From NCBI GenBank assembly GCA_951406725.2, contig OX597835.1:23312001-23376000 (forward strand): a stretch of DNA of 64,000 bases, in the 5' to 3' direction. Within the stretch, counting starts at the first letter, position 1. The number at the start of each line of letters is the position of its first letter. This document shows, in pieces, positions 1 through 64,000 of this stretch. The position numbers and the translations under genes were made by a program. The notes under the pieces are model-generated. The model worked only from the letters and a program-made list of their open reading frames with translations. It had not been told where the DNA came from and searched no databases. Source of the stretch: Octopus vulgaris (taxonomy: Eukaryota).

Positions 1-54
1 ATGTCCAAATTTGACCAAATACTTTTCTTTCAATATTTATTTTTCTTCCAATAG

Positions 55-90
55 CTAGTTCTTTTGGTCAAACTGATGTATCTCCAGCAG
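55..90 (-). CDS. Tentative terminal coding exon of the caspase-8-like gene (LLEIHQFDQKN*)
   Basis: Preceding exon ends in phase 0 at a gtatgt donor. A T-rich stretch ending ctaaag here opens a 12-codon frame ending in TAG. No homology support. Confidence 0.3.
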   Translation of the reverse strand: MLEIHQFDQKN

Positions 91-653
91 CTTTAGATGC
101 CAAGATATGAAAATTGCCAAAGTGTAGTACAACAGTTGAGCATTTTTCAAAAGTCTAGTAAGTCCCACATATGACACTCACAAACCTGCACACATATATG
201 GAGACATATACATATACATGCACATGTGAATACACACACACACACAGACATGGAGACATACACGTATACATGCCCATATGAACATGAAAAACACACAAAC
301 CTGCACAAATATATCAAGACACACATGTACACATGAACATGTGAATACACACACACATATGGACACATACATATACACATATGAACACACACACACACAC
401 ACACAAGCCTGCGCACATACATGGAGATATACACATACACATGCTCATATAAACACACATGAATGCACACAAACACACACACACACACACATACACAAAT
501 GCATACTCACAAATACAAAACCAACAGACATAACTCATAAATGTACAAACACACACACACACACACAAACCATCATCCTTGTTTAACGTCCGTTTTCCGT
601 GCTGGCATGGGTTGGATGGTTTGACAAGCCAGGGAGCTGTCCAGACCTCCAAT

Positions 654-1079
654 TACTCTCTCTCTCTCTTTAATCTTTTTCTTGTTTCAGTCATTTGACT
701 GTGGCCATGCTGGAGCACCACCTTTAGTCGAGCAACTCGACCCCAGGACTTATTCTTTGTAAGCCCAGTACTTATTCTATCGGTCTCTTTTGCCGAACCG
801 CTAAGTGACGGGGACATAAACACACCAGCATTGGTTGTCAAGCAATGCTAGGGGGACAAACAGAGACACACAAACATACACGCACGCACACGCACATATA
901 TATATATATATATATATACGACGGGCTACTTTCAGTTTCCGTCTACCAAATCCACTCACAAGGCTTTGGTCGGCCCGAGGCTATAGGAGAAGACACTTGC
1001 CCAAGGTGCCACGCAGTGGGACTGAACCCGGAACCATGTGGTTGGTAAGCAAGCTACTTACCACACAGCCACTCCTGCA
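654..1079 (-). mobile_element. tRNA-derived SINE (octopus-type, CORE-like central domain, internal microsatellite)
   Basis: Head ggagtggctgtgtggtaag...ggttcagtccc (A/B-box-like), CORE-like gcaccttgggcaagtg, tail cagtcaaatgactgaaacaag. More than 15 near-identical copies in the window. Confidence 0.85.
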
Positions 1080-1210
1080 CCTGCATGCATAAAATACAAT
1101 TGTACTGATGCCTGTACACAAACACACACAAACATACAAATGCATACAGCAAACCCACACACACACATATTATGAAGAAGAGGAGGAGAGAAAGAAAGGA
1201 TGATACATAC

Positions 1211-1343
1211 CAAATCCTTTTGAGGATAGCTGAGGAAACGTAACATTTTCCGAAGCTGATGTCTGTGGGTAGGCAGCTGTTTATCTCCTAAACCTTCATC
1301 TGACACGGAATTTATGACACTTGTAATCATTTCTAGAAGATGC
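1211..1343 (-). CDS. CASP8: Caspase-8-like exon, small-subunit C-terminus (HLLEMITSVINSVSDEGLGDKQLPTHRHQLRKMLRFLSYPQKDL)
   Basis: ttttcag acceptor and gtatgt donor. The phase-2 entry matches the previous exon. KQLP...LRKMLRF matches the caspase C-terminal KQMP...LRKKL.F motif. Confidence 0.85.
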
Positions 1344-1385
1344 CTGAAAATGCACAGATGCACATCATCATTATCATCATCATCA

Positions 1386-1778
1386 TTCTTTTATTCTTTC
1401 ACTTGTTTCAGGTATTTCACTGTGGCCATGCTGGAGCACTGCCCTTAGTCGAACAAATCGACCCCCGGGACTTACTTTTTTGTAAGCCTAGTACTTATTC
1501 TATCAGTCCCTTTAGCTGAACTGCTAAGTTACAGGGGCATGAACACACCAACATTGGTTGTCAAGCAATATTGGGGGGACAGACACAGACACACACACAC
1601 ACACACACATATACAACGGGCTTCTTTCAGTTTCCGTCTACCAAATCCACTCACAAGGCTTTGGTGAGCCTGAGGCTATGGTAGAAGATATTTGCACAGG
1701 GTGCCATGCAGTGGGGCTGAACCCGGAACTAGGTGGTTGGTAAGCAAGCTGCTTACCACATAGCCATGCCTGCGCCTA
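1386..1778 (-). mobile_element. tRNA-derived SINE copy (same family as 654-1079)
   Basis: Aligns end to end with the 654-1079 copy. Confidence 0.8.
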
Positions 1779-2973
1779 TCATCAATATTATTATTATTAT
1801 TATTATTATGATTATTTTCGTTGTTGTTGCTTAATATGAGCCATTTTAAGTAACATCAAGAAAGCTGAAGTAACAGCAAACTGAATCTGTCACTTTGAAT
1901 GCTCTTTAAGATAATTATTGACGGCGCATGACCTAGTTGTTAGGGTTTTGCACTCATGACTGCAAGATCACAATTTCAATTTCCAGACTTAATAAAGCAT
2001 TGTGTTTTTGAGTAAAACCTTTCATCTCACACTGATTTGCGATCACTTTGACATGCGGCACACCAGACACCTATTCCCGTCAATGTCAATTTGATGGAGA
2101 GAATGAACTAATGTACAGTAAATACATTTGATCCTTATTAACAAATTTTTGTGGGTCATTTGGTGAAAGCTGAAGACTCATATGTTGTCTTTGACAGGAG
2201 AGTCATTATTATTACTATTATTATTAGCAGCACATGCCATCAAAGTGACACTGGGGTAAAATATACAAAGCCCAGTATACCTATCATAGCTACCCATCTG
2301 ATAAGGGTACACCAGGCACATGCATCACAACCATATGTGCGCAACATGGTGATCTCATATCAAGATTAACAGCACATGGACCTTGCAGATGGGGCCCAGT
2401 TAGAATTTTCTGCAGGTTGAGTAGCCCATCCTGCTCGAAAGGTCCCTGAATAAGGGTTGTTTAATGCTTTTGCTACTGTATTAATTTTGAGATGCTCTGT
2501 GTTTCTTTCAATTAATTTTAAATATAACAAAGAATTTAGTAAAATACTTATCATTCAGCTAGTGTTAGGGACATTAATTGTAACTAAGGTTTCGTGGAAG
2601 ATTTTAATTCAAAACTTATGTAAACAAGACATTTGTACTCAGAGCCAGAGGGGGTTTCAGCCAGGTTGGAAATGAATGGGTTAAAGATGTTGAAAGAAAC
2701 ACCCATGTTTCCAAAGGTGAATTATCCAAACCCCAAAGAATTCTTCTCAACACATGGCTACGATGCCCCCCCCACCACCACCACTACTTCTGCTCATAAT
2801 CAGGGATGCACATATTGTCAGCCACTCTTCTCTCTTAACAACACCCAACATTTCTCCCTAACCTTCTTTCTCTTTGTAGGAGAACACAGTTAAGTAATTG
2901 AACCACAGAAAAGTAAGAATGTTTTTTTTTTTTTTCATACTTGCATCAACTGGGAATAAATTACAACACTTAC

Positions 2974-3121
2974 TTTTCTTCAGCATTAGTTGAAAATTCT
3001 TCAGTAATATGTTTGATAAATCTGCATCCATTCTGTGGACACCGATATGAAAAATAACCAGCTATGGTAGACATGAAGACAGAAACATCTGCTTTTAACA
3101 CAGGATTTTGATAATGTACAG
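2974..3121 (-). CDS. CASP8: Caspase-8-like exon, small subunit (PVHYQNPVLKADVSVFMSTIAGYFSYRCPQNGCRFIKHITEEFSTNAEE)
   Basis: ccttttag acceptor and gtaagt donor. Carries the AD...ST..GY.SYR....G..FI p10 motif. Phases 1 and 2 are consistent with the neighbouring exons. Not in the ORF track. Confidence 0.9.
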
Positions 3122-5667
3122 CTAAAAGGAGAAAAGAAAGCAAATGGGTTGTTGTTGTTTATCTCAAGATCTGCCCAGATCCATCAGATCTTTTAGCAAA
3201 GAAATTACATCATAGTTCTCATCTTCATTGTTTAGCATCCATTTTCCATGCTGGCATGGATTAGACAGTTTGACTGGAACTGGTAAGCCAGAGAGCTTCA
3301 GTCCGGTTTGGCTTAATTTCTATGGCTGGATGCCCTTCCTAATACCAACCATCCAGGAATGTAGCAGATCCCTTTATGTGTCACCTGCACAGCTGCCTCT
3401 TACACAACACTGGCAAAGGTGCCTTTTATTCATCACTAACACGAGTATCTGGCCATGACTACAGTTCCACTTGGCTTGATGAATCTACTCAAGCACAGCA
3501 GATTGCCAAAGATCTGGAACCATGTGGTTGAGAAACAAGCTTCTTACCACACACCCAAACCTGGAGAGTGTTTTTTTAACCTTTCAGAAAATAAAAGAGC
3601 ACCAAATGATGGGAATGTATCTCATTTTCTTCCATTTCACTTTTCATGTAAAAACAGTAGAAATAAACCATCCATACAGTGATCGTATAGAAAGTTGTGT
3701 TGGAATATCACCATTTAGAAAATATAGAAAAAGCACCATTTGAGTGTGGCCACTGCCAGTATCGCCTGACTGGCCCTCGTGCCAGTGGCACGTAAAAGCA
3801 GCCACTACACTCTCGGAGTTAGGAAGGGCATCCAGCTGTAGAAACTCTGCCAGATCAGATTGGAATCTGATGCAGCCATCTGGTTCGCCAGTCCTCAGTC
3901 AAATCGTCCAACCCATGCTAGCATGGAATGCAGACATTAAACAATGATGACATATACTTCTGTCATATGAGATACAAAATCACATATTCAAGTGCCACCA
4001 CTTGAAAAACTGGCACAAACTTTTGTTCCAACCCAATAAATTGGTCATTTGTTAAGTTCTAAATAATGAGCGCAAGACTATCCATTGTCTTTCCAACAAT
4101 AACCTTGGGCAGTTTTTTGAATAACATGCGTGACACTCAGGGACATGCTCACAAAATCAAAAGAACAAAACAGTACCTAGAACTGCTGAAGCATGGAATA
4201 AACTATCTGCATCAGTTGTTAGTTGCTGAGACATTACACCCTTTGAAACTTCCATGCTTCCTGAAATTTGTCACATTGCACCCCCAACCTGCCATTTTTT
4301 CTTTTTTGTCTTTTTTGAAGATTTATTTACTGCTTCACCCCCTGTACATATTCGATGTACAGTTCTTGTAGTTTTGGTTACTTTTTCTGAGGAGTTGTAG
4401 TGCACCTGAACACTGTGTACAAAATTCATTATCATCTTCATCATCATCATCATTATTATTATTATTGAGTGAGAGAGCAGTTCATGCCATCAAAGTGACA
4501 CTGGGGTAAAATATACGAAACCCAATATACCCATCATGACTACCCGTCTGATAAGGGTATGCCAGGCACATGCATCACAACCATATGTGCGCGACATGGT
4601 GATCTCATATCAAGATAAACAGCAAATGACCTTGCAGGTGGGGACCAGTTAGAATTTTCTTCACATTGAGTAGCATTCAGAATGTTCAGCCAAATGTAAT
4701 GCTTTTTCATTCACATTGTTTTGAACTAATCGAGCATTATCTTATAGTTTTGAAATTTTGAAGATGTGATTGTATATTTTTAGTATGTCATTGTTGAGTA
4801 GATGTGAGAGGTCAGTAGAATATTTGAACCAGATATATCTAGGACCTTGTTATCTAATACATCTTTAACCCTTTAGCTTTTAAACTGACCATATCCAGCC
4901 CAAATATTCTACTGACCTCTCACATCTACTCAACAATGGGTTCAAATTCCACCGAGGTTGATTTTGCTTTTCATCCTTTCGAGGGTCAATAAATTATGTA
5001 CCAATTGAACACTGGGGCTGGTGTAATTGACTAGTACTCTCCGTCCAAATTCCAGGCTTTGTACAAAAATTTGAAACCAATATATATTTGCCCTTTATTA
5101 TATTCTAAATTCCAGCTTAATCGCCTTTTACTTGTTTCAGTTTTTGGACTGTGGCCATACTGGAACATCACCTTAATAGGTTTAATTGAACTAATTGACC
5201 ACCACGGTAGGTATGTTTTTTAGGTCCGGTACTTATTCTATCGGTCTCTTTTCCTGAACCAGTAAGCCACAGGGATGTAATCAAACCAACACCATTTGTC
5301 AAACAGTGATAGGGGCTATGAACACAAATACATAAACTGGCTCTCTGTCAGTTGCCACGACGAGGGTTTCAGCTGATCCGATCAACAGAACAGCCTCTGC
5401 TTGGTGAAATTAAAGTGCAAGTGGTTGAGCACTCTACAGACATGTGTACACTTAATGCAAGTTCTCAGGGAAATTCAGTGTGATTCAGAAGGTGACAAAG
5501 CTGGCCCTTTGAAATACAGGTACCACTCGTTTTTGCTAGTTGGGTGAACTGGAGCAATGTGAAATGAAGTGTCTTGCTGAAGGACACAATGGGCTGGTGG
5601 GAATCGAACTCACAACCTTACAATCATGTACTGAATATCCTGAAGACTAAGTTATGTGCCTTCACTA

Positions 5668-5817
5668 TCACACACACACATACACACACATGCAAACACA
5701 CACACAAACGCACACACACAAACGCACGCGCACACACACACACAAACACACACACACACACACAAACACACACAAACACACACACAAACACACAAACGCA
5801 CACACACACACAAACAC

Positions 5818-5852
<35 letters not shown>

Positions 5853-5904
5853 CACAAATACACACACACACACACAAACACAAACATACACACACAAACA
5901 CACA

Positions 5905-5971
<67 letters not shown>

Positions 5972-5995
5972 ACATACATATAAATACATATATAC
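5668..5995. repeat. (CA)n/(CAAA) compound microsatellite
   Basis: Directly visible. It is the source of the spurious HT/VC ORFs. Confidence 0.95.
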
Positions 5996-6227
5996 AGAGA
6001 GCTTCCACAGTTTCCATTTACCAAATTCACTCGCAAGGCATTGATTAGCCTGGGGTTATAGTAGAAAACTCTTGCTCAAAGTGCCACACAGAGGGATTGA
6101 ACTTGAAACCATGTCATTGCGAAGCAAGCTTCTTACTCATACAAACATGTCTTTACCTAGAAATATATTTAAAAGTCATTTTGTTTGTTTTTCTGTCTTA
6201 ACTCCAAAAACCAATAAATGAAAAATA

Positions 6228-6622
6228 ATGGCTGTGTGGTACAAAGCTTGCTTCCCAACCACATGGTTCCATGTTCAGTCCCACTGCATGGCACCTTGAG
6301 CAAATGTCTTCTGCTATAGCCTTAGGCCAACCAAAGCCTTGTGAGTGGATTTGGTAGAAAGAAGCTGAAAGAAACTCATCGTGTGTGTGTGCGTGTGTGT
6401 GTGTGTGTGTATTTGTGTGTCTGTGTGTATTTGTGTACCCCGCCTACCATTGCTTGACAACCGATGTTGGTGTGTTTGCATCCCTGTTGCTTAGTGGTTC
6501 AGCAGAAGGGACTGATAGAATAAGTACTAGGCTTACAAGGAATAAGTCCTGGGGTTGATTTGTTCAACTAAAGGCGGTGCTCCAGCATAGCTACAGTCAA
6601 ATGACTGAAACAAATAAAAGAA
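6228..6622 (+). mobile_element. tRNA-derived SINE copy
   Basis: Same head, core and tail as 654-1079. Confidence 0.8.
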
Positions 6623-6681
6623 TATACTTCTTCATCAGACAAATTATCATGGTAAGATCAAAGAATTCAAACATTACTTAC

Positions 6682-7008
6682 GGGGACCCATAGCATCAAT
6701 AGAACAATCTTTCTGATCATTTTCGTTTTGACATGCTTGGATAAAAAATAATTTCGGCTTATTTTCAAGAGACGGGCATTTGTCTGTATTAAAGAGCTCT
6801 ATCAAGTCATTAATCACCACAGGTTTAGAGTCGCTTCCAAATACTTCATCTTTTGCTCCATGTGATAGGATGAAGCAGGCAAAACAATCATACAGCTTGT
6901 GGTTTTCATCACTATATTTTTTTAAACATTCTTCCATTTTATTGCTGCTTAAATCTCGATGTATTTTTACAGTGAATTGAAATTTTTCAAATAATTTCTT
7001 AAGTTCAT
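6682..7008 (-). CDS. CASP8: Caspase-8-like exon, large subunit with catalytic His (ILSHG) and Cys (KPKLFFIQACQN)
   Basis: ttacag acceptor, gtaagt donor, 327 nt, phase 1-1. Motifs DCFACFILSHG and CPSLENKPKLFFIQACQ. Confidence 0.95.
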
Positions 7009-7409
7009 CTGTAATATAATATATAATAATTGTTTAAAAACCAAAAAAAAAAAGACATTTAAAAATAGTGTAATTATAATATGATTTATAATATTTCTTA
7101 ATTAATTATAGAAATGATACTAATAATTACATAGCAATTGTATATTACAGTTTTAACCCTTTAGGCATTGAAGACTATTTTGTCAAATGCATCGTTTATT
7201 TATATTGTTTTGAATTAATCATGTATTATCTTATAGATTCGAGATGTCAATGATGTCAACATTTATTATTAAAATAGCAGCATAAGGTCAATGCGAGGGG
7301 GCCATATGTTTTGAAGGGCTGAAAGTAGAACAGGTAGAATATTTGGGATGGGATATCATTTAACTTTTATTCAAATATGAAACAGAAACAGCACTAGTGT
7401 AAAAGACAT

Positions 7410-7628
7410 TATTCTTTTCTACTCAAGGCACAAGGCCCAAAATTTTTGGGGAGGAGGGCAGTCGATTAGATCGGTCTCAGTACGCAACAGGTACTTAATT
7501 TATCAACCCCAAAAGGATGAAAGGCAAAGTTGACCTCGGCAGAATTTGAACTCAGAACGTAAAGACAGATGAAATACCACTAAGCATTTCACCCGGTATG
7601 CTAACGCTTCTGCCAGCTCACTGCCTTG
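7410..7628 (-). mobile_element. Second SINE family (Meta/Nin-like core gcctttcatcctt..ggg.tgataaattaagtacc)
   Basis: tRNA-like head plus a conserved core. A related fragment lies at about 4938-5080. Confidence 0.6.
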
Positions 7629-7809
7629 TAATGGCCATTATTGACCACACATTCTTAACGTATACGCCTCATGTATTTGCTGGTAGGCTGCAATTTGCTG
7701 GGGTGAAAATTACTCTCTCAAGGTGCCAGGTGTTGAAATACCTGAAAGTCATGGACAGGTGAGACAACTCACCTGAAATCCCATTCAGGAGTGGTGGACA
7801 TTGATGTTA

Positions 7810-9723
7810 CAGCATGAATTTGAACAGTGCATAGCAGCCAATCCTGACAGCAAGGTTTTCTGGAAATATGTGCATTCGAAGCAGAGACCTCACTCTCCAG
7901 TGGACCCTCTTCGCAACCCTCACACAAGCCAAATCCCTGACGATCCCAAGGAATGCGCAGAACTCATTGCCGAGTGCTATGCAAGCATATTCACTGTTGA
8001 AAATCAAAATGTACCATCTTCACCATCTCTAACAGCAAATTCCATAACAACTATGGAATTTACACCTGCAATGCTGCAACGTCACCTTCAAAATAAGCAC
8101 AACTATGCCTCCCTTGGTCTTGATGGCGTTACATACCTGCTTCTCAAACGTGGCAGGTACTTCCTTTTACACCAGCTTTCTATTTTTTTCCAGTACTGTC
8201 TCAACAATGGTACTACTCCGGAGCAGTGGAAAACCACCAGTGTCATTCCTCTGTTCAAAAAGGGCGACCGCACATCACCTGTCAACTATCGCCCAGTCAG
8301 TCTCACTAGGTGTATTGCAAAACTGATGGAATCGTGTGTCAGAGAAACACTTTGGAACTTCTGGAGCTCTCACAGTCTCATCTGACCCTCACAATATGGA
8401 TTTGTCCCAAACTCCAGCTGCACTGATCAGCTTGTCGAGTTCCTTGAGGACATTACTCAGATCACTGACAGTGGCTCATGGGTGGATGTTGTCTACCTTG
8501 ACTTTGCTAAGGCTTTTAATTCTGTGCCACACAAAAGGCTTATGGTGAAACTCTCTGCAATGGGTGTGAGGGATGATCTTTTTAACTGGTTGAAATCCTT
8601 CATTCTCAGCCGAAAGGAGGTAGTCACAGTTCTAGGACAGCATTCTACACCATATGAGATGTCATCGGGTGTACTACAGGGATCTGTTCTTGGTCCCCTC
8701 TTGTTTGTGACATACATTAATGACATAGATGCCAATTTAAAGAATGCCACGGTATTGAAATATGCAGACGACATCAAGCTGTACCTTGAAATCAAGAGGA
8801 CAGATCCTGATGTCTACAACTCTTTCCTGCAATCAGACTTGGACACAATGCAGCAATGGATCACAGACTGGCAACTGAAACTGGCTGTGGACAAGTGTAC
8901 CACCATGCATTTTGGGAGAAAAAACCCTGCATCCACATACTTCCTCCACAACACTGATATCAAGAAATCCTCTTGCGAGCCTGACCTAGGCATCACTGTC
9001 AGCAGTGATTTGCGTTGGACAAAGCATATCTCTAAAATTGCCAAGAAGGCCGAGGGTGTCTTGGCATCACTCAGCAAGACTTTTGTTAGCCGCTCTCCAG
9101 CCATCTATTTAAAGCTGTATACAGCTATGGTACGACCACACTTGGAATTCGCATCATCAGTTTGGAACCCCTATCTTGCTCAGAATATTGACCTCCTGGA
9201 ATCTGTTCAGAGACGTGCAACCAAATGCATACCCTCCATCAGACACCTACCGTACTCTGAGCGCCTTGTTTCCCTGGGCATGGATTCACTGAAGCTCCGG
9301 CGTCTGGTGATGGACTTGGTAAACACCCACAAAGTTATCAACCACCTCACCAACAACAACACTGAACACCTTTTTGATCTCCATGTGTCCAACACACGTG
9401 GACATGCCTACAAAGTCAGAAAACAGCACAACTCCCATGACTTTCGGAAACATTTTTCCACGCTCAGAGTTGCTAAAGCATGGAACAAACTGCCTGCGTC
9501 AGTTGTTGACTGCCATGACACTGCATCCTTTAAGGCCCTCATGCTTTCTGAAATCCGCCGAAACTACACCTGATTGTCCCCCTTCCATACTCATACACAT
9601 ATGTGTATGTCATGACCCATGCACTGTTCTTTTCCTGACGCTTGCACATTACCCTATGTACTATACATACATTTTAGATGAGTTGTAGTGCACCTGAGCA
9701 CTGTACACAATGTTTTATTATTT
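7810..9723 (+). mobile_element. 5'-truncated CR1/L2-type LINE, RT pseudogene (in-frame TGA at 8383-8385)
   Basis: NYRPVSL, YLDFAKAF, QGSVLGPLLF and YADD motifs, with a (TTA)-type tail. 3' fragments of the same family at about 4126-4465 and 62400-62672. Confidence 0.9.
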
Positions 9724-11771
9724 TGTGGCTTATCAACATGAAAATCTTTTATCATTTACTAGTCTCAGTCATCAGATTACAGCCAAAAGCTAGTTGAACA
9801 AATCAACCTCAGTACATATTTTCATATATTTCTTTTTTAAACCTGGTACATATTATATTGGTCTCTTTTGCCAAACTGCTAAATTATGGGGGTGTAAACA
9901 CACCAACACCGGTTATCAAGTAGTGGTGGGGGCAACCAAATACAAATACACACACACACATCCTATGAGCTTCTTTCAGTTTTCATCTACTAAATCCACT
10001 CACAAAGCTTTGGTGGGACCAAGGCTGTAGTAGTGAACTGAACCTGGAACCATGTGGCTGGGAAGCAAACTTCTTACCACACAGCTGATCTTGCTTCCTA
10101 ACCACATGGTCTAGGTTCAATCCCACTGCGTGGTACCTTGGGCAAGTGTCTTCTACAATAGCCTCAGGCTGACCAAAACTTTGTGAGTGGATTTAGTAGA
10201 TGAAAACTGAAAGAAGCCTGTCATATGTGTACGTGTGTGTCTGTGTATTTGTCCTCCCCCCCCACCGCTTGACAACTAGTATTGGTGTATTTATGTTCCT
10301 GTAACTTAGCAGTTCAGCAAACAAGACTGATAGAGCAAGTACCAGGCTTAAGAAATAGATCCTGGGTTCAATTTGCTTGACTGAAACTCTTCAAAGTTGT
10401 ACTCCAGCAAGGCCACAGTCAAAATGACCAAAACAAGTAAAAGAATAAAAGAGAAACAAAGAAAACTTTAGGTAGAGGGAACTCTTTGCACAGGACATTT
10501 CACCGCACACTGCCTCGGTTACCATAATTGCAAAAAATTAGTACCAGAGGGCTTTTTGTTCATTTTATTTATTTCTCTTCACTTTTTCTAGGCACAGATG
10601 TGGTTGTGTGGTAAGAAGCTTGCTTCACAACCACATGGTTCCAAGTTCAGGCCCACTGTGTGGAACCTTGGGCAAGTGTCTTCTATTATAGCCTCAAGCT
10701 GACCAAATTTGGTAGACAGAAACTGAAAGAAACCTGACATATATATGTGTGTGTTTTGGGGTCTGTACTCATCTACCACCACTTGACAGCCAACGTTGGT
10801 GTGTACACATCTCCATAAATTAGCAGTTTAGCAAAAGAAACTGATAGAATGAGTTCCAGGCTTAACAAAAATGTAAGTACTGGAGTCAGTTCCTTTGATT
10901 AAAACAAGTTGTTCAAGGTGGTGCACCAGTATGGCTGCAGTCTAACAACTGAAACAAGTAAAAGATAAAAGATGAACATTTCCTTTCCTATAATAGACTG
11001 CTATAGTCTCAGGTTTATCTCATCTGTTTATTAACATAACAGAAATTCATTTCATTGGCTTACAACAGGTAACTCTTAGAAGAAAAAATATTTAGAAGAA
11101 CAAAAATTTGAAAATTAATGACTTGTAGGGACACCAGATTTAATTATACAAACATAATATACTACAAAGAATATTAAACACTTTATAAGTCAAATATGTA
11201 TTGTACTGTGTTAGCAGTGCTATTATTACAAGTAATACTGAAGAAGGAACAAGAACTCCTAAAATATGTATATACACCCATTACCTATTTTTCCATTGTG
11301 AAGGCGTGTGGCTTAGTGGTTACAGCATTTAACTGTAATGTCTTGAGTTCAATTCCTGGTGACACATTATGTCCTTGAGCAACATACTTTATTTCACGTT
11401 GTTCCAGTTCACTCAGCTGGCAAAAGTGAGTAGTACCTGTATTTCAAAAGACCAGCTTTGTCACATTCTGTGTCACGCTGAATCTTCCTGAGAACTACCT
11501 TAAGGGTACACGTGTCTGTGGATTGCTCACCCACTTGCACATTAATTTCACGAGCAAGCTGTTCCGTTGATTGTTTCAGCTGGGACCCTTGATGTCATAA
11601 CCAACGGAGTGCTCCTTAATTTTTCCATCTTTTATCGCATTGTTGTTTACATTAGATGAATTCGGATATTAAACATCATAACAAATCGGTGCTAGCTATA
11701 ATTTCTATAGAAAATCTATAGCGATAACCTTAACATATGAAATTTGAAAAGGTCTCTGAAGACCAAATTAC

Positions 11772-11843
11772 CTTCATCCACTTCAGCACCTTGTCTCCGT
11801 GACCCACCAACAAATTCAATGTTGTTTATTATGACACAATACC
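11772..11843 (-). CDS. CASP8: Caspase-8-like exon (GYCVIINNIEFVGGSRRQGAEVDE)
   Basis: ttccatag acceptor, gtaatt donor, 72 nt. Carries the classic GYC.IINN..F and R.G...D motifs. Confidence 0.92.
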
Positions 11844-12416
11844 CTATGGAAATAAAGTTAAAAAAAAGGCAAGTGAAATGAGTTTAATTCATTAGATTTC
11901 AAATAACAAATAAATATAAGGTATGAGTTTAAATGAGTTTATGATAGGGGGATACTGACCACATTCACAAGAATTTTAATTAATTTCTTTTCATTGTAAG
12001 TTAGTTCAAGAACGAGATAACTGTTAATGAACTTCACAGACTCTCTCAAACAAGTGAGGGAGATGTAATGAAGCAAATGCCCAGCCTGGATATCTGCATG
12101 TCAATAAGTTGAGATAGACGTGACTAAAGGTTAGGTGGAATTTTGTGCAACAATGCTAAAGACATCTAAATTAAATTTGAATTACAATTAAATTTAAATT
12201 CAATTGAAATAAATTCAATTTAAAATTATAGTCAATCTTCAGGTTAACGATAATAGTTAAATAAATAAGCAAATAGAGTTAAACAATATTTATTTTTAAA
12301 ATAATAAAACAATAATTTTTCTTATAGAAAAAACTCCATTAACTAAATTTGAAAGTTAAAACATTAGGATTATTTCCTACAACACATTTATTATGTTAAA
12401 TATTTAATATTTAAGG

Positions 12417-12469
<53 letters not shown>

Positions 12470-12686
12470 GAGAAAGAGAGGGTGGGTTAAAATAATCACC
12501 TTAAGGGATAGAAAATATCCAATCAAGTACTGGTTTGTTACCTATTATTTTGTTGTGAATAATAACATTCCAAAGATAATAGATTTAAATATAAATCTTG
12601 GTTTATAAATATTCAAATTAAAATCCAGAAAATGAAGTAGTAGTGTTAATTTAATCTTTTAACAGCAAAAATTCAACATGTTCAAT

Positions 12687-12766
12687 TACAGCTGTTTTGA
12701 TTTTGCCCAAAAGAATTAAATTCCAGTAATTAAAACATTTTATTGGGCAAAATCTCATCAGAGGAG
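12687..12766 (-). ncRNA. Degenerate type I hammerhead ribozyme in a Penelope-like remnant
   Basis: CUGAUGA, a 12-bp stem II (gattttgcccaa/ttgggcaaaatc), AAAA in place of GAAA, and palindromic stem III ACAGCUGU-A. Stem I is poor. Confidence 0.55.
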
Positions 12767-12960
12767 TAAAAAAAAGACATATCGTTAGGTTACATGTTAT
12801 TCTTCCAAAACATCTCAACAGACTGTCTGTTGGAAGTAAATAGATTGTAAGACACACTCTTGCCACACAATGTTGTTCATCTCTATTTCTTTTCAAAATT
12901 CTCTTCTTCAGAGTCAAAACACATATAAACAAAAGAGAGAGAAAAAGATATAAAACTGAC

Positions 12961-13011
12961 CTCTTGGCACAGATTCCATTCTATAACAGTCAACACTCCT
13001 CCGTTTGGACT
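12961..13011 (-). CDS. CASP8: Caspase-8-like exon (xSKRRSVDCYRMESVPR)
   Basis: Pyrimidine-rich ttttaag acceptor, gtcagt donor, 51 nt. Y.M...PRG marks the start of the caspase domain. Confidence 0.88.
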
Positions 13012-13528
13012 CTTAAAAGACAGAGAAAACAGAAAATTGTTTCATCATCATCATTATCATTATCCTCATCATCAAACATCAGCTTTCCATGCTGGCATGG
13101 GTGGGAGGGTTTGACAGGTGCCGGTCAGGCAGAAGCCTGCACCAGACTTTTGTGTCTGTTTTGGCAGGATTTTTACGGTTGGATGCCCTTCCTAACACCA
13201 ACCACTCAGCAGAATGCATGTGTAGATATTTTTTAATATTTAATTTGAATGAGTCCAATACAATGTGGCCTCATAACTTACATACTCTTTGCTCTTTTAC
13301 TCTTTTACTTGTTTCAGTCATTTGACTGCGGCCATGCTGGAGCACCGCCTTTAGTCGAGCAAATCGACCCTGGGACTTATTCTTTGTAAGCCCAGTACTT
13401 ATTCTATCGGTCTCTTTTTGCCGAACCGCTAAGTGACGGGGACATGCTCACTTTTCATCTTTTCTCCCATCATCATCATGACGATACCTAATTCAAAACA
13501 CCATGCAGTATTTATAAGTTAATGACAC

Positions 13529-13569
<41 letters not shown>

Positions 13570-13913
13570 CTTAAGGTCTGTTTTCCTTGCTGGTATGGGT
13601 TGGATGGCTTGTCAGGAGCTGCTAATGCCAGGAGCCACAGTTTTGGCTAGGTTTCTATGGCTGGATGCCCTTCCTAATGCCAACCACTTTATATATTCAA
13701 GAATTTGTAATGGACTATTAAGTCCAGTAATTGCAAGAACTGGGGTAAGAAGTTTAATACCTTGTTTTGTTTTTTGAAGAACAATGTTTTAGAGAAGCAG
13801 AAGATTGGCGGGCGTCTTCTGCTCCTTTTCGTTTATCATTTCATCTCATTAATGTAATGTCCAGCCTGCAGCTACATCTGTGTAATGCCCTTGTGCAAAT
13901 TATATGAATAAAA

Positions 13914-14051
13914 GTAGCTTGCTTACCAACCACATAGGTCCAGGTTCAGTCCCACTGCATGGCACCTTGGGCAAGTGTCCTCTACTAGAGCCTCGGGCCA
14001 ACCAAAGCCTTGTGAGTGGATTTGGTAGACGGAAACTGAAAGAAGCTCGTC

Positions 14052-14091
<40 letters not shown>

Positions 14092-14345
14092 TCATCATCA
14101 TCATCATCGTTTAACGTCCGTTTTCCGTGCTAGCACGGGTTATATATATACATGTGTGTGTGTGTGTTTGTGTGTGTGTCGCTTGACAACTGATGTTGGT
14201 ATGTTTACATCACTATAACTTAGCAGTTCGGCAAAAGAGACCGATAGAATAAGTACTAGGTTTGGCTTGCAATGAATAAGTCCTGGGGTCGTTTTGTTCA
14301 ACTAAAAGGCAGTGCTCCAGCATGGCTGCAGTCAAATGACTGAAA
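13914..14345 (+). mobile_element. tRNA-derived SINE copy
   Basis: Same family as 654-1079. Confidence 0.75.
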
Positions 14346-15826
14346 GAAATTATTAACTATTAGTGATACAACTGAAAACTTCCCATATCAGTGGTGCCTG
14401 CAAAAGCTGCAGAGGATGTAGGGCCTCGAGCAAACAAAACAACACAGAGTGGACTTACGAAAGTTAAAAAATGTAATTTAAGACGATGGACAAATATAAA
14501 ATAAGAAAAGAGTAAAATATGGCCTTAGAGCCAAAAAGACAAGAATGGTAGGTAACGCTTAGAAGGAATCCTAAAGGATATAGGAAATAGCAAATAGCAA
14601 GAGAGAGAAATTTTTGCAACCAGATAGCTATGCAGCTGGTGTGAAAAAGGGAGAGAATGGAAGGAAAGCTGGCCACAGGTCATGTGGCAGCAGCAAGTAG
14701 AGGAGAAAGAGGACAAGAAAGAGGGAGAGAGAGAGAGAGAGAGAAAATAAAGGAAGGAATGAAGGTGGGGGAGGGAAAGGAGAAAGGCTACAAATACAAG
14801 TGAGAGGGCAACAGAGAGAAAAAAGGGTAAAGTGGACAGACTAGAAATAAGAGGGAAAGGGAGACAGAATGAAGGCAAAAGTAAATTCACACAGAATATA
14901 TGTATAGACTTACTGTTAATAAAAGTGGGATGTGCATTGTATACCGTTACTGAATAAATGACAAAATGCATCGTAAATAAACAACAGATAAAAAACGTAT
15001 ACTTATACTAAGGATATAACCAGATGGGAAACAGACACAGAAGGCCCCTAATTTTTCAACAGGTGTCAACCAAATGGTAATTCTCAGTTTTGCACCATTC
15101 GATGCCAGTGCCACCTTGACTGGCTTCTGTGCTGGTGGCACGTTAAAAGCACCAACCGATCGTGGCCACTGCCAGACTCCCCTGGCACCTGTGCCGGTGG
15201 CACGTAAAAAGCACCCACTACACTCGCAGAGTGGTTGGCGTCAGGAAGGGCATCCAGCTGTAGAAACACTGCCAGATCAGACTGGAGCCTGGTGCAGCCT
15301 CCTGGCTTCCCAGACTCCGGTCGAACCGTCCAACCTGTGCTAGCGCAGAAAACGGACGTTAAACGATGATGATGATGATGATATAATAGGTGTAGGTGTG
15401 AGTCTGTGGCTAAGAGGTTTCCTTCTGAACCGCATGGTTTGGGGTTCAGCACCGCGGCATGGCACTTTCGGCAAATGTCTTCTATTATAGCCTCAGGGCT
15501 TACCAAAGTGTTGTGAGAGAATTTGGTACACAGAAACAGTGAAATCCAGTCATGTGTATGGAGGAGGGCATGTGGATGGGGGGGGGGTCTCCAAACTTGG
15601 AAATAGGTGAGATGATGAGAGGAAAGGCATCTGGTTGTAGAAAATCTGCCTCAATAAACTTCAGCCAACTCATGCAAGCATGGAAAATTGCATGTTAAAA
15701 CGATGTTGATGATGTGTGTGAATGAACATATATATTATGCATACCACATGCATCATATACTTTATTAAAATACTTTATTTAGTTTAGAATTGTAAAAACA
15801 CGAAATACAAAATAAATATTTCTCAC

Positions 15827-15871
15827 TTTCAGAACTTAAAGATTGTTGTGACTCCGGTTGTATCTTGGTGC
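15827..15871 (-). CDS. Caspase linker micro-exon, 45 nt (xTKIQPESQQSLSSE)
   Basis: tctaatatgcag / gtgaga flanks, phase 1-1, open frame. Confidence 0.7.
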
Positions 15872-16827
15872 CTGCATATTAGAAGTATTCTATATTAGAC
15901 AACATCATAGAGATTACAATACCAAAAAATACAGAGATAAAAAAATATAAATGCAAATTAGAAAAAGAAAAAGAAAAGGAAAATAAAGAAAGTTTCTAGC
16001 AATGCAGAAAGTTCTACAAAAACCTTGATATTTCAGTTGCAAAGACCCATACTAAGAAGGAAGATGAAATGACAAAAATTGATGTAAGTACACGTTTCTT
16101 GGACTACTTCCTTCTGAAGGTAGGCCTTTGTGTATGAAATATAAAGGTTTTTCTAAAACTTGCTGCATCATTTGAAACTGTCTTTATTTTCCTTTTCTTT
16201 TTCTACTTCTGTACTACAATGCTTCAAGTGAACTACAACACTCTCATAAATGACAATGATTACTTGTTTTCAAGTGAGTACTTTATTGCAATGGACTCTG
16301 CATACTGAACTGTGCAACAGTATGAGATCCGTTGTTTATACGGTACATAAATAAGCATAACTGCTATGCATATGACATCAGTTTAAAGGCACAAAGAGAA
16401 ATGCTCATAGATAGATGTATGTATGTTCTCTTTTATTGTTTCAAGCCTTCCTGCAAGGCAGTAACTGGTTTCTAACAAAGATATGTGTGTGTGACCTTGT
16501 CATGATATTGCATGATTGTTGTTAAATGAATACCATTCATTCCCAATATTCTGCAAAAACATGTCTAACCACGTGGGAAAATTACCTTCCTTGGATTCAG
16601 GTAAGGGTTGATGACTAGAAGGACATCTGGTTGTAGAAAATCTGCCTCAGTAAACTTCATCCAATGAAAAATTGCATGTTAAAATGATGTTGATGACACT
16701 GATGATGTGTATGAATGAACTTAAAGATTCATATATTATACATTCTACATGCCTTATATATTTTATTAAAATATTTCATTTAGATTAGAAAAGTAAAAAC
16801 ATGAAATACAAAATAAATATTTCTCAC

Positions 16828-16872
16828 TTGAAGGTGTTGCAGATATTTGGGTCTCCAGTATTCCCATTCTGT
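16828..16872 (-). CDS. Caspase linker micro-exon, 45 nt (xRMGILETQISATPS), copy 3
   Basis: tctaatatacag / gtgaga flanks, phase 1-1. Identical to 19968-20012 and 20966-21010. Confidence 0.7.
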
Positions 16873-18140
16873 CTGTATATTAGAGGTATTCGTATTAGAC
16901 AGCATCATAGAGATTACAATACCAAAAAATACAGAGATAAAAAAATATAAATGCAAATTAGAAAAAGAAAAAGAAAAGGAAAATAAAGAAAGTTTCTAGC
17001 AATGCAGAAAGTTCTACAAAAACCTTGATATTTCAGTTGCAAAGACCCATACTAAGAAGGAAGATGAAATGACAAAAATTGATGTAAGTACACGTTTCTT
17101 GGACTACTTCCTTCTGAAGGTAGGCCTTTGTGTATGAAATATAAAGGTTTTTCTAAAACTTGCTGCATCATTTGAAACTGTCTTTATTTTCCTTTTCTTT
17201 TTCTACTTCTGTACTACAATGCTTCAAGTGAATTACAACACTCTCATAAATGAGAATGATTACGTGTTTTCAAGTGAGTACTTTATTCCAATAGACTAAG
17301 CATACTGAACTGCGCAACAGTATGAGATCCGTTGCTTATACGGTACATAAATAAGCATAACTGCTATGCATACGACATCAATTTAAAGGCACAAAGAGAA
17401 ACGCTCATAGATAGATGTATGTATGTTCTCTTTTATTGTTTCAAGCCTTCTTGCAAGGCAGTAACTGGTTTCTAACAAAGATATGTGTGTGTGTGTGTTT
17501 GTGTGTGTGTATCACCTCATTATGATATTGCATGATTGTTGCAAATGAATACAATTCATTCTCAATATTCTGCAAAAACATGTCTAATCACGGGGGAAAA
17601 TTACCTTGCTTGGAAACAGATATGGGTCGGTCACTAGAAGGGCATCTGGTTGTTGAAAATCTGATTCAATAAACTTCACCCAACCCATGCAAGCATGGAA
17701 AATAAAAGACACCTTTCAGTCGTGAATAATCATGAGATTGCACCTAGAAAGTTCCCCTCCAAGGCACGTGTCAGCGCAAGGTTGTTTATGGAAGACCAGC
17801 AGTCACCCATGCATAACAGACTCCCCTCTCCACAGCACTGGCCAATGTTATCCAAGGGAAAGGAAATGGCTGATACACCTTGGCACCAGTGACATTGCAA
17901 CTCATTTCTACAGCAGAGTAAACTGGAGCAACATGAAATAAAGTGTGTTGCTCAAGAGCAAAACACACAGCCCAGTCCAGGAATTGAACTTGCTACCTAT
18001 TGATTGTAAGTCCAATGCTCTAACCACTGAGCCAGGAATATTTATATATCATGCATACAACATGCATTATCTAATTTATTTTAAAATTTTATCAAGTTAG
18101 AAAAGAAAAAGCACAAAATTCAAAATAAATAGATTCTGAC

Positions 18141-18194
18141 CAATGCATGTGAGAATACTCAGAGATTCTTGGGAAGGCAGTATTGTTGCTTCAC
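18141..18194 (-). CDS. Caspase linker micro-exon, 54 nt (xEATILPSQESLSILTCI)
   Basis: tctaatatgcag / gtcaga flanks, phase 1-1, open frame. Confidence 0.62.
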
Positions 18195-18521
18195 CTGCAT
18201 ATTAGAGGTGTGTGTGTGCGTGTGTGTGTGTGTGTGTGGCCTTGTCATATTACATGATTGCTGTAAATGAATATCATTCATTTCCAATATTCTGCAAAGG
18301 CAAGTCTAACCATGGGGGAAAATTACCTTGCTTGGATGCAGGTAGGGGCTGATGACTAGAAGGGCATCTGGTTCGAGAAAATCAGCCTAAGTAAACTGGT
18401 GTGTGCGGGCGAACATAAAGATTCCTATATTATGCATACCACATGCATTATATACTTTATTAAAATATTTTATTTAGCTTAAAATTGTAAAAACACGAAA
18501 TACAAAATAAATATTCCTCAC

Positions 18522-18560
18522 TTTCAATTAGTGGTTGCGCCTTCACTGATACCTCTGGGC
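18522..18560 (-). CDS. Caspase linker micro-exon, 39 nt (xPEVSVKAQPLIE)
   Basis: tctaatatgcag / gtgagg flanks, phase 1-1, open frame. Confidence 0.68.
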
Positions 18561-18774
18561 CTGCATATTAGAAGTATTCTATATTAGACAACATCATAGA
18601 GATTACAATACCAAAAAATACAGAGATGAAAAAATATAAATGCAAATTAGAAAAAGAAAAAGAAAAGGAAAATAAAGAAAGCTTCTAACAATGCAGAAAG
18701 TTCTACAAAAACCTTTATATTTCAGTTGCAAAGACCCATACTAAGAAGGAAGATAAAATGACAAAAATTGATGT

Positions 18775-19214
18775 TGTAACAGGATCTGGAATCGGTATCA
18801 CTGAAGGGGTGTCGATCCGATCCCGTCACATACAATTTAGTTAGATATAACAGACGAATTCAGGTTATCGGTGAAAGACAGCAGTGTCGTTTATTATTCG
18901 TGATGGTGTACGTATATTATTCGTGATGGTGTACGTATCTCTGATGGGAAAACGACAGCCAAATCTGTTGTACAGCTTCTTGTTGGTTGGTTGAAGTGGT
19001 TCGATGTCGTCCGCGGCTGAGTCGGTGTGGTTATCAGAGACTACCAATGCACGTCTGTTTACGATGGCTGAAATGCCCAGAGAAGATGAATGAGTCTGTG
19101 TGCCTTAGGGGGTCAGTTTCCCGCACATGCGCATGGGGAAGACTTCCGGTGGCCACCCGGAAGTAGTCCCATTCTGCGCATGCGCGCTGAACCTTACACA
19201 GTAGCATCACTACA
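18775..19214 (-). mobile_element. Solo LTR (Gypsy-like), 440 bp
   Basis: TG...CA termini and a 4-bp TSD ATGT (18771-18774 / 19215-19218). Absent from the sister repeat units. AATAAA on the minus strand near 18890. Confidence 0.85.
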
Positions 19215-19967
19215 ATGTAAATACACATTTCTTGGACTACTTCCCTCTGAAGGCAGGCCTTTGAGCCTGAAATATAAAGGTTTTTCTAAAACTTGCTGCA
19301 TCGTTTGAAACTGTCTTTATTTTCCTTTTCTTTTTCTACTTCTGTACTACAATGCTTCAAGTGAACTACAACACTCTCATAAATGAGAATGATTACTTGT
19401 TTTCAAGTGAGTACTTTATCCCAATAGACTAAGCATACTGAACTGCGCAACAGTATGAGATCTGTTGTTTATACGGTACATAATTAAGCATAACTGCTAT
19501 GCATATGACATCAGTTTAAAGGCACAAAGAGAAACGCTCATACATAGATGTATGTATGTTCTCTTTTATTTTCAGTTGTTTCAAGCCTTCCTGCAAGGCA
19601 GTAACTGGTTTCTGACAAAGATATGTGTGTGTGACCTTGTCATGATATTGCATGATTGTTGTTAAATGAATACCATTCATTCCCAATATTCTGCAAAAAC
19701 ATGTCTAACCAAGTGGGAAAATTACCTTCCTTGGATTCAGGTAAGGGTTGATGGCTAGAAGGGCATCTGGTTGTAGAAAATCTGCCTCAGTAAACTTCAT
19801 CCAATGAAAAATTGCATGTTAAAATGATGTTGATGACACTGATGATGTGTATGAATGAACTTAAAGATTCATATATTATACATTCTACATGCCTTATATA
19901 TTTTATTAAAATATTTCATTTAGATTAGAAAAGTAAAAACATGAAATACAAAATAAATATTTCTCAC

Positions 19968-20012
19968 TTGAAGGTGTTGCAGATATTTGGGTCTCCAGTA
20001 TTCCCATTCTGT
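19968..20012 (-). CDS. Caspase linker micro-exon, 45 nt (xRMGILETQISATPS), copy 2
   Basis: Same sequence and flanks as 16828-16872. Confidence 0.68.
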
Positions 20013-20965
20013 CTGTATATTAGAGATATTCGTATTAGACAGCATCATAGAGATTACAATACCAAAAAATACAGAGATAAAAAATATAAATGCAAATTAG
20101 AAAAAGAAAAAGAAAAGGAAAATAAAGAAAGTTTCTAGCAATGCAGAAAGTTCTACAAAAACCTTGATATTTCAGTTGCAAAGACCCATACTAAGAAGGA
20201 AGATAAAATGACGAAATTGATGTAAATACACATTTCTTGGACTACTTCCTTCTGAAGGTAGGCCTTTGAGCCTGAAATATAAAGGTTTTTCTAAAACTTG
20301 CTGCATCATTTGAAACTGTCTTTATTTTCCTTTTCTTTTTCTACTTCTGTACTACAATGCTTCAAGTGAACTACAACACTCTCATAAATGACAATGATTA
20401 CTTGTTTTCAAGTGAGTACTTTATTGCAATGGACTCTGCATACTGAACTGTGCAACAGTATGAGATCCGTTGTTTATACGGTACATAAATAAGCATAACT
20501 GCTATGCATATGACATCAGTTTAAAGGCACAAAGAGAAATGCTCATAGATAGATGTATGTATGTTCTCTTTTATTGTTTCAAGCCTTCCTGCAAGGCAGT
20601 AACTGGTTTCTAACAAAGATATGTGTGTGTGACCTTGTCATGATATTGCATGATTGTTGTTAAATGAATACCATTCATTCCCAATATTCTGCAAAAACAT
20701 GTCTAACCACGTGGGAAAATTACCTTCCTTGGATTCAGGTAAGGGTTGATGACTAGAAGGACATCTGGTTGTAGAAAATCTGCCTCAGTAAACTTCATCC
20801 AATGAAAAATTGCATGTTAAAATGATGTTGATGACACTGATGATGTGTATGAATGAACTTAAAGATTCATATATTATACATTCTACATGCCTTATATATT
20901 TTATTAAAATATTTCATTTAGATTAGAAAAGTAAAAACATGAAATACAAAATAAATATTTCTCAC

Positions 20966-21010
20966 TTGAAGGTGTTGCAGATATTTGGGTCTCCAGTATT
21001 CCCATTCTGT
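20966..21010 (-). CDS. Caspase linker micro-exon, 45 nt (xRMGILETQISATPS), copy 1
   Basis: Same sequence and flanks as 16828-16872. Confidence 0.68.
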
Positions 21011-21344
21011 CTGTATATTAGAGGTATTCGTATTAGACAGCATCATAGAGATTACAATACCAAAAAATACAGAGATAAAAAATATAAATGCAAATTAGAA
21101 AAAGAAAAAGAAAAGGAAAATAAAAAAAGTTTCTAGCAATGCAGAAAGTTCTACAAAAACCTTGATATTTCAGTTGCAAAGACCCATACTAAGAAGGAAG
21201 ATAAAATGACGAAATTGATGTAAATACACATTTCTTGGACTACTTCCCTCTGAAGGCAGGCCTTTGAGCCTGAAATATAGAGGTTTTTCTAAAACTTGCT
21301 GCATTATTATGAACTTGAAATACAAAATAAATAAATTCTCACAT

Positions 21345-21756
21345 AGGCACAGGAGTGGCTGTGTGGTAAGTAGCTTGTCTACAAACCACATGGTTCCGGG
21401 TTCAGTCCCACTGCGTGACATCTTGGGTAAGTGTCTTCTGCTATAGCCCCGGGCCAACCAAGCCTTGTGAGTGGATTTGGTAGACGGAAACTGAAAGAAG
21501 GCTGTCGTGTATATGTATATATATGTATGTGTGTGTGTTTGTGTGTCTGTGTTTGTCCCCCTAGCATTGCTTGACAACCGATGCTGATGTGTTTACGTCC
21601 CCGTCACTTAGCGGTTCGGCAAAAGAGACTGATAGAATAAGTACTAGGCTTACAAAGAATAAGACCCGGGGTCGATTTGCTCGACTAAAGGCGGTGCTCC
21701 AGCATGGCCGCAGTCAAATGACTGAAACAAGTAAAAGAGTAAAGAGTAAAAAGAGT
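21345..21756 (+). mobile_element. Full-length SINE inserted at a micro-exon splice donor
   Basis: Complete head to tail, with AT duplicated at 21343-44 and 21757-58. Confidence 0.85.
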
Positions 21757-21792
21757 ATGTAATACTCGAAAAGTGCAGTATTGGTGCTTCCC
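21757..21792 (-). pseudogene. Micro-exon (36 nt, xEAPILHFSSIT) separated from its gtgaga donor by a SINE
   Basis: ttaatatgcag acceptor. Homologous to the 18141-18194 exon. The original donor now sits at 21341-21342. Confidence 0.6.
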
Positions 21793-22163
21793 CTGCATAT
21801 TAAAGGTATGTGTCTTCTTGTCATGAAATAACATGATTGTTGTAAGAGAATATAATTCATTTCCAATATTCTGCAAAAATATGTCTAGCCATGGGGAAAA
21901 ATTACCTTACTTGGGAACAGATAAGGATTGATGACAGGAAGAGCATCTGCCTCAATAAACTTCAGCCTCAATAAAATTTGCTTCAATAAACTTCAGCCAA
22001 CCCATGCAAGCATGGAAAATTGCATGTTAAAGCGATGTTGATGATGTGTGTGAATGAACATAAAGATTCATATATTATGCATACCACAGGCATTATATAT
22101 TTTATCAAAATATTTTATTTAGCTTAGAAAAGTAAAAACATGAAATACAAAATAGATTCTCAC

Positions 22164-22208
22164 ATTCACGGCATGAAGATTCTTTGGAAGGCGAGCATCT
22201 TCTTGGGC
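22164..22208 (-). CDS. Caspase linker micro-exon, 45 nt (xPRRCSPSKESSCRE)
   Basis: tctaatatgcag / gtgaga flanks, phase 1-1, open frame. Confidence 0.7.
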
Positions 22209-22331
22209 CTGCATATTAGAGAAATTCTATATTAGACAACATCATAGCGATCACAATACCAAAAAATACAGAGATAAAAAAATATAAATGCAAATTAGAA
22301 AAAGAAAAAGAAAAGGAAAATAAAGAAATAT

Positions 22332-22499
22332 AGGCGCAGGAGTGGCTGTGTGGCAAGTAGCTCGCTAACCAACCACATGGTTCCGGGTTCAGTCCCACTG
22401 TGTGGCACCTTGGGCAAGTATCTTCTACTATAGCCTCGGGCCGACCAAAGCCTTGTGAGTGGATTTGGTAGACGGAAACTGAAAGAAGCCCGTTGTGTG

Positions 22500-22545
<46 letters not shown>

Positions 22546-22767
22546 TGTGTGTGTTCGTGTGTCTGTGTTTGTCCCCCTAGCATTGCTTGACAACCGATGC
22601 TGGTGTGTTTATGTCCCCGTTACTTAACGGTTCGGCAAAAGAGACCGATAGAATAAGTACTGGGCTTACAAAAGAATAAGTCCTGGGGTCGAGTTGCTCG
22701 ATTAAAGGCGGTGCTCCAGCATGGCCGCAGTCAAATGACTGAAACAAGTAAAAGAGAGTAAAAGAGA
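22332..22767 (+). mobile_element. Full-length, young-looking tRNA-derived SINE
   Basis: Complete head, core and tail. Confidence 0.85.
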
Positions 22768-22984
22768 ATGTATCAGTGTGGGTGATAACCCTATGAACAC
22801 CTGCTGTAAGGGGTGTCCATCATTACCACACCTGTGCAAAAGAGTGTAGATCCCTCACAGGATTAAAAGGTTACATCTGTACTGCTTATGTATCAGAGAA
22901 CAATCAAGAGATGGCGTCGATTAATCAGTTGCAGCGATCAGGTATGTATATATTTGAGAGCAATTAAAGTAGTGAGTACAGCTT

Positions 22985-23210
22985 TAACCTTTTAGTATTT
23001 AAACCGGCCATATCCGGCCAAAATAGCTAATCTGTTTTATGTTCAAACTGACCAGATCCAAGCTCTCACACCTACCCTACAATGTTATTCTACATTAAGT
23101 AATTACACCATCAAGATCTTGAAGATATGAGATAATGCATGATTAATTCAAATCAATGGGAATCAATAAGCATTATGTTTGATAGAATAATCTGAACACT
23201 AAAGGGTTAA
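22985..23210. mobile_element. TTAA-flanked MITE (aaccctttag...ctaaagggtt family)
   Basis: Short TIRs with TTAA at both ends. Relatives at 28299-28526, 28979-29195 and 29217-29445. Confidence 0.65.
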
Positions 23211-23783
23211 GGGTAGTGAGTACTGTTTACACTTACAGTGTACAAGGGAACTCTTTCTGTGCTGATGCTATGGCAAAAGCTCCCCCAACCCACCCTTTAC
23301 AGTAATTGGTAAACATGCAGAGAAGTAGGATTGAAAGGTTCCTTAAGTCCTGTCCAACCAAGGACTTGACAACCTCTCTAACGCTTGTACCATGTAAAAA
23401 TGTTTTTTTAACCCTTTCAATACCAACCCAGCTGCAACTGCCTCTGGCTCTCTAGTACAAATGTCTTGTTTTCATAAGTTTTGAATTAAAATCTTGTACC
23501 AAACCTAAGTCACAGTTTATGTTTCTAACACTTGCTTATTGATAACTTAGTTATTCTACTAAATTCTTTGTTATATTTAAAATTAATTGAAAGAAATTAA
23601 GTTAAACTAATATTCACATGCTATTATCTATAGCTTTATTTGATCCAAGGTAAACCATTCCAAAACAAAAAAAGAAAAAATAAGAGTTATTTCATGCTCC
23701 CTCGAAATTTCTAAATTCTTCTTTCCAATAACTGAAACATATGGAAGATAGATAACATATCAAAGCATAAAACAATTCCTCAC

Positions 23784-23846
23784 CTTCTCTCCCACAACTT
23801 TCTGGAATGGGCCCTCTTCTCTGTTCAACTGGAGGGCGACAGTATT
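23784..23846 (-). CDS. Caspase linker exon, 63 nt (EYCRPPVEQRRGPIPESCGRE)
   Basis: ttccttttatatag acceptor and gtgagg donor, phase 1-1. Continues the frame of the DED2 exon. Confidence 0.78.
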
Positions 23847-24159
23847 CTATATAAAAGGAAAACAATTTTAAAGTAACATTTATTGATTGAAAAGATTTTG
23901 TGTAACAAAAACACCTGATTCTTGTATTTTATATTTTCATCTTTTATTTTAACATCACATAACATAGTTAGAATCTTGTTTTTATATTTTCTTTATTTAA
24001 TGTTCATTTTACATGCTGACATGGACTGGAGAGTTTGACAGGAACTGGCAAGGACAGGGGTTACACCAGGTCTCATTGTCTGTTCTGGCATGGTCGCTAC
24101 GTCTGGATGCCCTTCCTAATGCCAACCACTTTACAGAGTGTACCGGATGCTTCTTACAT

Positions 24160-24540
24160 GGCACCAGCACCAGTGCTTTTTATGTGACACCAGCACCAAT
24201 GCTTTTTACATGGTACCAGTACCAGTGCTTTTACTGTGACACCAGCACCAGTGCTTTTACTGTGACACCAGCACCAGTGCTTTTTATGTGACACCAGCAC
24301 CAATGCCTTTTACATGGTACAAGCACCAGTGCTTTTACTGTGACACCAGCACCAGTGCTTTTACTGTGACACCAGCACCAGTGCTTTTTATGTGACACCA
24401 GCACCAATGCCTTTTACATGGTACCAGCACCAGTGCTTTTACTGTGACACCAGCACCAGTGCTTTTAACATGGTACCAGCACAAGTGCTTTTTATGCGAC
24501 ACCAGCACTAGTACCCATGCTTTTTACATGCTACCAGCAC
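24160..24540. repeat. Minisatellite (accagcaccagtgctttta...) within an RTE 3' fragment
   Basis: About 26-28-bp unit repeated more than 12 times. Confidence 0.85.
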
Positions 24541-25189
24541 ACAATAAAACAGAAAATTGGGTATCCACAGTAGTATTTTAAGGGCCCCTGGAAAAATTTT
24601 GCTTTAGATGTGAGTATTGGTATGTATTGCAAGAAACAGCTAGGTTTCTTTCTCTAACATTTTACATAGTTCAACCTACACAATTTAATGTGAGAAAAAC
24701 AAAATAGGAATTTTGAAAGAAGTTTCTATAAAACTAACTTTTAAACATTGAATGACTTCAAGGGCCACCAGAATAAAATAGTAACCAAAGGGGTCCATAG
24801 ATAAAAAATGGTTGAGAATCCCTGGTTTAGTTAAAAAAAAATCAATGCAAGTACTTTTACTTAAGTCAGGTACTTATTTTATCAGTCATACTTACCAAAT
24901 TGCTAAGTCATAGGGACATAATCAAACCAACATTGGTTATATATATACACATATATACATGTGACTGCAAGTGGTTATGTATGCGTGATTAACCCAAAAA
25001 GGGTTGGAAATGGTGCGTCCTTGAGAAAAATTAATTTGATTTTCAAAATTTATGTCCCACAGATAATGTCATCCATAAATAATAATAAAAAATATAATTT
25101 GCTCTGAGAAATAACTCAACTTTTAGATCAGCAACTCTCCTACTCTCTATCTGCCACCATGAATCTATCTCAATCTATTATAAGTAGCA

Positions 25190-25762
25190 TAAGTAGGCTG
25201 GTTACACCGCTGGCATAGGCCACGGGTTATGGTCTCATTTGGCTTGCTGGGTTTTCTCAAGCACAGCATATTTCCAAAGATCTCGGCCACTAGTCATTGC
25301 CTCGGTGAGGCCTAATGTTTGAAAGGTGTGCTTCACCACCTCATCCCAGGTCTTCGTGGGTCTACCTCTTCCACAGTTTCCCTCAACCGCTAGGGTGTGA
25401 CACTTTTTCTCGCAGCTATCCTCATCTATTTGCACCACATCTGATGCTACTTAGGTTCAACTTTTCTCTCGAGGCACTTACACTCTGTTGAGTAAGCACA
25501 CTGACATTACACATCCAGTGAATCATACTGGCTTCATTCCTTGCAAGCTTACACATGACCTCAGCAGTCACAGCCCATGTTTCACTGCCTTGTTGCATGG
25601 CTGTTCATACACATGCGTCATACAGTCTACCTTTTACTCTGAGCAAGAGGCCCTTTGTCACTAGCAGAGGAAGGAGCTCTCTGAACTTTGCCCAGGTTAT
25701 TCTTATTCTAGCAGCTACACTTTCAGAGCATCCACCCCTGCTACTAACTTGGTCACCTAGGT
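25190..25762 (-). mobile_element. RTE LINE 3' coding fragment
   Basis: YLGDQVS...WAKFRELLPLL...RGRP.KTWDEVVK matches the 37-40-kb element. Confidence 0.85.
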
Positions 25763-26808
25763 AATGCCAACCACTCTGAGAGTGTAGTGGGTGCTTTTTA
25801 CGTGCCAATGGCACAGGGGCCATAAGAAGCTGGCATTGACCACGATTGGATGGTGCTTTTATGTGCCACCAGCATGGGAGCCAGAGGGAAGCTGGCATCA
25901 ACCACATTTGGACGGTGCTTTTATGTGCCACCGGCACAGGGGGCCAGATAGGTAGAGCTGGTATCAGCCACAACTACAATTTTCAATTGATTGTGGTTTG
26001 ATTTGATTTGATCTTGGTGTTGATGATGTACTTGACTCAATAGGTCTTCTCAAGCACAGCATGTCACCCTATGATTCAAAGGTACTTTTTGAGTGGGCTG
26101 GTTATGCGACACTGGTATAGACTACAGCTGTGATCACACTTGATTTGCCGGGTCTTCTCCGTCTCACAGCATATCTCCAGAGGTCCCTGTGAGGCCCAAT
26201 GCTCAAAGGTCATACTTCACCACCTCATCCCTACAATGGGCTTCTTTCAGTTTCTGTCTACCAAATTCACTCACAAGGCTTTGGTCGGCCTAAGACTATA
26301 GTAGAAGACACTCGTCCATGTGGTTGGGAAGCAAGCTTCTTACCACACAGCCACTCCTACATATATATACACAGAAATATGGTAGTGAAAGTGTTAAAAC
26401 ATGTCATTATTGTTGTTTAGTGCTGGGTCAGCTCAGATCAAGCAGATTGTAATTCTGCTTGCATTCCACCTGTGACCATTCCATTAATTTATATATCCAT
26501 AACTACATTAATCAAAATATCATATGTTTTTTTAAAGTTAGTAGGGTGTGGTTTTCAGTGATATTTGGCAGCTATTTCTAGTAGATCAATCCACCACATT
26601 GAACACCTACACCCACACATAGACAAGCACACATAAAAAAACACATTTTCTCTCTCTCTCTCTCTTTCTCATTCAAAGATGCTAGAGAGAAGTGATTTAT
26701 TAGGAAAGCATGTCTGTTTCAAACAACAAACAGCGGAAGCTGATTAAATCAAATAAATATAATTTGAAAAGAGAAATAGGAAGAGAAGAGAAGAGGATAA
26801 CTGCTTAC

Positions 26809-27023
26809 CTTCTAATTTACTTGCTAAATCTTTTCTGTTAATTGAAGACAAAGTATTCACAAGAGAGCCAAAAGACCTTTCATTTATAACATCAGCATCC
26901 AGTAAGATAGTAAAGATTGACAAAGCATCAATATTATTTTCTTTTATGTGACTCCGGTAAAAAAACCTCAGTTTTTTAACATCCTCTGATCTCAGATCCA
27001 ATGCCAAATCAAAGAGTAACGAT
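26809..27023 (-). CDS. CASP8: Caspase-8-like exon, DED2 (RSLLFDLALDLRSEDVKKLRFF...INRKDLASKLE)
   Basis: tttcag acceptor and gtaagc donor. RxDL motif. The phase-2 join gives NPFR|SLLF. Confidence 0.92.
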
Positions 27024-27066
27024 CTGAAATTTATGAAACAATAAGCCTGTTATTTTCTTTGCTAAT

Positions 27067-28673
27067 ATTAAGTTGTTTCACATGAAATGTCACATTTTTA
27101 ATAATTTGTTATTTCAGTCATTTAAAAACTCAGTTTTGTATTTAATCCTGACTCTTTTTCTTTCCCAACAATATTGGTATACAAAATTCATACCCACAGT
27201 AGGCGCGGGCATGGCTGTGTGGTTAGGGAGCTTGCTTCCTAGCTACATGGTTTCGGGTTCAGTCCCACTGCGTGGCACTTTGGGTAGGTGTCTTCCACTA
27301 TAGCCTCGAGCCGACCGGAGCTTTGTGATTGAATTCGGTAGGTGGAAGTTACTGCCGTGTGTGTATGTGTGCATATAGCTGCTCAGTGCCTCTCCAAAAG
27401 AGAGAGAGAGGAGGCCTTATGAAAATGATAACAACCAAACTATTTAGAGTGATTTTCCCGTATGAATACAAAGTGGGCCACTCTGCCGCAGAAGCTCTAC
27501 GAAATATCAAGCAGGCCTTTGTTAATGGTTTTATTGACATCAGAACTGTTCAGAGATGGTTCCAAGGGTAGGCCAAAATCACTTATTTGGCATGATGGAT
27601 TAAATACTTTGGTTGAACAAAATCTGAGAACAAAGTTTCAAAAACTTTCATCAGAACTCCAAACATCTTGCACAACTGTTTTTGGACACCTGTAAAAAAT
27701 TGGAAAAGTCAAGAAAATGGATAGGTTTGTTCCACATCAACTGAACGAGATTCCAAAAAAACAGATGCCTTGAATCGTGCTCCTTATTGCTTTCTTGGCT
27801 AGAAAAAGACCATTTTTGCATCAAAACATTACTTGTGATGAGAAATGGATACTCTTTGATAACAGTGGGAGAACAGGAGAGTGATTAGATGCAGGAGAGT
27901 CACCTAAACACAACCCAAACCCACCATTGCACCCTAAAAAGTTAGTGGTCTTGAAGGAGGTTATTCATTATTCATTTTTGCAACAAGGAAAAATGGTAAC
28001 AGCAACATTGTATTGCCAGGAAATTGATAGTATGCATGAGAATTTGAAAAAGAAGCAACCCAGACTAGTGAATAGAGTTGGCCCAATTTTGCTCCACAAC
28101 AATACATGTCCCCACATGGTCAAAAAGTAGCAAAGCCTGAAATACGAAATTTTGCAACATCTTCCCTATTCCCTTGATATTTCTCCTACTGATCATCACT
28201 TATATAAGCAATTTGAACTTTTTATAAACAATAAAATATTCTTAAATAGAGAATTGAAGCATTTGGACAGTTTATCACAGCAAAAGATGAATTTCTTTTT
28301 AACCCTTTAGTATTCAGATTAATCTGTCAAATGTAAAGCCTGTTTAATTACATTGTTTTAAATTAATTGTACAGCATCTTGTAACTCCGAGATTTTGACG
28401 ATGTCCCTGTTTATTTTTAGAATGACTTTGTAGGGTAGGTGTGAGAGGTCAGAGCTGGCAGGTTTGAGCATAAAACAGAAAGACAATTTTGGCCTGGTAT
28501 GGCCGGTTTAAACACTAAAGGGTTAAGATGGAATATATGACATAGAGAAACGTTGGCTGAATGTCATAAATGAACATGGATCATACTTTGATCAAAGAAA
28601 TCAGTTCTCTAACACTTCTGAAACATTTTATTGTTACCTTTCAAATACGACATTTCATGTGAAACAACCTAAT
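27067..28673 (+). mobile_element. Degenerate mariner transposon with nested SINE and MITE
   Basis: TIRs attaagttgtttcacatgaaatgtc / gacatttcatgtgaaacaacctaat. Transposase remnants (TVQRWF, ITCDEKW, PYSLDISPTD). Confidence 0.85.
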
Positions 28674-29585
28674 ATCTTGATGCAGTATGGCAAAACCCAA
28701 AGGAAACAGTGATCCAAATAGAGAGATGCAGAAAAGCTAGCCCAAAGTAGAGAACGGTGAAGAAAAGTCAATCATTAATAGCTGATGTTCCATAGTGGGC
28801 AATGAGCTTAAGCTAAACTAAGAGAAGACAGGCAATTCAAAACATGTTTGATCCTCAAAATCCATAGGTGATGCTTGAACCTGGCTCCATATCACATGTC
28901 ACTTGATAGTTTCAGAATGAAGAGTGAGTAAGGGCTTATGCCTAAAACAGGCAAAACTGGGTTATATGGAATTTATCTTTAACCCCTTAGCATTCGGATT
29001 ACACTTTCAAATGTAATGCTTTTTTATTCACATTTTGTTTTTGCATCTGGTTTGCAAGAGATTTCGATGATGCAATTGTTTGCTTTCAGAATGACACTGC
29101 AGGGTAGGTGTGAGAGGTCAGATCTGGCTAGTTTAAACATAAAACAGGTAGAATATTTGGGCCAGATATTGCTGTTTCAAATGCTAATGGGTCAAAGATA
29201 CATATGTTAAAGATATTTAACCCTTTCATTACTGTATATATTTTGAGATGCTCTGTATTTCTTTCAATTACTTTAAATATAACAAAGAATTTAGTAAAAT
29301 AACTTAGTTATCATTAAGCTAGTGTTAGGAACGTAAATTGTTATTAAGGTTTGGTGGAAGATTTTAATTCAAAACTTTTGAAAACAAGACATTTGTACTA
29401 CAGAGCCAGAGCAGGTTTCAGCTGGGTGGGTAACAAAAGGGTTAAAAATATTGCTGGTGGTGAGGCAGTTTATGAGTCACCTAATTAACAGATGAGCCAC
29501 AATATTCTGAGTGTCAATCTAAACATTCTTTTCTTCAATTCATTTATTTCAGTTTTTTTTTTTTTAATTTTAACAGAAAATAAAG

Positions 29586-29782
29586 ACAATTGCAGCGTGG
29601 AAGGTGCTTATAAGCCAATTAAGAAACACACAAATATTTTGACAAATTAAATTTAAATGTCGAAGTGAATCTAACGGTCTTGTGTGTTTCTTAAATGGCT
29701 TATAAGCACCTTCCACACTGCAATTGTTTTCGTTCCAGCACATGATCTCAGATCAAGTCACTCGCTATGCAAGTACATCTCC
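29586..29782. repeat. Collapsed hairpin element, same family as 35346-35662
   Basis: 48-bp inverted arms 29586-29633 and 29680-29727, with the same tail ...tatgc.agtacatctcc. Confidence 0.8.
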
Positions 29783-29829
29783 ATAAAAAGAAAATAAAGA
29801 GAAAAGAAAAAAACTGAAAAGCAACTTAC

Positions 29830-30134
29830 CTAAAAGGATTTAATTCATTTGGTTCAAAATCATCAATGTTAGACGAACCAGAATTCAATTTTTTCAATAA
29901 ATCAATCCTATGCATTTTCTTGAGACATTTTGATAAAAATTTGTTGTCATTTGAAGTGATAATATGGTAGTTTGAAAGTGCATCGATTATATTTAAGCCA
30001 TTATGCTTTTCTATTTCTCCTGCTGGTAAGGTATCATGGCACAGGAACTTCAAATAACTTACATCCTTCTCTCGAAGGTTTTCAGCTATTTTGACTAAAG
30101 CAGAACTTAGATTGTGGTCAACATCCATCATCAT
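29830..30134 (-). CDS. CASP8: Caspase-8-like first coding exon, DED1 (MMMDVDHNLSSALVKIAENL...LKFLC...MHRIDLLKKL...NPF)
   Basis: ttaccag acceptor at 30140-41, ATG at 30134, gtaagt donor. FL and RxDL DED motifs. A tandem DED plus caspase domain is the caspase-8/10 architecture. Confidence 0.92.
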
Positions 30135-30179
30135 GGTATCTGGTAAAGAGAAATAAAAATAAGAATATATATCTATATA

Positions 30180-31436
30180 TATAAGATGCACCAAGTGTAA
30201 GCTATGGACACATAAGAGATGCAGCAATGTCAAAGGAAGGCTAACTAGGAAGATGGTTTTTGTATGCGGCAGATGCTCAGGAACAATAAACACTGAAAAT
30301 GCTCTGAGACCAACTTCCGTCACTTTCCAGGGAGAAAAACTAGAAATAGTTGATAGTTTCCGTTACCTAGGTGACCAAGTCAGCAGCGGGGGTGGGTGTG
30401 CTGAAAGTGTAACTGCTAGAGTAAGAATAGCTTGGGCAAAGTTCAGAGAGCTCTTACCTCTGCTGGTGACAAAAGGCCTCTCGCACAGAGTGAAAGGCAG
30501 ACTGTATGATGCATGTGTACGAACAGCCATGCTACATGGCAGTGAAACATGGGCCGTGACTGCTGAGGATATGCGTAAGCTCGCAAGAAATGAAGCCAGT
30601 ATGCTCCGATGGATGTGTAATGTCAGTACTCATACTCGGCAGAGTGTAAGTACCTTGAGAGAAAAGCTGAACCTAAGAAGCATCAGTTGTGGTGTGCAAG
30701 AGAGACGTTTGCGCTGGTATGGTCATGTGGCGAGAATGAATGAAGATAGTTGTGTGAAAAAGTGCCACACCCTAGTGGTTGAGGGAACCTGTGGAAGAGG
30801 CAGACCCAGGAAAATCTGGGACGAGGTGGTGAAGCACGACCTTCGAACTTTAGGTCTCACTGAGGAAATGACTAGAGACCGAGACCTCTGGAAGTGTGCT
30901 GTACGCGAGAAGACCTGGCAGGACAAGTGAGTCCATAACCTGTGGCCTTCTACATGGGATGGAGCCCGCCTACGTATGCATACCTTCCCTTCTTGGGACA
31001 CAAAACTCTACTTGTGAAGACCTGTTGAGGCAAGTGAGGATCAGAATCGAAATCGATCAATGGAAATTGCAGATGTGTTACCAGTGCCGGTGGCATGTAA
31101 GAGATCCTTCCGTTTCGCGACCATTGCCAGCACCGCCCCGTTTCGTGTCCGTTGCCAGCCTCGCCTGGCCCTCATGCCGGTGGCACATAAAAAGCACCAT
31201 CCGTTCGTGGCCGTTCGCCAGCTCTGTCTGGCACCTGTGCGGGTGGCACGTAAAAAGCACCCACTACACTCACGGAATGGTTGGCGTTAGGAAGGGCATC
31301 CAGCCGTAGAAACACTGCCAGATTTGACTGGGCCTGATGAAGCCTTCTGGCTTCACAGACCCCAGTAGAACCGTCCAACCCATGCTAACATGGAAAACGG
31401 ACGCTAAACGATGATGATGATGATGATGATGATGAT
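30180..31436 (+). mobile_element. 5'-truncated RTE LINE with (GAT)n tail
   Basis: ORF 30253-30930 matches the C-terminus of the 39091-40305 ORF. 3' UTR ...aaagcacccactacact...gacgctaaacgatgatg. Confidence 0.9.
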
Positions 31437-31738
31437 ATATACATACTTAAAACAGCTAATAATGAAGATCATTTCACAAGCGCGTGGTTACATTATGCAG
31501 GGCCTTGGCAAGTGTCTTCCACTATACCCCAGGCTAACCAAAGCCTTGTGAGTGGGTTTGGTAAACAGAAACTAAAATAAGCTCCTCATATATACGTGTG
31601 TGTGTGTGTGTGTGCATGTGTGTGTGTATGTGAGAGAGAGAGAGAGTGCATGTGTACAGGAAAGTGTGTGTGTGGTTATGTCGTCACCTTGTAAGAATGT
31701 GAGTGAGTGAGTGTATGTGTGTGTGTGTGTGTGTGTAT

Positions 31739-31945
31739 TAGGGAATGCTGAAAAGTTCCTGGCTTTAAGGGTATCATGAAAGGCTTGGTTGGAGGCCCAA
31801 CCTTCAAAGTACTTTTACAGGGCTTAGAAAAACTGAAGGACCGTGGCAATAAGTGTGTGAATCTGAGAGGGAAATGTGTTGAATAAAATCATAATTAACT
31901 GATCCTTATCTTTTACTCAAAGCCAAGAACTTTTCAGCATCTGCT
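31739..31945. mobile_element. Mariner-like MITE
   Basis: TIR gctgaaaagttc..ggcttt / aaagcc..gaacttttcagc. Second copy at about 52131-52345. Confidence 0.65.
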
Positions 31946-32075
31946 CATGTGTGTGTGTGTGTGTGTGTTTGTATGCATGTCCACACACACAAGGCTTTGG
32001 TTAACTTGGGTGCTGCACAATGGAGCTGAACCCAAGACCACATGCTTCTTAATCATACATTAGCATCTACCTATC

Positions 32076-33156
32076 TATTGGGTTGGTAAAAAAGTTTGTA
32101 GCATTTTTCAGTTGATGATTAACCATGTGATCTATTTTATCATGTGACAGGAGCATATGACATGTATATATTTTCTGGAAGAAGAGATCACAATACATGT
32201 TTCTCTTTGAATTTTGTATGGATTATTTAGGAGTGGCTGTGTGGTAAGTAGCTTGCTTATGAACCACATGGTTCCGGGTTCAGTCCCACTGCATGGCACC
32301 TTGGGCAAGTGTCTTCTGCTATAGCCTCAGGCTGACCAAAGCCTTGTGAGTGGATTTGGTAGACAGAAACTGAAAGAAGCCCGTCATATATATGTATATA
32401 TATATGTGTGTGTGTGTGTTTGTGTGTCTGTGTTTGCCCCCCCAACATCGCTTGAGAACCGATGCTGGTGTGTTTACGTCCCTGTAACTTAGCGGTTTGG
32501 CAAAACAGACCGATAGAATAAGTACTAGGCTTATAAAGAATAAGTCCTGGGGTCGATTTGCTCGACTAAAGGCGGTGCTCCAGCATGGCCACAGTCAAAT
32601 GACTGAAACAAGTAAAAGAGTAAAGAGTTCTACTATTCTTACAATAAAATTGAAAATGAAGGAAAATTAAATCCATTTTCATCATTTGATGCTCTTTTAT
32701 TTCCAGAAAGGCAAAAACACTGCACAAACAACAAAGAAAATATGTGCTGTTTATGGAGATGGTGTCATAGCTGAAAGTACTGTTCATAAGTGGTTCGCTA
32801 GGATTAGAACCGAAAATTTTGACCTGGAAGATCATGAACATTCTGGCAGGCCTAGAGTCATTGATAATGAACAACTCAAGAATTTAATAAAAAAAATAAG
32901 TCATGTTACACAATGTGAGACATTGCGGAGATTCTCCACGTATCTCATTCTTTATTCTTTTCTTTTCTTTTCTTTTACTTGTTTCAGTCATTTGACTGCG
33001 GCCATGCTGGGGCACCGCCTTTAGTCGAGCAAATCGACCCCGGGACTTATTCTTTGCAAGCGCAGTACTTATTCTATCGGTCTCTTTTGCCGAACTGCTA
33101 AGTGATGGGGACGTAAACACACCAGCATCGGTTGTCAAGCCATGCTAGGGGGACAA

Positions 33157-33231
<75 letters not shown>

Positions 33232-33246
33232 TATACATACATATAC

Positions 33247-33281
<35 letters not shown>

Positions 33282-33590
33282 CGACAGGCTTCTTTCAGTT
33301 TCCGTCTACCAAATCCACTCACAAGGCATTGGTCGGCCCGGGGCTATAGCAGAAGACACTTGCCCCCAAGATGCCACGCAGTGGGACTGAACCCGGAACC
33401 ATGTGGTTGGTTAGCAAGCTACTTACCACACAGCCACTCCTGTCATAAAGCATTTAAAAACACTTGGTTACATGAATCGCTATGACGTTTGAGTGCCACA
33501 TAACTTAATGGGGAAAAAAAAATTAAAAAGAGTCATTTCCCATCTGCAATTCTATGTTCAGACGAAACAAAACAATCCATTTTAATCCTC
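32076..33590 (+). mobile_element. Degenerate mariner with two nested SINEs (32229-32626 +, 32970-33443 -)
   Basis: TIR-like tattgggttggtaaaaaag. N-terminal HTH remnant KGKNTAQTTKKICAVYGDG...WFARI....FDLED...SGRP. Confidence 0.75.
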
Positions 33591-34012
33591 TGACTATTGC
33601 GGGGTGTTATGTTCCAACCCCTCCCCCGGCGATAGGTGAAAATCCGTGAAGTAGAAACTGTACAATATATGTGTTTTCTATTTCTAATTTGTATATATCT
33701 TATATTATAAATGCAAAACAACTCTATGGAGGAATCGACATGAGCTTAAATAATAAACCGTGATCGGTGAACCGCGATATGGCAAGGAATAACTGTGTAT
33801 ATCATTATATATATATATATATATATACTACAAAATTAGAGAATGGAGAAACATGCTTAAATCAATAAAACATCAACTATCCGATGATACCCAATCAATA
33901 CTTTAATACACCATTACATATGAGTAAAGGCATTCAAAATATACAGTAATAGTAAAAGTAAAAAGACAAAGAGATATAAGTAAAAAATTTCAAATATAAT
34001 ATGTAATTAAAT

Positions 34013-34130
34013 CAAAACTGACAGCTGTTTCGGCAGTGAGGGCAGTCATACCTCATTTAACCTATAAGCCATAAAGGCAGGTATAAATGAGGCATTAACA
34101 AGGATGCCCCACGGCCTCTTCAGAGAATTA
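34013..34130 (-). ncRNA. Type I hammerhead ribozyme (inverted copy of 34821-34938)
   Basis: Reverse complement of the plus-strand motif. Confidence 0.65.
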
Positions 34131-34436
34131 AATTAAATTTGTTATAATTGTGAAAAATATTATATACATGTGCTAGTTGTTGCTTGTGATAATGTATGTG
34201 TATAAGTGTATGTATATACATATAACTATGTGTGTATGTGCGATTGATCTGTAGATGCGCGTGTGAATATTGGCGTTCCTTGACTAACCAACCGTATAAT
34301 TTTCTTTTGTGATTTAAATTTCAAACCAATAGCCAATCGAATTAATCTAAATTATCATTACCTAGTGGTCAGCATTTCTAAACTCATAGTTATTTCGATC
34401 TTGAAAGGATGGACTTGGTGCAAACATAACTGTATC

Positions 34437-34485
<49 letters not shown>

Positions 34486-34820
34486 ATTAATAGTAATTTT
34501 TATTAACTTTTATAGCTTTAGAATTTTATGAACTGAACCATGGTTTTAATTATTATTTTTCATCTCCCTATGTGTTAGTTTTTTTTAAAAAACTATTAGC
34601 CAAATATGTATAATATCGGTGCTTATTAATATTAATATATACACTGATATATATTTTGTTTTATTTTGTTCTGTTTACCTTCCATTATTGTACCAATGAG
34701 TATTATATTATATAAGTGTAGCATTATGATGTATAAGTTTTTATATTTTACATTTTTATATTTTTATATTTATATGTATATGGTTATATAATATTTTTCA
34801 CAATCATAACAAATTTAATT

Positions 34821-34938
34821 TAATTCTCTGAAGAGGCCGTGGGGCATCCTTGTTAATGCCTCATTTATACCTGCCTTTATGGCTTATAGGTTAAATGAGG
34901 TATGACTGCCCTCACTGCCGAAACAGCTGTCAGTTTTG
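34821..34938 (+). ncRNA. Type I hammerhead ribozyme with a long stem II
   Basis: CUGAAGA at 34828-34834, an ~85-nt rod-like stem II, GAAA at 34920-23, palindromic ACAGCUGU and a GUC cleavage triplet. Stem I is weak. Confidence 0.7.
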
Positions 34939-35296
34939 ATTTAATTACATATTATATTTGAAATTTTTTACTTATATCTCTTTGTCTTTTTACTTTTACT
35001 ATTACTGTATATTTTGAATGCCTTTACTCATATGTAATGGTGTATTAAAGTATTGATTGGGTATCATCGGATAGTTGATGTTTTATTGATTTAAGCATGT
35101 TTCTCCATTCTCTAATTTTGTAGTATTAATTTACGGTAATATTATTACCTTTACCCATATAATACAATAGATGAACTGATTGTTTGACAATTTTTAACAT
35201 CTATGTATTAGTCTTGTTGGGTACCTATCTGGCAGTATATTGGATATATATTATCCCATGGTGGGTTGAATTCTCAACCCCTATCTCATTTTATAA

Positions 35297-35345
<49 letters not shown>

Positions 35346-35350
<5 letters not shown>

Positions 35351-35607
35351 TGCAGCGTGGAAGGTGTTTATAAGCCATTTAAGAAACACACAAAAGCTGT
35401 TCGATTCACTTCAACATTTAAGTTTAATTTGTCAAAATATTTTCGTCGCTAAAATCCGCGACCTGTTCACTGATTTTTGTCAGTGAACAGGTCGCGGATT
35501 TTAGCGACGAAAATATTTTGACAAATTAAACTTAAATGTTGAAGTGAATCGAACGGCTTTTGTGTGTTTCTTAAATGGCTTATAAACACCTTCCACGCTG
35601 CAATTGT
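35346..35607. repeat. Near-perfect palindrome, 128-bp arms, 6-nt loop
   Basis: 35346-35473 versus 35480-35607, one mismatch seen. Confidence 0.95.
35476..35525 (+). ncRNA. Candidate variant minimal hammerhead (G3-C8 core)
   Basis: UUUGUCA-GUGAACA-G-GUCGC(loop)GCGAC-GAAA-AUAU-UU-UGACAAA. Confidence 0.5.
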
Positions 35608-35662
35608 CTTCGTTTCAGCACCCGATCTCAGATCAAATTACTTGCTATGCGAGTACATCTCC

Positions 35663-35708
<46 letters not shown>

Positions 35709-36380
35709 GTCGATGCCCGCAGCAAGTTCTTAAAAATTTATCTTACTATTTTTATTTTTCCATACATAGCGCGACATACATTCATTCGTTGTTACTACGT
35801 TTATTCATACATTGATAACTTGATTTGTCTTACCCATCTCACTCACTACGAAAATTTAACTTTTTAGGCCACTTTCAAGCCTTCGCCATAACTTGATTTA
35901 TCTTTCCTATCTCTCTCTCTACGAAATTTAACCTTAGGCTACCTCAAGCCGTAATCCCATCTTTCCCCATCTTTCCGCCATCGGCGGTCTTTCCTCCTCT
36001 TCTTCTTCTTATGCTAAAACTTGAAAATCGCCATTACCATTACGATTCTGCAATTTAAATTCCCAATTCAACTTACTTTCTTCTTCAATTTCAACTCCCG
36101 GTCGATGCCCGCAGCAAGTTCTTAAAAATTTATCTTACTATTTTTATTTTTCCATACATAGCGCGACATACATTCATTCGTTGTTACTACGTTTATTCAT
36201 ACATTGATAACTTGATTCGTCTTACCCATCTCACTCACTACGAAAATTTAACCTTTTAGGCTACTTTCAAGCCTTCGCCATAACTTGATTTATCTTTCCT
36301 ATCTCTCTCTCTACGAAATTTAACCTTAGGCTACCTCAAGCCGTAATCCCATCTTTCCCCATCTTTCCGCCATTGGCGGT
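35709..36380. repeat. ~280-bp direct duplication (35709-35988 / 36101-36380)
   Basis: gtcgatgcccgcagcaag...ccat.ggcggt is present twice. Confidence 0.9.
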
Positions 36381-36393
36381 GCGCCCGCCCCCC

Positions 36394-36570
36394 ACCCCCA
36401 CCACCAATACCGATGAACACTGTTCTCACCCCCACCACCAATACCGGTGAACACTGTTCTCACCCCCACCACCAATACCGGTGAACACTGTTCTCACCGC
36501 CACCACCAATACCGGTGAACACTGTTCTCACCCCCACCACCAATACCAGTATACCCTGTTCTCACCATCT
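36394..36570. repeat. 33-bp minisatellite (cacccccaccaccaataccggtgaacactgttct)
   Basis: About 5 head-to-tail copies with no spacers. Confidence 0.9.
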
Positions 36571-36899
36571 ACACCGGATACGCCCTACTCATCTACACCG
36601 GATACGCCCTACTCCCTCCTCCTCTCCCCACTACCCCTTCTCCTCATATGCTTTCACTGTGAAAAGACAAGCTGCTAGCGCCATAGCTCATCAACTGCCC
36701 ACTGATCTTACGCTTCCTCCTGACACTGCCTCAATCCGACCATCCCCTTTTAGTACCCTCCCGCCTCGTAATATCCTACGTTTTTATTTCTTACGAACCT
36801 ACACCAACCCTTCCTGCCATCGTTCCTCCTTACCCCAACCTTCCCCACTGGTTGCTCCCCTATATTACCCGCCTCAACTGGACCCCCCTCCCCAACTCA

Positions 36900-39800
36900 A
36901 CTCTAGAATATCTGTATTTCTTTCCTCTACCTAATTACGTTACTCAGTGACGATAACGAATGTCCACTGCTAACACCAGCTCCTGCCCACGGCGTGGTCA
37001 GGTTGGAAGAGAGATCAAAAGAAAAATACCACGATAACTATCACCACCACAACAACCCTCCTCTTCTCAGGCGCCGAATCCCCCCCGTCCCCCCACATCT
37101 CCTTCCCAGTTTTCAGAGTTGGCACTATCAATGTTGGTACATTGACAGGCAAGTCTAGTGAGATTGTAGAGATGCTAGAGAGAAGACAGGTTGATGTATG
37201 CTGCATACAAGAGGTAAGATGGAGAGATGCTTCGGCTAGGGTCCTCACGGGCAAGGCACTTAGGTACAAACTCTACTGGCAAGGTAACGCGGAAGGTGTA
37301 GGGGGTGTAGGCATTCTCCTTGCGGAGGAATGGGTGGATAAGGTCATAGAGGTTGTCAGGGTTTGTGATAGAGTGCTTAAGCTCAGGTTGGTCCTACAGA
37401 GTGGCACAGCTATGATTATCTCAGCCTATGCCCCACAAGCGGGACTACCAAATGATCAGAAGGACAACTTTTATGATACCCTTCTGCAGGCTACTTCAAA
37501 GACTAGTAACAAGGACCTCATCTTTGTAGGTGGATATTTTAATGGGCATGTTGGGCGGGAATCGGGTATCTTCACTGGGGTACATGGTGGCTATGGTATT
37601 GGCACCAGAAATGATGAGGGAACTAGACTGCTGGAATTCTGTGATGCATGTAACCTTTCAATCTGCAACACTAACTTCAAGAAGCCAGTCTGCCACCTTA
37701 TAACTTATCAGTCAGGAGACTCCGCTAGCCAAATAGACTTCATCCTCACCAGACAACGGGATGCAGGGTTGCTCTTGAATACAAAGACCCTCCCGGGTGA
37801 AGAATGTATCCCTCAGCATAGACTAATCATCAGTGACTTTAAGCTTGAGGCCAGAAGGACTCCAAGAAACAAACCAATCCAGAAAAGAAGGATTTGGAGG
37901 CTAAAGAACCCTTCGCATGGTCAGAAATTTAGGGACATACTCATCAAGAAATTTGATGAGAGGGAGGAGGAGCTTCAGACGTCAGACATAGAAGGTAGCT
38001 GGGAATTCCTACGGGACAGCTTGTTGAGTGCCACAGACCAAGTCTGTGGATGGTGCAAAGTCCCTTCCAGACCTAGAATTACGTGGTGGTGGAATAGTGC
38101 AGAAGATAAAGCCATCTGTGAAAAGAGACGGGCCTGGAAAGCCTGGAAGGATGGGGGCAGCAGGGAACTGTACCAGATAGCCAAAAGGGAGGCTGGGCGG
38201 CAGGTATACATTGCCAAAGATGTAGCAGAAAAGAAGAAGTTTGCCAGTGTCCAGCGTCGCGAGGATCAAAGAGCTGAAGTATTTCGGATTGCCAGACAGT
38301 GTGTCAGAGAAAATAGCGATGTTATAGGAGAGAAATGTGTCCGCATGGATGATGGGGCACTTGCTTTTACTACTAGTGAAAAGAAAGAGGCTTGGAGAAG
38401 CCATTATGAAAGACTGCTGAATGAGGAGAATGAATGGGAGGAGGAGAGCCTGCCAAATATTGACCCAGTAGAGGGACCAGCTACCCGAATAGACAGCTCC
38501 CTTGTAGATAAGGCAATTAAGGATATGAAACCAGGCAAAGCCCCTGGCCTATCAGGAATCACTGCTGAGATGCTTAAAACAGCTGGCTATGTGGGCTATG
38601 CCATAGTCACCCGCATTGTAAACCAGGTAGTTCACAATGGAGTCATACCCAATGACTGGTGCAGCAGCACCATAGTCAACTGCTACAAGGGTAAGGGTGA
38701 TGCTCTAGATAGAAATAACTACAGAGGTATCAAACTGTTGGACCAGGTGATGAAGGTCTCAGAGAAGGTCATAACCAATCTCATTAGGGAGAGAATTTGT
38801 TTAGATGAAATGCAGTTCGGTTTTGTACCAGGTAGAAGCACCACTGATGCTATATTCCTGGTCCGATAACTGCAGGAGAAGTACCTAGCTAAAGATAAAC
38901 CCCTCTACATAGCTTTTGTAGACTTGGAGAAAGCCTTTGACAGGGTTCCCCGTTCCCTTATCTGGTGGTCGATGCGGAAACTGGAGATTGAAGAATGGCT
39001 AATAAGGGCTGTACAGGCTCTATACAGAGAGGCTGTCAGCAAGGTTAGGATTGGCAACGAATATAGTGAAGAATCCGGGTAGAAGTAGGTGTGCACCAGG
39101 GCTCAGCCCTCAGTCCCCTTTTATTCATCATAGTCCTTCAGGCAATAACAGAGGAATTCAAAACGGGATGCCCCTGGGAGCTCCTCTATGCCGATGACCT
39201 AGCTCTCATAGCAGAATCACTACCGGAACTAGAAGAGAAATTTCGGGTGTGGAAGCAAGGGTTGGAATCAAAGGGCCTTAGAATAAATGTAGCAAAGACC
39301 AAAGTATTAGTAAGCAGCAAGAGGTACTCAGCACACATCCCCTCGGGTAGGTGGCCCTGCTCAACCTGTAGGAAAGGTACAGGTAGAAACTCCATAAGAT
39401 GCACCCAATGTAAGTTATGGACACATAAGAGGTGCAGCAACATTAAAGGGAAATTAACAGATAAGATAGCTTTCATGTGCGGCAGATGCACAGGGACAAT
39501 AGACACAACAGACACTCAGAAAACAGATTCCATCACACTCCAGGGAGAGAAACTAGAAGTAGTTGATAGTTTCCGCTACCTGGGTGACCAAGTTAGTAGC
39601 GGAGGTGGATGCACAGAGAGTATCACCACTAGAATACGAATAGCCTGGGCAAAGTTCAGAAAGCTCCTACCCCTACTGGCAACAAAAGGTCTCTCCCTCA
39701 GAGCAAAAGGTAGATTGTATGATGCATGTGTGCGAACTGCCATGCTTCACGGTAATGAAACTTGGGCTGTGACTGCAGAAGACATGCGTAGACTTGAAAG

Positions 39801-40525
39801 AAATGAAGCTAGCATGATCCGCTGGATGTGTAGTGTCAGTGTGCACGCAAGACAGAGTGTAAGCATCCTGAGAGAAATGCTGGATATAAGAAGCATCAGA
39901 TGTGGTGTGCAAGAGCGACGCTTGCGATGGTATGGTCATGTGCTGCGGATGGATGAAGAGAGATGTGTGAAGAAGTGCCACTCCCAAACAGTTGAAGGTA
40001 TCAGGGGGAGAGGTAGACCCAGGAAGACATGGGATGAGGTGGTCAAGCATGACCTCAGAGCATTGGGCCTCACTGAGGCAATGGCGAAGGACCGAGATCT
40101 CTGGAGATATGCTGTGACTACAAAGACCCGGGCTGCTTTCTGCAGCAATTCCACATACCCCCTACCCATTCTAAGTACCCCGGATCCCCAAAGTACCCTG
40201 GATCCCCAAAGTACCCCGATCCCCAAAGTACCCCGATCCCCAAAGTACCCCGGACCTCGTTGCCCCCGTGCCGCTGACACGTTAAAATGCTCGAACCGAT
40301 CGTGACCGATGTCGGACCCTCCGGCCCCTGTGCAGGTGGCACGTAAAAAGCACCCAATCCACTCACAGAGTGGTTGGCGTTAGGAAGGGCATCCAGCCGT
40401 AGAAACTCTGCCAGATTCAGACTGGAGCCTGGAGCGGCCCCTGGCTTCCCAGACCCGGTCGAACCGTCCAACCCGTGCTAGCGCGGAAAGCAGACGTTAA
40501 ACGATGATGATGATGATGATGATGA
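36900..40525 (+). mobile_element. Near full-length RTE-clade LINE (APE endonuclease, RT, PHD-like finger), inactivated
   Basis: RVGTINV, CIQEVRW, SAYAPQ, IDFIL and QHRL (APE). NYRGIKL, DLEKAFD, QGSALSP and YADD (RT). TAA at 38867-69 and a frameshift near 39075. (GAT)n tail. The 5' boundary is uncertain. Confidence 0.92.
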
Positions 40526-40572
40526 TATATATATATATATATGTGTGTGTGTATATGTATATATGTATATTA

Positions 40573-40654
<82 letters not shown>

Positions 40655-40656
<2 letters not shown>

Positions 40657-40940
40657 TGGAGGCGCAATGGCCCAGTGGTTGGGGCAGCGGACTCGCGGTT
40701 TCGATTCCCAGACCGGGCGTTGTGAGTGTTTATTGAGCAAAAACACCTAAAAGCTCCACGAGGCTCCGGCAGGGGGGGGTGATCCCTGCTGTACTCTTTC
40801 ACCACTCTTTCTTCTGTTGGCCTGCTCGCTTAGCCAGCGATGTGGCGTCATTTGAAGGCTATTGTGACACAATAGCATGTATATATAGATAGATGTGTAA
40901 CAACATCTGATGGTCTGGTCCGTCACGTGATCACGTGATA
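40655..40940 (+). mobile_element. tRNA-derived SINE of a third family
   Basis: tggcccagtgg / gtttcgattccc A/B-box-like head. Inserted in (TA)n. Confidence 0.6.
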
Positions 40941-40982
40941 TATGTGACGGACCAGACCATCAGATGTTGTTACACATCTATC

Positions 40983-41018
<36 letters not shown>

Positions 41019-42825
41019 TAAATATAGATATGTATATATATATATATATACTTACAGAAAAGTATGCTATTAAAACGAATTATCATTTATATGCTTTTTT
41101 GTAAATCACTGTGGATAAATACCAGCAATGACCTTCTCAGGCCCGCCAATATTTTGTAAACAAAAATAATGGGGTGGGGTAGGAAATAATGTTGCAAAAA
41201 AAATCATAATTTTTCAAATGTTTTTTTAATAGCATATAAATGAACTTATGGGGAGAAAAATATTGACAAACATCAATACATTCGAGACTGAGAAAGAAAC
41301 GAGAAGGGTTGTCTTAGGATGTGCTAAAAACAACAGCCAAATAAATCTCTCTTAAATCACTCACTTTTTCCTCTGAAAATATTAACAATTTTTAAATATT
41401 TTTGTTACCGGAAAGGTTCCTCCCATGGTTTTGAAGAGCAAAAACACTGGCGAAAATCGGTCATAAAATTCCCCCACCTACTACCTTAAAAAAAAACTTG
41501 GGAAAATCCCATTCAAAACAGAGTAGTTTCCACTTATTTGGTCTTTCTGTTTCGAAACTCTTCTCCTCGCCTACTCAGAAAAAAATTTTCCCGCAAATTT
41601 CTTTAGAATCATAATCTATACCGTTTGAAAGGTATTTCCATAAAATTTCATCGAAAGATATCCATTTTCCTAAAAGTTATGAGGGGAAAAAAAAGTCAGA
41701 TCGTGTGAATTTTCCGAAACTATGCTCCCTACATCCTCAGAAAAAATGTTGCCCATAAATCCCTATATATTCTGAATCCACAGCATTTAAGCGGTATTTG
41801 TTGAAATTTTCGTTAAAAAGTATCCATTTTTCTGGAAGTTATGAGGCAACAAAGTCGGCGAGTGGTACACATCTGTAGGTATGACTTCCCCTCTGCGCAC
41901 GCGCGAGCGAGCGTGCATGTGTGTGTGTGTGTGTGTGTGTGTGTTGATATACGTCCAGATTTTTTTACACATATATATATGTATATATATCATCGGCAGA
42001 AGTTAGAGAATAAGTCAAAAGCTGAGAGTTTCGTGTATTGGCACTTATCAAACACGCATTTAGCCATTGTCACTCTGTAATTTCTGCCTAATATTGTGGG
42101 GGAATGGACGGACGGACGGATTGACACATTCTCATATTTGTTGCTATAAAAACATCTCTGGTTACCAAAGAAGGGTTTTTTTTAGGGGAGATTTTCAGTT
42201 TAAATTTTTCTGTTGACGAAGATACATCGTTTTGTCAATGGACCCGGAAGTTGTTCGCAAACAGCCACAGTAACTTTCGTCAGCTGAATACTCATCATTG
42301 ATTGGTTAAAATTACCCAAATATAACTTTAACACGAAGTAACTTCTAAAATACAAAATTTTGTCAAAAACGTTAAGAGTAAACCCTGTTCAACTTGAGAC
42401 ATTCAACCAGTATCAGAAGTTTCAAACTGTTTAGTTTAAAAAGATTAATTTAAAAACGTGTGCTTGAGATCGATAATTACAAACATGGCGTATAAAGATA
42501 TCTTATTTTCATAGTATTTTTATCAATACTATTCCGTAAATGTTTTTCTTGTGACCCACCCATTTTCCACTTTTTAGACAGCGGGATGAGGTGGAGAGGG
42601 GTATATGAATCAATTTTGGAGTTTCCTCATAGAAAATTTGAAATTTTGGCATATTCAGAATCTCCGTCATCGAAAATACTAATCAGCTTGAAAAGAATTT
42701 CAAAACAAAAAGGTCGATTTTATAATAAATCAAAAAACAAAAATAAACAAGCTTTTGACGGTCTTGAAGCTATTTCAAAATTATGATGCTAGGTGTTTCC
42801 ATTATTTTGTCCAACCCCTGCATAT

Positions 42826-42874
<49 letters not shown>

Positions 42875-42875
<1 letters not shown>

Positions 42876-43281
42876 TAGCAGTATCGCCCGGCGTTGCTCG
42901 GGTTTGTAAGGGAATTAACTATATAAGCATTTTTAGAGAAATGCGTACACCTGTTGGCGTCCATGGTTACGCCTACACCTGTGTTGCTTCTCCCCCTTCT
43001 TCCCTCTCTCGTGAAGCTGTGGGGAAGGGAGTGTAAGGGAAATCAACGTCGTAAAGCGTTGTCAAGGAGACCAGCGTTCTTTTAGAACAACGACTTCATG
43101 GCTTCAAGACACCAAAACAGAAAATGTCTACGATGAGTCAACGATTTAAAAAAAAATTTACCATAAATTTTTTTCTGTTTTCAATGCATTTTTTTTTGCT
43201 ATTTTTTGGCTATAACTCTCTAAAAATGCTTATATAGTTATTTCCCTTACAAACCCGAGCAACGCCGGGCGATACTGCTAA
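42875..43281. mobile_element. Helitron-derived element with two outward-facing 3' ends
   Basis: About 65-bp inverted ends, both matching the 3' terminus (hairpin + CTAG) of the Helitron at 61262-61642. Confidence 0.7.
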
Positions 43282-43445
43282 TATATATATATAGAATGGT
43301 TGTATACTGTCAATCTAACAAGAACGTGACAGTAGGGGGTACACCACCGCTGTATAGCCCTAGGAAGCATCGAACGCCTCCTGATGGCTTGGACACATTT
43401 TTCCCTGTGTCCTTATATACATTTACGAAGGGGAGACAAACACCC

Positions 43446-43530
43446 CCGGCTGCCGGAACTGCATCTAGGGACACGTGTTTCAGGATCGTTGTCCTTCATC
43501 GGCCTAGAGTAGCAGACACCGGTCAGCCGG
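43446..43530 (-). ncRNA. Type I hammerhead ribozyme with extended stem I, predicted cleavage between 43470 and 43469
   Basis: UCUAGG-CCGAUGA-AGGA(CAACGA)UCCU-GAAA-CACGUG-UC^CCUAGA. Stem I extends via CUGC/GCAG, CCGG/CCGG and CCGGCUG/CAGCCGG. U4 is replaced by C. Confidence 0.8.
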
Positions 43531-43729
43531 TGATATTATATCTTTATTATGGGCACGATGGCCCGAATGCAGAGGGGACATTACAAGACGGGACGTGGGG
43601 TACATAAAGTAAAAAATAAAATATGAAATGAAGATGAATTATGTGTAATGAGTTGGATGGAACGGCTTACGAGCCCCCCAAAACTCGCAGTTTCGTTTAA
43701 AATACAATTTTACATTTTAACATTACATA

Positions 43730-45019
43730 CGAGGGGCGTTCAATATGTAATGCCCCTGACCCACTTCCCATAGCAGTAGAGCAACGAAACTTGGCACAGT
43801 TATTAGTCTTTTTCTACCTAGGAACCACCCAGAGTTACGCATTTCTCTCATCGTGTGATGCAGCTCTGGAGACCGTTTTTGTAGAAGACCCCAGCTTGGT
43901 CCTTCAACCACGACGTGACTTCAGAAATCAAGGCTGCATCATTTGGAAAACACTTTCCTTTCAAAAACAACTTCATGGCTGGGAAGAGGTGAAAATCAGA
44001 GGGTGCAAGGTCAGGAGAGTAGGAGGATGGGGGAGGAGTTCATAGCCGCACGCCTGTGCTTCTGATCTGGCGACAGCGAGTTGTGGACCGGAGCGTTGTC
44101 CTGCAGGAGGAGGATGCCTTTGCTGATCTTGTCCCGCCTCTTGATTTTGATAGCTTCTCTTAATTTCCTCAAAAGTGAAGCATAATATGCTCCTATAATT
44201 GTGGTACCCTTTGCCAGGAAATCTATCATCACTACTCCGTCCTGGTCCCAGAAGACTGTGAGCATGACCTTGCCAGCGGAGCGCTGCACCCTTGCCTTCT
44301 TTGGAGGAGGTGAGTCACGGTGCTTCCACTGCATTGACTGGGCTTTGGTCTCTGGATCATAGTGATGGACCCAGGTTTCATCCTGTGTAATCAGTCTTTT
44401 GAAAAAATTTGACTCATCTTCTTGGCATATCCCCAAATTCATCCTCGAGCACTCAAAGCGTTCTTGCTTCTGGAAAGATGTGAGCAACCTGGGAATCCAT
44501 CTGGCAGACACCTTTTGCATATGCAAATTGTCATGAATGATAGTTTCCACAGACCCGGTACTAATCTTGACCTCATGGGCTATTTGGCGAATAGTTATGC
44601 GTCGATCTTCCAAAATGGCAGCCTCAACTTGACGGACAGATGCCTCATCAATGGAAGAAGGGGGCGACCAGATCTGGGAGCTGTTTCCACAGAGTTCCGA
44701 CCATGTTTGAATTCATGATGCCAGCGTTTTACAAGGTCATATGATGGGGCATCATCACCATAAGTTACTTTCATTTCATCAAAAGTCTCCCGTGGTGTGC
44801 GTCCTTTCAAATATAAAAACCGGATCACTGCTCGACACTCAACAGGCTCCATTTCACACTTGACTCAGTTCAAACACCTGTAAATCTGAAACCACAATTA
44901 GTTCAGAGCTGTAATTTTCCCCTTAATCTATAGAGATATAAGCAATTGCACATGCAAAATTTCAGCTAGATCAAACAATTGCAAGTAGGTCAGAGGCATT
45001 ACTTATTGAACGTCCCTCG
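43730..45019 (-). mobile_element. Mariner transposon, 1290 bp, frameshifted DD34D transposase
   Basis: TA TSDs at 43728-29 and 45020-21. TIRs cgaggg.cgttcaata.gtaatgcc. Motifs WIPRLL, TQDETW, LQDNA and YSPDLAPSD, with ATG at 44852. Confidence 0.95.
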
Positions 45020-45034
45020 TATATTCCAGTTCTT

Positions 45035-46396
45035 TTATATTGGACGTTCGTCCGTCATATACTCTATCAATTCCATCTGGTCTATCACATTTGGCAAATT
45101 GTCATAACGTACGTATTGCGCTACATAAACAGCATTAAATATCCTTTTCAATTTTGTAAATGTCTCTTTTTCTATAACTACCCCTTTCACATTGTCACCA
45201 TACAGTTTTGGCAACTTCACCCTGTTCAATACTTTCCTACCTGCAAGTCTTTTTTCCACTTCTGTGTCTTTGATATACATCACGAATGCTTTCAGGTTTT
45301 TTCCTACAGGTCTTCTTCCCTTTTTACAAGCTTCCAACTGCTCTTTCACTTTTGTCTCCCATTCTTGGTCAGCCTCTGTCATTGTCTGCTCTCTCGCCTT
45401 CTCTTTTACTTCCTTGTCTTTGCATGTTCTCTCTTCTTTTTCTTCTGTTATCTTGCTTTTGATTTTTTTCTTTTTTAGAACTTTCGGTGGTGATTCCACC
45501 CTTGTTCTCTTCCTATCTTCTGTTCTTTCATCCTCTGCACTTGCACGTTCTTCTTCCACATCCTCAATTAGCTGCTCCTCCGTTTGCGCTTCCACTGCTT
45601 TCGTTTCCTCCTGCACTTCTCCCTCCTCCACACACGTATCTTTCCACTCCTTCGTTACAGCCTCCGGTGCTATCGTTTTCTCCAGCGGGCACACATCCTT
45701 CATGTGGCCTCTTAATTTGCAATTATAACAGACTGGGGGTCTTCCCTCTACCACGACTCTAAACCGTGTCTCATCAGGGAAGACCAACTCCTCCGGGATG
45801 TTGTACAGGTCTGGCATGGTTATATGTGCCAGAACCTGCACCGCATATCCCCACCATTTAACTTCTGTTGACTTCTCCACCTTCAACACTTCTACACTTT
45901 CCTTGCAGTTGAAAACTACTGCCGCTAATATCCTCTCCATGTTAAGTTCGGGCGAAATCCTACTAATTCTTATTCTGACTGCCCTCTTTCCGCAGTAACT
46001 AGGTAATAAAGTCCAACTTTCAGATTTCAGAATCTTTGTCGCATTCTTTCTTGCTTCATTTTCATTTTTAAAGTGTACCACCACTGTGGCATATTTCCAT
46101 CCTCTGTTGAAAAAGGTAGGTTCACCCTCAATTCCTTGCAGACATTTCTCTATTTCTTCCGTCTCTGCTACTTCTATTTTTCTTGACGCCACACACCATG
46201 TCCTGTATGTTATCATACGTTTCTCCGCATTGTTTTCTTCTTCTTCGGACGGTGTGACTCTCACGCAGTTACCCTCCCACTTCAAACTGTCGAAATATTT
46301 TTCTAAAGTCTTCTTCTCGACTACCACTTCTTCCATTTCTAGTTCACTCGCAACCAGGCCTCTGCCTGCTGCTCTCGCATACGTCTGGTCTTGCAT
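45035..46396 (-). CDS. LINE-ORF1/Gag-like nucleic-acid-binding protein (453 aa from the first ATG): RRM-like region, CCHC zinc knuckle, E/K-rich tail
   Basis: Uninterrupted ORF with an N-terminal TYARAA motif, VVVEGRPPVCYNCKLRGHMKDVCP (CX2CX4HX4C) and a basic RKR...KKKKIK patch. Confidence 0.85.
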   Translation of the reverse strand: MQDQTYARAAGRGLVASELEMEEVVVEKKTLEKYFDSLKWEGNCVRVTPSEEEENNAEKRMITYRTWCVASRKIEVAETEEIEKCLQGIEGEPTFFNRGWKYATVVVHFKNENEARKNATKILKSESWTLLPSYCGKRAVRIRISRISPELNMERILAAVVFNCKESVEVLKVEKSTEVKWWGYAVQVLAHITMPDLYNIPEELVFPDETRFRVVVEGRPPVCYNCKLRGHMKDVCPLEKTIAPEAVTKEWKDTCVEEGEVQEETKAVEAQTEEQLIEDVEEERASAEDERTEDRKRTRVESPPKVLKKKKIKSKITEEKEERTCKDKEVKEKAREQTMTEADQEWETKVKEQLEACKKGRRPVGKNLKAFVMYIKDTEVEKRLAGRKVLNRVKLPKLYGDNVKGVVIEKETFTKLKRIFNAVYVAQYVRYDNLPNVIDQMELIEYMTDERPI

Positions 46397-46793
46397 TTTC
46401 AAAATCTCCGACTCCAAAAAACATAGGTCGGCTGGTGATATTTGCTTCGACTTCACTATTGTATATATCTATATTCAGTGAAGTCTATTCACTGATTATC
46501 AAAATAAGAAATATTGAATTTCTAAATCTCTCGTAGAGACATGTACGGTGGTGGGGCGATAGAATGGTTGTATACTGTCAATCTAACAAGAACGTGACAG
46601 TATGGGGTACACCACCGCTGTATAGCCCTAGGAAGCATCGAACGCCTCCTGATGGCTTTGACACATTTTCCCCTGTGTCCCTATATACATTTACGAAGGG
46701 GAGACAAACACCCCCGGCTGCCGGAACTGCATCTATATATATATATGAAAAAACAAGTCAAGATAGAAAATGCTAAAATAATTTTATAAAGAA

Positions 46794-46841
46794 CATTTCA
46801 ATACCGGTTTCGGTCATTTTGAGACCTTTTCAACTGTAACG
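46794..46841 (-). ncRNA. Candidate minimal hammerhead (U3-A8 core) in a Penelope-like remnant
   Basis: CGUUACAG-UUGAAAA-GGUC(UCAAAAU)GACC-GAAA-CCGG-UA^UUGAAAUG. Confidence 0.55.
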
Positions 46842-46939
46842 ATTAAATAATTAAATTTAGAAAAATTAAAAGAAAAGTTTTTTTAAAGGAATATTTGTAT
46901 AGTGTTCAAATATAAGTGGCATTAGAGAGAGATAACTGA

Positions 46940-47385
46940 TTTTTTACTCGGTGTATGTGTATATGTATGTATGCATGTATGTGTGTGTGTGTGTGTATGT
47001 ATCTATGTATGTGTGTGTGTGTAAGTATGTGTGTGTGTATGTATGTATGTATGGCCGATTCATCGTAATTTTTTACTCGGTGTATGTGTATATGTATGTC
47101 TGCATGTATGTGTGTGTGTATGTTATGTATCTATGTATGTGTGTATGTGTATGTATGTATGTGTGTATGTATGTATGGTCGATTCAGTGTAATTTTTTAC
47201 TCGGTGTATGTGTATATGTATGTCTGCATGTATGTGTGTGTGTGTAAGTATGTGTGTGTGTATGTATGTATGTATGTATGTGTGTGTGTGTATGTATCTA
47301 TGTATGTGTGTGTGTGTATGTATGTATGTATGGCCGATTCATAGTAATTTTTTACTCGGTGTATGTGTATATGTATGTCTGTCTC
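46940..47385. repeat. Microsatellite-containing tandem repeat (ttttttactcggtgtatgtg... x4)
   Basis: Anchor recurs at about 46941, 47069, 47194 and 47348. Confidence 0.85.
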
Positions 47386-48421
47386 TTCGCACACACTAAC
47401 AGAAGCACTTCACTTACACAACATACTGTCTGTCTCCCACATCCCATCAAACACACACAGGCCGACTTCAAAGTGAAACCTTCTCGTCGTAAAATCGCTT
47501 CCTCTTAGTCTCTTTCGCTCTCATTACTTATGTAAAAAAATAAAAGTTTTTTACGGAAATCGACGGAAATCTGTGCTACTACAACCGAAACTATGCCAAA
47601 TTTTTTTCGGTCTCCTACATTTTAGGTGACAGAAATTACGAATATGCAAAAAAAAGTTGTTTAGTTCATCCCCCCTCTCTCCCCCCGCCCCAATTAAAAT
47701 TTTCAATTTTACTCTTAATCTTCTACTTTGTTCACTTTAAAGGGAGCGTAGCGAATTGACGAGCATATGAAAATCAAAATTATAAACAGACAACATTAAA
47801 GTGAAAACAATTTGCGTTTTACTTAAATAATTGTTTGCCTTAAATAATAATAATTTAATGTAAATACACACCATTTTATGAGAAACAAGCAATGTTTAAT
47901 AATTAACGTTATAAAGTTTAATAAGTGCTAAAAATTCACCCCCTCCCCCAATTTTAAATTTTGAACTTTTTCATCCATTTATTTATGTACCTGTCTATCT
48001 ATTTATCCCTGCCCATTTATTTATAAAATATATTTGTGAACTAAATGCGACGGTCCTGTAGAAGACAGTGTTACTTTTGTTTTTAGAACCAGGAAGACAT
48101 TCAGATCTATCTCTCTATACACATATCCATGTTTATGGAATTAAAAATTTTGAAAACGTGCTTTGTTGCATATTAGGAATGTCCGTCACCTAAAACACTC
48201 GGGAAAAAATTTCGGAAAAGTTCTAAATTTTAAATGCGGGGCGGGGATTTAAATTTTTTTTGTTTTTGCATATTCGTAATCTCCGACGTCTAAAACGTAG
48301 AAATCCGGAAAAAAATTTTTTCAAAAAAATGTATTTTTCAAGAGGAGTTGCAAAACTGAATTAGCCCCATCAATAAAATATTTTATAGAAATAAAAGGAA
48401 AGCAGTTATGAAAATATGTAA

Positions 48422-48566
48422 TATTAGGTTGTCCCAAAAGTTCGTAAACACTTGCGAAAATTGAATTTTTACTCGCCAAGTACTAACAAAAACAACAAAA
48501 ATTATTCCTCAAAATAAAGATCATTATTTTCCAAGACTTTCTACGAACTTTTGGGACAACCTTATA
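48422..48566. mobile_element. Mariner-type MITE
   Basis: TIR taggttgtcccaaaagttcgta / tacgaacttttgggacaacct, with TA ends. Confidence 0.75.
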
Positions 48567-49208
48567 TCATGATAGAAAAGAACTTCATTATCCTTTACCT
48601 GTGTGAGACATCAATCCATCTGAAATTCAATTCGGGAATAAAGTTGGATTTTTTTTTTCCCCCAGGATTAAAAGTTTTCGTGGTATCTATGCGATTTCTC
48701 CCCTTAAAGTTATCTCCCTTCAAAAAATGTAACAAATTCACTTCCTGGTTCGACGTTGCAGATGGTCGTACTGCTAGAAACAGCAGCTACATCAGCAATC
48801 GTTAAATAATACGCTCACCACAGTTGTACCCTTTTGTTTTTTTAGCATTGTGAGTATTGCAGATGAAACTACAGCAATTCGCATTGAAAGTTATTAAAAT
48901 CCTGTTGTTAATCATACATTTGGAAATTTTATTTTGGACGTCCTGTTAATTTTCACTACCACCGCAATCCACTTGTCTCTCCCCCCCCTCTCTCTCTCTA
49001 ATTTGTTTCAGTCATTTGACTGCGGCCATACTAGAGCACCGCCTTTAATCGAATCGAACAAATTGACCCCAGAACTTATTCTTTGTAAGCCTGCCTAGTA
49101 CTTATTCTATCGTTCTGTTTTGCAGAACCGCTAAGTTACGGGGACGTAAACACAACAGCATCGTTTGTCAAGCGATGGGGGGGGGACAAATACAACAACA
49201 CACACACA

Positions 49209-49254
<46 letters not shown>

Positions 49255-49415
49255 GGTGCCCCAGCATGGCCACAGCTTGTGAGCTGAAACTAGATAAAAA
49301 AATATATATATACATATATACATACATACATATATATATATACATATACATATATACATGAGTATTATCTGGTAATTGATATTTGATTTAGATGTATTTC
49401 TCCATTTTCTTATCT

Positions 49416-49465
<50 letters not shown>

Positions 49466-49554
49466 CAATAAAAAGGGTTGAATTAATTAAGGTAGTGCTG
49501 CCCTGGGTCAAGAGGGTGGCTGCTGGAAGATCCTATGTCTGGCAACAACATAAC

Positions 49555-50540
49555 TGTTTGCACACAGGCATCAAACAATTTGCCTTTCACTCTGAGAAGC
49601 CCTTTGTTGCCAGTAGGAGTATGAGTTCTCTGAACTTTGCCCATCCTAATCTTATTCTCACAGCTATGCTCTCGGAGCATCCACCTCCACTACTAACTTG
49701 ATCACCTATCTAACAGAAGCTGTCTACCACCTCCAGCTTTACCCACTGGCAGTTGATGGAGTCTATTTTCTGTACATTTTCAGTATTTATTGTACCTGTG
49801 AATCTTCCACATACAAAAGCTAGTTTCCATGTTAACCTTCATCTGATATTGCAGCACCTTTTGTGTCCAAAGCTTACACTGGGTGTATCTTATGAAGTTT
49901 CTACCTACACCTTTTCTACAGATTGAGCAGAGCCATCTACCTGAAGGGATTTGTGATTTGTCTGCCTTCCTACTTACTAAGAATTTGGTTTTTGCTAGGT
50001 TAACTCTAAGGTCCTTCCATACCTAGAACTTCTCTAGTTCAGTTACTGATTCAGCTATAAGAGAGCAAGGTCATCAGCATAGAGGGGCCTGTCTTGAATC
50101 CTTCTGTTATTGCCTGGAGGACTATGATGAACAAGAGGGGGCTGACCACTGATCCTTCAAGAACCCCTACTTGTACCCTGAATTCTTTACTGTACTCAAT
50201 GCCAACCCTCACCTTACAGGTAGCATCTCTATACATAGCTTGTACAGCTCTCATCAACCATGCGTCTATCCCTAGTCTCCACACTGACCACCAGATAAGG
50301 GATCAGGAGACCCTGTCAAAGGCTTTCTCCAAGTCAACAAAGGCCAAGTACAGAGGTTTACTTTTGGTTATGTAATTCTCCTGCAGCTGCCTCACCAGAA
50401 ATATGGCATCAGGGAGAAGCACCACTGATGCTATATTTCTGGTGAGGCAGCTGCAGGAGAAATACATAGCCAAAGATAAACCTCTGTACTTGGTCTTTGT
50501 TGACTAGGAGAAAGCCTTTGACAGAGTCCTCTGATGCCTC
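49555..50540 (-). mobile_element. RTE LINE RT fragment with a terminal fold-back inversion (about 50310-50411 vs 50424-50530)
   Basis: RT motifs on the minus strand. ctcctgcagctgcctcaccagaaatat is inverted as atatttctggtgaggcagctgcaggag. Confidence 0.8.
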
Positions 50541-52619
50541 TGGAGGTCAATGCGGAAATCATCATCATCATCGTTTAACATCCATTTTCTATGCTAGCAT
50601 GGGTTGGACGGTTTTGACTGAGGGCTGGCTGCACCAGGCTCCAATCTGATCTGGCAGAGTTTCTACAGCTGGATGCCCTTCCTAACGCCAACCAAGCCGA
50701 GAGTGTAGTGGATGCTTTTTACATGCTACCTGCATGGGGGCCAGTCAGGTGGTACTGGCAATGACCTCGCTTGAATCTTTTACACGTGCCACCGACACAG
50801 GTGCCAGTGAAGCGACGTTCGTAACGATCACGCTCGAAATGGTGCCCTTTTACATGCCATGGGTATGGAAGCCAGTTGGCTGCTCTGGCAACGAACACAA
50901 TGATCACGCTTGGATGGTGTTCTTGGCACCCTACTAGCACAGGCATAAGTGCCAGTAAGGCAACGCTGGTAACAATCATACTCGAATAGCCGCTCTGTCA
51001 ACGATCACACTCGTATGGTGCTCTTTGCACCCCGCTAGCACGGATGCCAGTCATCGAAATGGTTTTTCAATATTTAAAATTTTTAAATCATATTTATTTA
51101 TGGTATATGAATTTCTTGAAATTGTTTGTTATGGTCATGTGATGTGTATGGCCAAGGATGGCTGTGTAAAGAAGTGCCAATCTCAAAATGTGGATGGAAC
51201 CTTTGGCAGAAGTAGACCCAAGAAGACATGGGATGAGGTGGCGAAGCATGATCTTCAAACTTTGAGCTTCACAGAGGCAATGACAAGTAACCAAAAACCT
51301 TTGGTGGTATGTTGTGTCTGAGAAAACCCATCAAACCAAGTGAAATCATAGTCATGGCTGATGATGGCATCACATAACTGGCACCTGCACTGGTGGCACG
51401 TAAAGAGCAATTTTCAAGCAGTGAGCCTCATGGAGGCAAAGTGGCTGAATTCCTTTTGAGTGTTGGGTTTCACGGAGGCAATGACTGATATCTTTGGCAT
51501 TATGTTGTGCTTGAGAAGACCCACCAAGCTGAGCAAAATCAGTCACGATGGATACTGAATAATGGTGCCCATGCTGGTGGTATGTAAAAGCACCCGTTAC
51601 ACTCAGAGTGGTTGGCATTAGTTAGGGCATCCAGCCGTAGAAAACCATGCCAAATGAGACTGGAGTCCGGTGCAGTCTTCCAGCTTACCAGCCCTAATCA
51701 AACAGTCCAACCCATGCCAGAATGGACAACAGACATTAAATGATGATGATGGTGATGTTTCTAAATGTTTGATTGTCTTTCAATCATTCTGCCTCACCAG
51801 CTACCCTCTTCCGCCACACCACTTGGGAACCACTGATATAAGGGTTACTGGTTACACTACATTATTTTGTAATAAAAGGGTAACCTGATTACACAATACA
51901 TTATAGTGTAATGTTAAGTTTACTAATCACACTATACAGCTCCTTTCTCTCTAATCATATCAAACCCTATTCAAATTACCTTAAATGATTTTTGCCAAAA
52001 AACAGCCAGTCCTCAGCAATTGCATTTTGGGAGGCTTAGTTTTCTTTTATATTTATTTATTTTTATTATACACTCTCTTTTTCATGGTTGTACATCCAGC
52101 AACGGCAAAGAACAAGGGAATCTTCTACAAGGGGTTACTGAAAAGTTCCTCGCTTTAAGAGTATTACAAAAGGCCTAGTTGGAGGCCCAACTTTCCAAGT
52201 TCTTTTACAGGGCTTAGAAAAACCGAAGGACCGCTGCAATAAGTGTGTGAATCTGAGAAGGGGATATGTTGCATAAAATCATAATTAGCTGATCCTCCTG
52301 CGTTTTCTTTTACCCAAAGCCAGGAATTTTTCAACAACCCCTCCTATATGATTGCTTGATCAGTTCAAAATAACAGCCAAATCTCCTTTAAGTAATGATT
52401 TTTTGTCTTATAAAAAATGGAAGGACATATCATATAATGCAGTCTTGGGTAAAATATGAAGGAATGGTCGTTTGAAATACCTGAATTCAGACAGACCTGG
52501 GGTTAACATGGTAACTGCCATGGTCTGTTACGAGAACTTATCTATGATGCCACATATTTTCAGTCACTGCTTAATTACAAGGAAATATAATTTTTTTGCA
52601 CTTTCATGTGGATATTTTC

Positions 52620-53228
52620 ACTGCATGGCATCTTGGGCAAGTGTCTTCTACTATACCCTTGGGCTGACCAAAGCCTTGTGAGTGGATTTGGTAGACGGAA
52701 ACTGAAAGAAGCCCGTTGTATATATGTATATATATATACGTTTGCGTGTCTGTGTTTGTGCCCCTAGCATTGCTTGACAACTGATGCTGGTGTTTATGTC
52801 CCCATCACTTAGCAGTTCAGCAAAAGAGACGAATAGAATAAGTACTAGGCTTACAAAGAATAAGTCCCAGGATTGATTTGCTCGACTAAAGTGGTCAGTG
52901 TGGAAACTAGGGATAGATGCATGGTTGATGAGAGCTGTACAAGCTATGTATAGGGATGCTACCAGTAAGGTGAGGGTAAGCAATGAGTACAGCAAAGAAT
53001 TCAGGGTACACGAAGGGGTTCATCAAGGATTAGTGCTCAGCCCCCTCTTGTTCATCATAGTCCTCCAGGCAATAACAGAAGGATCCAAGACAGGCCCCTC
53101 TATGCTGATGACCTTGCTCTTATAGCTGAATCAGTAAATGAACTAGAGAAGTTCTAGGTATGGAAGGACTCTAGAGTTAACCTGGTGAAAACCAGCATGG
53201 CGAGTCAAATGACTGAAACAAGTAAAAG
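52620..53228 (+). mobile_element. SINE interrupted by an RTE RT fragment (about 52891-53195)
   Basis: The SINE sequence breaks after ctcgactaaag and resumes at ccagcatgg. Confidence 0.75.
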
Positions 53229-53670
53229 AGTAAAGAGTAAAAGAGAGATACCCCACTGAGACAGTGCTCTGCATAGTTACAGGCTGCCTCTTGGCTAGGC
53301 ATAGTACCCATTTAGCCACCTTGCCAGGGATATGGCAAAGTCATGAGACTGCAGCCTGGTAGATTGTGAAGAAGTAGAAGAGCTCAAATGAGCCATTGAT
53401 GCTTCCTACATAAATGCTGAGCAGAGGAATCCTAGATCAAAGTCAGGATCAACAGGCTCTATCAAGAGAATAACTGAAATGCAGCTGTAGGTGTGGTGTC
53501 CATGGTTGTGTAATTAGCTAATGAAGAAACTCCCAATTCAAATTAATAATAATGCAATCGGTGGCAGAGAATCATGGGAATCCATAAAAGCAACAAAAAG
53601 TTTTAAAAAAGACAATATTTACTCTTTTACTTGTTTCAGTCATTTGACTGCGGCCATGCTGGAGCACCGC

Positions 53671-54615
53671 TTCAGTGCTTGGGCCCTTATTGTTCTTAGT
53701 CTTCATAAATGACTTGCCCGACGACCTCACGCAACACACCCTTCTATTTGCCGACGATATCAAACTGGTCGCTCCTCGCGATGATATAGAGGATCTTCGT
53801 CGATGCCTCCACCAAATTTGGAAGTGGTCTAACGAATGGGACCTGTGTCTGAACGTGTCAAAGTGCTGTCATCTGCCTGTTGGCTCTCCTCCTGCAACTC
53901 AACTTGATTTCGAGCCGGGTCGTCTGCTGCTGGAGAGGACCGATCAGGTAAAGGACCTGGGTATCTTGGTGGATTCCTCCTTTTCGCCTTCGGCCCAGTG
54001 CGTCCATGCTGCCAACAAAGCACGCGGAATTCTGTTCTTGATTCGACGGTCATTCGGAATGCTCACAGCAGCCATATTCCTACCACTCTATGTCACGCTG
54101 GTGAGACCCATATTGGAGTACGGGATTCAAGCCTCTTCTCCTTATCTCCTCAAAGACATACAGCATCTCGAAAGAGTCCAGAAGCTGGCTACCCGCATGG
54201 TTCATGGTCTCAAAAATTTGTCCTATGAAGAAAGGCTGAGGACACTCGACCTTTATTCTCTTGAAAAACGCCGCCGCCGTGGTGATCTCATTCTCACCCA
54301 CAACATCATAAGCGGAAAGTGTAACCTCTCGAAAGAGCTGCTCTTCACTCCTGCTCCGGGATCATTCCGAAAAGCTCTACCTGCGACGATTTCATCTCAA
54401 TCGAAGGAGAGGAGCTTTCTCCGTCCGAGTTGCGGATCCGTGGAACAAGCTGCCAGACGAGATGGTGAAGATGCCGACGACCGCTTTGTTCAAAGCCTCC
54501 CTTGACCTCAAGTGGCCTGAACTCTTTACATGAACACCACCCTGTACTTAACTCCATGTCCCCCTACATGGCCTTGCTATTTGCTTTTGAGCCAAATTAA
54601 CTAACTAACTAACTA
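53671..54615 (+). mobile_element. 5'-truncated CR1/L2-type LINE with (TAAC)n tail, nested in a SINE (53620-54946, minus)
   Basis: SVLGPLLF..FINDL, LFADD and VRPILEY motifs. accgc is duplicated at both junctions. Confidence 0.88.
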
Positions 54616-55721
54616 ACCGCCTTTAATCGAGCAAATCGACCCCAGGACTTATTCTTTTGTAAGCCCAGTACTTATTCTATCGGTCTTTTTTGCCAAACCG
54701 CTAAGTTACGGGGACATAAACACACCCGCATCAGTTGTCAAGCAATGCTAGGAGGATAAACACAGACACACACACGCATATATATATATATATACACATA
54801 TACACGACGGGCTTCTTTCAGTTTCCGTCTACCAAATCCACTCACAAGGCTTTGGTCGGCCCGAGGCTATAGTAGAAGACACTTGCCCAAGGTGCCACGC
54901 AGTGGGACTGAACCCGGAACCATGTGGTTGGTAAACAAGCTACTTAGCTCACTTAAATTTTAATATTTAGCACTCAACTTATTTAAATATCCTTGAAACC
55001 AATTCAAAGGTATAGAATAAAATATTTTCACAAATTATGAAAATATACCACCTGTGGTGCACACAGCAGTCGTATGAAGTTTGCAACATGGTGCAGGTGG
55101 CAGTTACTGTGTCAAAGAATAAAAACATACTCCGATCAATAAACCATCTCAGTGCATGGAAAATAAAAACTTACAATTAAAAGAAAATCAGAAATAAAAC
55201 ATTTATTTACAAAAGAGAAAAACAGTTCATGTTTTAAGTTGACAGATTAAGAATTTAAGTTTTATGTACATATATATATATACATATATAAAGTATATAC
55301 ACGCATTCTATTTTAAGGTTATTTTTATTTTAACCATTTTTTTTTTCAAGCTAATAAAGTCTTGTATCGGTACTTATGTAGACAAATAATTATGTATATA
55401 TGAGCATTACCTCTACAACCAATGTATGAATATATATCATCATCATCGTTTAACGTCCGCTTTCCATGCTGGCATGGGTTGGACGGTTTGACTGAGGACT
55501 GATGAGCCAGAGGCTGCACCAGGCTCAATGTGATCTGACAAATTTTCTACAGCTGGATGCTCTTCCTAATGCCAACCACTCCAAGCATGTAGTGGGTGCT
55601 TTTACATGCCACCATCACAAGGGCCAGTCAGGCAGTTCTGGCAACAACCACGCTCAAAAGGTGTTTTTACGTGTTACCTGCACGGGAGCCAGTCCGCCAG
55701 CACTGGCAACAATCACGCTCA

Positions 55722-56170
55722 TCTTCCCACAGGCTTCAGACATGGAGGAGGTAGTGCTACCCTGGGTCAAGAGGGTGGCTGTGGGAAGACCCTATGTCTG
55801 GCAAGAGGACTCTACCCAATGCCACACAAGCAGGAGAACCCAGTCATGACTACATCACCCCTAACTACCCAGACTGCAAACCCTTCAATTATGTGTGGGG
55901 CACAGTTAAGCGACAGCCAACAAAACTCCTTCTAACACCAAAGATGAACTGAAGGCAAGGATTATGGCAGCATTCACCAACAAGGAGACCATCCAAAAGA
56001 GTTGCAGGAAACTCCGAAATCGTCTAGAGGTCATGGTTGAAGACAGTGGCGATTTTATCGAAATTTACTCTTTAGTATTTTAAGATATTTTTATGTAATT
56101 TTCGTAAGTATATGTTAAAATAAGATGTTAGGGTTATTTTCATTTTTGCATAATTTACATGACAGTTTAT
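55722..56170 (+). mobile_element. Tc1/mariner transposase remnant
   Basis: VVLPWVKRVA.GRPYVWQ.D fragment. Second fragment at about 49465-49548. Confidence 0.55.
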
Positions 56171-56558
56171 TCACTGCATCCTATATACACATCATACATA
56201 TATACATTATACACACACAACTATATACATGTAAACATATGCACACATAAATACATACACATATTTACATAAATACATGTGTATGTATACGTTTGTTCAT
56301 TTGTTTAATGTATGCACGTGTGTGTATATATATATATATATATGTATATGCACACACCTATATATACAGTCTGTTTCAATAGCAAATTTTATATATACAT
56401 AGCTCTAACAGTGAATCATACACACATATTATATAAGTTTACCACACACCACACTACAAGTATATCACATACACACACAAGCAAAAATTTAAATGGGGAT
56501 TAATACAACCAATTCCATTACTCTATAATTGCTATTCAGAGTTCTATATCTCAGTCTA

Positions 56559-59500
56559 TCAGCTTCGACGTGTCTGGCCTGCAACAGCAGTAGCAGGCTC
56601 TTCCATCTTAATGTCATTTTCATCTTCGTCTTCACATTTCGAGGCTGCTAGTCTTGCTGATTTAGTTCTATGTCGGCCGGGTGTAATGTTCCAAACCTTG
56701 TTTGCCTCAGGGATCCTTAAAGGAGAACTGAGGTGGATGACATTCTCAGCATTGTCTTGCAGTGAATTTAAGCTTGTCGACTGAAAAGATGTATTCCTTA
56801 AACTGTTTGGGGAGTTGTGCCGAATGGGGGAAGGTGGCGTCAGACTAATGTTTTGGTCGGAGTGAAATGTGACATTTTTAGACCTGCTGGCAACAAATGG
56901 AGTACTGATAGCACGGTTCATATAATTCTGTTCATCCGAACTGTTTATGACATCCTGTTTTGATTTTGAAGAATTGTTTGTAGAGCTGTCAGAACTCATT
57001 CTAAGAGACTGCCTCTTTTCTCCATTAATTTGCTGAAGTCTTTCAATTGATTTTTTCGCAGAATTCAAAATTGCTTTCTTAGATAAGGAAAGGGTTTCTA
57101 AATTTCTGCCCGGCTTTACAGCAGAAACAGGAACTTGGTTTGAGTTACGATTGTTATTCACATCATCAAATTCTTGCTCAGGAGAAGGAGATTTTTGAGC
57201 GATTTCTTGTTGTTCTTCATTTTCTTTTTGTTGCTGCTGCTGCTGCTGTTGTTGTTCTTCAAACTTACGTAAATCAAATTCGATTTCATCAGCAAGTTGC
57301 TTGTCCGTACCAAGAATCTGTTGAATTTCACTTTTGAAATCTTTAATGAGTTCTCGGAGATACAACATCAGCTCTTTTAACACTGGAGACCGTTTAGTTT
57401 CTAAGACAAGTTTTAGTGACGTAACAATCGGAACTATATTTTCTATCAAATTTTTCTTCATCACTTTTGAAATAAGATTTTTGTTCATTTTTGCAATAAC
57501 AGCAGCAGCCATTTCCTCTTCGTCCATGTTACCTTCATTTTGTTTGTTGACAATTAAAGATATTTTGATTTCTTTACTACCAAGGATGGTTAAAGAATCC
57601 TGCAACACTGTAGTTCCGTCTTCATCAAGTTCAATGATTCCATCAACAACTCCTGCCAGGATTTCCTGATTCAGTTTTCCAGATAAGTTGATTTTATGCT
57701 CATCAGTCATGTGTTGAAGCATAAAAGTGTAAAGACGCCACCGTAGATCAAATTTGGATCTTCCACGTAGATCAAGGCTGTTTTTGTTGTTTTGATCTTG
57801 GGTAAATCTGTTATACATCGGATGTTTCTGGTAACGATTGAAGTAAAAGATGCATTCAATAAAATGATAGAACATGATGTTTGGATTACGAACCAACAGA
57901 CAATGAACAAAGCAAAACTCGGAGAACTTTTGCAGTTCTATTTGTTCATCTAAGTAAGTTGTGATGAAACGATAGAACAGTGGACCTTTCCATTTCAGAT
58001 AATCTTCCTGGATGAGCATGGTGAGTAACGTCATGGTTTGTTTCCTGATCAAAGGAGAAACGTCATTGAGACATGTTGCTACCTTGGGAATATACTGATC
58101 GACAAGGGTAGTGTATCGTATACACAGGTCACACAAAATAAAGACCACATTGTTGCGGATGGCTTCTTCTGATGATGTTTCCAATTCTCGTACAAGTGCT
58201 GCAACACACTTTTTTGCAAGATCTTCATTCTGAAGACAGAATTTTCCGAGTGTAATGAATGCATGCCCTCTCACACGACTGCTTAACTTGGAACCGGCAA
58301 AATGAAGCAAAGTTTCATGATTTTTACCTGACTTTGTTTTAGATAAATTATCAAGACCATTTGTTTGGGAGGCGACTGATCCTTGGGAACATTTCAATAC
58401 AAAATCCGAAATGCAAGGAGAAGCAATGATGCTCTGTACTACTAACAAAATATGTTTGATGGGATATGCTGGATGAAGTTGACAAACTTCTCCAAGAGTA
58501 AACAAATGACAAATAACTTTTTCTTCGTCAACAGCAGTATTTTCTTTTTCAGACAAAATTAATTTGGATAAATATTTATCAGAAGCTTTCAGAATGTCCT
58601 GGCATAACGTTTTCAACTTGTTTTTCTCAAATTTATTGTCTTCAGTTAGTTTCTTAATGGTTGCCATAGTCATAGAAATTAAGTCGATAGGAGAACCGAA
58701 TTGCAACAAACGCTTGCTGAGGTCAGCTACAAGTTTTTGCTTCTCTTCAAAAGGCACTGATTCAGCCACATTCAATAAAACTTTCAAAACATATTTACAA
58801 GTTGATGTACTCTCATTGCCACTATCTAATGAACAATTTTCATTCCAAAACTGAACTACAAAAGAGCAATCAAATTTTACTTTTGCAGTTGAAAGTTCTG
58901 AGAGCATCATCCAAGCTGCATTGTTATGTTCAGTACCTACGTGAGTTTTAAGCACATTGATGTGAAACACTTTGATCAGTTTCAACCTTGCCCACTGGCT
59001 AACAGCTCGTTGGAAATATCGCCGAAGGCTTTCTTCCTCTTCTCCGGCCATTATTTGTAATAAACTCCATGTCAACTGGTACTGACTTGATAGAGACCTA
59101 TTATATGTACACAGATTCTGAAGGAGGACTTCTTCGAGGCACTTCATGCATTTTTCTTGTAAAGTAGTTTCACAATCCAAAATTAAAGGTAAAACTCCAT
59201 TAAGCCAAGCTTTCTGAATTAAATAGCATGTTGGTAAATCAAATAGAAGGGAGCTGAGCGACTGCATAGCTTGCTTCCGAACAGACAAAGATGGGTCTCG
59301 GCATCTTTCCTCCAAAATATTTACACCCATTTGGCAGTCGTTCTGCAGCAACCGTACAAGACTTTCAAAAGCCTGAAGAGCTGATTTCCTCACAAAAACT
59401 TTTTCATCTGATGATCTCCTTTTAAGCATTGAAAGAACACCATAATTATCAGAAAGATTATTATCAACAGGACTAAAATCCAAGTTGACAAACGGTGTCT

Positions 59501-61088
59501 GTCCAGTGAAGACAATACCTTGATTAGGAGTTTTATTATTTTCAGAGTCTGAAATTGGAGTCACATTGTCAATTTCTAAATTTGGAAGACTTTCTAAATT
59601 TGAAGGCTTGCTGTCATATTCTTCATTTTGTGGCGTAAACAAACTTTGGCACGCATTTACAACTTTTTGATTCCTCGACCCTACACACTGGGAAAAGATT
59701 ACAATTGCTCTTGAACGGACTGATGAAGAATTGTCGGAACAGCGGTCAACAACGTAACCGATATAATGCTTATGTTTTAAATATTCTTGTAGATCGGCAG
59801 GAACATCCACTGACTCTATCTCAGTTTTCGAAAGCAACAACGAAAAAATTTCAAGAGCCATCATTCGGTTGTTAGTTTTCGAAGTACTTATCAACACACC
59901 AACCCATTTTATCATTTCGGCATAACTGGTTTTGTCAAAAGCATCCATTATAGTCAAAATAGATTCTGCCACTTTGCTTCTATAATCTGTTTTGTCTGGA
60001 GTTTTAATACATAAATGTTGAATTAAAGTCCTAGCAGACTTCATTGCTGAATCTTTGTGCTGATGAAGAATGTCACATATAAATGAAATAGAATTCAGTC
60101 GGCATTGAGCGTAAGCAACAGGAATTGTTTGGGAGAAAACCACTTTGTTATTGAGGCCAAGCATTAATATGCTGCTCATTAGTTGTTTGTAAACAACGTT
60201 GATGATGGCAGCTGAGTTACCTTGAAAGCCGGAACATAACTGTTTTAAGGCAACATACGCCAACTCGACTGGATACTTGGCGGTGGAAGCAGTAAACGTA
60301 CGGTTAATATGATTGTCCAAACCTGCGTAGGGACGGATGAGTTCGGCCATAACTTGGATGCTTTTGTGAATTGAAGAATCGGATCCACGCAAAGAAAAAT
60401 TCTGAACAAGTTGAATAAAAGCTTTTAGCGCACTAACCAAGGCTTTCTGTAGGATAATGTTATCTTGCGGAGAAAGTTCCTCTCCGTCACTTTCATCGCT
60501 TCCTTCGTCCCCGTCATCGTCATCCATCTCGACCGAAGGATTTCTACCCAATTTACGATTTTTGGCGCGGTTACTCTTCTGAGAATTCTTTTGTGAGAGT
60601 TTACGTTTTCTGTTTGCGCCGGCGCTCGACGTCCACCTCCGCAAAACGTCCAGGCACGAGTTCAATAACATCGGGTTAAAAATTTTAAAAGCGCCACTAC
60701 CAGCAATGGATACGAGTTGAAAATAATTGCAAGAAGCCAACAGACCCGCATGTCTTTTTGTTGCACCCACCTTGGCTTTGGAAGAAGCAGATTCTATCAA
60801 ATACGCCAGATAAGCGATGAAATGTTTATAGGAAACATCACTTTCGACCAGAACAGTCCAAAAACTAACCTCGTTTGTTTCTCTGTTTATCCAGCAATCG
60901 AGCGAAGACTGAAGTTTAAGCAGATCTTCGATGTAGAAGTTGCTCTCTTCTAAATCGATTATCAAATCCTCCGGAACAGTGTCTAATTCAACGAAATCTT
61001 TTTCCCATGCCGACTTTACCCAGCTATCTTCCAGTTGATCAAGAGGCAAATCGTTTAGAATCGCGATAATTTGTTCGATGCCCGCCAT
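56559..61088 (-). CDS. NCAPD3: Condensin-2 complex subunit D3 (HEAT-repeat protein), single-exon ORF, 1509 aa
   Basis: Motifs RC.DPSLSVRKQA, HAFITLGKFCLQNEDLAKKCV, IRNNVV.ILCDLCIRYT.LVD.YIP, EDYLKWKG.LF and HFIECIF.FN.Y.KH, plus a disordered C-tail. First ATG at 61088. Confidence 0.95.
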   Translation of the reverse strand: MAGIEQIIAILNDLPLDQLEDSWVKSAWEKDFVELDTVPEDLIIDLEESNFYIEDLLKLQSSLDCWINRETNEVSFWTVLVESDVSYKHFIAYLAYLIESASSKAKVGATKRHAGLLASCNYFQLVSIAGSGAFKIFNPMLLNSCLDVLRRWTSSAGANRKRKLSQKNSQKSNRAKNRKLGRNPSVEMDDDDGDEGSDESDGEELSPQDNIILQKALVSALKAFIQLVQNFSLRGSDSSIHKSIQVMAELIRPYAGLDNHINRTFTASTAKYPVELAYVALKQLCSGFQGNSAAIINVVYKQLMSSILMLGLNNKVVFSQTIPVAYAQCRLNSISFICDILHQHKDSAMKSARTLIQHLCIKTPDKTDYRSKVAESILTIMDAFDKTSYAEMIKWVGVLISTSKTNNRMMALEIFSLLLSKTEIESVDVPADLQEYLKHKHYIGYVVDRCSDNSSSVRSRAIVIFSQCVGSRNQKVVNACQSLFTPQNEEYDSKPSNLESLPNLEIDNVTPISDSENNKTPNQGIVFTGQTPFVNLDFSPVDNNLSDNYGVLSMLKRRSSDEKVFVRKSALQAFESLVRLLQNDCQMGVNILEERCRDPSLSVRKQAMQSLSSLLFDLPTCYLIQKAWLNGVLPLILDCETTLQEKCMKCLEEVLLQNLCTYNRSLSSQYQLTWSLLQIMAGEEEESLRRYFQRAVSQWARLKLIKVFHINVLKTHVGTEHNNAAWMMLSELSTAKVKFDCSFVVQFWNENCSLDSGNESTSTCKYVLKVLLNVAESVPFEEKQKLVADLSKRLLQFGSPIDLISMTMATIKKLTEDNKFEKNKLKTLCQDILKASDKYLSKLILSEKENTAVDEEKVICHLFTLGEVCQLHPAYPIKHILLVVQSIIASPCISDFVLKCSQGSVASQTNGLDNLSKTKSGKNHETLLHFAGSKLSSRVRGHAFITLGKFCLQNEDLAKKCVAALVRELETSSEEAIRNNVVFILCDLCIRYTTLVDQYIPKVATCLNDVSPLIRKQTMTLLTMLIQEDYLKWKGPLFYRFITTYLDEQIELQKFSEFCFVHCLLVRNPNIMFYHFIECIFYFNRYQKHPMYNRFTQDQNNKNSLDLRGRSKFDLRWRLYTFMLQHMTDEHKINLSGKLNQEILAGVVDGIIELDEDGTTVLQDSLTILGSKEIKISLIVNKQNEGNMDEEEMAAAVIAKMNKNLISKVMKKNLIENIVPIVTSLKLVLETKRSPVLKELMLYLRELIKDFKSEIQQILGTDKQLADEIEFDLRKFEEQQQQQQQQQKENEEQQEIAQKSPSPEQEFDDVNNNRNSNQVPVSAVKPGRNLETLSLSKKAILNSAKKSIERLQQINGEKRQSLRMSSDSSTNNSSKSKQDVINSSDEQNYMNRAISTPFVASRSKNVTFHSDQNISLTPPSPIRHNSPNSLRNTSFQSTSLNSLQDNAENVIHLSSPLRIPEANKVWNITPGRHRTKSARLAASKCEDEDENDIKMEEPATAVAGQTRRS
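57228..57254 (-). repeat. Coding CAA/CAG tract (Q9) in NCAPD3
   Basis: Directly visible. Confidence 0.9.
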
Positions 61089-61261
61089 AGTTTGAATTCT
61101 AGCCTCGTTTTCATATCTCAACCGCTTCCCTTTCCTTTAGATTCGCTCCCCTGTTTCTCATGAGCCGCTTATACCGCTAAATAAAAACTACAGTTCGCTT
61201 TAAGATTGTCTCATAGATGGAAGTGTGAGGGGACAGCGGTTAAATTGCATATTAATTAAAA

Positions 61262-61642
61262 TCTTTATATATAAAAGTGAAGTTGTGTGCGTGTCTGTCT
61301 CCTACGATTTAGATTCCTAACTACTCCCACATTTTGCGGTGCAGTGAAACCAAAAGCGGGTATCTTTTAGTCGTGATTCATATCGAGCCCTTCTGGGTAT
61401 TAGCGCGCGTCTACAATAAGTCTACGATTTTAAAAATAATTTACCATCATTTTTTTCGCTATTATATAAGGGAAGTAACTCTCTAAAAACGTCTACGATG
61501 AGTCAACGATTAAAAAAAATTTACCATCATTTTTTTTCCATTTTTAATGCTTTTTTTTGCTACTTTTTGGCTATAACTCTCTAAAAATGCTTATATAGTT
61601 ATTTCCCTTACAAACCCGAGCAACGCCGGGCGATACTGCTAG
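61262..61642 (+). mobile_element. Non-autonomous Helitron about 170 bp upstream of the NCAPD3 ATG
   Basis: A|TC start, subterminal hairpin cccg.gc..cgccggg, CTAG|T end, no TSD. Confidence 0.8.
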
Positions 61643-62399
61643 TTTAATAATAAATCTCTGAACGAGGTATAAACAGTAACTGCACGACAATGTGAGGTAT
61701 ACTTGCCATCTCAATATGGCTAACCACTAAGGGTGGGCGTTACTGTAGCTTGTAGCTCCAGGAGAACATCGTCTCCAGCTGGCTTTAGGCACACTTCTGT
61801 TCCCTTATTGTATTTGCAAAGGGAGGTCATATGTATATGATTATATATGTATAATTAAAATTTACATTCCTTTAAAATTATTTTAGCAGAACCAACAAAA
61901 AGGCGAAGAAAGGGCAGAATTCTGGTTTAAGTACCCCACCCCCCACCATTTAACCCCTCATAACGTTTTCAGAAAATTGTAATAAATTTGCTCTACGCAC
62001 GGGAATTTATACGATAATGCAGAAAAATAATTTTTGTATGATTTAAAGGTCGCTTTAGCTGTTGTTTTTAGCACAACTCACGACCACCTGATACCTTTCT
62101 CGTTTTTTTGTCACTGACTTGTATTGATATTTTTCAATATTTTCTTCCCATAAACACATTTAATGGAATGATGGTGCACCCAAGGATGGCGCACAGCTGG
62201 GATTTAAGAATAAAATTTCAGACTGTCTGTATTTTAAACTGATTTTTTTTTAATGCGCAATAATGCGAACTTTTAAGATTTATTTGGAAGTGGGGTAAAA
62301 AAAATTTTAAAGAAAATTTTTTGGGCATAATTGTGTGAATTCCCAAGAGTGGAACACAAATTCGCAAAAGTTTTCGGAAATTCAAAAACTAAAAACGTT

Positions 62400-62672
62400 A
62401 ATAATAATAATAATAATAATAAAACATTGTGTACAGTGCTCAGGTGCACTACAACTCATCTAAAGTGTATGTATAGTACATAGGGTAATGTGCAAGCGTC
62501 AGGAAAAGAACACTGCATGAGTCATGACGTACACATATGTGTATGAGTATGGAAGGGGGACAATCAGGTGTAGTTTCGGCGGATTTCGGAAAGCATGAGG
62601 GCCTTAAAGGATGCAGTGTCATGGCAGTCAACAACTGACGCAGGCAGTTTGTTCCATGCTTTAGCAACTCTG
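62400..62672 (-). mobile_element. 3' end of the CR1/L2-like LINE family seen at 7810-9723
   Basis: Near-identical reverse complement of about 9462-9723, with a (TTA)n tail. Confidence 0.88.
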
Positions 62673-63489
62673 GGCGGGGTAAAAAATTTTAAAAGAAAAT
62701 TTCTTTGGCATAATTGTATGAATTCCCATTATTTTGAACACAAATTCGCAAAAGTTTTCGGAAATTCAAAAACTAAAAACGTCATGAGGTGTTACATGGG
62801 ATGCCTAAACCAGAATTCCGCTGAAGGAAGTAGAATTAAATGGCTGTATTTTCAATTTTATTTTCTCATCAATAATGAGGAGTGAGAAAAAATTCTCTTA
62901 ATTTTGAGAGTGGGAGCAGGATCAAGGGATTTCTCTGATTGAGAAGCAGTCTTAAAAGATGAAATGAAATACAGACGAAAACATGGATTTCTACAACAGG
63001 CACAAAGGCAGCAATTTGGTTAAAGAATGAAGTTGTTAAATCAACCCTGAACATATTACTGGTATTTATTTTCTCATAGGTCTGCAGGATAGGTGCTGCT
63101 GTGGGACTGAACAAAAAACATTGCAACTACACCATATTAAACAGTAGTACTCTTACATGTGTTGTTAAGGTAACCTCTACAAGGTGATTTCATCTATGCC
63201 AAGAGAATAGACTGGGTGGTCATGACTGGAATGTTTTTGATCTTAGATCTCCTACCCCAGGACTGCACACAAGGTCCTGTCCTTGTGATGTGGTAGATTG
63301 CATGCCCGAATGACTTTGAAAGCTATGCCAGTAGAACACAAACTCCTGGTGTGGCCTCTCATGCCAAACAGATCTATGCTCCATGTGCAGTGAAGGGCTT
63401 AAGTAAGTAAGGGCATGGGACTAAACAACAGTAACAAAGATTTTTTTCTCCATGCAATAGGACAATTAGGAAGGTGGCAAGCAGGCAGA

Positions 63490-64000
63490 CTCTCCCTCTC
63501 CCGAGAGTTCTCCACATTTAGTAGCCTTTCATAGTGGCACTTCCAAGCCTCCTCCTTCAGTGACCCATTATCCATGCGAACACATCTCCTACCACATCAC
63601 GATTTTCTCTGACACACTGTCTTGCAATCCAAAACACTTCAAGCCTCTGGTCCTCACAACACAGAACATTGGCAAACTTTCTCCTCTTTGCTTCTCCCCT
63701 GCCTATATACACCTGTCTTCTAGCCTCCCTCCTAGCTACTTGATATAATTCCCTGCTCCCACCACTCTTCCAGTCCTGCTTCTTTGCTATGATGACCTTG
63801 TCTATAGCATCATTCCACCCCCATGTTACCTTAGGTCTGGTTGGGATTTTGCACCCACTACAGATTTGGTCTGTGGCACTAAGCAAACTGTCCTGCCACA
63901 ATTCCTAGTTGCCATCTATATTACAAGTCTGTAATTCCTCTTCCTTCTCATCAAATTTGTCAATTAGGATGTCCCTAAATCTCTGACCGTATGAAGGATT
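63490..64000 (-). mobile_element. RTE LINE internal fragment
   Basis: DSLLSATDQIC..CK...RELYQ.A.REA.RQVYI matches about 37910-38430. Confidence 0.85.

What the first reader, a model, noticed from the sequence alone, without database searches (positions are those of the whole stretch)
15827..23846. Array of nine phase-1 symmetric micro-exons building the caspase-8 prodomain linker
Seen: between DED2 and the caspase domain lie exon-like units of 63, 45, 36 (disrupted), 45, 45, 39, 54, 45 and 45 nt. All lengths are multiples of 3, all are phase 1-1 and all are stop-free in the caspase frame. Eight share the flanks (c/t)taatat(g/a)cag / gt(g/c)ag and sit in ~1-kb tandem duplications. The acceptors lack a real pyrimidine tract and instead carry a CTAAT-like motif (two in most units), which suggests regulated inclusion. 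Inference: a combinatorial or mutually exclusive cassette system that tunes linker length and sequence of an initiator caspase. None of this is visible in the ORF track.
Basis: partly seen in the sequence, partly recalled or inferred. Interest (0 to 1): 0.85.

Follow-up and report, generated by a model that had tools for sequence, protein, structure and literature searches.

The report
Duplicated linker exons in octopus caspase-8
An octopus cell-death gene has built the floppy tether between its two working parts from tandem copies of one short exon; the copies are really spliced in, several appear optional, and their protein sequences drifted apart much faster than the DNA around them, hinting at past selection on a region usually seen as a passive spacer.

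Summary
The array is real. All nine units sit at the stated places, in phase 1-1, and a tenth exon (36 nt, 14949-14914) was missed. Contigs from 4 of 4 runs laid splice 63->45(B), 39(D)->45(F) and F->13011. Octopus sinensis RefSeq already lists 12 isoforms of this caspase-8. There the 63-nt and B exons are constant, and the second C copy, D, F and the new exon are optional. Splicing is therefore additive, not mutually exclusive, and regulation is untested. The 54-nt and the SINE-broken 36-nt units appear in 0 of 13 models and look like pseudo-exons. Two features are not in the finding. First, paralogous exons B, C, D and F are 49-64% identical inside flanks 85-99% identical, with omega about 3-6 (p 0.003-0.04, tiny sample), yet differ little between the two species. 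Second, a co-duplicated transposon hairpin precedes five units and could loop exons out. The linker is predicted disordered. Verdict: a new variant of tandem symmetric-exon duplication, largely annotated already, with a suggestive signal of past adaptive divergence.

The parts
29830..30139 (-). DED1 exon (310 nt)
   Evidence: Pfam DED E 1.5e-16; AG/GT ends and open frame
26809..27023 (-). DED2 exon (215 nt, ends in phase 1)
   Evidence: Pfam DED E 5e-13; held by 19 of 24 listed runs
23784..23846 (-). Linker exon A (63 nt), constant; flanks not alignable to the duplicated unit
   Evidence: 13 of 13 models; A->B joint in 4 of 4 runs; flank identity 0.45-0.63 to the other units
22164..22208 (-). 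Linker exon B (45 nt), constant, member of the duplicated family
   Evidence: 13 of 13 models; joint in 4 of 4 runs
21342..21792 (-). Pseudo-exon X (36 nt, 21792-21757) cut off from its donor (GT at 21342) by a SINE
   Evidence: 0 of 13 models
20966..21010 (-). Linker exon C1 (45 nt)
   Evidence: C peptide in 13 of 13 models, twice in 7 of 13; the copies are identical, so which is used cannot be told
19968..20012 (-). Linker exon C2 (45 nt), identical to C1
18522..18560 (-). Linker exon D (39 nt), optional
   Evidence: 9 of 13 models; D->F joint in 4 of 4 runs
18141..18194 (-). Unit E (54 nt), probable pseudo-exon; lacks the -27 YTAAY and the distal U-rich tract; donor GTCAG
   Evidence: 0 of 13 models; joined across by D->F in 4 of 4 runs
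16828..16872 (-). Unit C3 (45 nt), very recent third copy of C; use not shown
   Evidence: 700 nt from the exon start identical to C1, upstream identical to that of F; no D->C order in 13 models; joined across in 4 of 4 runs
15827..15871 (-). Linker exon F (45 nt), usually included, optional
   Evidence: 10 of 13 models; D->F and F->13011 joints in 4 of 4 runs
14914..14949 (-).
   Evidence: 5 of 13 models; located; joined across by F->13011 in 4 of 4 runs
12961..13011 (-). Constant exon (51 nt) carrying the only Asp between DED2 and the catalytic domain (RSVD-C), a candidate release site
   Evidence: the cleavage role is inferred from known caspase specificity
15960..16210 (.). Foldback element (MITE-like, about 250 nt, 104-nt arms) upstream of F. 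Copies at 16960-17210 (before C3), 18649-19343 (before D, split by an insertion), 20099-20348 (before C2) and 21097-21345 (before C1, truncated); only a stub before B
   Evidence: inverted repeats; dispersed family, 313 candidates, 40 scored, matches on many contigs; -119.8 kcal/mol, z -12
11772..11843 (-). Caspase domain exon (72 nt)
6682..7008 (-). p20 exon (327 nt, phase 1-1) with SHG and QACQN; skipped in 2 of 12 O. sinensis models
   Evidence: Pfam Peptidase_C14 E 9e-28
2974..3121 (-). p10 exon (148 nt)
1211..1343 (-). p10 exon (133 nt) with the KQLP..RKML C-terminal motif

Best explanation
This is a two-DED initiator caspase gene whose disordered DED2-to-catalytic linker grew by repeated tandem duplication of one phase 1-1 exon together with its intron flanks. 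SHOWN: the units B, C, D, F, E and X share descent; A, B, D and F are spliced in RNA-derived contigs; the linker is predicted disordered. SUPPORTED BY ANNOTATION ONLY: a constant core (A, B, at least one C, at least one of D or F) plus optional cassettes (second C, D, F, G) gives linkers of about 66-108 aa; the commonest path seen is ...D-F-constant exon. INFERRED: after duplication the used copies went through a burst of amino-acid divergence faster than their synonymous sites and introns, and have since been nearly static. Unequal exchange keeps homogenising the introns and made the identical C copies. E and X died. SPECULATIVE: arms of the co-duplicated hairpin pair across units and loop out C or D. 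The likely effect is to change tether length and its surface for partners or modification, adjusting how easily the catalytic domains dimerise on a DED filament, without adding caspase cut sites.
For: Joints A->B, D->F and F->13011 in 4 of 4 runs from 4 studies. Twelve RefSeq isoforms with additive patterns. Flanks 85-99% vs exons 49-64%, Fisher p 6e-7 to 2e-9 in 6 of 6 pairs. Identity by codon position 29/45/72% vs 24/27/36% after codon shuffling. pN 0.60 vs pS 0.30; 0 of 600 neutral simulations reach the gap. MG94 fits give omega 3.4-6.4 with F1x4 or intron frequencies, LRT p 0.0007-0.043 in 9 of 9 fits. Internal control: the collinear B..X and D..E introns are 84% identical and the silent X/E pair about 83%, but B/D exons 49%. 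pLDDT below 50 over residues 187-290. 0 Asp vs 10 Glu in the 85 residues encoded inside A-G.
Against: The skipping evidence is from automatic gene models. The joints shown reveal one path only; 411 further joints were not displayed and contigs drop rare variants. The selection test rests on 14 codons x 4 sequences, a star tree and a hand-placed gap in D, and it was post hoc; F3x4 fits gave unstable omega (23-148). Between the window and O. sinensis the linker differs at 2 of 106 residues, the rest at 21 of 391, so there is no ongoing rapid change. Linkers of other DED caspases run from 6 to 440 aa, and 8 of 97 have internal repeats, so length may be loosely constrained. F and G have no hairpin arm downstream yet are skipped in models. 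No other cephalopod orthologue was found to date the events.
Confidence: 0.65

Rival explanations
1. An essentially constitutive repeat expansion of a tolerant spacer. Minor isoforms are splicing noise, allelic copy-number variants or artefacts of model building. Exons look divergent only because gene conversion keeps resetting the introns while old exons drift under relaxed constraint.
For: The same D-F-13011 path dominates 4 of 4 runs. Upstream flanks are clearly homogenised: C3 vs F is 100% identical over 300 nt. The ten full models are an exact product of local options. Linker length is very variable across animals.
Against: Old relaxed exons should have third positions as diverged as first and second; observed identity is 72% vs 29% and 45%. 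The silent X/E pair diverged only like its intron. Models of two species skip F.
Confidence: 0.22
2. A diversified bait or tripwire region: the cassettes present different cut sites or docking motifs for proteases and effectors of microbes, and splicing, steered by competing hairpin pairings, lets cells display different sets.
For: Excess amino-acid change in a disordered stretch. No Asp in the cassettes. Cross-unit arm pairings (-102 to -117 kcal/mol) are as strong as local ones, and the truncated local pair before C1 is weaker (-71).
Against: Near-identity between the two Octopus species argues against a running arms race. No cleavage, binding or expression data exist. Local hairpins with a 43-nt loop should form first. 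Freeing a caspase-8 catalytic domain from its DEDs does not by itself activate it (general knowledge, recalled).
Confidence: 0.1
3. A Dscam-like mutually exclusive cassette cluster.
For: Tandem paralogous exons with complementary intronic arms, the set-up that PMC6071210 links to mutual exclusion.
Against: Models include up to five optional or paralogous units together. D and F are joined in 4 of 4 runs. All introns exceed 300 nt.
Confidence: 0.03

Closest known systems
O. sinensis RefSeq gene LOC115223204, caspase-8 isoforms X1-X12 (XP_029649523.1, XP_036368016-027), and O. vulgaris model CAI9738935.1
   Same: Same gene; exons A, B, C, D, F and G appear letter for letter except 2 residues.
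   Different: Automatic models only. They do not show paralogy, the dead units, the third C copy, the hairpin or the divergence pattern. The O. vulgaris model is probably not independent of the window (equal contig length).
Human caspase-8 isoforms A and B
   Same: Splice variants include a 15-residue difference just after the DEDs, and inactive forms lacking the catalytic site exist (PMC11853578, passages read).
   Different: One optional stretch rather than an array of paralogous exons. The human region carries Asp processing sites; the octopus cassettes carry none.
Schistosome micro-exon genes (MEGs, VAL-6)
   Same: Small symmetric exons, variant pool by alternative splicing, accelerated evolution (PMC4350168, title and passages).
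   Different: MEGs are secreted and made mostly of micro-exons. Here about a fifth of an intracellular protease is affected, with exons of 36-63 nt.
Oyster sperm bindin
   Same: A mollusc gene with tandem repeats diversified by positive selection, intronic recombination and splicing that sets repeat number (PMC5712786, passages).
   Different: Bindin repeats are folded lectin domains with high polymorphism within the species; these are disordered 13-15-residue pieces, nearly fixed between species.
Competing RNA structures made by duplicating an exon with an intronic stem-loop (PMC6071210, abstract)
   Same: A stem-loop was duplicated with the exon, creating cross-unit complementarity.
   Different: Both arms were duplicated, the arm is a transposon, and splicing is additive. 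Any role in splicing is untested.
Titin PEVK, CD44 and CD45 variable exons (recalled, no call)
   Same: Symmetric short exons tuning the length of a disordered or extended segment.
   Different: Structural or surface proteins with demonstrated regulation; not shown here.

Membership tests
Caspase-8/10-type DED initiator caspase | Two tandem N-terminal DEDs | tested here: met
   Pfam PF01335 on both exons; the only DED pair among 3 matches in the genome
Caspase-8/10-type DED initiator caspase | Caspase domain with catalytic His-Gly and QACxG Cys | tested here: met
   PF00656; SHG and QAC present, pentapeptide is QACQN rather than QACQG; best PDB sequence hit is caspase-8
Caspase-8/10-type DED initiator caspase | Orthology by phylogeny to vertebrate caspase-8 rather than -10 or cFLIP | not tested
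   no tree built
Tandem duplication of symmetric exons | Homologous exons and flanks in tandem, same phase at both ends | tested here: met
   for B, C, D, F, E, X; A and G not shown homologous
Tandem duplication of symmetric exons | Copies present in spliced transcripts | tested here: met
   B, D and F joints in 4 of 4 runs; C from models only; E, X and C3 not shown
Combinatorial cassette array | Several inclusion patterns within one individual | tested here: inconclusive
   12 pooled automatic models; contigs show one path
Combinatorial cassette array | Inclusion regulated by tissue or stimulus | not testable with these tools
   only contigs were offered, no raw reads or tissue labels
Mutually exclusive exon cluster (Dscam type) | One and only one exon of the cluster per mRNA | tested here: not met
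Mutually exclusive exon cluster (Dscam type) | Competing docking/selector pairings | tested here: inconclusive
   cross-unit complementarity exists, but it follows from duplicating a foldback transposon; no covariation data
Schistosome-type micro-exon gene | Most of the coding region in very small symmetric exons | tested here: not met
   106 of about 530 codons
Schistosome-type micro-exon gene | Signal peptide, secreted product | tested here: not met
   the N-terminus is a DED helix bundle; no signal-peptide predictor was run

The most novel reading that the evidence does not exclude
Octopus caspase-8 carries an adaptively diversified, splice-selectable sensor strip in its prodomain linker. 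A transposon hairpin captured in the duplicated unit supplies competing pairings that drop individual cassettes. Each cassette offers a different motif for microbial proteases, effectors or host modifiers while avoiding Asp. Skipping straight from B to the constant exon (stop codon) or skipping the p20 exon gives FLIP-like inhibitors from the same gene. One invertebrate gene would thus generate tunable sensors and its own brakes by splicing.
Probability: 0.1. Interest if true: 0.85.

Novelty: new variant of a known kind. Interest (0 to 1): 0.5.

Why it matters
The linker of initiator caspases is normally treated as a passive tether. Here it was built from duplicated exons whose amino acids changed about three times as fast as their silent sites and about six times as fast as the intron of the same duplication (dN 1.18, dS 0.38, intron 0.18). 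If that holds with more species, it shows selection on a disordered spacer in the only two-DED caspase found in this genome. The natural isoform series (66-108 aa) makes the effect of tether length on caspase-8 activation directly testable. The locus is also a compact example of exon birth, death (SINE insertion, signal decay) and intron homogenisation. If it does not hold, it is an ordinary annotated exon expansion.

Tried and rejected
No RNA holder listed on record: one search gave only contigs with RNA as a guess; I laid 4 of the 24 runs (X1, X3, X7, X19) and treat GT-AG joints as the sign of RNA. Depth over C2, C3, E and G could not be used (repeats, multi-mapping). Three protein searches and one full scan found no cephalopod orthologue beyond the two Octopus species, so the array could not be dated. 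I considered a phase-0 reading, because the position pattern mimics purifying selection in that frame; rejected, since D, F, G and E have stops there and both flanking exons fix phase 1. The idea that A is the ancestor of the 45-nt units (internal CAG at +18) was not supported: flanks 0.45-0.63, exon similarity significant only to B and E. The acceptor is not a dispersed repeat. Use of the AG at -20 in B, D or F would give a stop; no evidence it is used. The first species comparison had wrong exon ends (redone). IQ-TREE fits with fixed omega failed, replaced by my own likelihood code. No further coding exon was found in the 10 kb left of the window. Literature: ten searches found no paper on this array; the library lacks most subscription journals. 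The primary MEG paper and the 2014 caspase-8 evolution paper were not held. No supplements were read.
Full report
Gene. The window's - strand holds a two-DED caspase: DED exons 30139-29830 and 27023-26809 and a Peptidase_C14 exon 7008-6682 (Pfam). A 14-exon model has AG/GT at every end and no stop, and aligns without gaps to O. sinensis caspase-8 X1 over 497 residues. DED1 is 100% identical to an O. vulgaris model (P0001). That record's contig length equals the window's contig, so I do not count it as independent genomic evidence. A genome search with the DED profile gave 3 matches: these two and one elsewhere.

Observation. I name them A63, B45, X36, C1, C2, D39, E54, C3 and F45. A tenth exon, G36 (14949-14914), was missed. 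X36 is separated from its donor by a SINE. C1, C2 and C3 are identical over 45 of 45 bases. The shared acceptor pattern occurs 6 times in the genome, all in this array, and the 291-nt unit matches 7 places, all here. The acceptors have 50-55% pyrimidine in the last 20 nt and YTAAY at about -90, -27 and -11; E and X keep only the -11 copy. The -27 copy is at an ordinary branch-point distance (general knowledge). A U-rich tract further upstream belongs partly to a foldback arm.

Are they exons? In O. sinensis RefSeq the gene has 12 isoforms. With P0001 that makes 13 models: A, B and at least one C in 13; two C in 7; D in 9; F in 10; G in 5; E and X in 0. Every model has D or F; none has D before C. 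I laid 4 of 24 listed runs, from 4 studies, all contigs, RNA by guess. Each shows A->B and F->13011 with GT-AG ends, and D->F at the same contig depth as F->13011. The D->F joint is reported 3 nt inside F, which fits a differing base at the start of F, where the two species differ (inference). So A, B, D and F are real exons, and the main path passes over E, C3 and G. 411 further joints were not displayed, so minor paths were not seen. Alternative inclusion therefore rests on automatic models. The ten full-length ones are an exact product of local options and may be enumerated; 1 vs 2 C may be allelic. Mutual exclusion is ruled out. B shares the odd acceptor and is constant, so the acceptor does not itself imply regulation. 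Joining B directly to 13011 creates TAG, one limit on free combination.

Origin. B, C, D, F, E and X descend from one unit. A and G have unrelated flanks. The B..X and D..E introns are collinear at 84%. Upstream flanks are homogenised (C3 vs F 100% from -50 to -350), and the 700 nt from the start of C3 equal those of C1. C3 is thus a very recent copy; polymorphism or an assembly effect is not excluded.

Divergence. Among B, C, D and F the 100-nt flanks are 85-99% identical but the exons 49-64% (6 of 6 pairs, Fisher p at most 6e-7), and the peptides share 1-3 of 12-14 residues. Identity by codon position is 29, 45 and 72%, against 24, 27 and 36% after shuffling codons. pN is 0.60 and pS 0.30; 0 of 600 neutral simulations reach that gap, while omega 3 fits. 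Likelihood fits give omega 3.4-6.4 with F1x4 or intron frequencies, and p 0.0007-0.043 across 9 of 9 settings, the F3x4 estimates being unstable. The silent X/E pair is about 83% identical, like its intron. Against this: the data are 14 codons in 4 sequences on a star tree, the gap in D was placed by best fit, the test was post hoc, and the flanks are partly reset by conversion. The linker differs between the window and O. sinensis at only 2 of 106 residues against 21 of 391 elsewhere, so any burst lies in the past. No other cephalopod orthologue was found.

Protein. The AlphaFold model has pLDDT below 50 over residues 187-290, the linker. It is rich in S, P, E and R, with 0 Asp and 10 Glu in the 85 residues coded inside A-G (nominal p about 0.008, post hoc). 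The only Asp is in the constant exon (RSVD-C), a plausible release site by known caspase specificity. Among 126 DED caspases with both domains located (13 of them these Octopus models), linkers run from 6 to 440 aa; 8 of the 97 non-Octopus ones of 40 aa or more have internal repeats. Length change is therefore common in this family.

Hairpin. A 250-nt foldback precedes C2, D, C3 and F, is truncated before C1 and is reduced to a stub before B. It is a dispersed element and folds at -119.8 kcal/mol, z -12. Arms of different units pair as well as local arms (-102 to -117), and the local pair before C1 is weaker (-71). Cross-pairing could loop out C copies, D and E, but not A, B, F or G. That fits constant A and B and variable C and D, but not variable F and G. 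I give it about 0.25.

Comparison. Papers seen: PMC11853578, PMC11463336, PMC4350168, PMC4199593 and PMC5712786 as passages; PMC6071210 as abstract; others as listings only. Human caspase-8 has splice forms differing by 15 residues after the DEDs. Schistosome MEGs and oyster bindin combine symmetric or tandem exons, splicing and fast evolution, but differ in product and extent. The O. vulgaris haemocyte transcriptome paper lists three caspase-8 transcripts without structure. Ten searches found nothing on this array; two relevant papers were not held and no supplements were read. Earlier scan notes show similar arrays in other genomes (unchecked).

Verdict. Real and expressed (about 0.97). Some alternative inclusion (about 0.8). 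Past positive selection on the duplicated exons (about 0.6). Regulated inclusion unknown (about 0.3). A new variant of a known kind, mostly annotated already; interest 0.5.

Noticed in passing
G000 C5:54.1-54.5 Mb, C26:33.70-33.81 Mb, C28:6.29-6.38 Mb, C19:7.04-7.13 Mb (L002-L010): Most of the 64 caspase-domain matches in the genome lie in tandem clusters with open frames of about 290-370 aa, suggesting large arrays of intron-poor caspase genes; a few have stops.
   Followed up: no
window 6682-7008: The p20 exon is symmetric (327 nt) and skipped in O. sinensis isoforms X11 and X12, removing both catalytic residues: a possible FLIP-like inhibitor from the same gene. The catalytic pentapeptide is QACQN, not QACQG.
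   Followed up: partly
window 1211-1343: All O. sinensis models stop at SVSDEG, while the window frame continues through the conserved KQLP..RKML motif; the O. sinensis record may carry an indel or error. The O. vulgaris model P0001 lacks p10 altogether.
   Followed up: partly
window 29830-30139, 11772-11843, 6682-7008: Differences from O. sinensis cluster in DED1 (7 of 102), the 72-nt exon (4 of 24) and p20 (8 of 109), while DED2 has 0 of 72; high for close species and worth a dN/dS test.
   Followed up: no
window 24148-24512: Intronic minisatellite, 26-nt unit x 14 with 52/104-nt higher-order period.
   Followed up: no
window 18775-19210: An insertion of about 440 nt splits the foldback element upstream of exon D; related contigs at about 94% identity occur in run X19.
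   Followed up: no
window 7777-9573 and 36974-40305: LINE-type reverse transcriptase frames on the + strand, one inside the caspase gene's intron (family label from my reading of the translation, not from a profile search).
   Followed up: no
G000 C26:2421515-2421751: The only other DED match in the genome, possibly FADD.
   Followed up: no

Follow-up and report, generated by a model that had tools for sequence, protein, structure and literature searches.

A one-gene LINE derivative nested in a non-coding hammerhead retrozyme of Octopus vulgaris

Anatomy of the locus

The window analysed here (the whole 64,000-nt stretch of O. vulgaris DNA) holds, on the minus strand of 43281-46746, two mobile elements and not a single one: a one-gene retrotransposon is nested in a small hammerhead repeat that codes for no protein (Table 1). 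A previous sequence-only reading had noted two 177-bp repeats, a 453-aa ORF, a later mariner and (TA)n on both sides, all of which were confirmed; the two direct repeat copies are 98% identical. Its hammerhead, with a predicted GUC cleavage site 2 nt from the repeat start, was also found in the sequence, and its assignment of the host to the partial-tandem Penelope/retrozyme type and of the ORF to the LINE ORF1 type likewise stands. The 16-bp target-site duplication, the AATAAA end and the PSE-like motif had been missed. Since TA also matches the flanking (TA)n, the exact 5' junction of the element is ambiguous by 2 nt. Relative to L004, the LINE derivative in the window has a ~91-nt deletion in its 5' UTR, and the variant in its 5' target site is carried by none of 21 young empty sites.

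Table 1. Features of the nested elements, in the order of the minus strand.
Feature	Position	Strand	Remarks
(TA)n, target of host retrozyme, 5' side	46736..46746		empty copies likewise end in (TA)n
Host non-coding retrozyme, left part	46442..46735	minus	monomer positions ~3-296 of 363
First 177-bp repeat copy	46735-46559	minus	inside left part of host retrozyme
PSE-like motif ATCAGTG	46490..46496	minus	57 nt upstream of ATC at 46439 (putative start site)
TATA-like TATATACA	46460..46467	minus	28 nt upstream of putative start site; putative function, from sequence
Target site, 5' copy	46426..46441	minus	2 mismatches to 3' copy; apparently RNA head of donor element
ORF1-only LINE derivative (HAL1/TRE5-A.2-like)	43537..46425	minus	~1.6 kb without mariner
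ORF1, 453 aa	46396-45035	minus	RRM-RRM-CCHC, charged linker, C-terminal alpha/beta domain (aa ~340-448)
Mariner (Mos1-like), TA duplication	43728..45021	minus	in 3' UTR of LINE derivative; transposase frameshifted; 43730-45019 without the TA copies
AATAAA near 3' end of LINE derivative	43548-43543	minus	terminal motifs common to autonomous partner
Target site, 3' copy	43521..43536	minus	pairs with 46426..46441 as 16-bp target-site duplication
Type I hammerhead of host retrozyme	43464..43508	minus	core CCGAUGA 43502-43496; predicted cleavage 43470/43469
Second 177-bp repeat (3' part of host retrozyme)	43291..43467	minus	stops at one of the two favored 3' end points
(TA)n, target of host retrozyme, 3' side	43281..43290

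The host retrozyme and its hammerhead

The host is a common 363-bp non-coding hammerhead repeat of Penelope type (the 363-bp period was seen in four loci), and its empty copies, monomers devoid of the ORF, are abundant. It shows partial tandems, 5' inversion or truncation and a bias towards microsatellites, which are features of Penelope-type insertions (PMC8557442). The short repeat unit together with a type I hammerhead (descriptor match) is that of the non-LTR retrozymes; the composite in the window as a whole is not non-coding, as such elements are, whereas the empty monomers are. The single coding monomer of ~1.97 kb proposed earlier is thus abandoned, as the real monomer is the 363-bp unit and the ORF cassette a separate LINE derivative flanked by target-site duplications (TSDs).

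The hammerhead consists of stem I (UCUAGG/CCUAGA), the CCGAUGA core, stem II, GAAA and the GUC at which cleavage is predicted. Its descriptor gave a single match among 2324 tiles of the window, and a search against Rfam reported no hammerhead at E<=1. The 121-nt hammerhead region folds at a z of -3.35, the 49-nt core by itself being unremarkable (z -0.97). The strict descriptor passed 31/58 non-tandem and 6/19 autonomous ends, the remainder being scored by a looser core pattern. A perfectly palindromic stem III was rejected as a general feature, many copies reading ACACGGUGU.

The 3' ends of empty retrozymes lie at 178-179 (8/17) or 234-235 (9/17). The sequence-only reading had staked its element on 5' ends clustering at the cleavage site, a prediction that failed: none of the 17 empty copies starts there, nor do more than about 3 of about 38 filled loci (scored by eye). 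In the retrozyme-A tree filled and empty copies are interleaved (14 label changes, seven of them forced by starred branches), and the 3' part of the window copy sits among young empty copies. Contigs of four putative RNA runs contain joints for the empty site and are uninformative on expression, start sites, cleavage and circles. No autonomous Penelope element was found as a partner of the retrozyme; fragments of Penelope type that lie near L062, L068 and L157 were not linked to it.

The ORF1-only family and its autonomous partner

Two RRM-like domains are predicted in ORF1 (AF2 pLDDT about 95 across aa 21-240), and the Foldseek matches of this model are tandem-RRM proteins (E about 5e-5). The CCHC knuckle at aa 222-237 reaches a Pfam E of 0.064 in the window ORF alone, and zf-CCHC is matched by 17 of 51 ORF1 homologues, so that both the RRM-like region and the knuckle recognized earlier are retained. 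The C-terminal domain folds at a pLDDT of 79 in the prediction, with weak ferredoxin-like matches in a structure search (best Z 4.6), none in the Atlas and no profile match to the C-terminus of the autonomous partner described below; it is conserved and was not matched in that partner. Comparison of the ORF1-only copies gives a dN/dS of 0.09-0.29 (n=39, dS>0.3) and indicates that ORF1 is under purifying selection among them.

The earlier statement that the element lacks a reverse transcriptase (RT) was corroborated: in 93/93 copies of the family the distance from the end of the ORF to the AATAAA is 123-375 nt, and RT and ORF2 are absent. A deletion derivative of a Penelope or YR element was rejected, no such ORF lying between ORF1 and the end of the element. 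With its single ORF1-like gene and homology to the partner ORF1, the family is of the HAL1 type. The ORF is not bound to one hammerhead monomer, as had been thought, but resides in hammerhead repeats of several families as well as in (TATA) targets that have no ribozyme, while the monomer is common without it. On the ORF tree the target class changes 22 times, where 8 changes would be the fewest possible. The TSDs, mostly of 13-21 bp, match each different host. The nearest relative of the window ORF (98%) is located in a B-type repeat; since its head is of B type and its ORF of A type, it may be a recombinant.

The autonomous partner encodes a 1131-aa APE-RT-zfRVT ORF2 with L1 ORF2p as its best PDB match (E 5e-66). 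An APE, an RT and a C-terminal zinc domain, with L1 ORF2p as closest solved relative, are the marks of the L1 superfamily, and within it the partner probably belongs to the Tx1 clade, a placement that we take from the general features of the clade; the searches returned none of the named Tx1 reference elements. Its ORF1 is homologous to that of the window (26% identity, E 2e-29), and the two kinds of element use the same targets and occur in mixed tandems. Two terminal 3' motifs are common to both, and the overall 3' alignment score is marginally above that of shuffled sequences for L170 and not above it for L179. The partner is also inserted at nucleotide 1 of U2 genes (1/30 fetched U2 loci carries an insertion), the U2 sequence downstream matching positions 1-192 of the Rfam model.

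Position of the insertions relative to promoter motifs

In octopus snRNA genes the sequence ATCAGT precedes +1 by about 57-61 nt (U1, 20/20; U2, 28/29; U5, 7/10, exact). A PSE-like motif occurs at a similar distance, about 57-60 nt, before the target start in 40/42 ORF1-only and 13/14 autonomous insertions, against a background rate of 88/6734 (1.3%). The motif list was picked after the sequences had been seen. The hammerhead repeat families are mutually related, so that most of the 40/42 cases are not independent; those that can be counted separately are U2, with two types of promoter and 3/4 of its sites in a single C3 region, a U1 head and some four TATA target families. In a new set of 5' ends, defined as the listed matches to the 5' UTR of the autonomous partner, the motif was present upstream in 15/16 informative insertions, two variants having been added to the list for this set. 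Four of 20 new 3' ends were not identified, and Rfam named none of those targets. A derived ORF1-only subfamily is inserted 28-31 nt behind a TATA box in all eight rows shown, which were hand-picked from 16 target rows.

The first 14 nt of the targets have only 2-9 identities in common, while the spacing to the PSE or TATA element is fixed within a few nt. The targets are thus linked by position and not by sequence, at a distance to a promoter element that is constant across unrelated target sequences, as in TRE5-like elements. In the snRNA-type (PSE) units, which comprise U2 genes and many hammerhead repeats, the nicks are placed about -3 and +14 from the start site, with a weak (A/T)TC preference persisting at the nick. 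The target starts are transcription start sites in U2 and presumably so in the rest. Some copies carry stacked U2 and retrozyme heads, one carries a U1 +1..15 head and has no PSE upstream, and U2 insertions carry the head of an unrelated hammerhead repeat. Such mismatched and stacked heads suggest that the element RNA opens with the initial ~15 nt transcribed from its host, a stretch that would be carried onward as a head.

An unlikely alternative, which shares the nested insertion, is that sites are chosen by sequence, through a relaxed APE acting on a short ATC-like motif, reinforced where the head of the RNA, or a tail made by read-through, pairs with a target resembling it; the promoter link would then be a by-product, promoter copies propagating best. 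Tx1-clade specificity has indeed been ascribed to the endonuclease in the part of PMC4494074 available, ATC begins most PSE-type targets, and target class is clustered along the ORF tree (22 changes against 58 in shuffled labels), which could stem from sequence homing or from co-mobilisation. Against this stand the low agreement among targets at a fixed promoter spacing, the unrelated heads on U2 insertions and the fact that nearly all copies, and not the sources alone, sit at promoter-type sites.

Proposed mechanism

We therefore favor, as probable, a nested insertion by a LINE group that targets transcription start sites and borrows host promoters, its sites being set by position relative to the promoter. 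The anatomy and the many empty copies show that the 363-bp non-coding Penelope-type retrozyme first entered (TA)n as a copy of ~1.5 monomers. The ORF1-only element, derived from an L1-superfamily LINE that is probably of the Tx1 clade, would then have been inserted by target-primed reverse transcription at the putative transcription start site of the retrozyme, with a ~16-bp duplication and with the APE-RT presumably provided in trans by the autonomous partner; the nesting itself is directly visible, as is the subsequent mariner insertion in the 3' UTR of the derivative. Once inserted, the element would be transcribed from the host promoter, and the ~15 nt with which the host transcript begins would become the head taken to the next site. 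Of the protein-coding retrozyme suggested by the sequence-only reading, the hammerhead, the LINE-type ORF1 and the RT borrowed in trans survive, and the single element with one long monomer does not.

It is very unlikely that the composite is itself the unit mobilised by the Penelope RT, a coding retrozyme of which the window copy arrived whole. In 3/51 copies that abut a hammerhead, a 5' inversion or truncation of Penelope type extends into the ORF cassette or as far as its edge: in L034 an inverted repeat is fused within the ORF, in L133 a 229-bp, 98% inverted repeat is fused in the 5' UTR and the PSE is absent, and L160 has (TA)n and a left half without PSE. Nineteen of the ORF rows near that of the window are also A1-hosted and have a head variant in common, and the 5' end of the window copy lies 2-4 nt from the cleavage site. 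However, just these three copies fit, and deletions could give the same picture; filled copies are similar to the empty monomers of their own locus and form no clade, the empty site is present in the inverted arms of most filled loci, and 5' ends are not clustered at the cleavage site. To judge from the three copies, the composite may be retro-copied whole by the Penelope machinery now and then. Hardly credible is the view that the ORF cassette is no more than what decay and deletion have left of a full LINE, its protein having no role. RT is absent, and the N-terminal part contains stops or numerous gaps in 36/89 ORF rows, but the uniformly short 3' UTR, the low identity to the partner ORF1, the conserved C-terminal domain unmatched there and above all the purifying selection among ORF1-only copies largely refute it.

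Within the position-guided nested insertion, the likeliest targeting route, to which we give an even chance, is a tethering of the RNP via ORF1p to the promoter-bound TBP/SNAPc complex, by analogy with what is reported for TRE5-A. The broader picture, in which we have neither more nor less confidence, would be an octopus L1/Tx1-type lineage, with long-lived ORF1-only satellites, that is tethered to TBP/SNAPc preinitiation complexes and inserts at snRNA-type or TATA transcription starts. Self-amplifying retrozymes would then be a renewable promoter supply (the LINE a parasite of a parasite of Penelope), a switch from PSE to TATA would have occurred within the ORF1-only lineage, and occasional travel with the ribozyme would amount to an incipient protein-coding retrozyme.

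Significance and comparison with known systems

To our knowledge, the targeting of the known site-specific animal LINEs is explained through sequence recognition by the endonuclease. LINEs whose insertion is position-specific have been described in Dictyostelium, where they target Pol III genes. If true, a metazoan LINE at the start of snRNA-type and TATA promoters would represent a new targeting rule, the natural PSE to TATA switch would help to map the targeting determinant, and a lead toward promoter-guided gene insertion would be given. As start-site tags, the insertions suggest that several families of animal retrozymes have a promoter of the snRNA type, and they make transcription of retrozyme RNAs directly testable.

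In the excerpts consulted, TRE5-A.1/TRE5-A.2 of Dictyostelium resemble the octopus group in the pairing of an APE-RT LINE with an ORF1-only non-autonomous derivative, in tandem insertions and in being position-specific rather than sequence-specific, and TRE5-A ORF1p is reported to bind TBP (PMC5391098, PMC6101501). TRE5-A differs in carrying its own promoter module and in inserting head-to-head with tRNA (Pol III) genes, ~47 bp upstream of them, whereas the octopus elements insert in sense at the start of snRNA-type or TATA units and apparently use the host promoter. Ty3 and DGLT-A also integrate beside transcription starts via contact with promoter factors, yet they are described as LTR elements that act at Pol III genes via integrase/RNase H (PMC6101501). 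HAL1 (half-L1) is, like the octopus derivative, a non-autonomous L1-type element coding for ORF1p alone, but it is described for mammals, with target specificity unmentioned, in the available part of PMC5753468. Non-LTR retrozymes and newt satellite 2, as far as the sources at hand describe them, resemble the octopus host in being short non-coding repeats that bear a type I hammerhead and form partial tandems and inversions of Penelope type (PMC7229834; bioRxiv 10.64898/2026.07.22.740005), and for newt satellite 2 an snRNA-type promoter is reported (PMC2220036, citing Coats 1994); the octopus retrozymes differ in that several families carry the upstream motif found at the U1/U2/U5 genes of the host and have a LINE as a parasite at their putative start site. 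Tx1L, Tx1-Mar and Keno are similar in their APE-RT, CCHC ORF1, ~16-bp TSD, tandem insertion and use of transposon and U2 targets, with no hammerhead-repeat targets described in the parts of PMC4494074 and PMC4640811 available. Keno and Utopia leave a U2 beginning at nucleotide 39 (PMC4640811, in part), the octopus insertions one beginning at nucleotide 1, and in contrast to the Tx1 clade a single octopus family uses many unrelated target sequences tied together by promoter spacing.

Anatomy of the composite in the window

The main parts named in the sequence-only reading are present in the window as described there, namely the repeat, the ORF, the mariner, the hammerhead and the (TA)n on either side. 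Not mentioned there were the two site copies flanking the ORF cassette, the AATAAA which marks the cassette end and an upstream ATCAGTG; these are listed below together with other elements observed in the window. The closest named homologues of the ORF are in Octopus bimaculoides and O. sinensis.

Features of the composite and its surroundings (window positions)
Feature	Position	Strand	Remarks
Composite	43291-46735	-
ATCAGTG	46496-46490	-
5' site copy	46441-46426	-	ATATCACCAGCCGACC
AATAAA	43548-43543	-	cassette end
3' site copy	43536-43521	-	ATATCACCGGCTGACC
MITE-like element, short	42863-43293		lies in (TA)n right beside the retrozyme's 3' flank; its inverted ends measure 77 bp (97%)
LINE remnant	8386-9570	+	separate RT frame
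LINE remnant	36974-40302	+	APE frame and RT with PHD-like insert
Unbroken 1525-aa frame	56562-61136	-	resembles a condensin D subunit (Cnd1 and HEAT matches); apparently either one very large exon or a gene without introns

An ORF1-only LINE derivative inside a non-coding retrozyme

The composite had been taken for a single protein-coding element. That reading finds partial support, and it is nearly certain that the ORF cassette is nested inside the retrozyme rather than forming one element with it. A DNA query with the hammerhead end gave at least 72 matches (40 scored of 2111 candidates), the majority without the ORF side. These ORF-less matches are 363-bp monomers in (TA)n, with a period of 363 in four loci, and show partial tandems and inverted 5' arms, a pattern reported for Penelope-like elements (PMC8557442). 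The host repeat is a retrozyme that, as described for this class (bioRxiv 10.64898/2026.07.22.740005), codes for no protein. At 17 distinct empty loci, i.e. loci lacking the cassette (out of 23, six duplicate or composite loci being left out), the 3' ends fall at monomer position 178-179 in eight and 234-235 in nine, while the 5' ends are scattered and none lies within 6 nt of the predicted cleavage site, contrary to the proposal that copies share their start there. The predicted core CCGAUGA is common to the hammerhead repeat families A, which hosts the window copy, and B; another family has UUGAUAA, which preserves the hammerhead 3-8 pair.

The ORF protein, with two RRM-like domains and one CCHC knuckle, has at least 94 matches in the 2.8-Gb genome. 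In all 93 copies having the C-terminus the ORF stop lies only 123-375 nt before AATAAA and the cassette therefore holds no RT, so that the consistent lack of RT anticipated earlier was confirmed. Compared with the window copy, dN/dS is 0.09-0.29 (first 252 codons; 39 open copies with dS>0.3, from a set of 89 rows, of which the 53 open ones were used). The 108 cassette 3' ends adjoin several different hammerhead repeats as well as non-ribozyme targets, and each insertion has its own target duplication, mostly of 13-21 bp. In the main subfamily (at proximal sequence element, PSE-type, targets) a strict hammerhead descriptor matched 31 of 58 non-tandem ends, in the poly(A) subfamily (at TATA targets) 0 of 32 ends, and among window tiles 1 of 2324; a looser core pattern matched 51 cassette ends. 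Target class changes 22 times in the ORF tree (minimum 8, shuffled mean 58), and the row nearest to the window ORF (98%) lies in a B-type repeat and may be a recombinant. In the retrozyme-A tree filled and empty copies interleave (14 changes, seven forced), and the window retrozyme's 3' part groups among young empty copies. At loci L063, L064 and L069, clusters of several ORF1-only families less closely related to the window ORF (30-41% identity) are stacked behind one TATA-containing repeat.

Mobilisation of the composite as a unit fits three of the 51 hammerhead-adjoining copies. In these three (L034, L133 and L160, among seven odd copies), either the cassette contains a fused inverted repeat or the left half, beside (TA)n, breaks off below the PSE; such structures would be expected if a Penelope RT had copied read-through RNA, and deletion could mimic them. 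Of the other copies, 36 have a PSE-bearing left half and eight are tandem. At L157:1157-2182 a Penelope-like coding fragment (no Pfam match) is joined directly to a 5'-truncated composite.

For the nested cassette, an autonomous family was found through a ~5.5-kb LINE in L062, at the same site as the cassette. Its ORF1 has a CCHC knuckle and is homologous to the window ORF (26%, E 2e-29), and its ORF2 (1131 aa, APE-RT-zfRVT) has L1 ORF2p as closest PDB match. Targets, terminal motifs and mixed tandems are common to this partner and the ORF1-only family. By its features, the partner likely belongs to the Tx1 clade.

Probable insertion at transcription start sites

The LINE group likely targets transcription start sites. 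ATCAGT, which we take by analogy to be the octopus PSE, is found upstream of U2 insertion sites and of hammerhead targets alike. Of the main-subfamily insertions, 40 of 42 have the motif 53-66 nt upstream of the duplication; of the autonomous insertions, 13 of 14 have it 58-60 nt upstream of the target start. The background for the same motif list, which was chosen post hoc, is 1.3%. In a new set of 20 autonomous 5' ends, 15 show the motif at 57-60 nt, in two cases as a variant; three of the others are tandem, one is truncated and one opens with nucleotides 1-15 of U1 and lacks a PSE. The 20 new 3' ends adjoin a hammerhead core (14), a degenerate core (one), U2 (one) or an unnamed target (four). 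Among uninserted U2 loci, 28 of 29 have ATCAGT 57-61 nt upstream of +1, the exception being a 5'-truncated copy; in U1 loci it is found at 57-59 nt in 20/20, and in U5 loci at 55-59 nt in 7/10, one more having a mismatch. Full-length U2, from nucleotide 1, adjoins 2 of 19 autonomous 3' ends, and nucleotide-1 insertion is also seen at one further 5' and one further 3' end. The U2 genes at L182-L210 have in common a conserved motif immediately beyond their 3' end, which is a candidate for the octopus 3' box.

The poly(A) subfamily is nested within the ORF tree (support 100/99). No PSE-like motif was found upstream of its insertions (0/12); in a selection of eight rows covering about four target families, all eight have a TATA box 28-31 nt before the duplication. 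Of its copies, 25 of 34 have an A-run of at least four after AATAAA, versus 0 of 62 PSE-type copies. Seven targets compared over their first 14 nt have 2-9 identities. Five insertion targets (L107, at G000:C4:98706851, L257, L258, L263 and L265) have no hammerhead or Rfam match; if the start-site rule applies, small-RNA genes or promoters not yet annotated may lie there.

Two positions distinguish the 5' site copy of the window from the 3' copy; the 5' variant occurs in 0/21 young empty sites, and many filled loci have it again ahead of a T-run. In U2 insertions there is a second head (the short host-derived stretch at the element's 5' end), which comes from a hammerhead repeat, and one autonomous copy has a U1 head. 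The element would thus borrow the promoter of its host: its RNA would start at the host start site and take along the first ~15 nt. In the window it would run from near 46439 to near 43540, and the upstream 177-bp repeat and the hammerhead thus need not belong to it. Taken as a whole, nesting combined with start-site targeting is in our judgement quite probable, while the chances that the LINE is tethered to promoter factors appear about even.

Comparison with known systems

Titles and abstract openings from the literature search pointed to no LINE that targets hammerhead repeats or the start sites of snRNA/TATA units; such notes may be found in Repbase, subscription papers or supplements. An octopus repeat annotation reports 13 recently active L1-Tx1 families, its main text being without a ribozyme, snRNA or target term (PMC13282606), and an snRNA promoter is attributed, by citation, to newt satellite 2 (PMC2220036). 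The octopus LINE is Tx1-like in anatomy (PMC4494074) and its ORF1-only satellite resembles HAL1 (PMC5753468). Keno and Utopia are reported to leave a U2 that starts at nucleotide 39 (PMC4640811), whereas at the octopus LINE U2 starts at nucleotide 1. An ORF1-only derivative and position-specific insertion are features in common with TRE5-A.1/A.2, and for TRE5-A a contact between ORF1p and TBP is reported (PMC5391098, PMC6101501).
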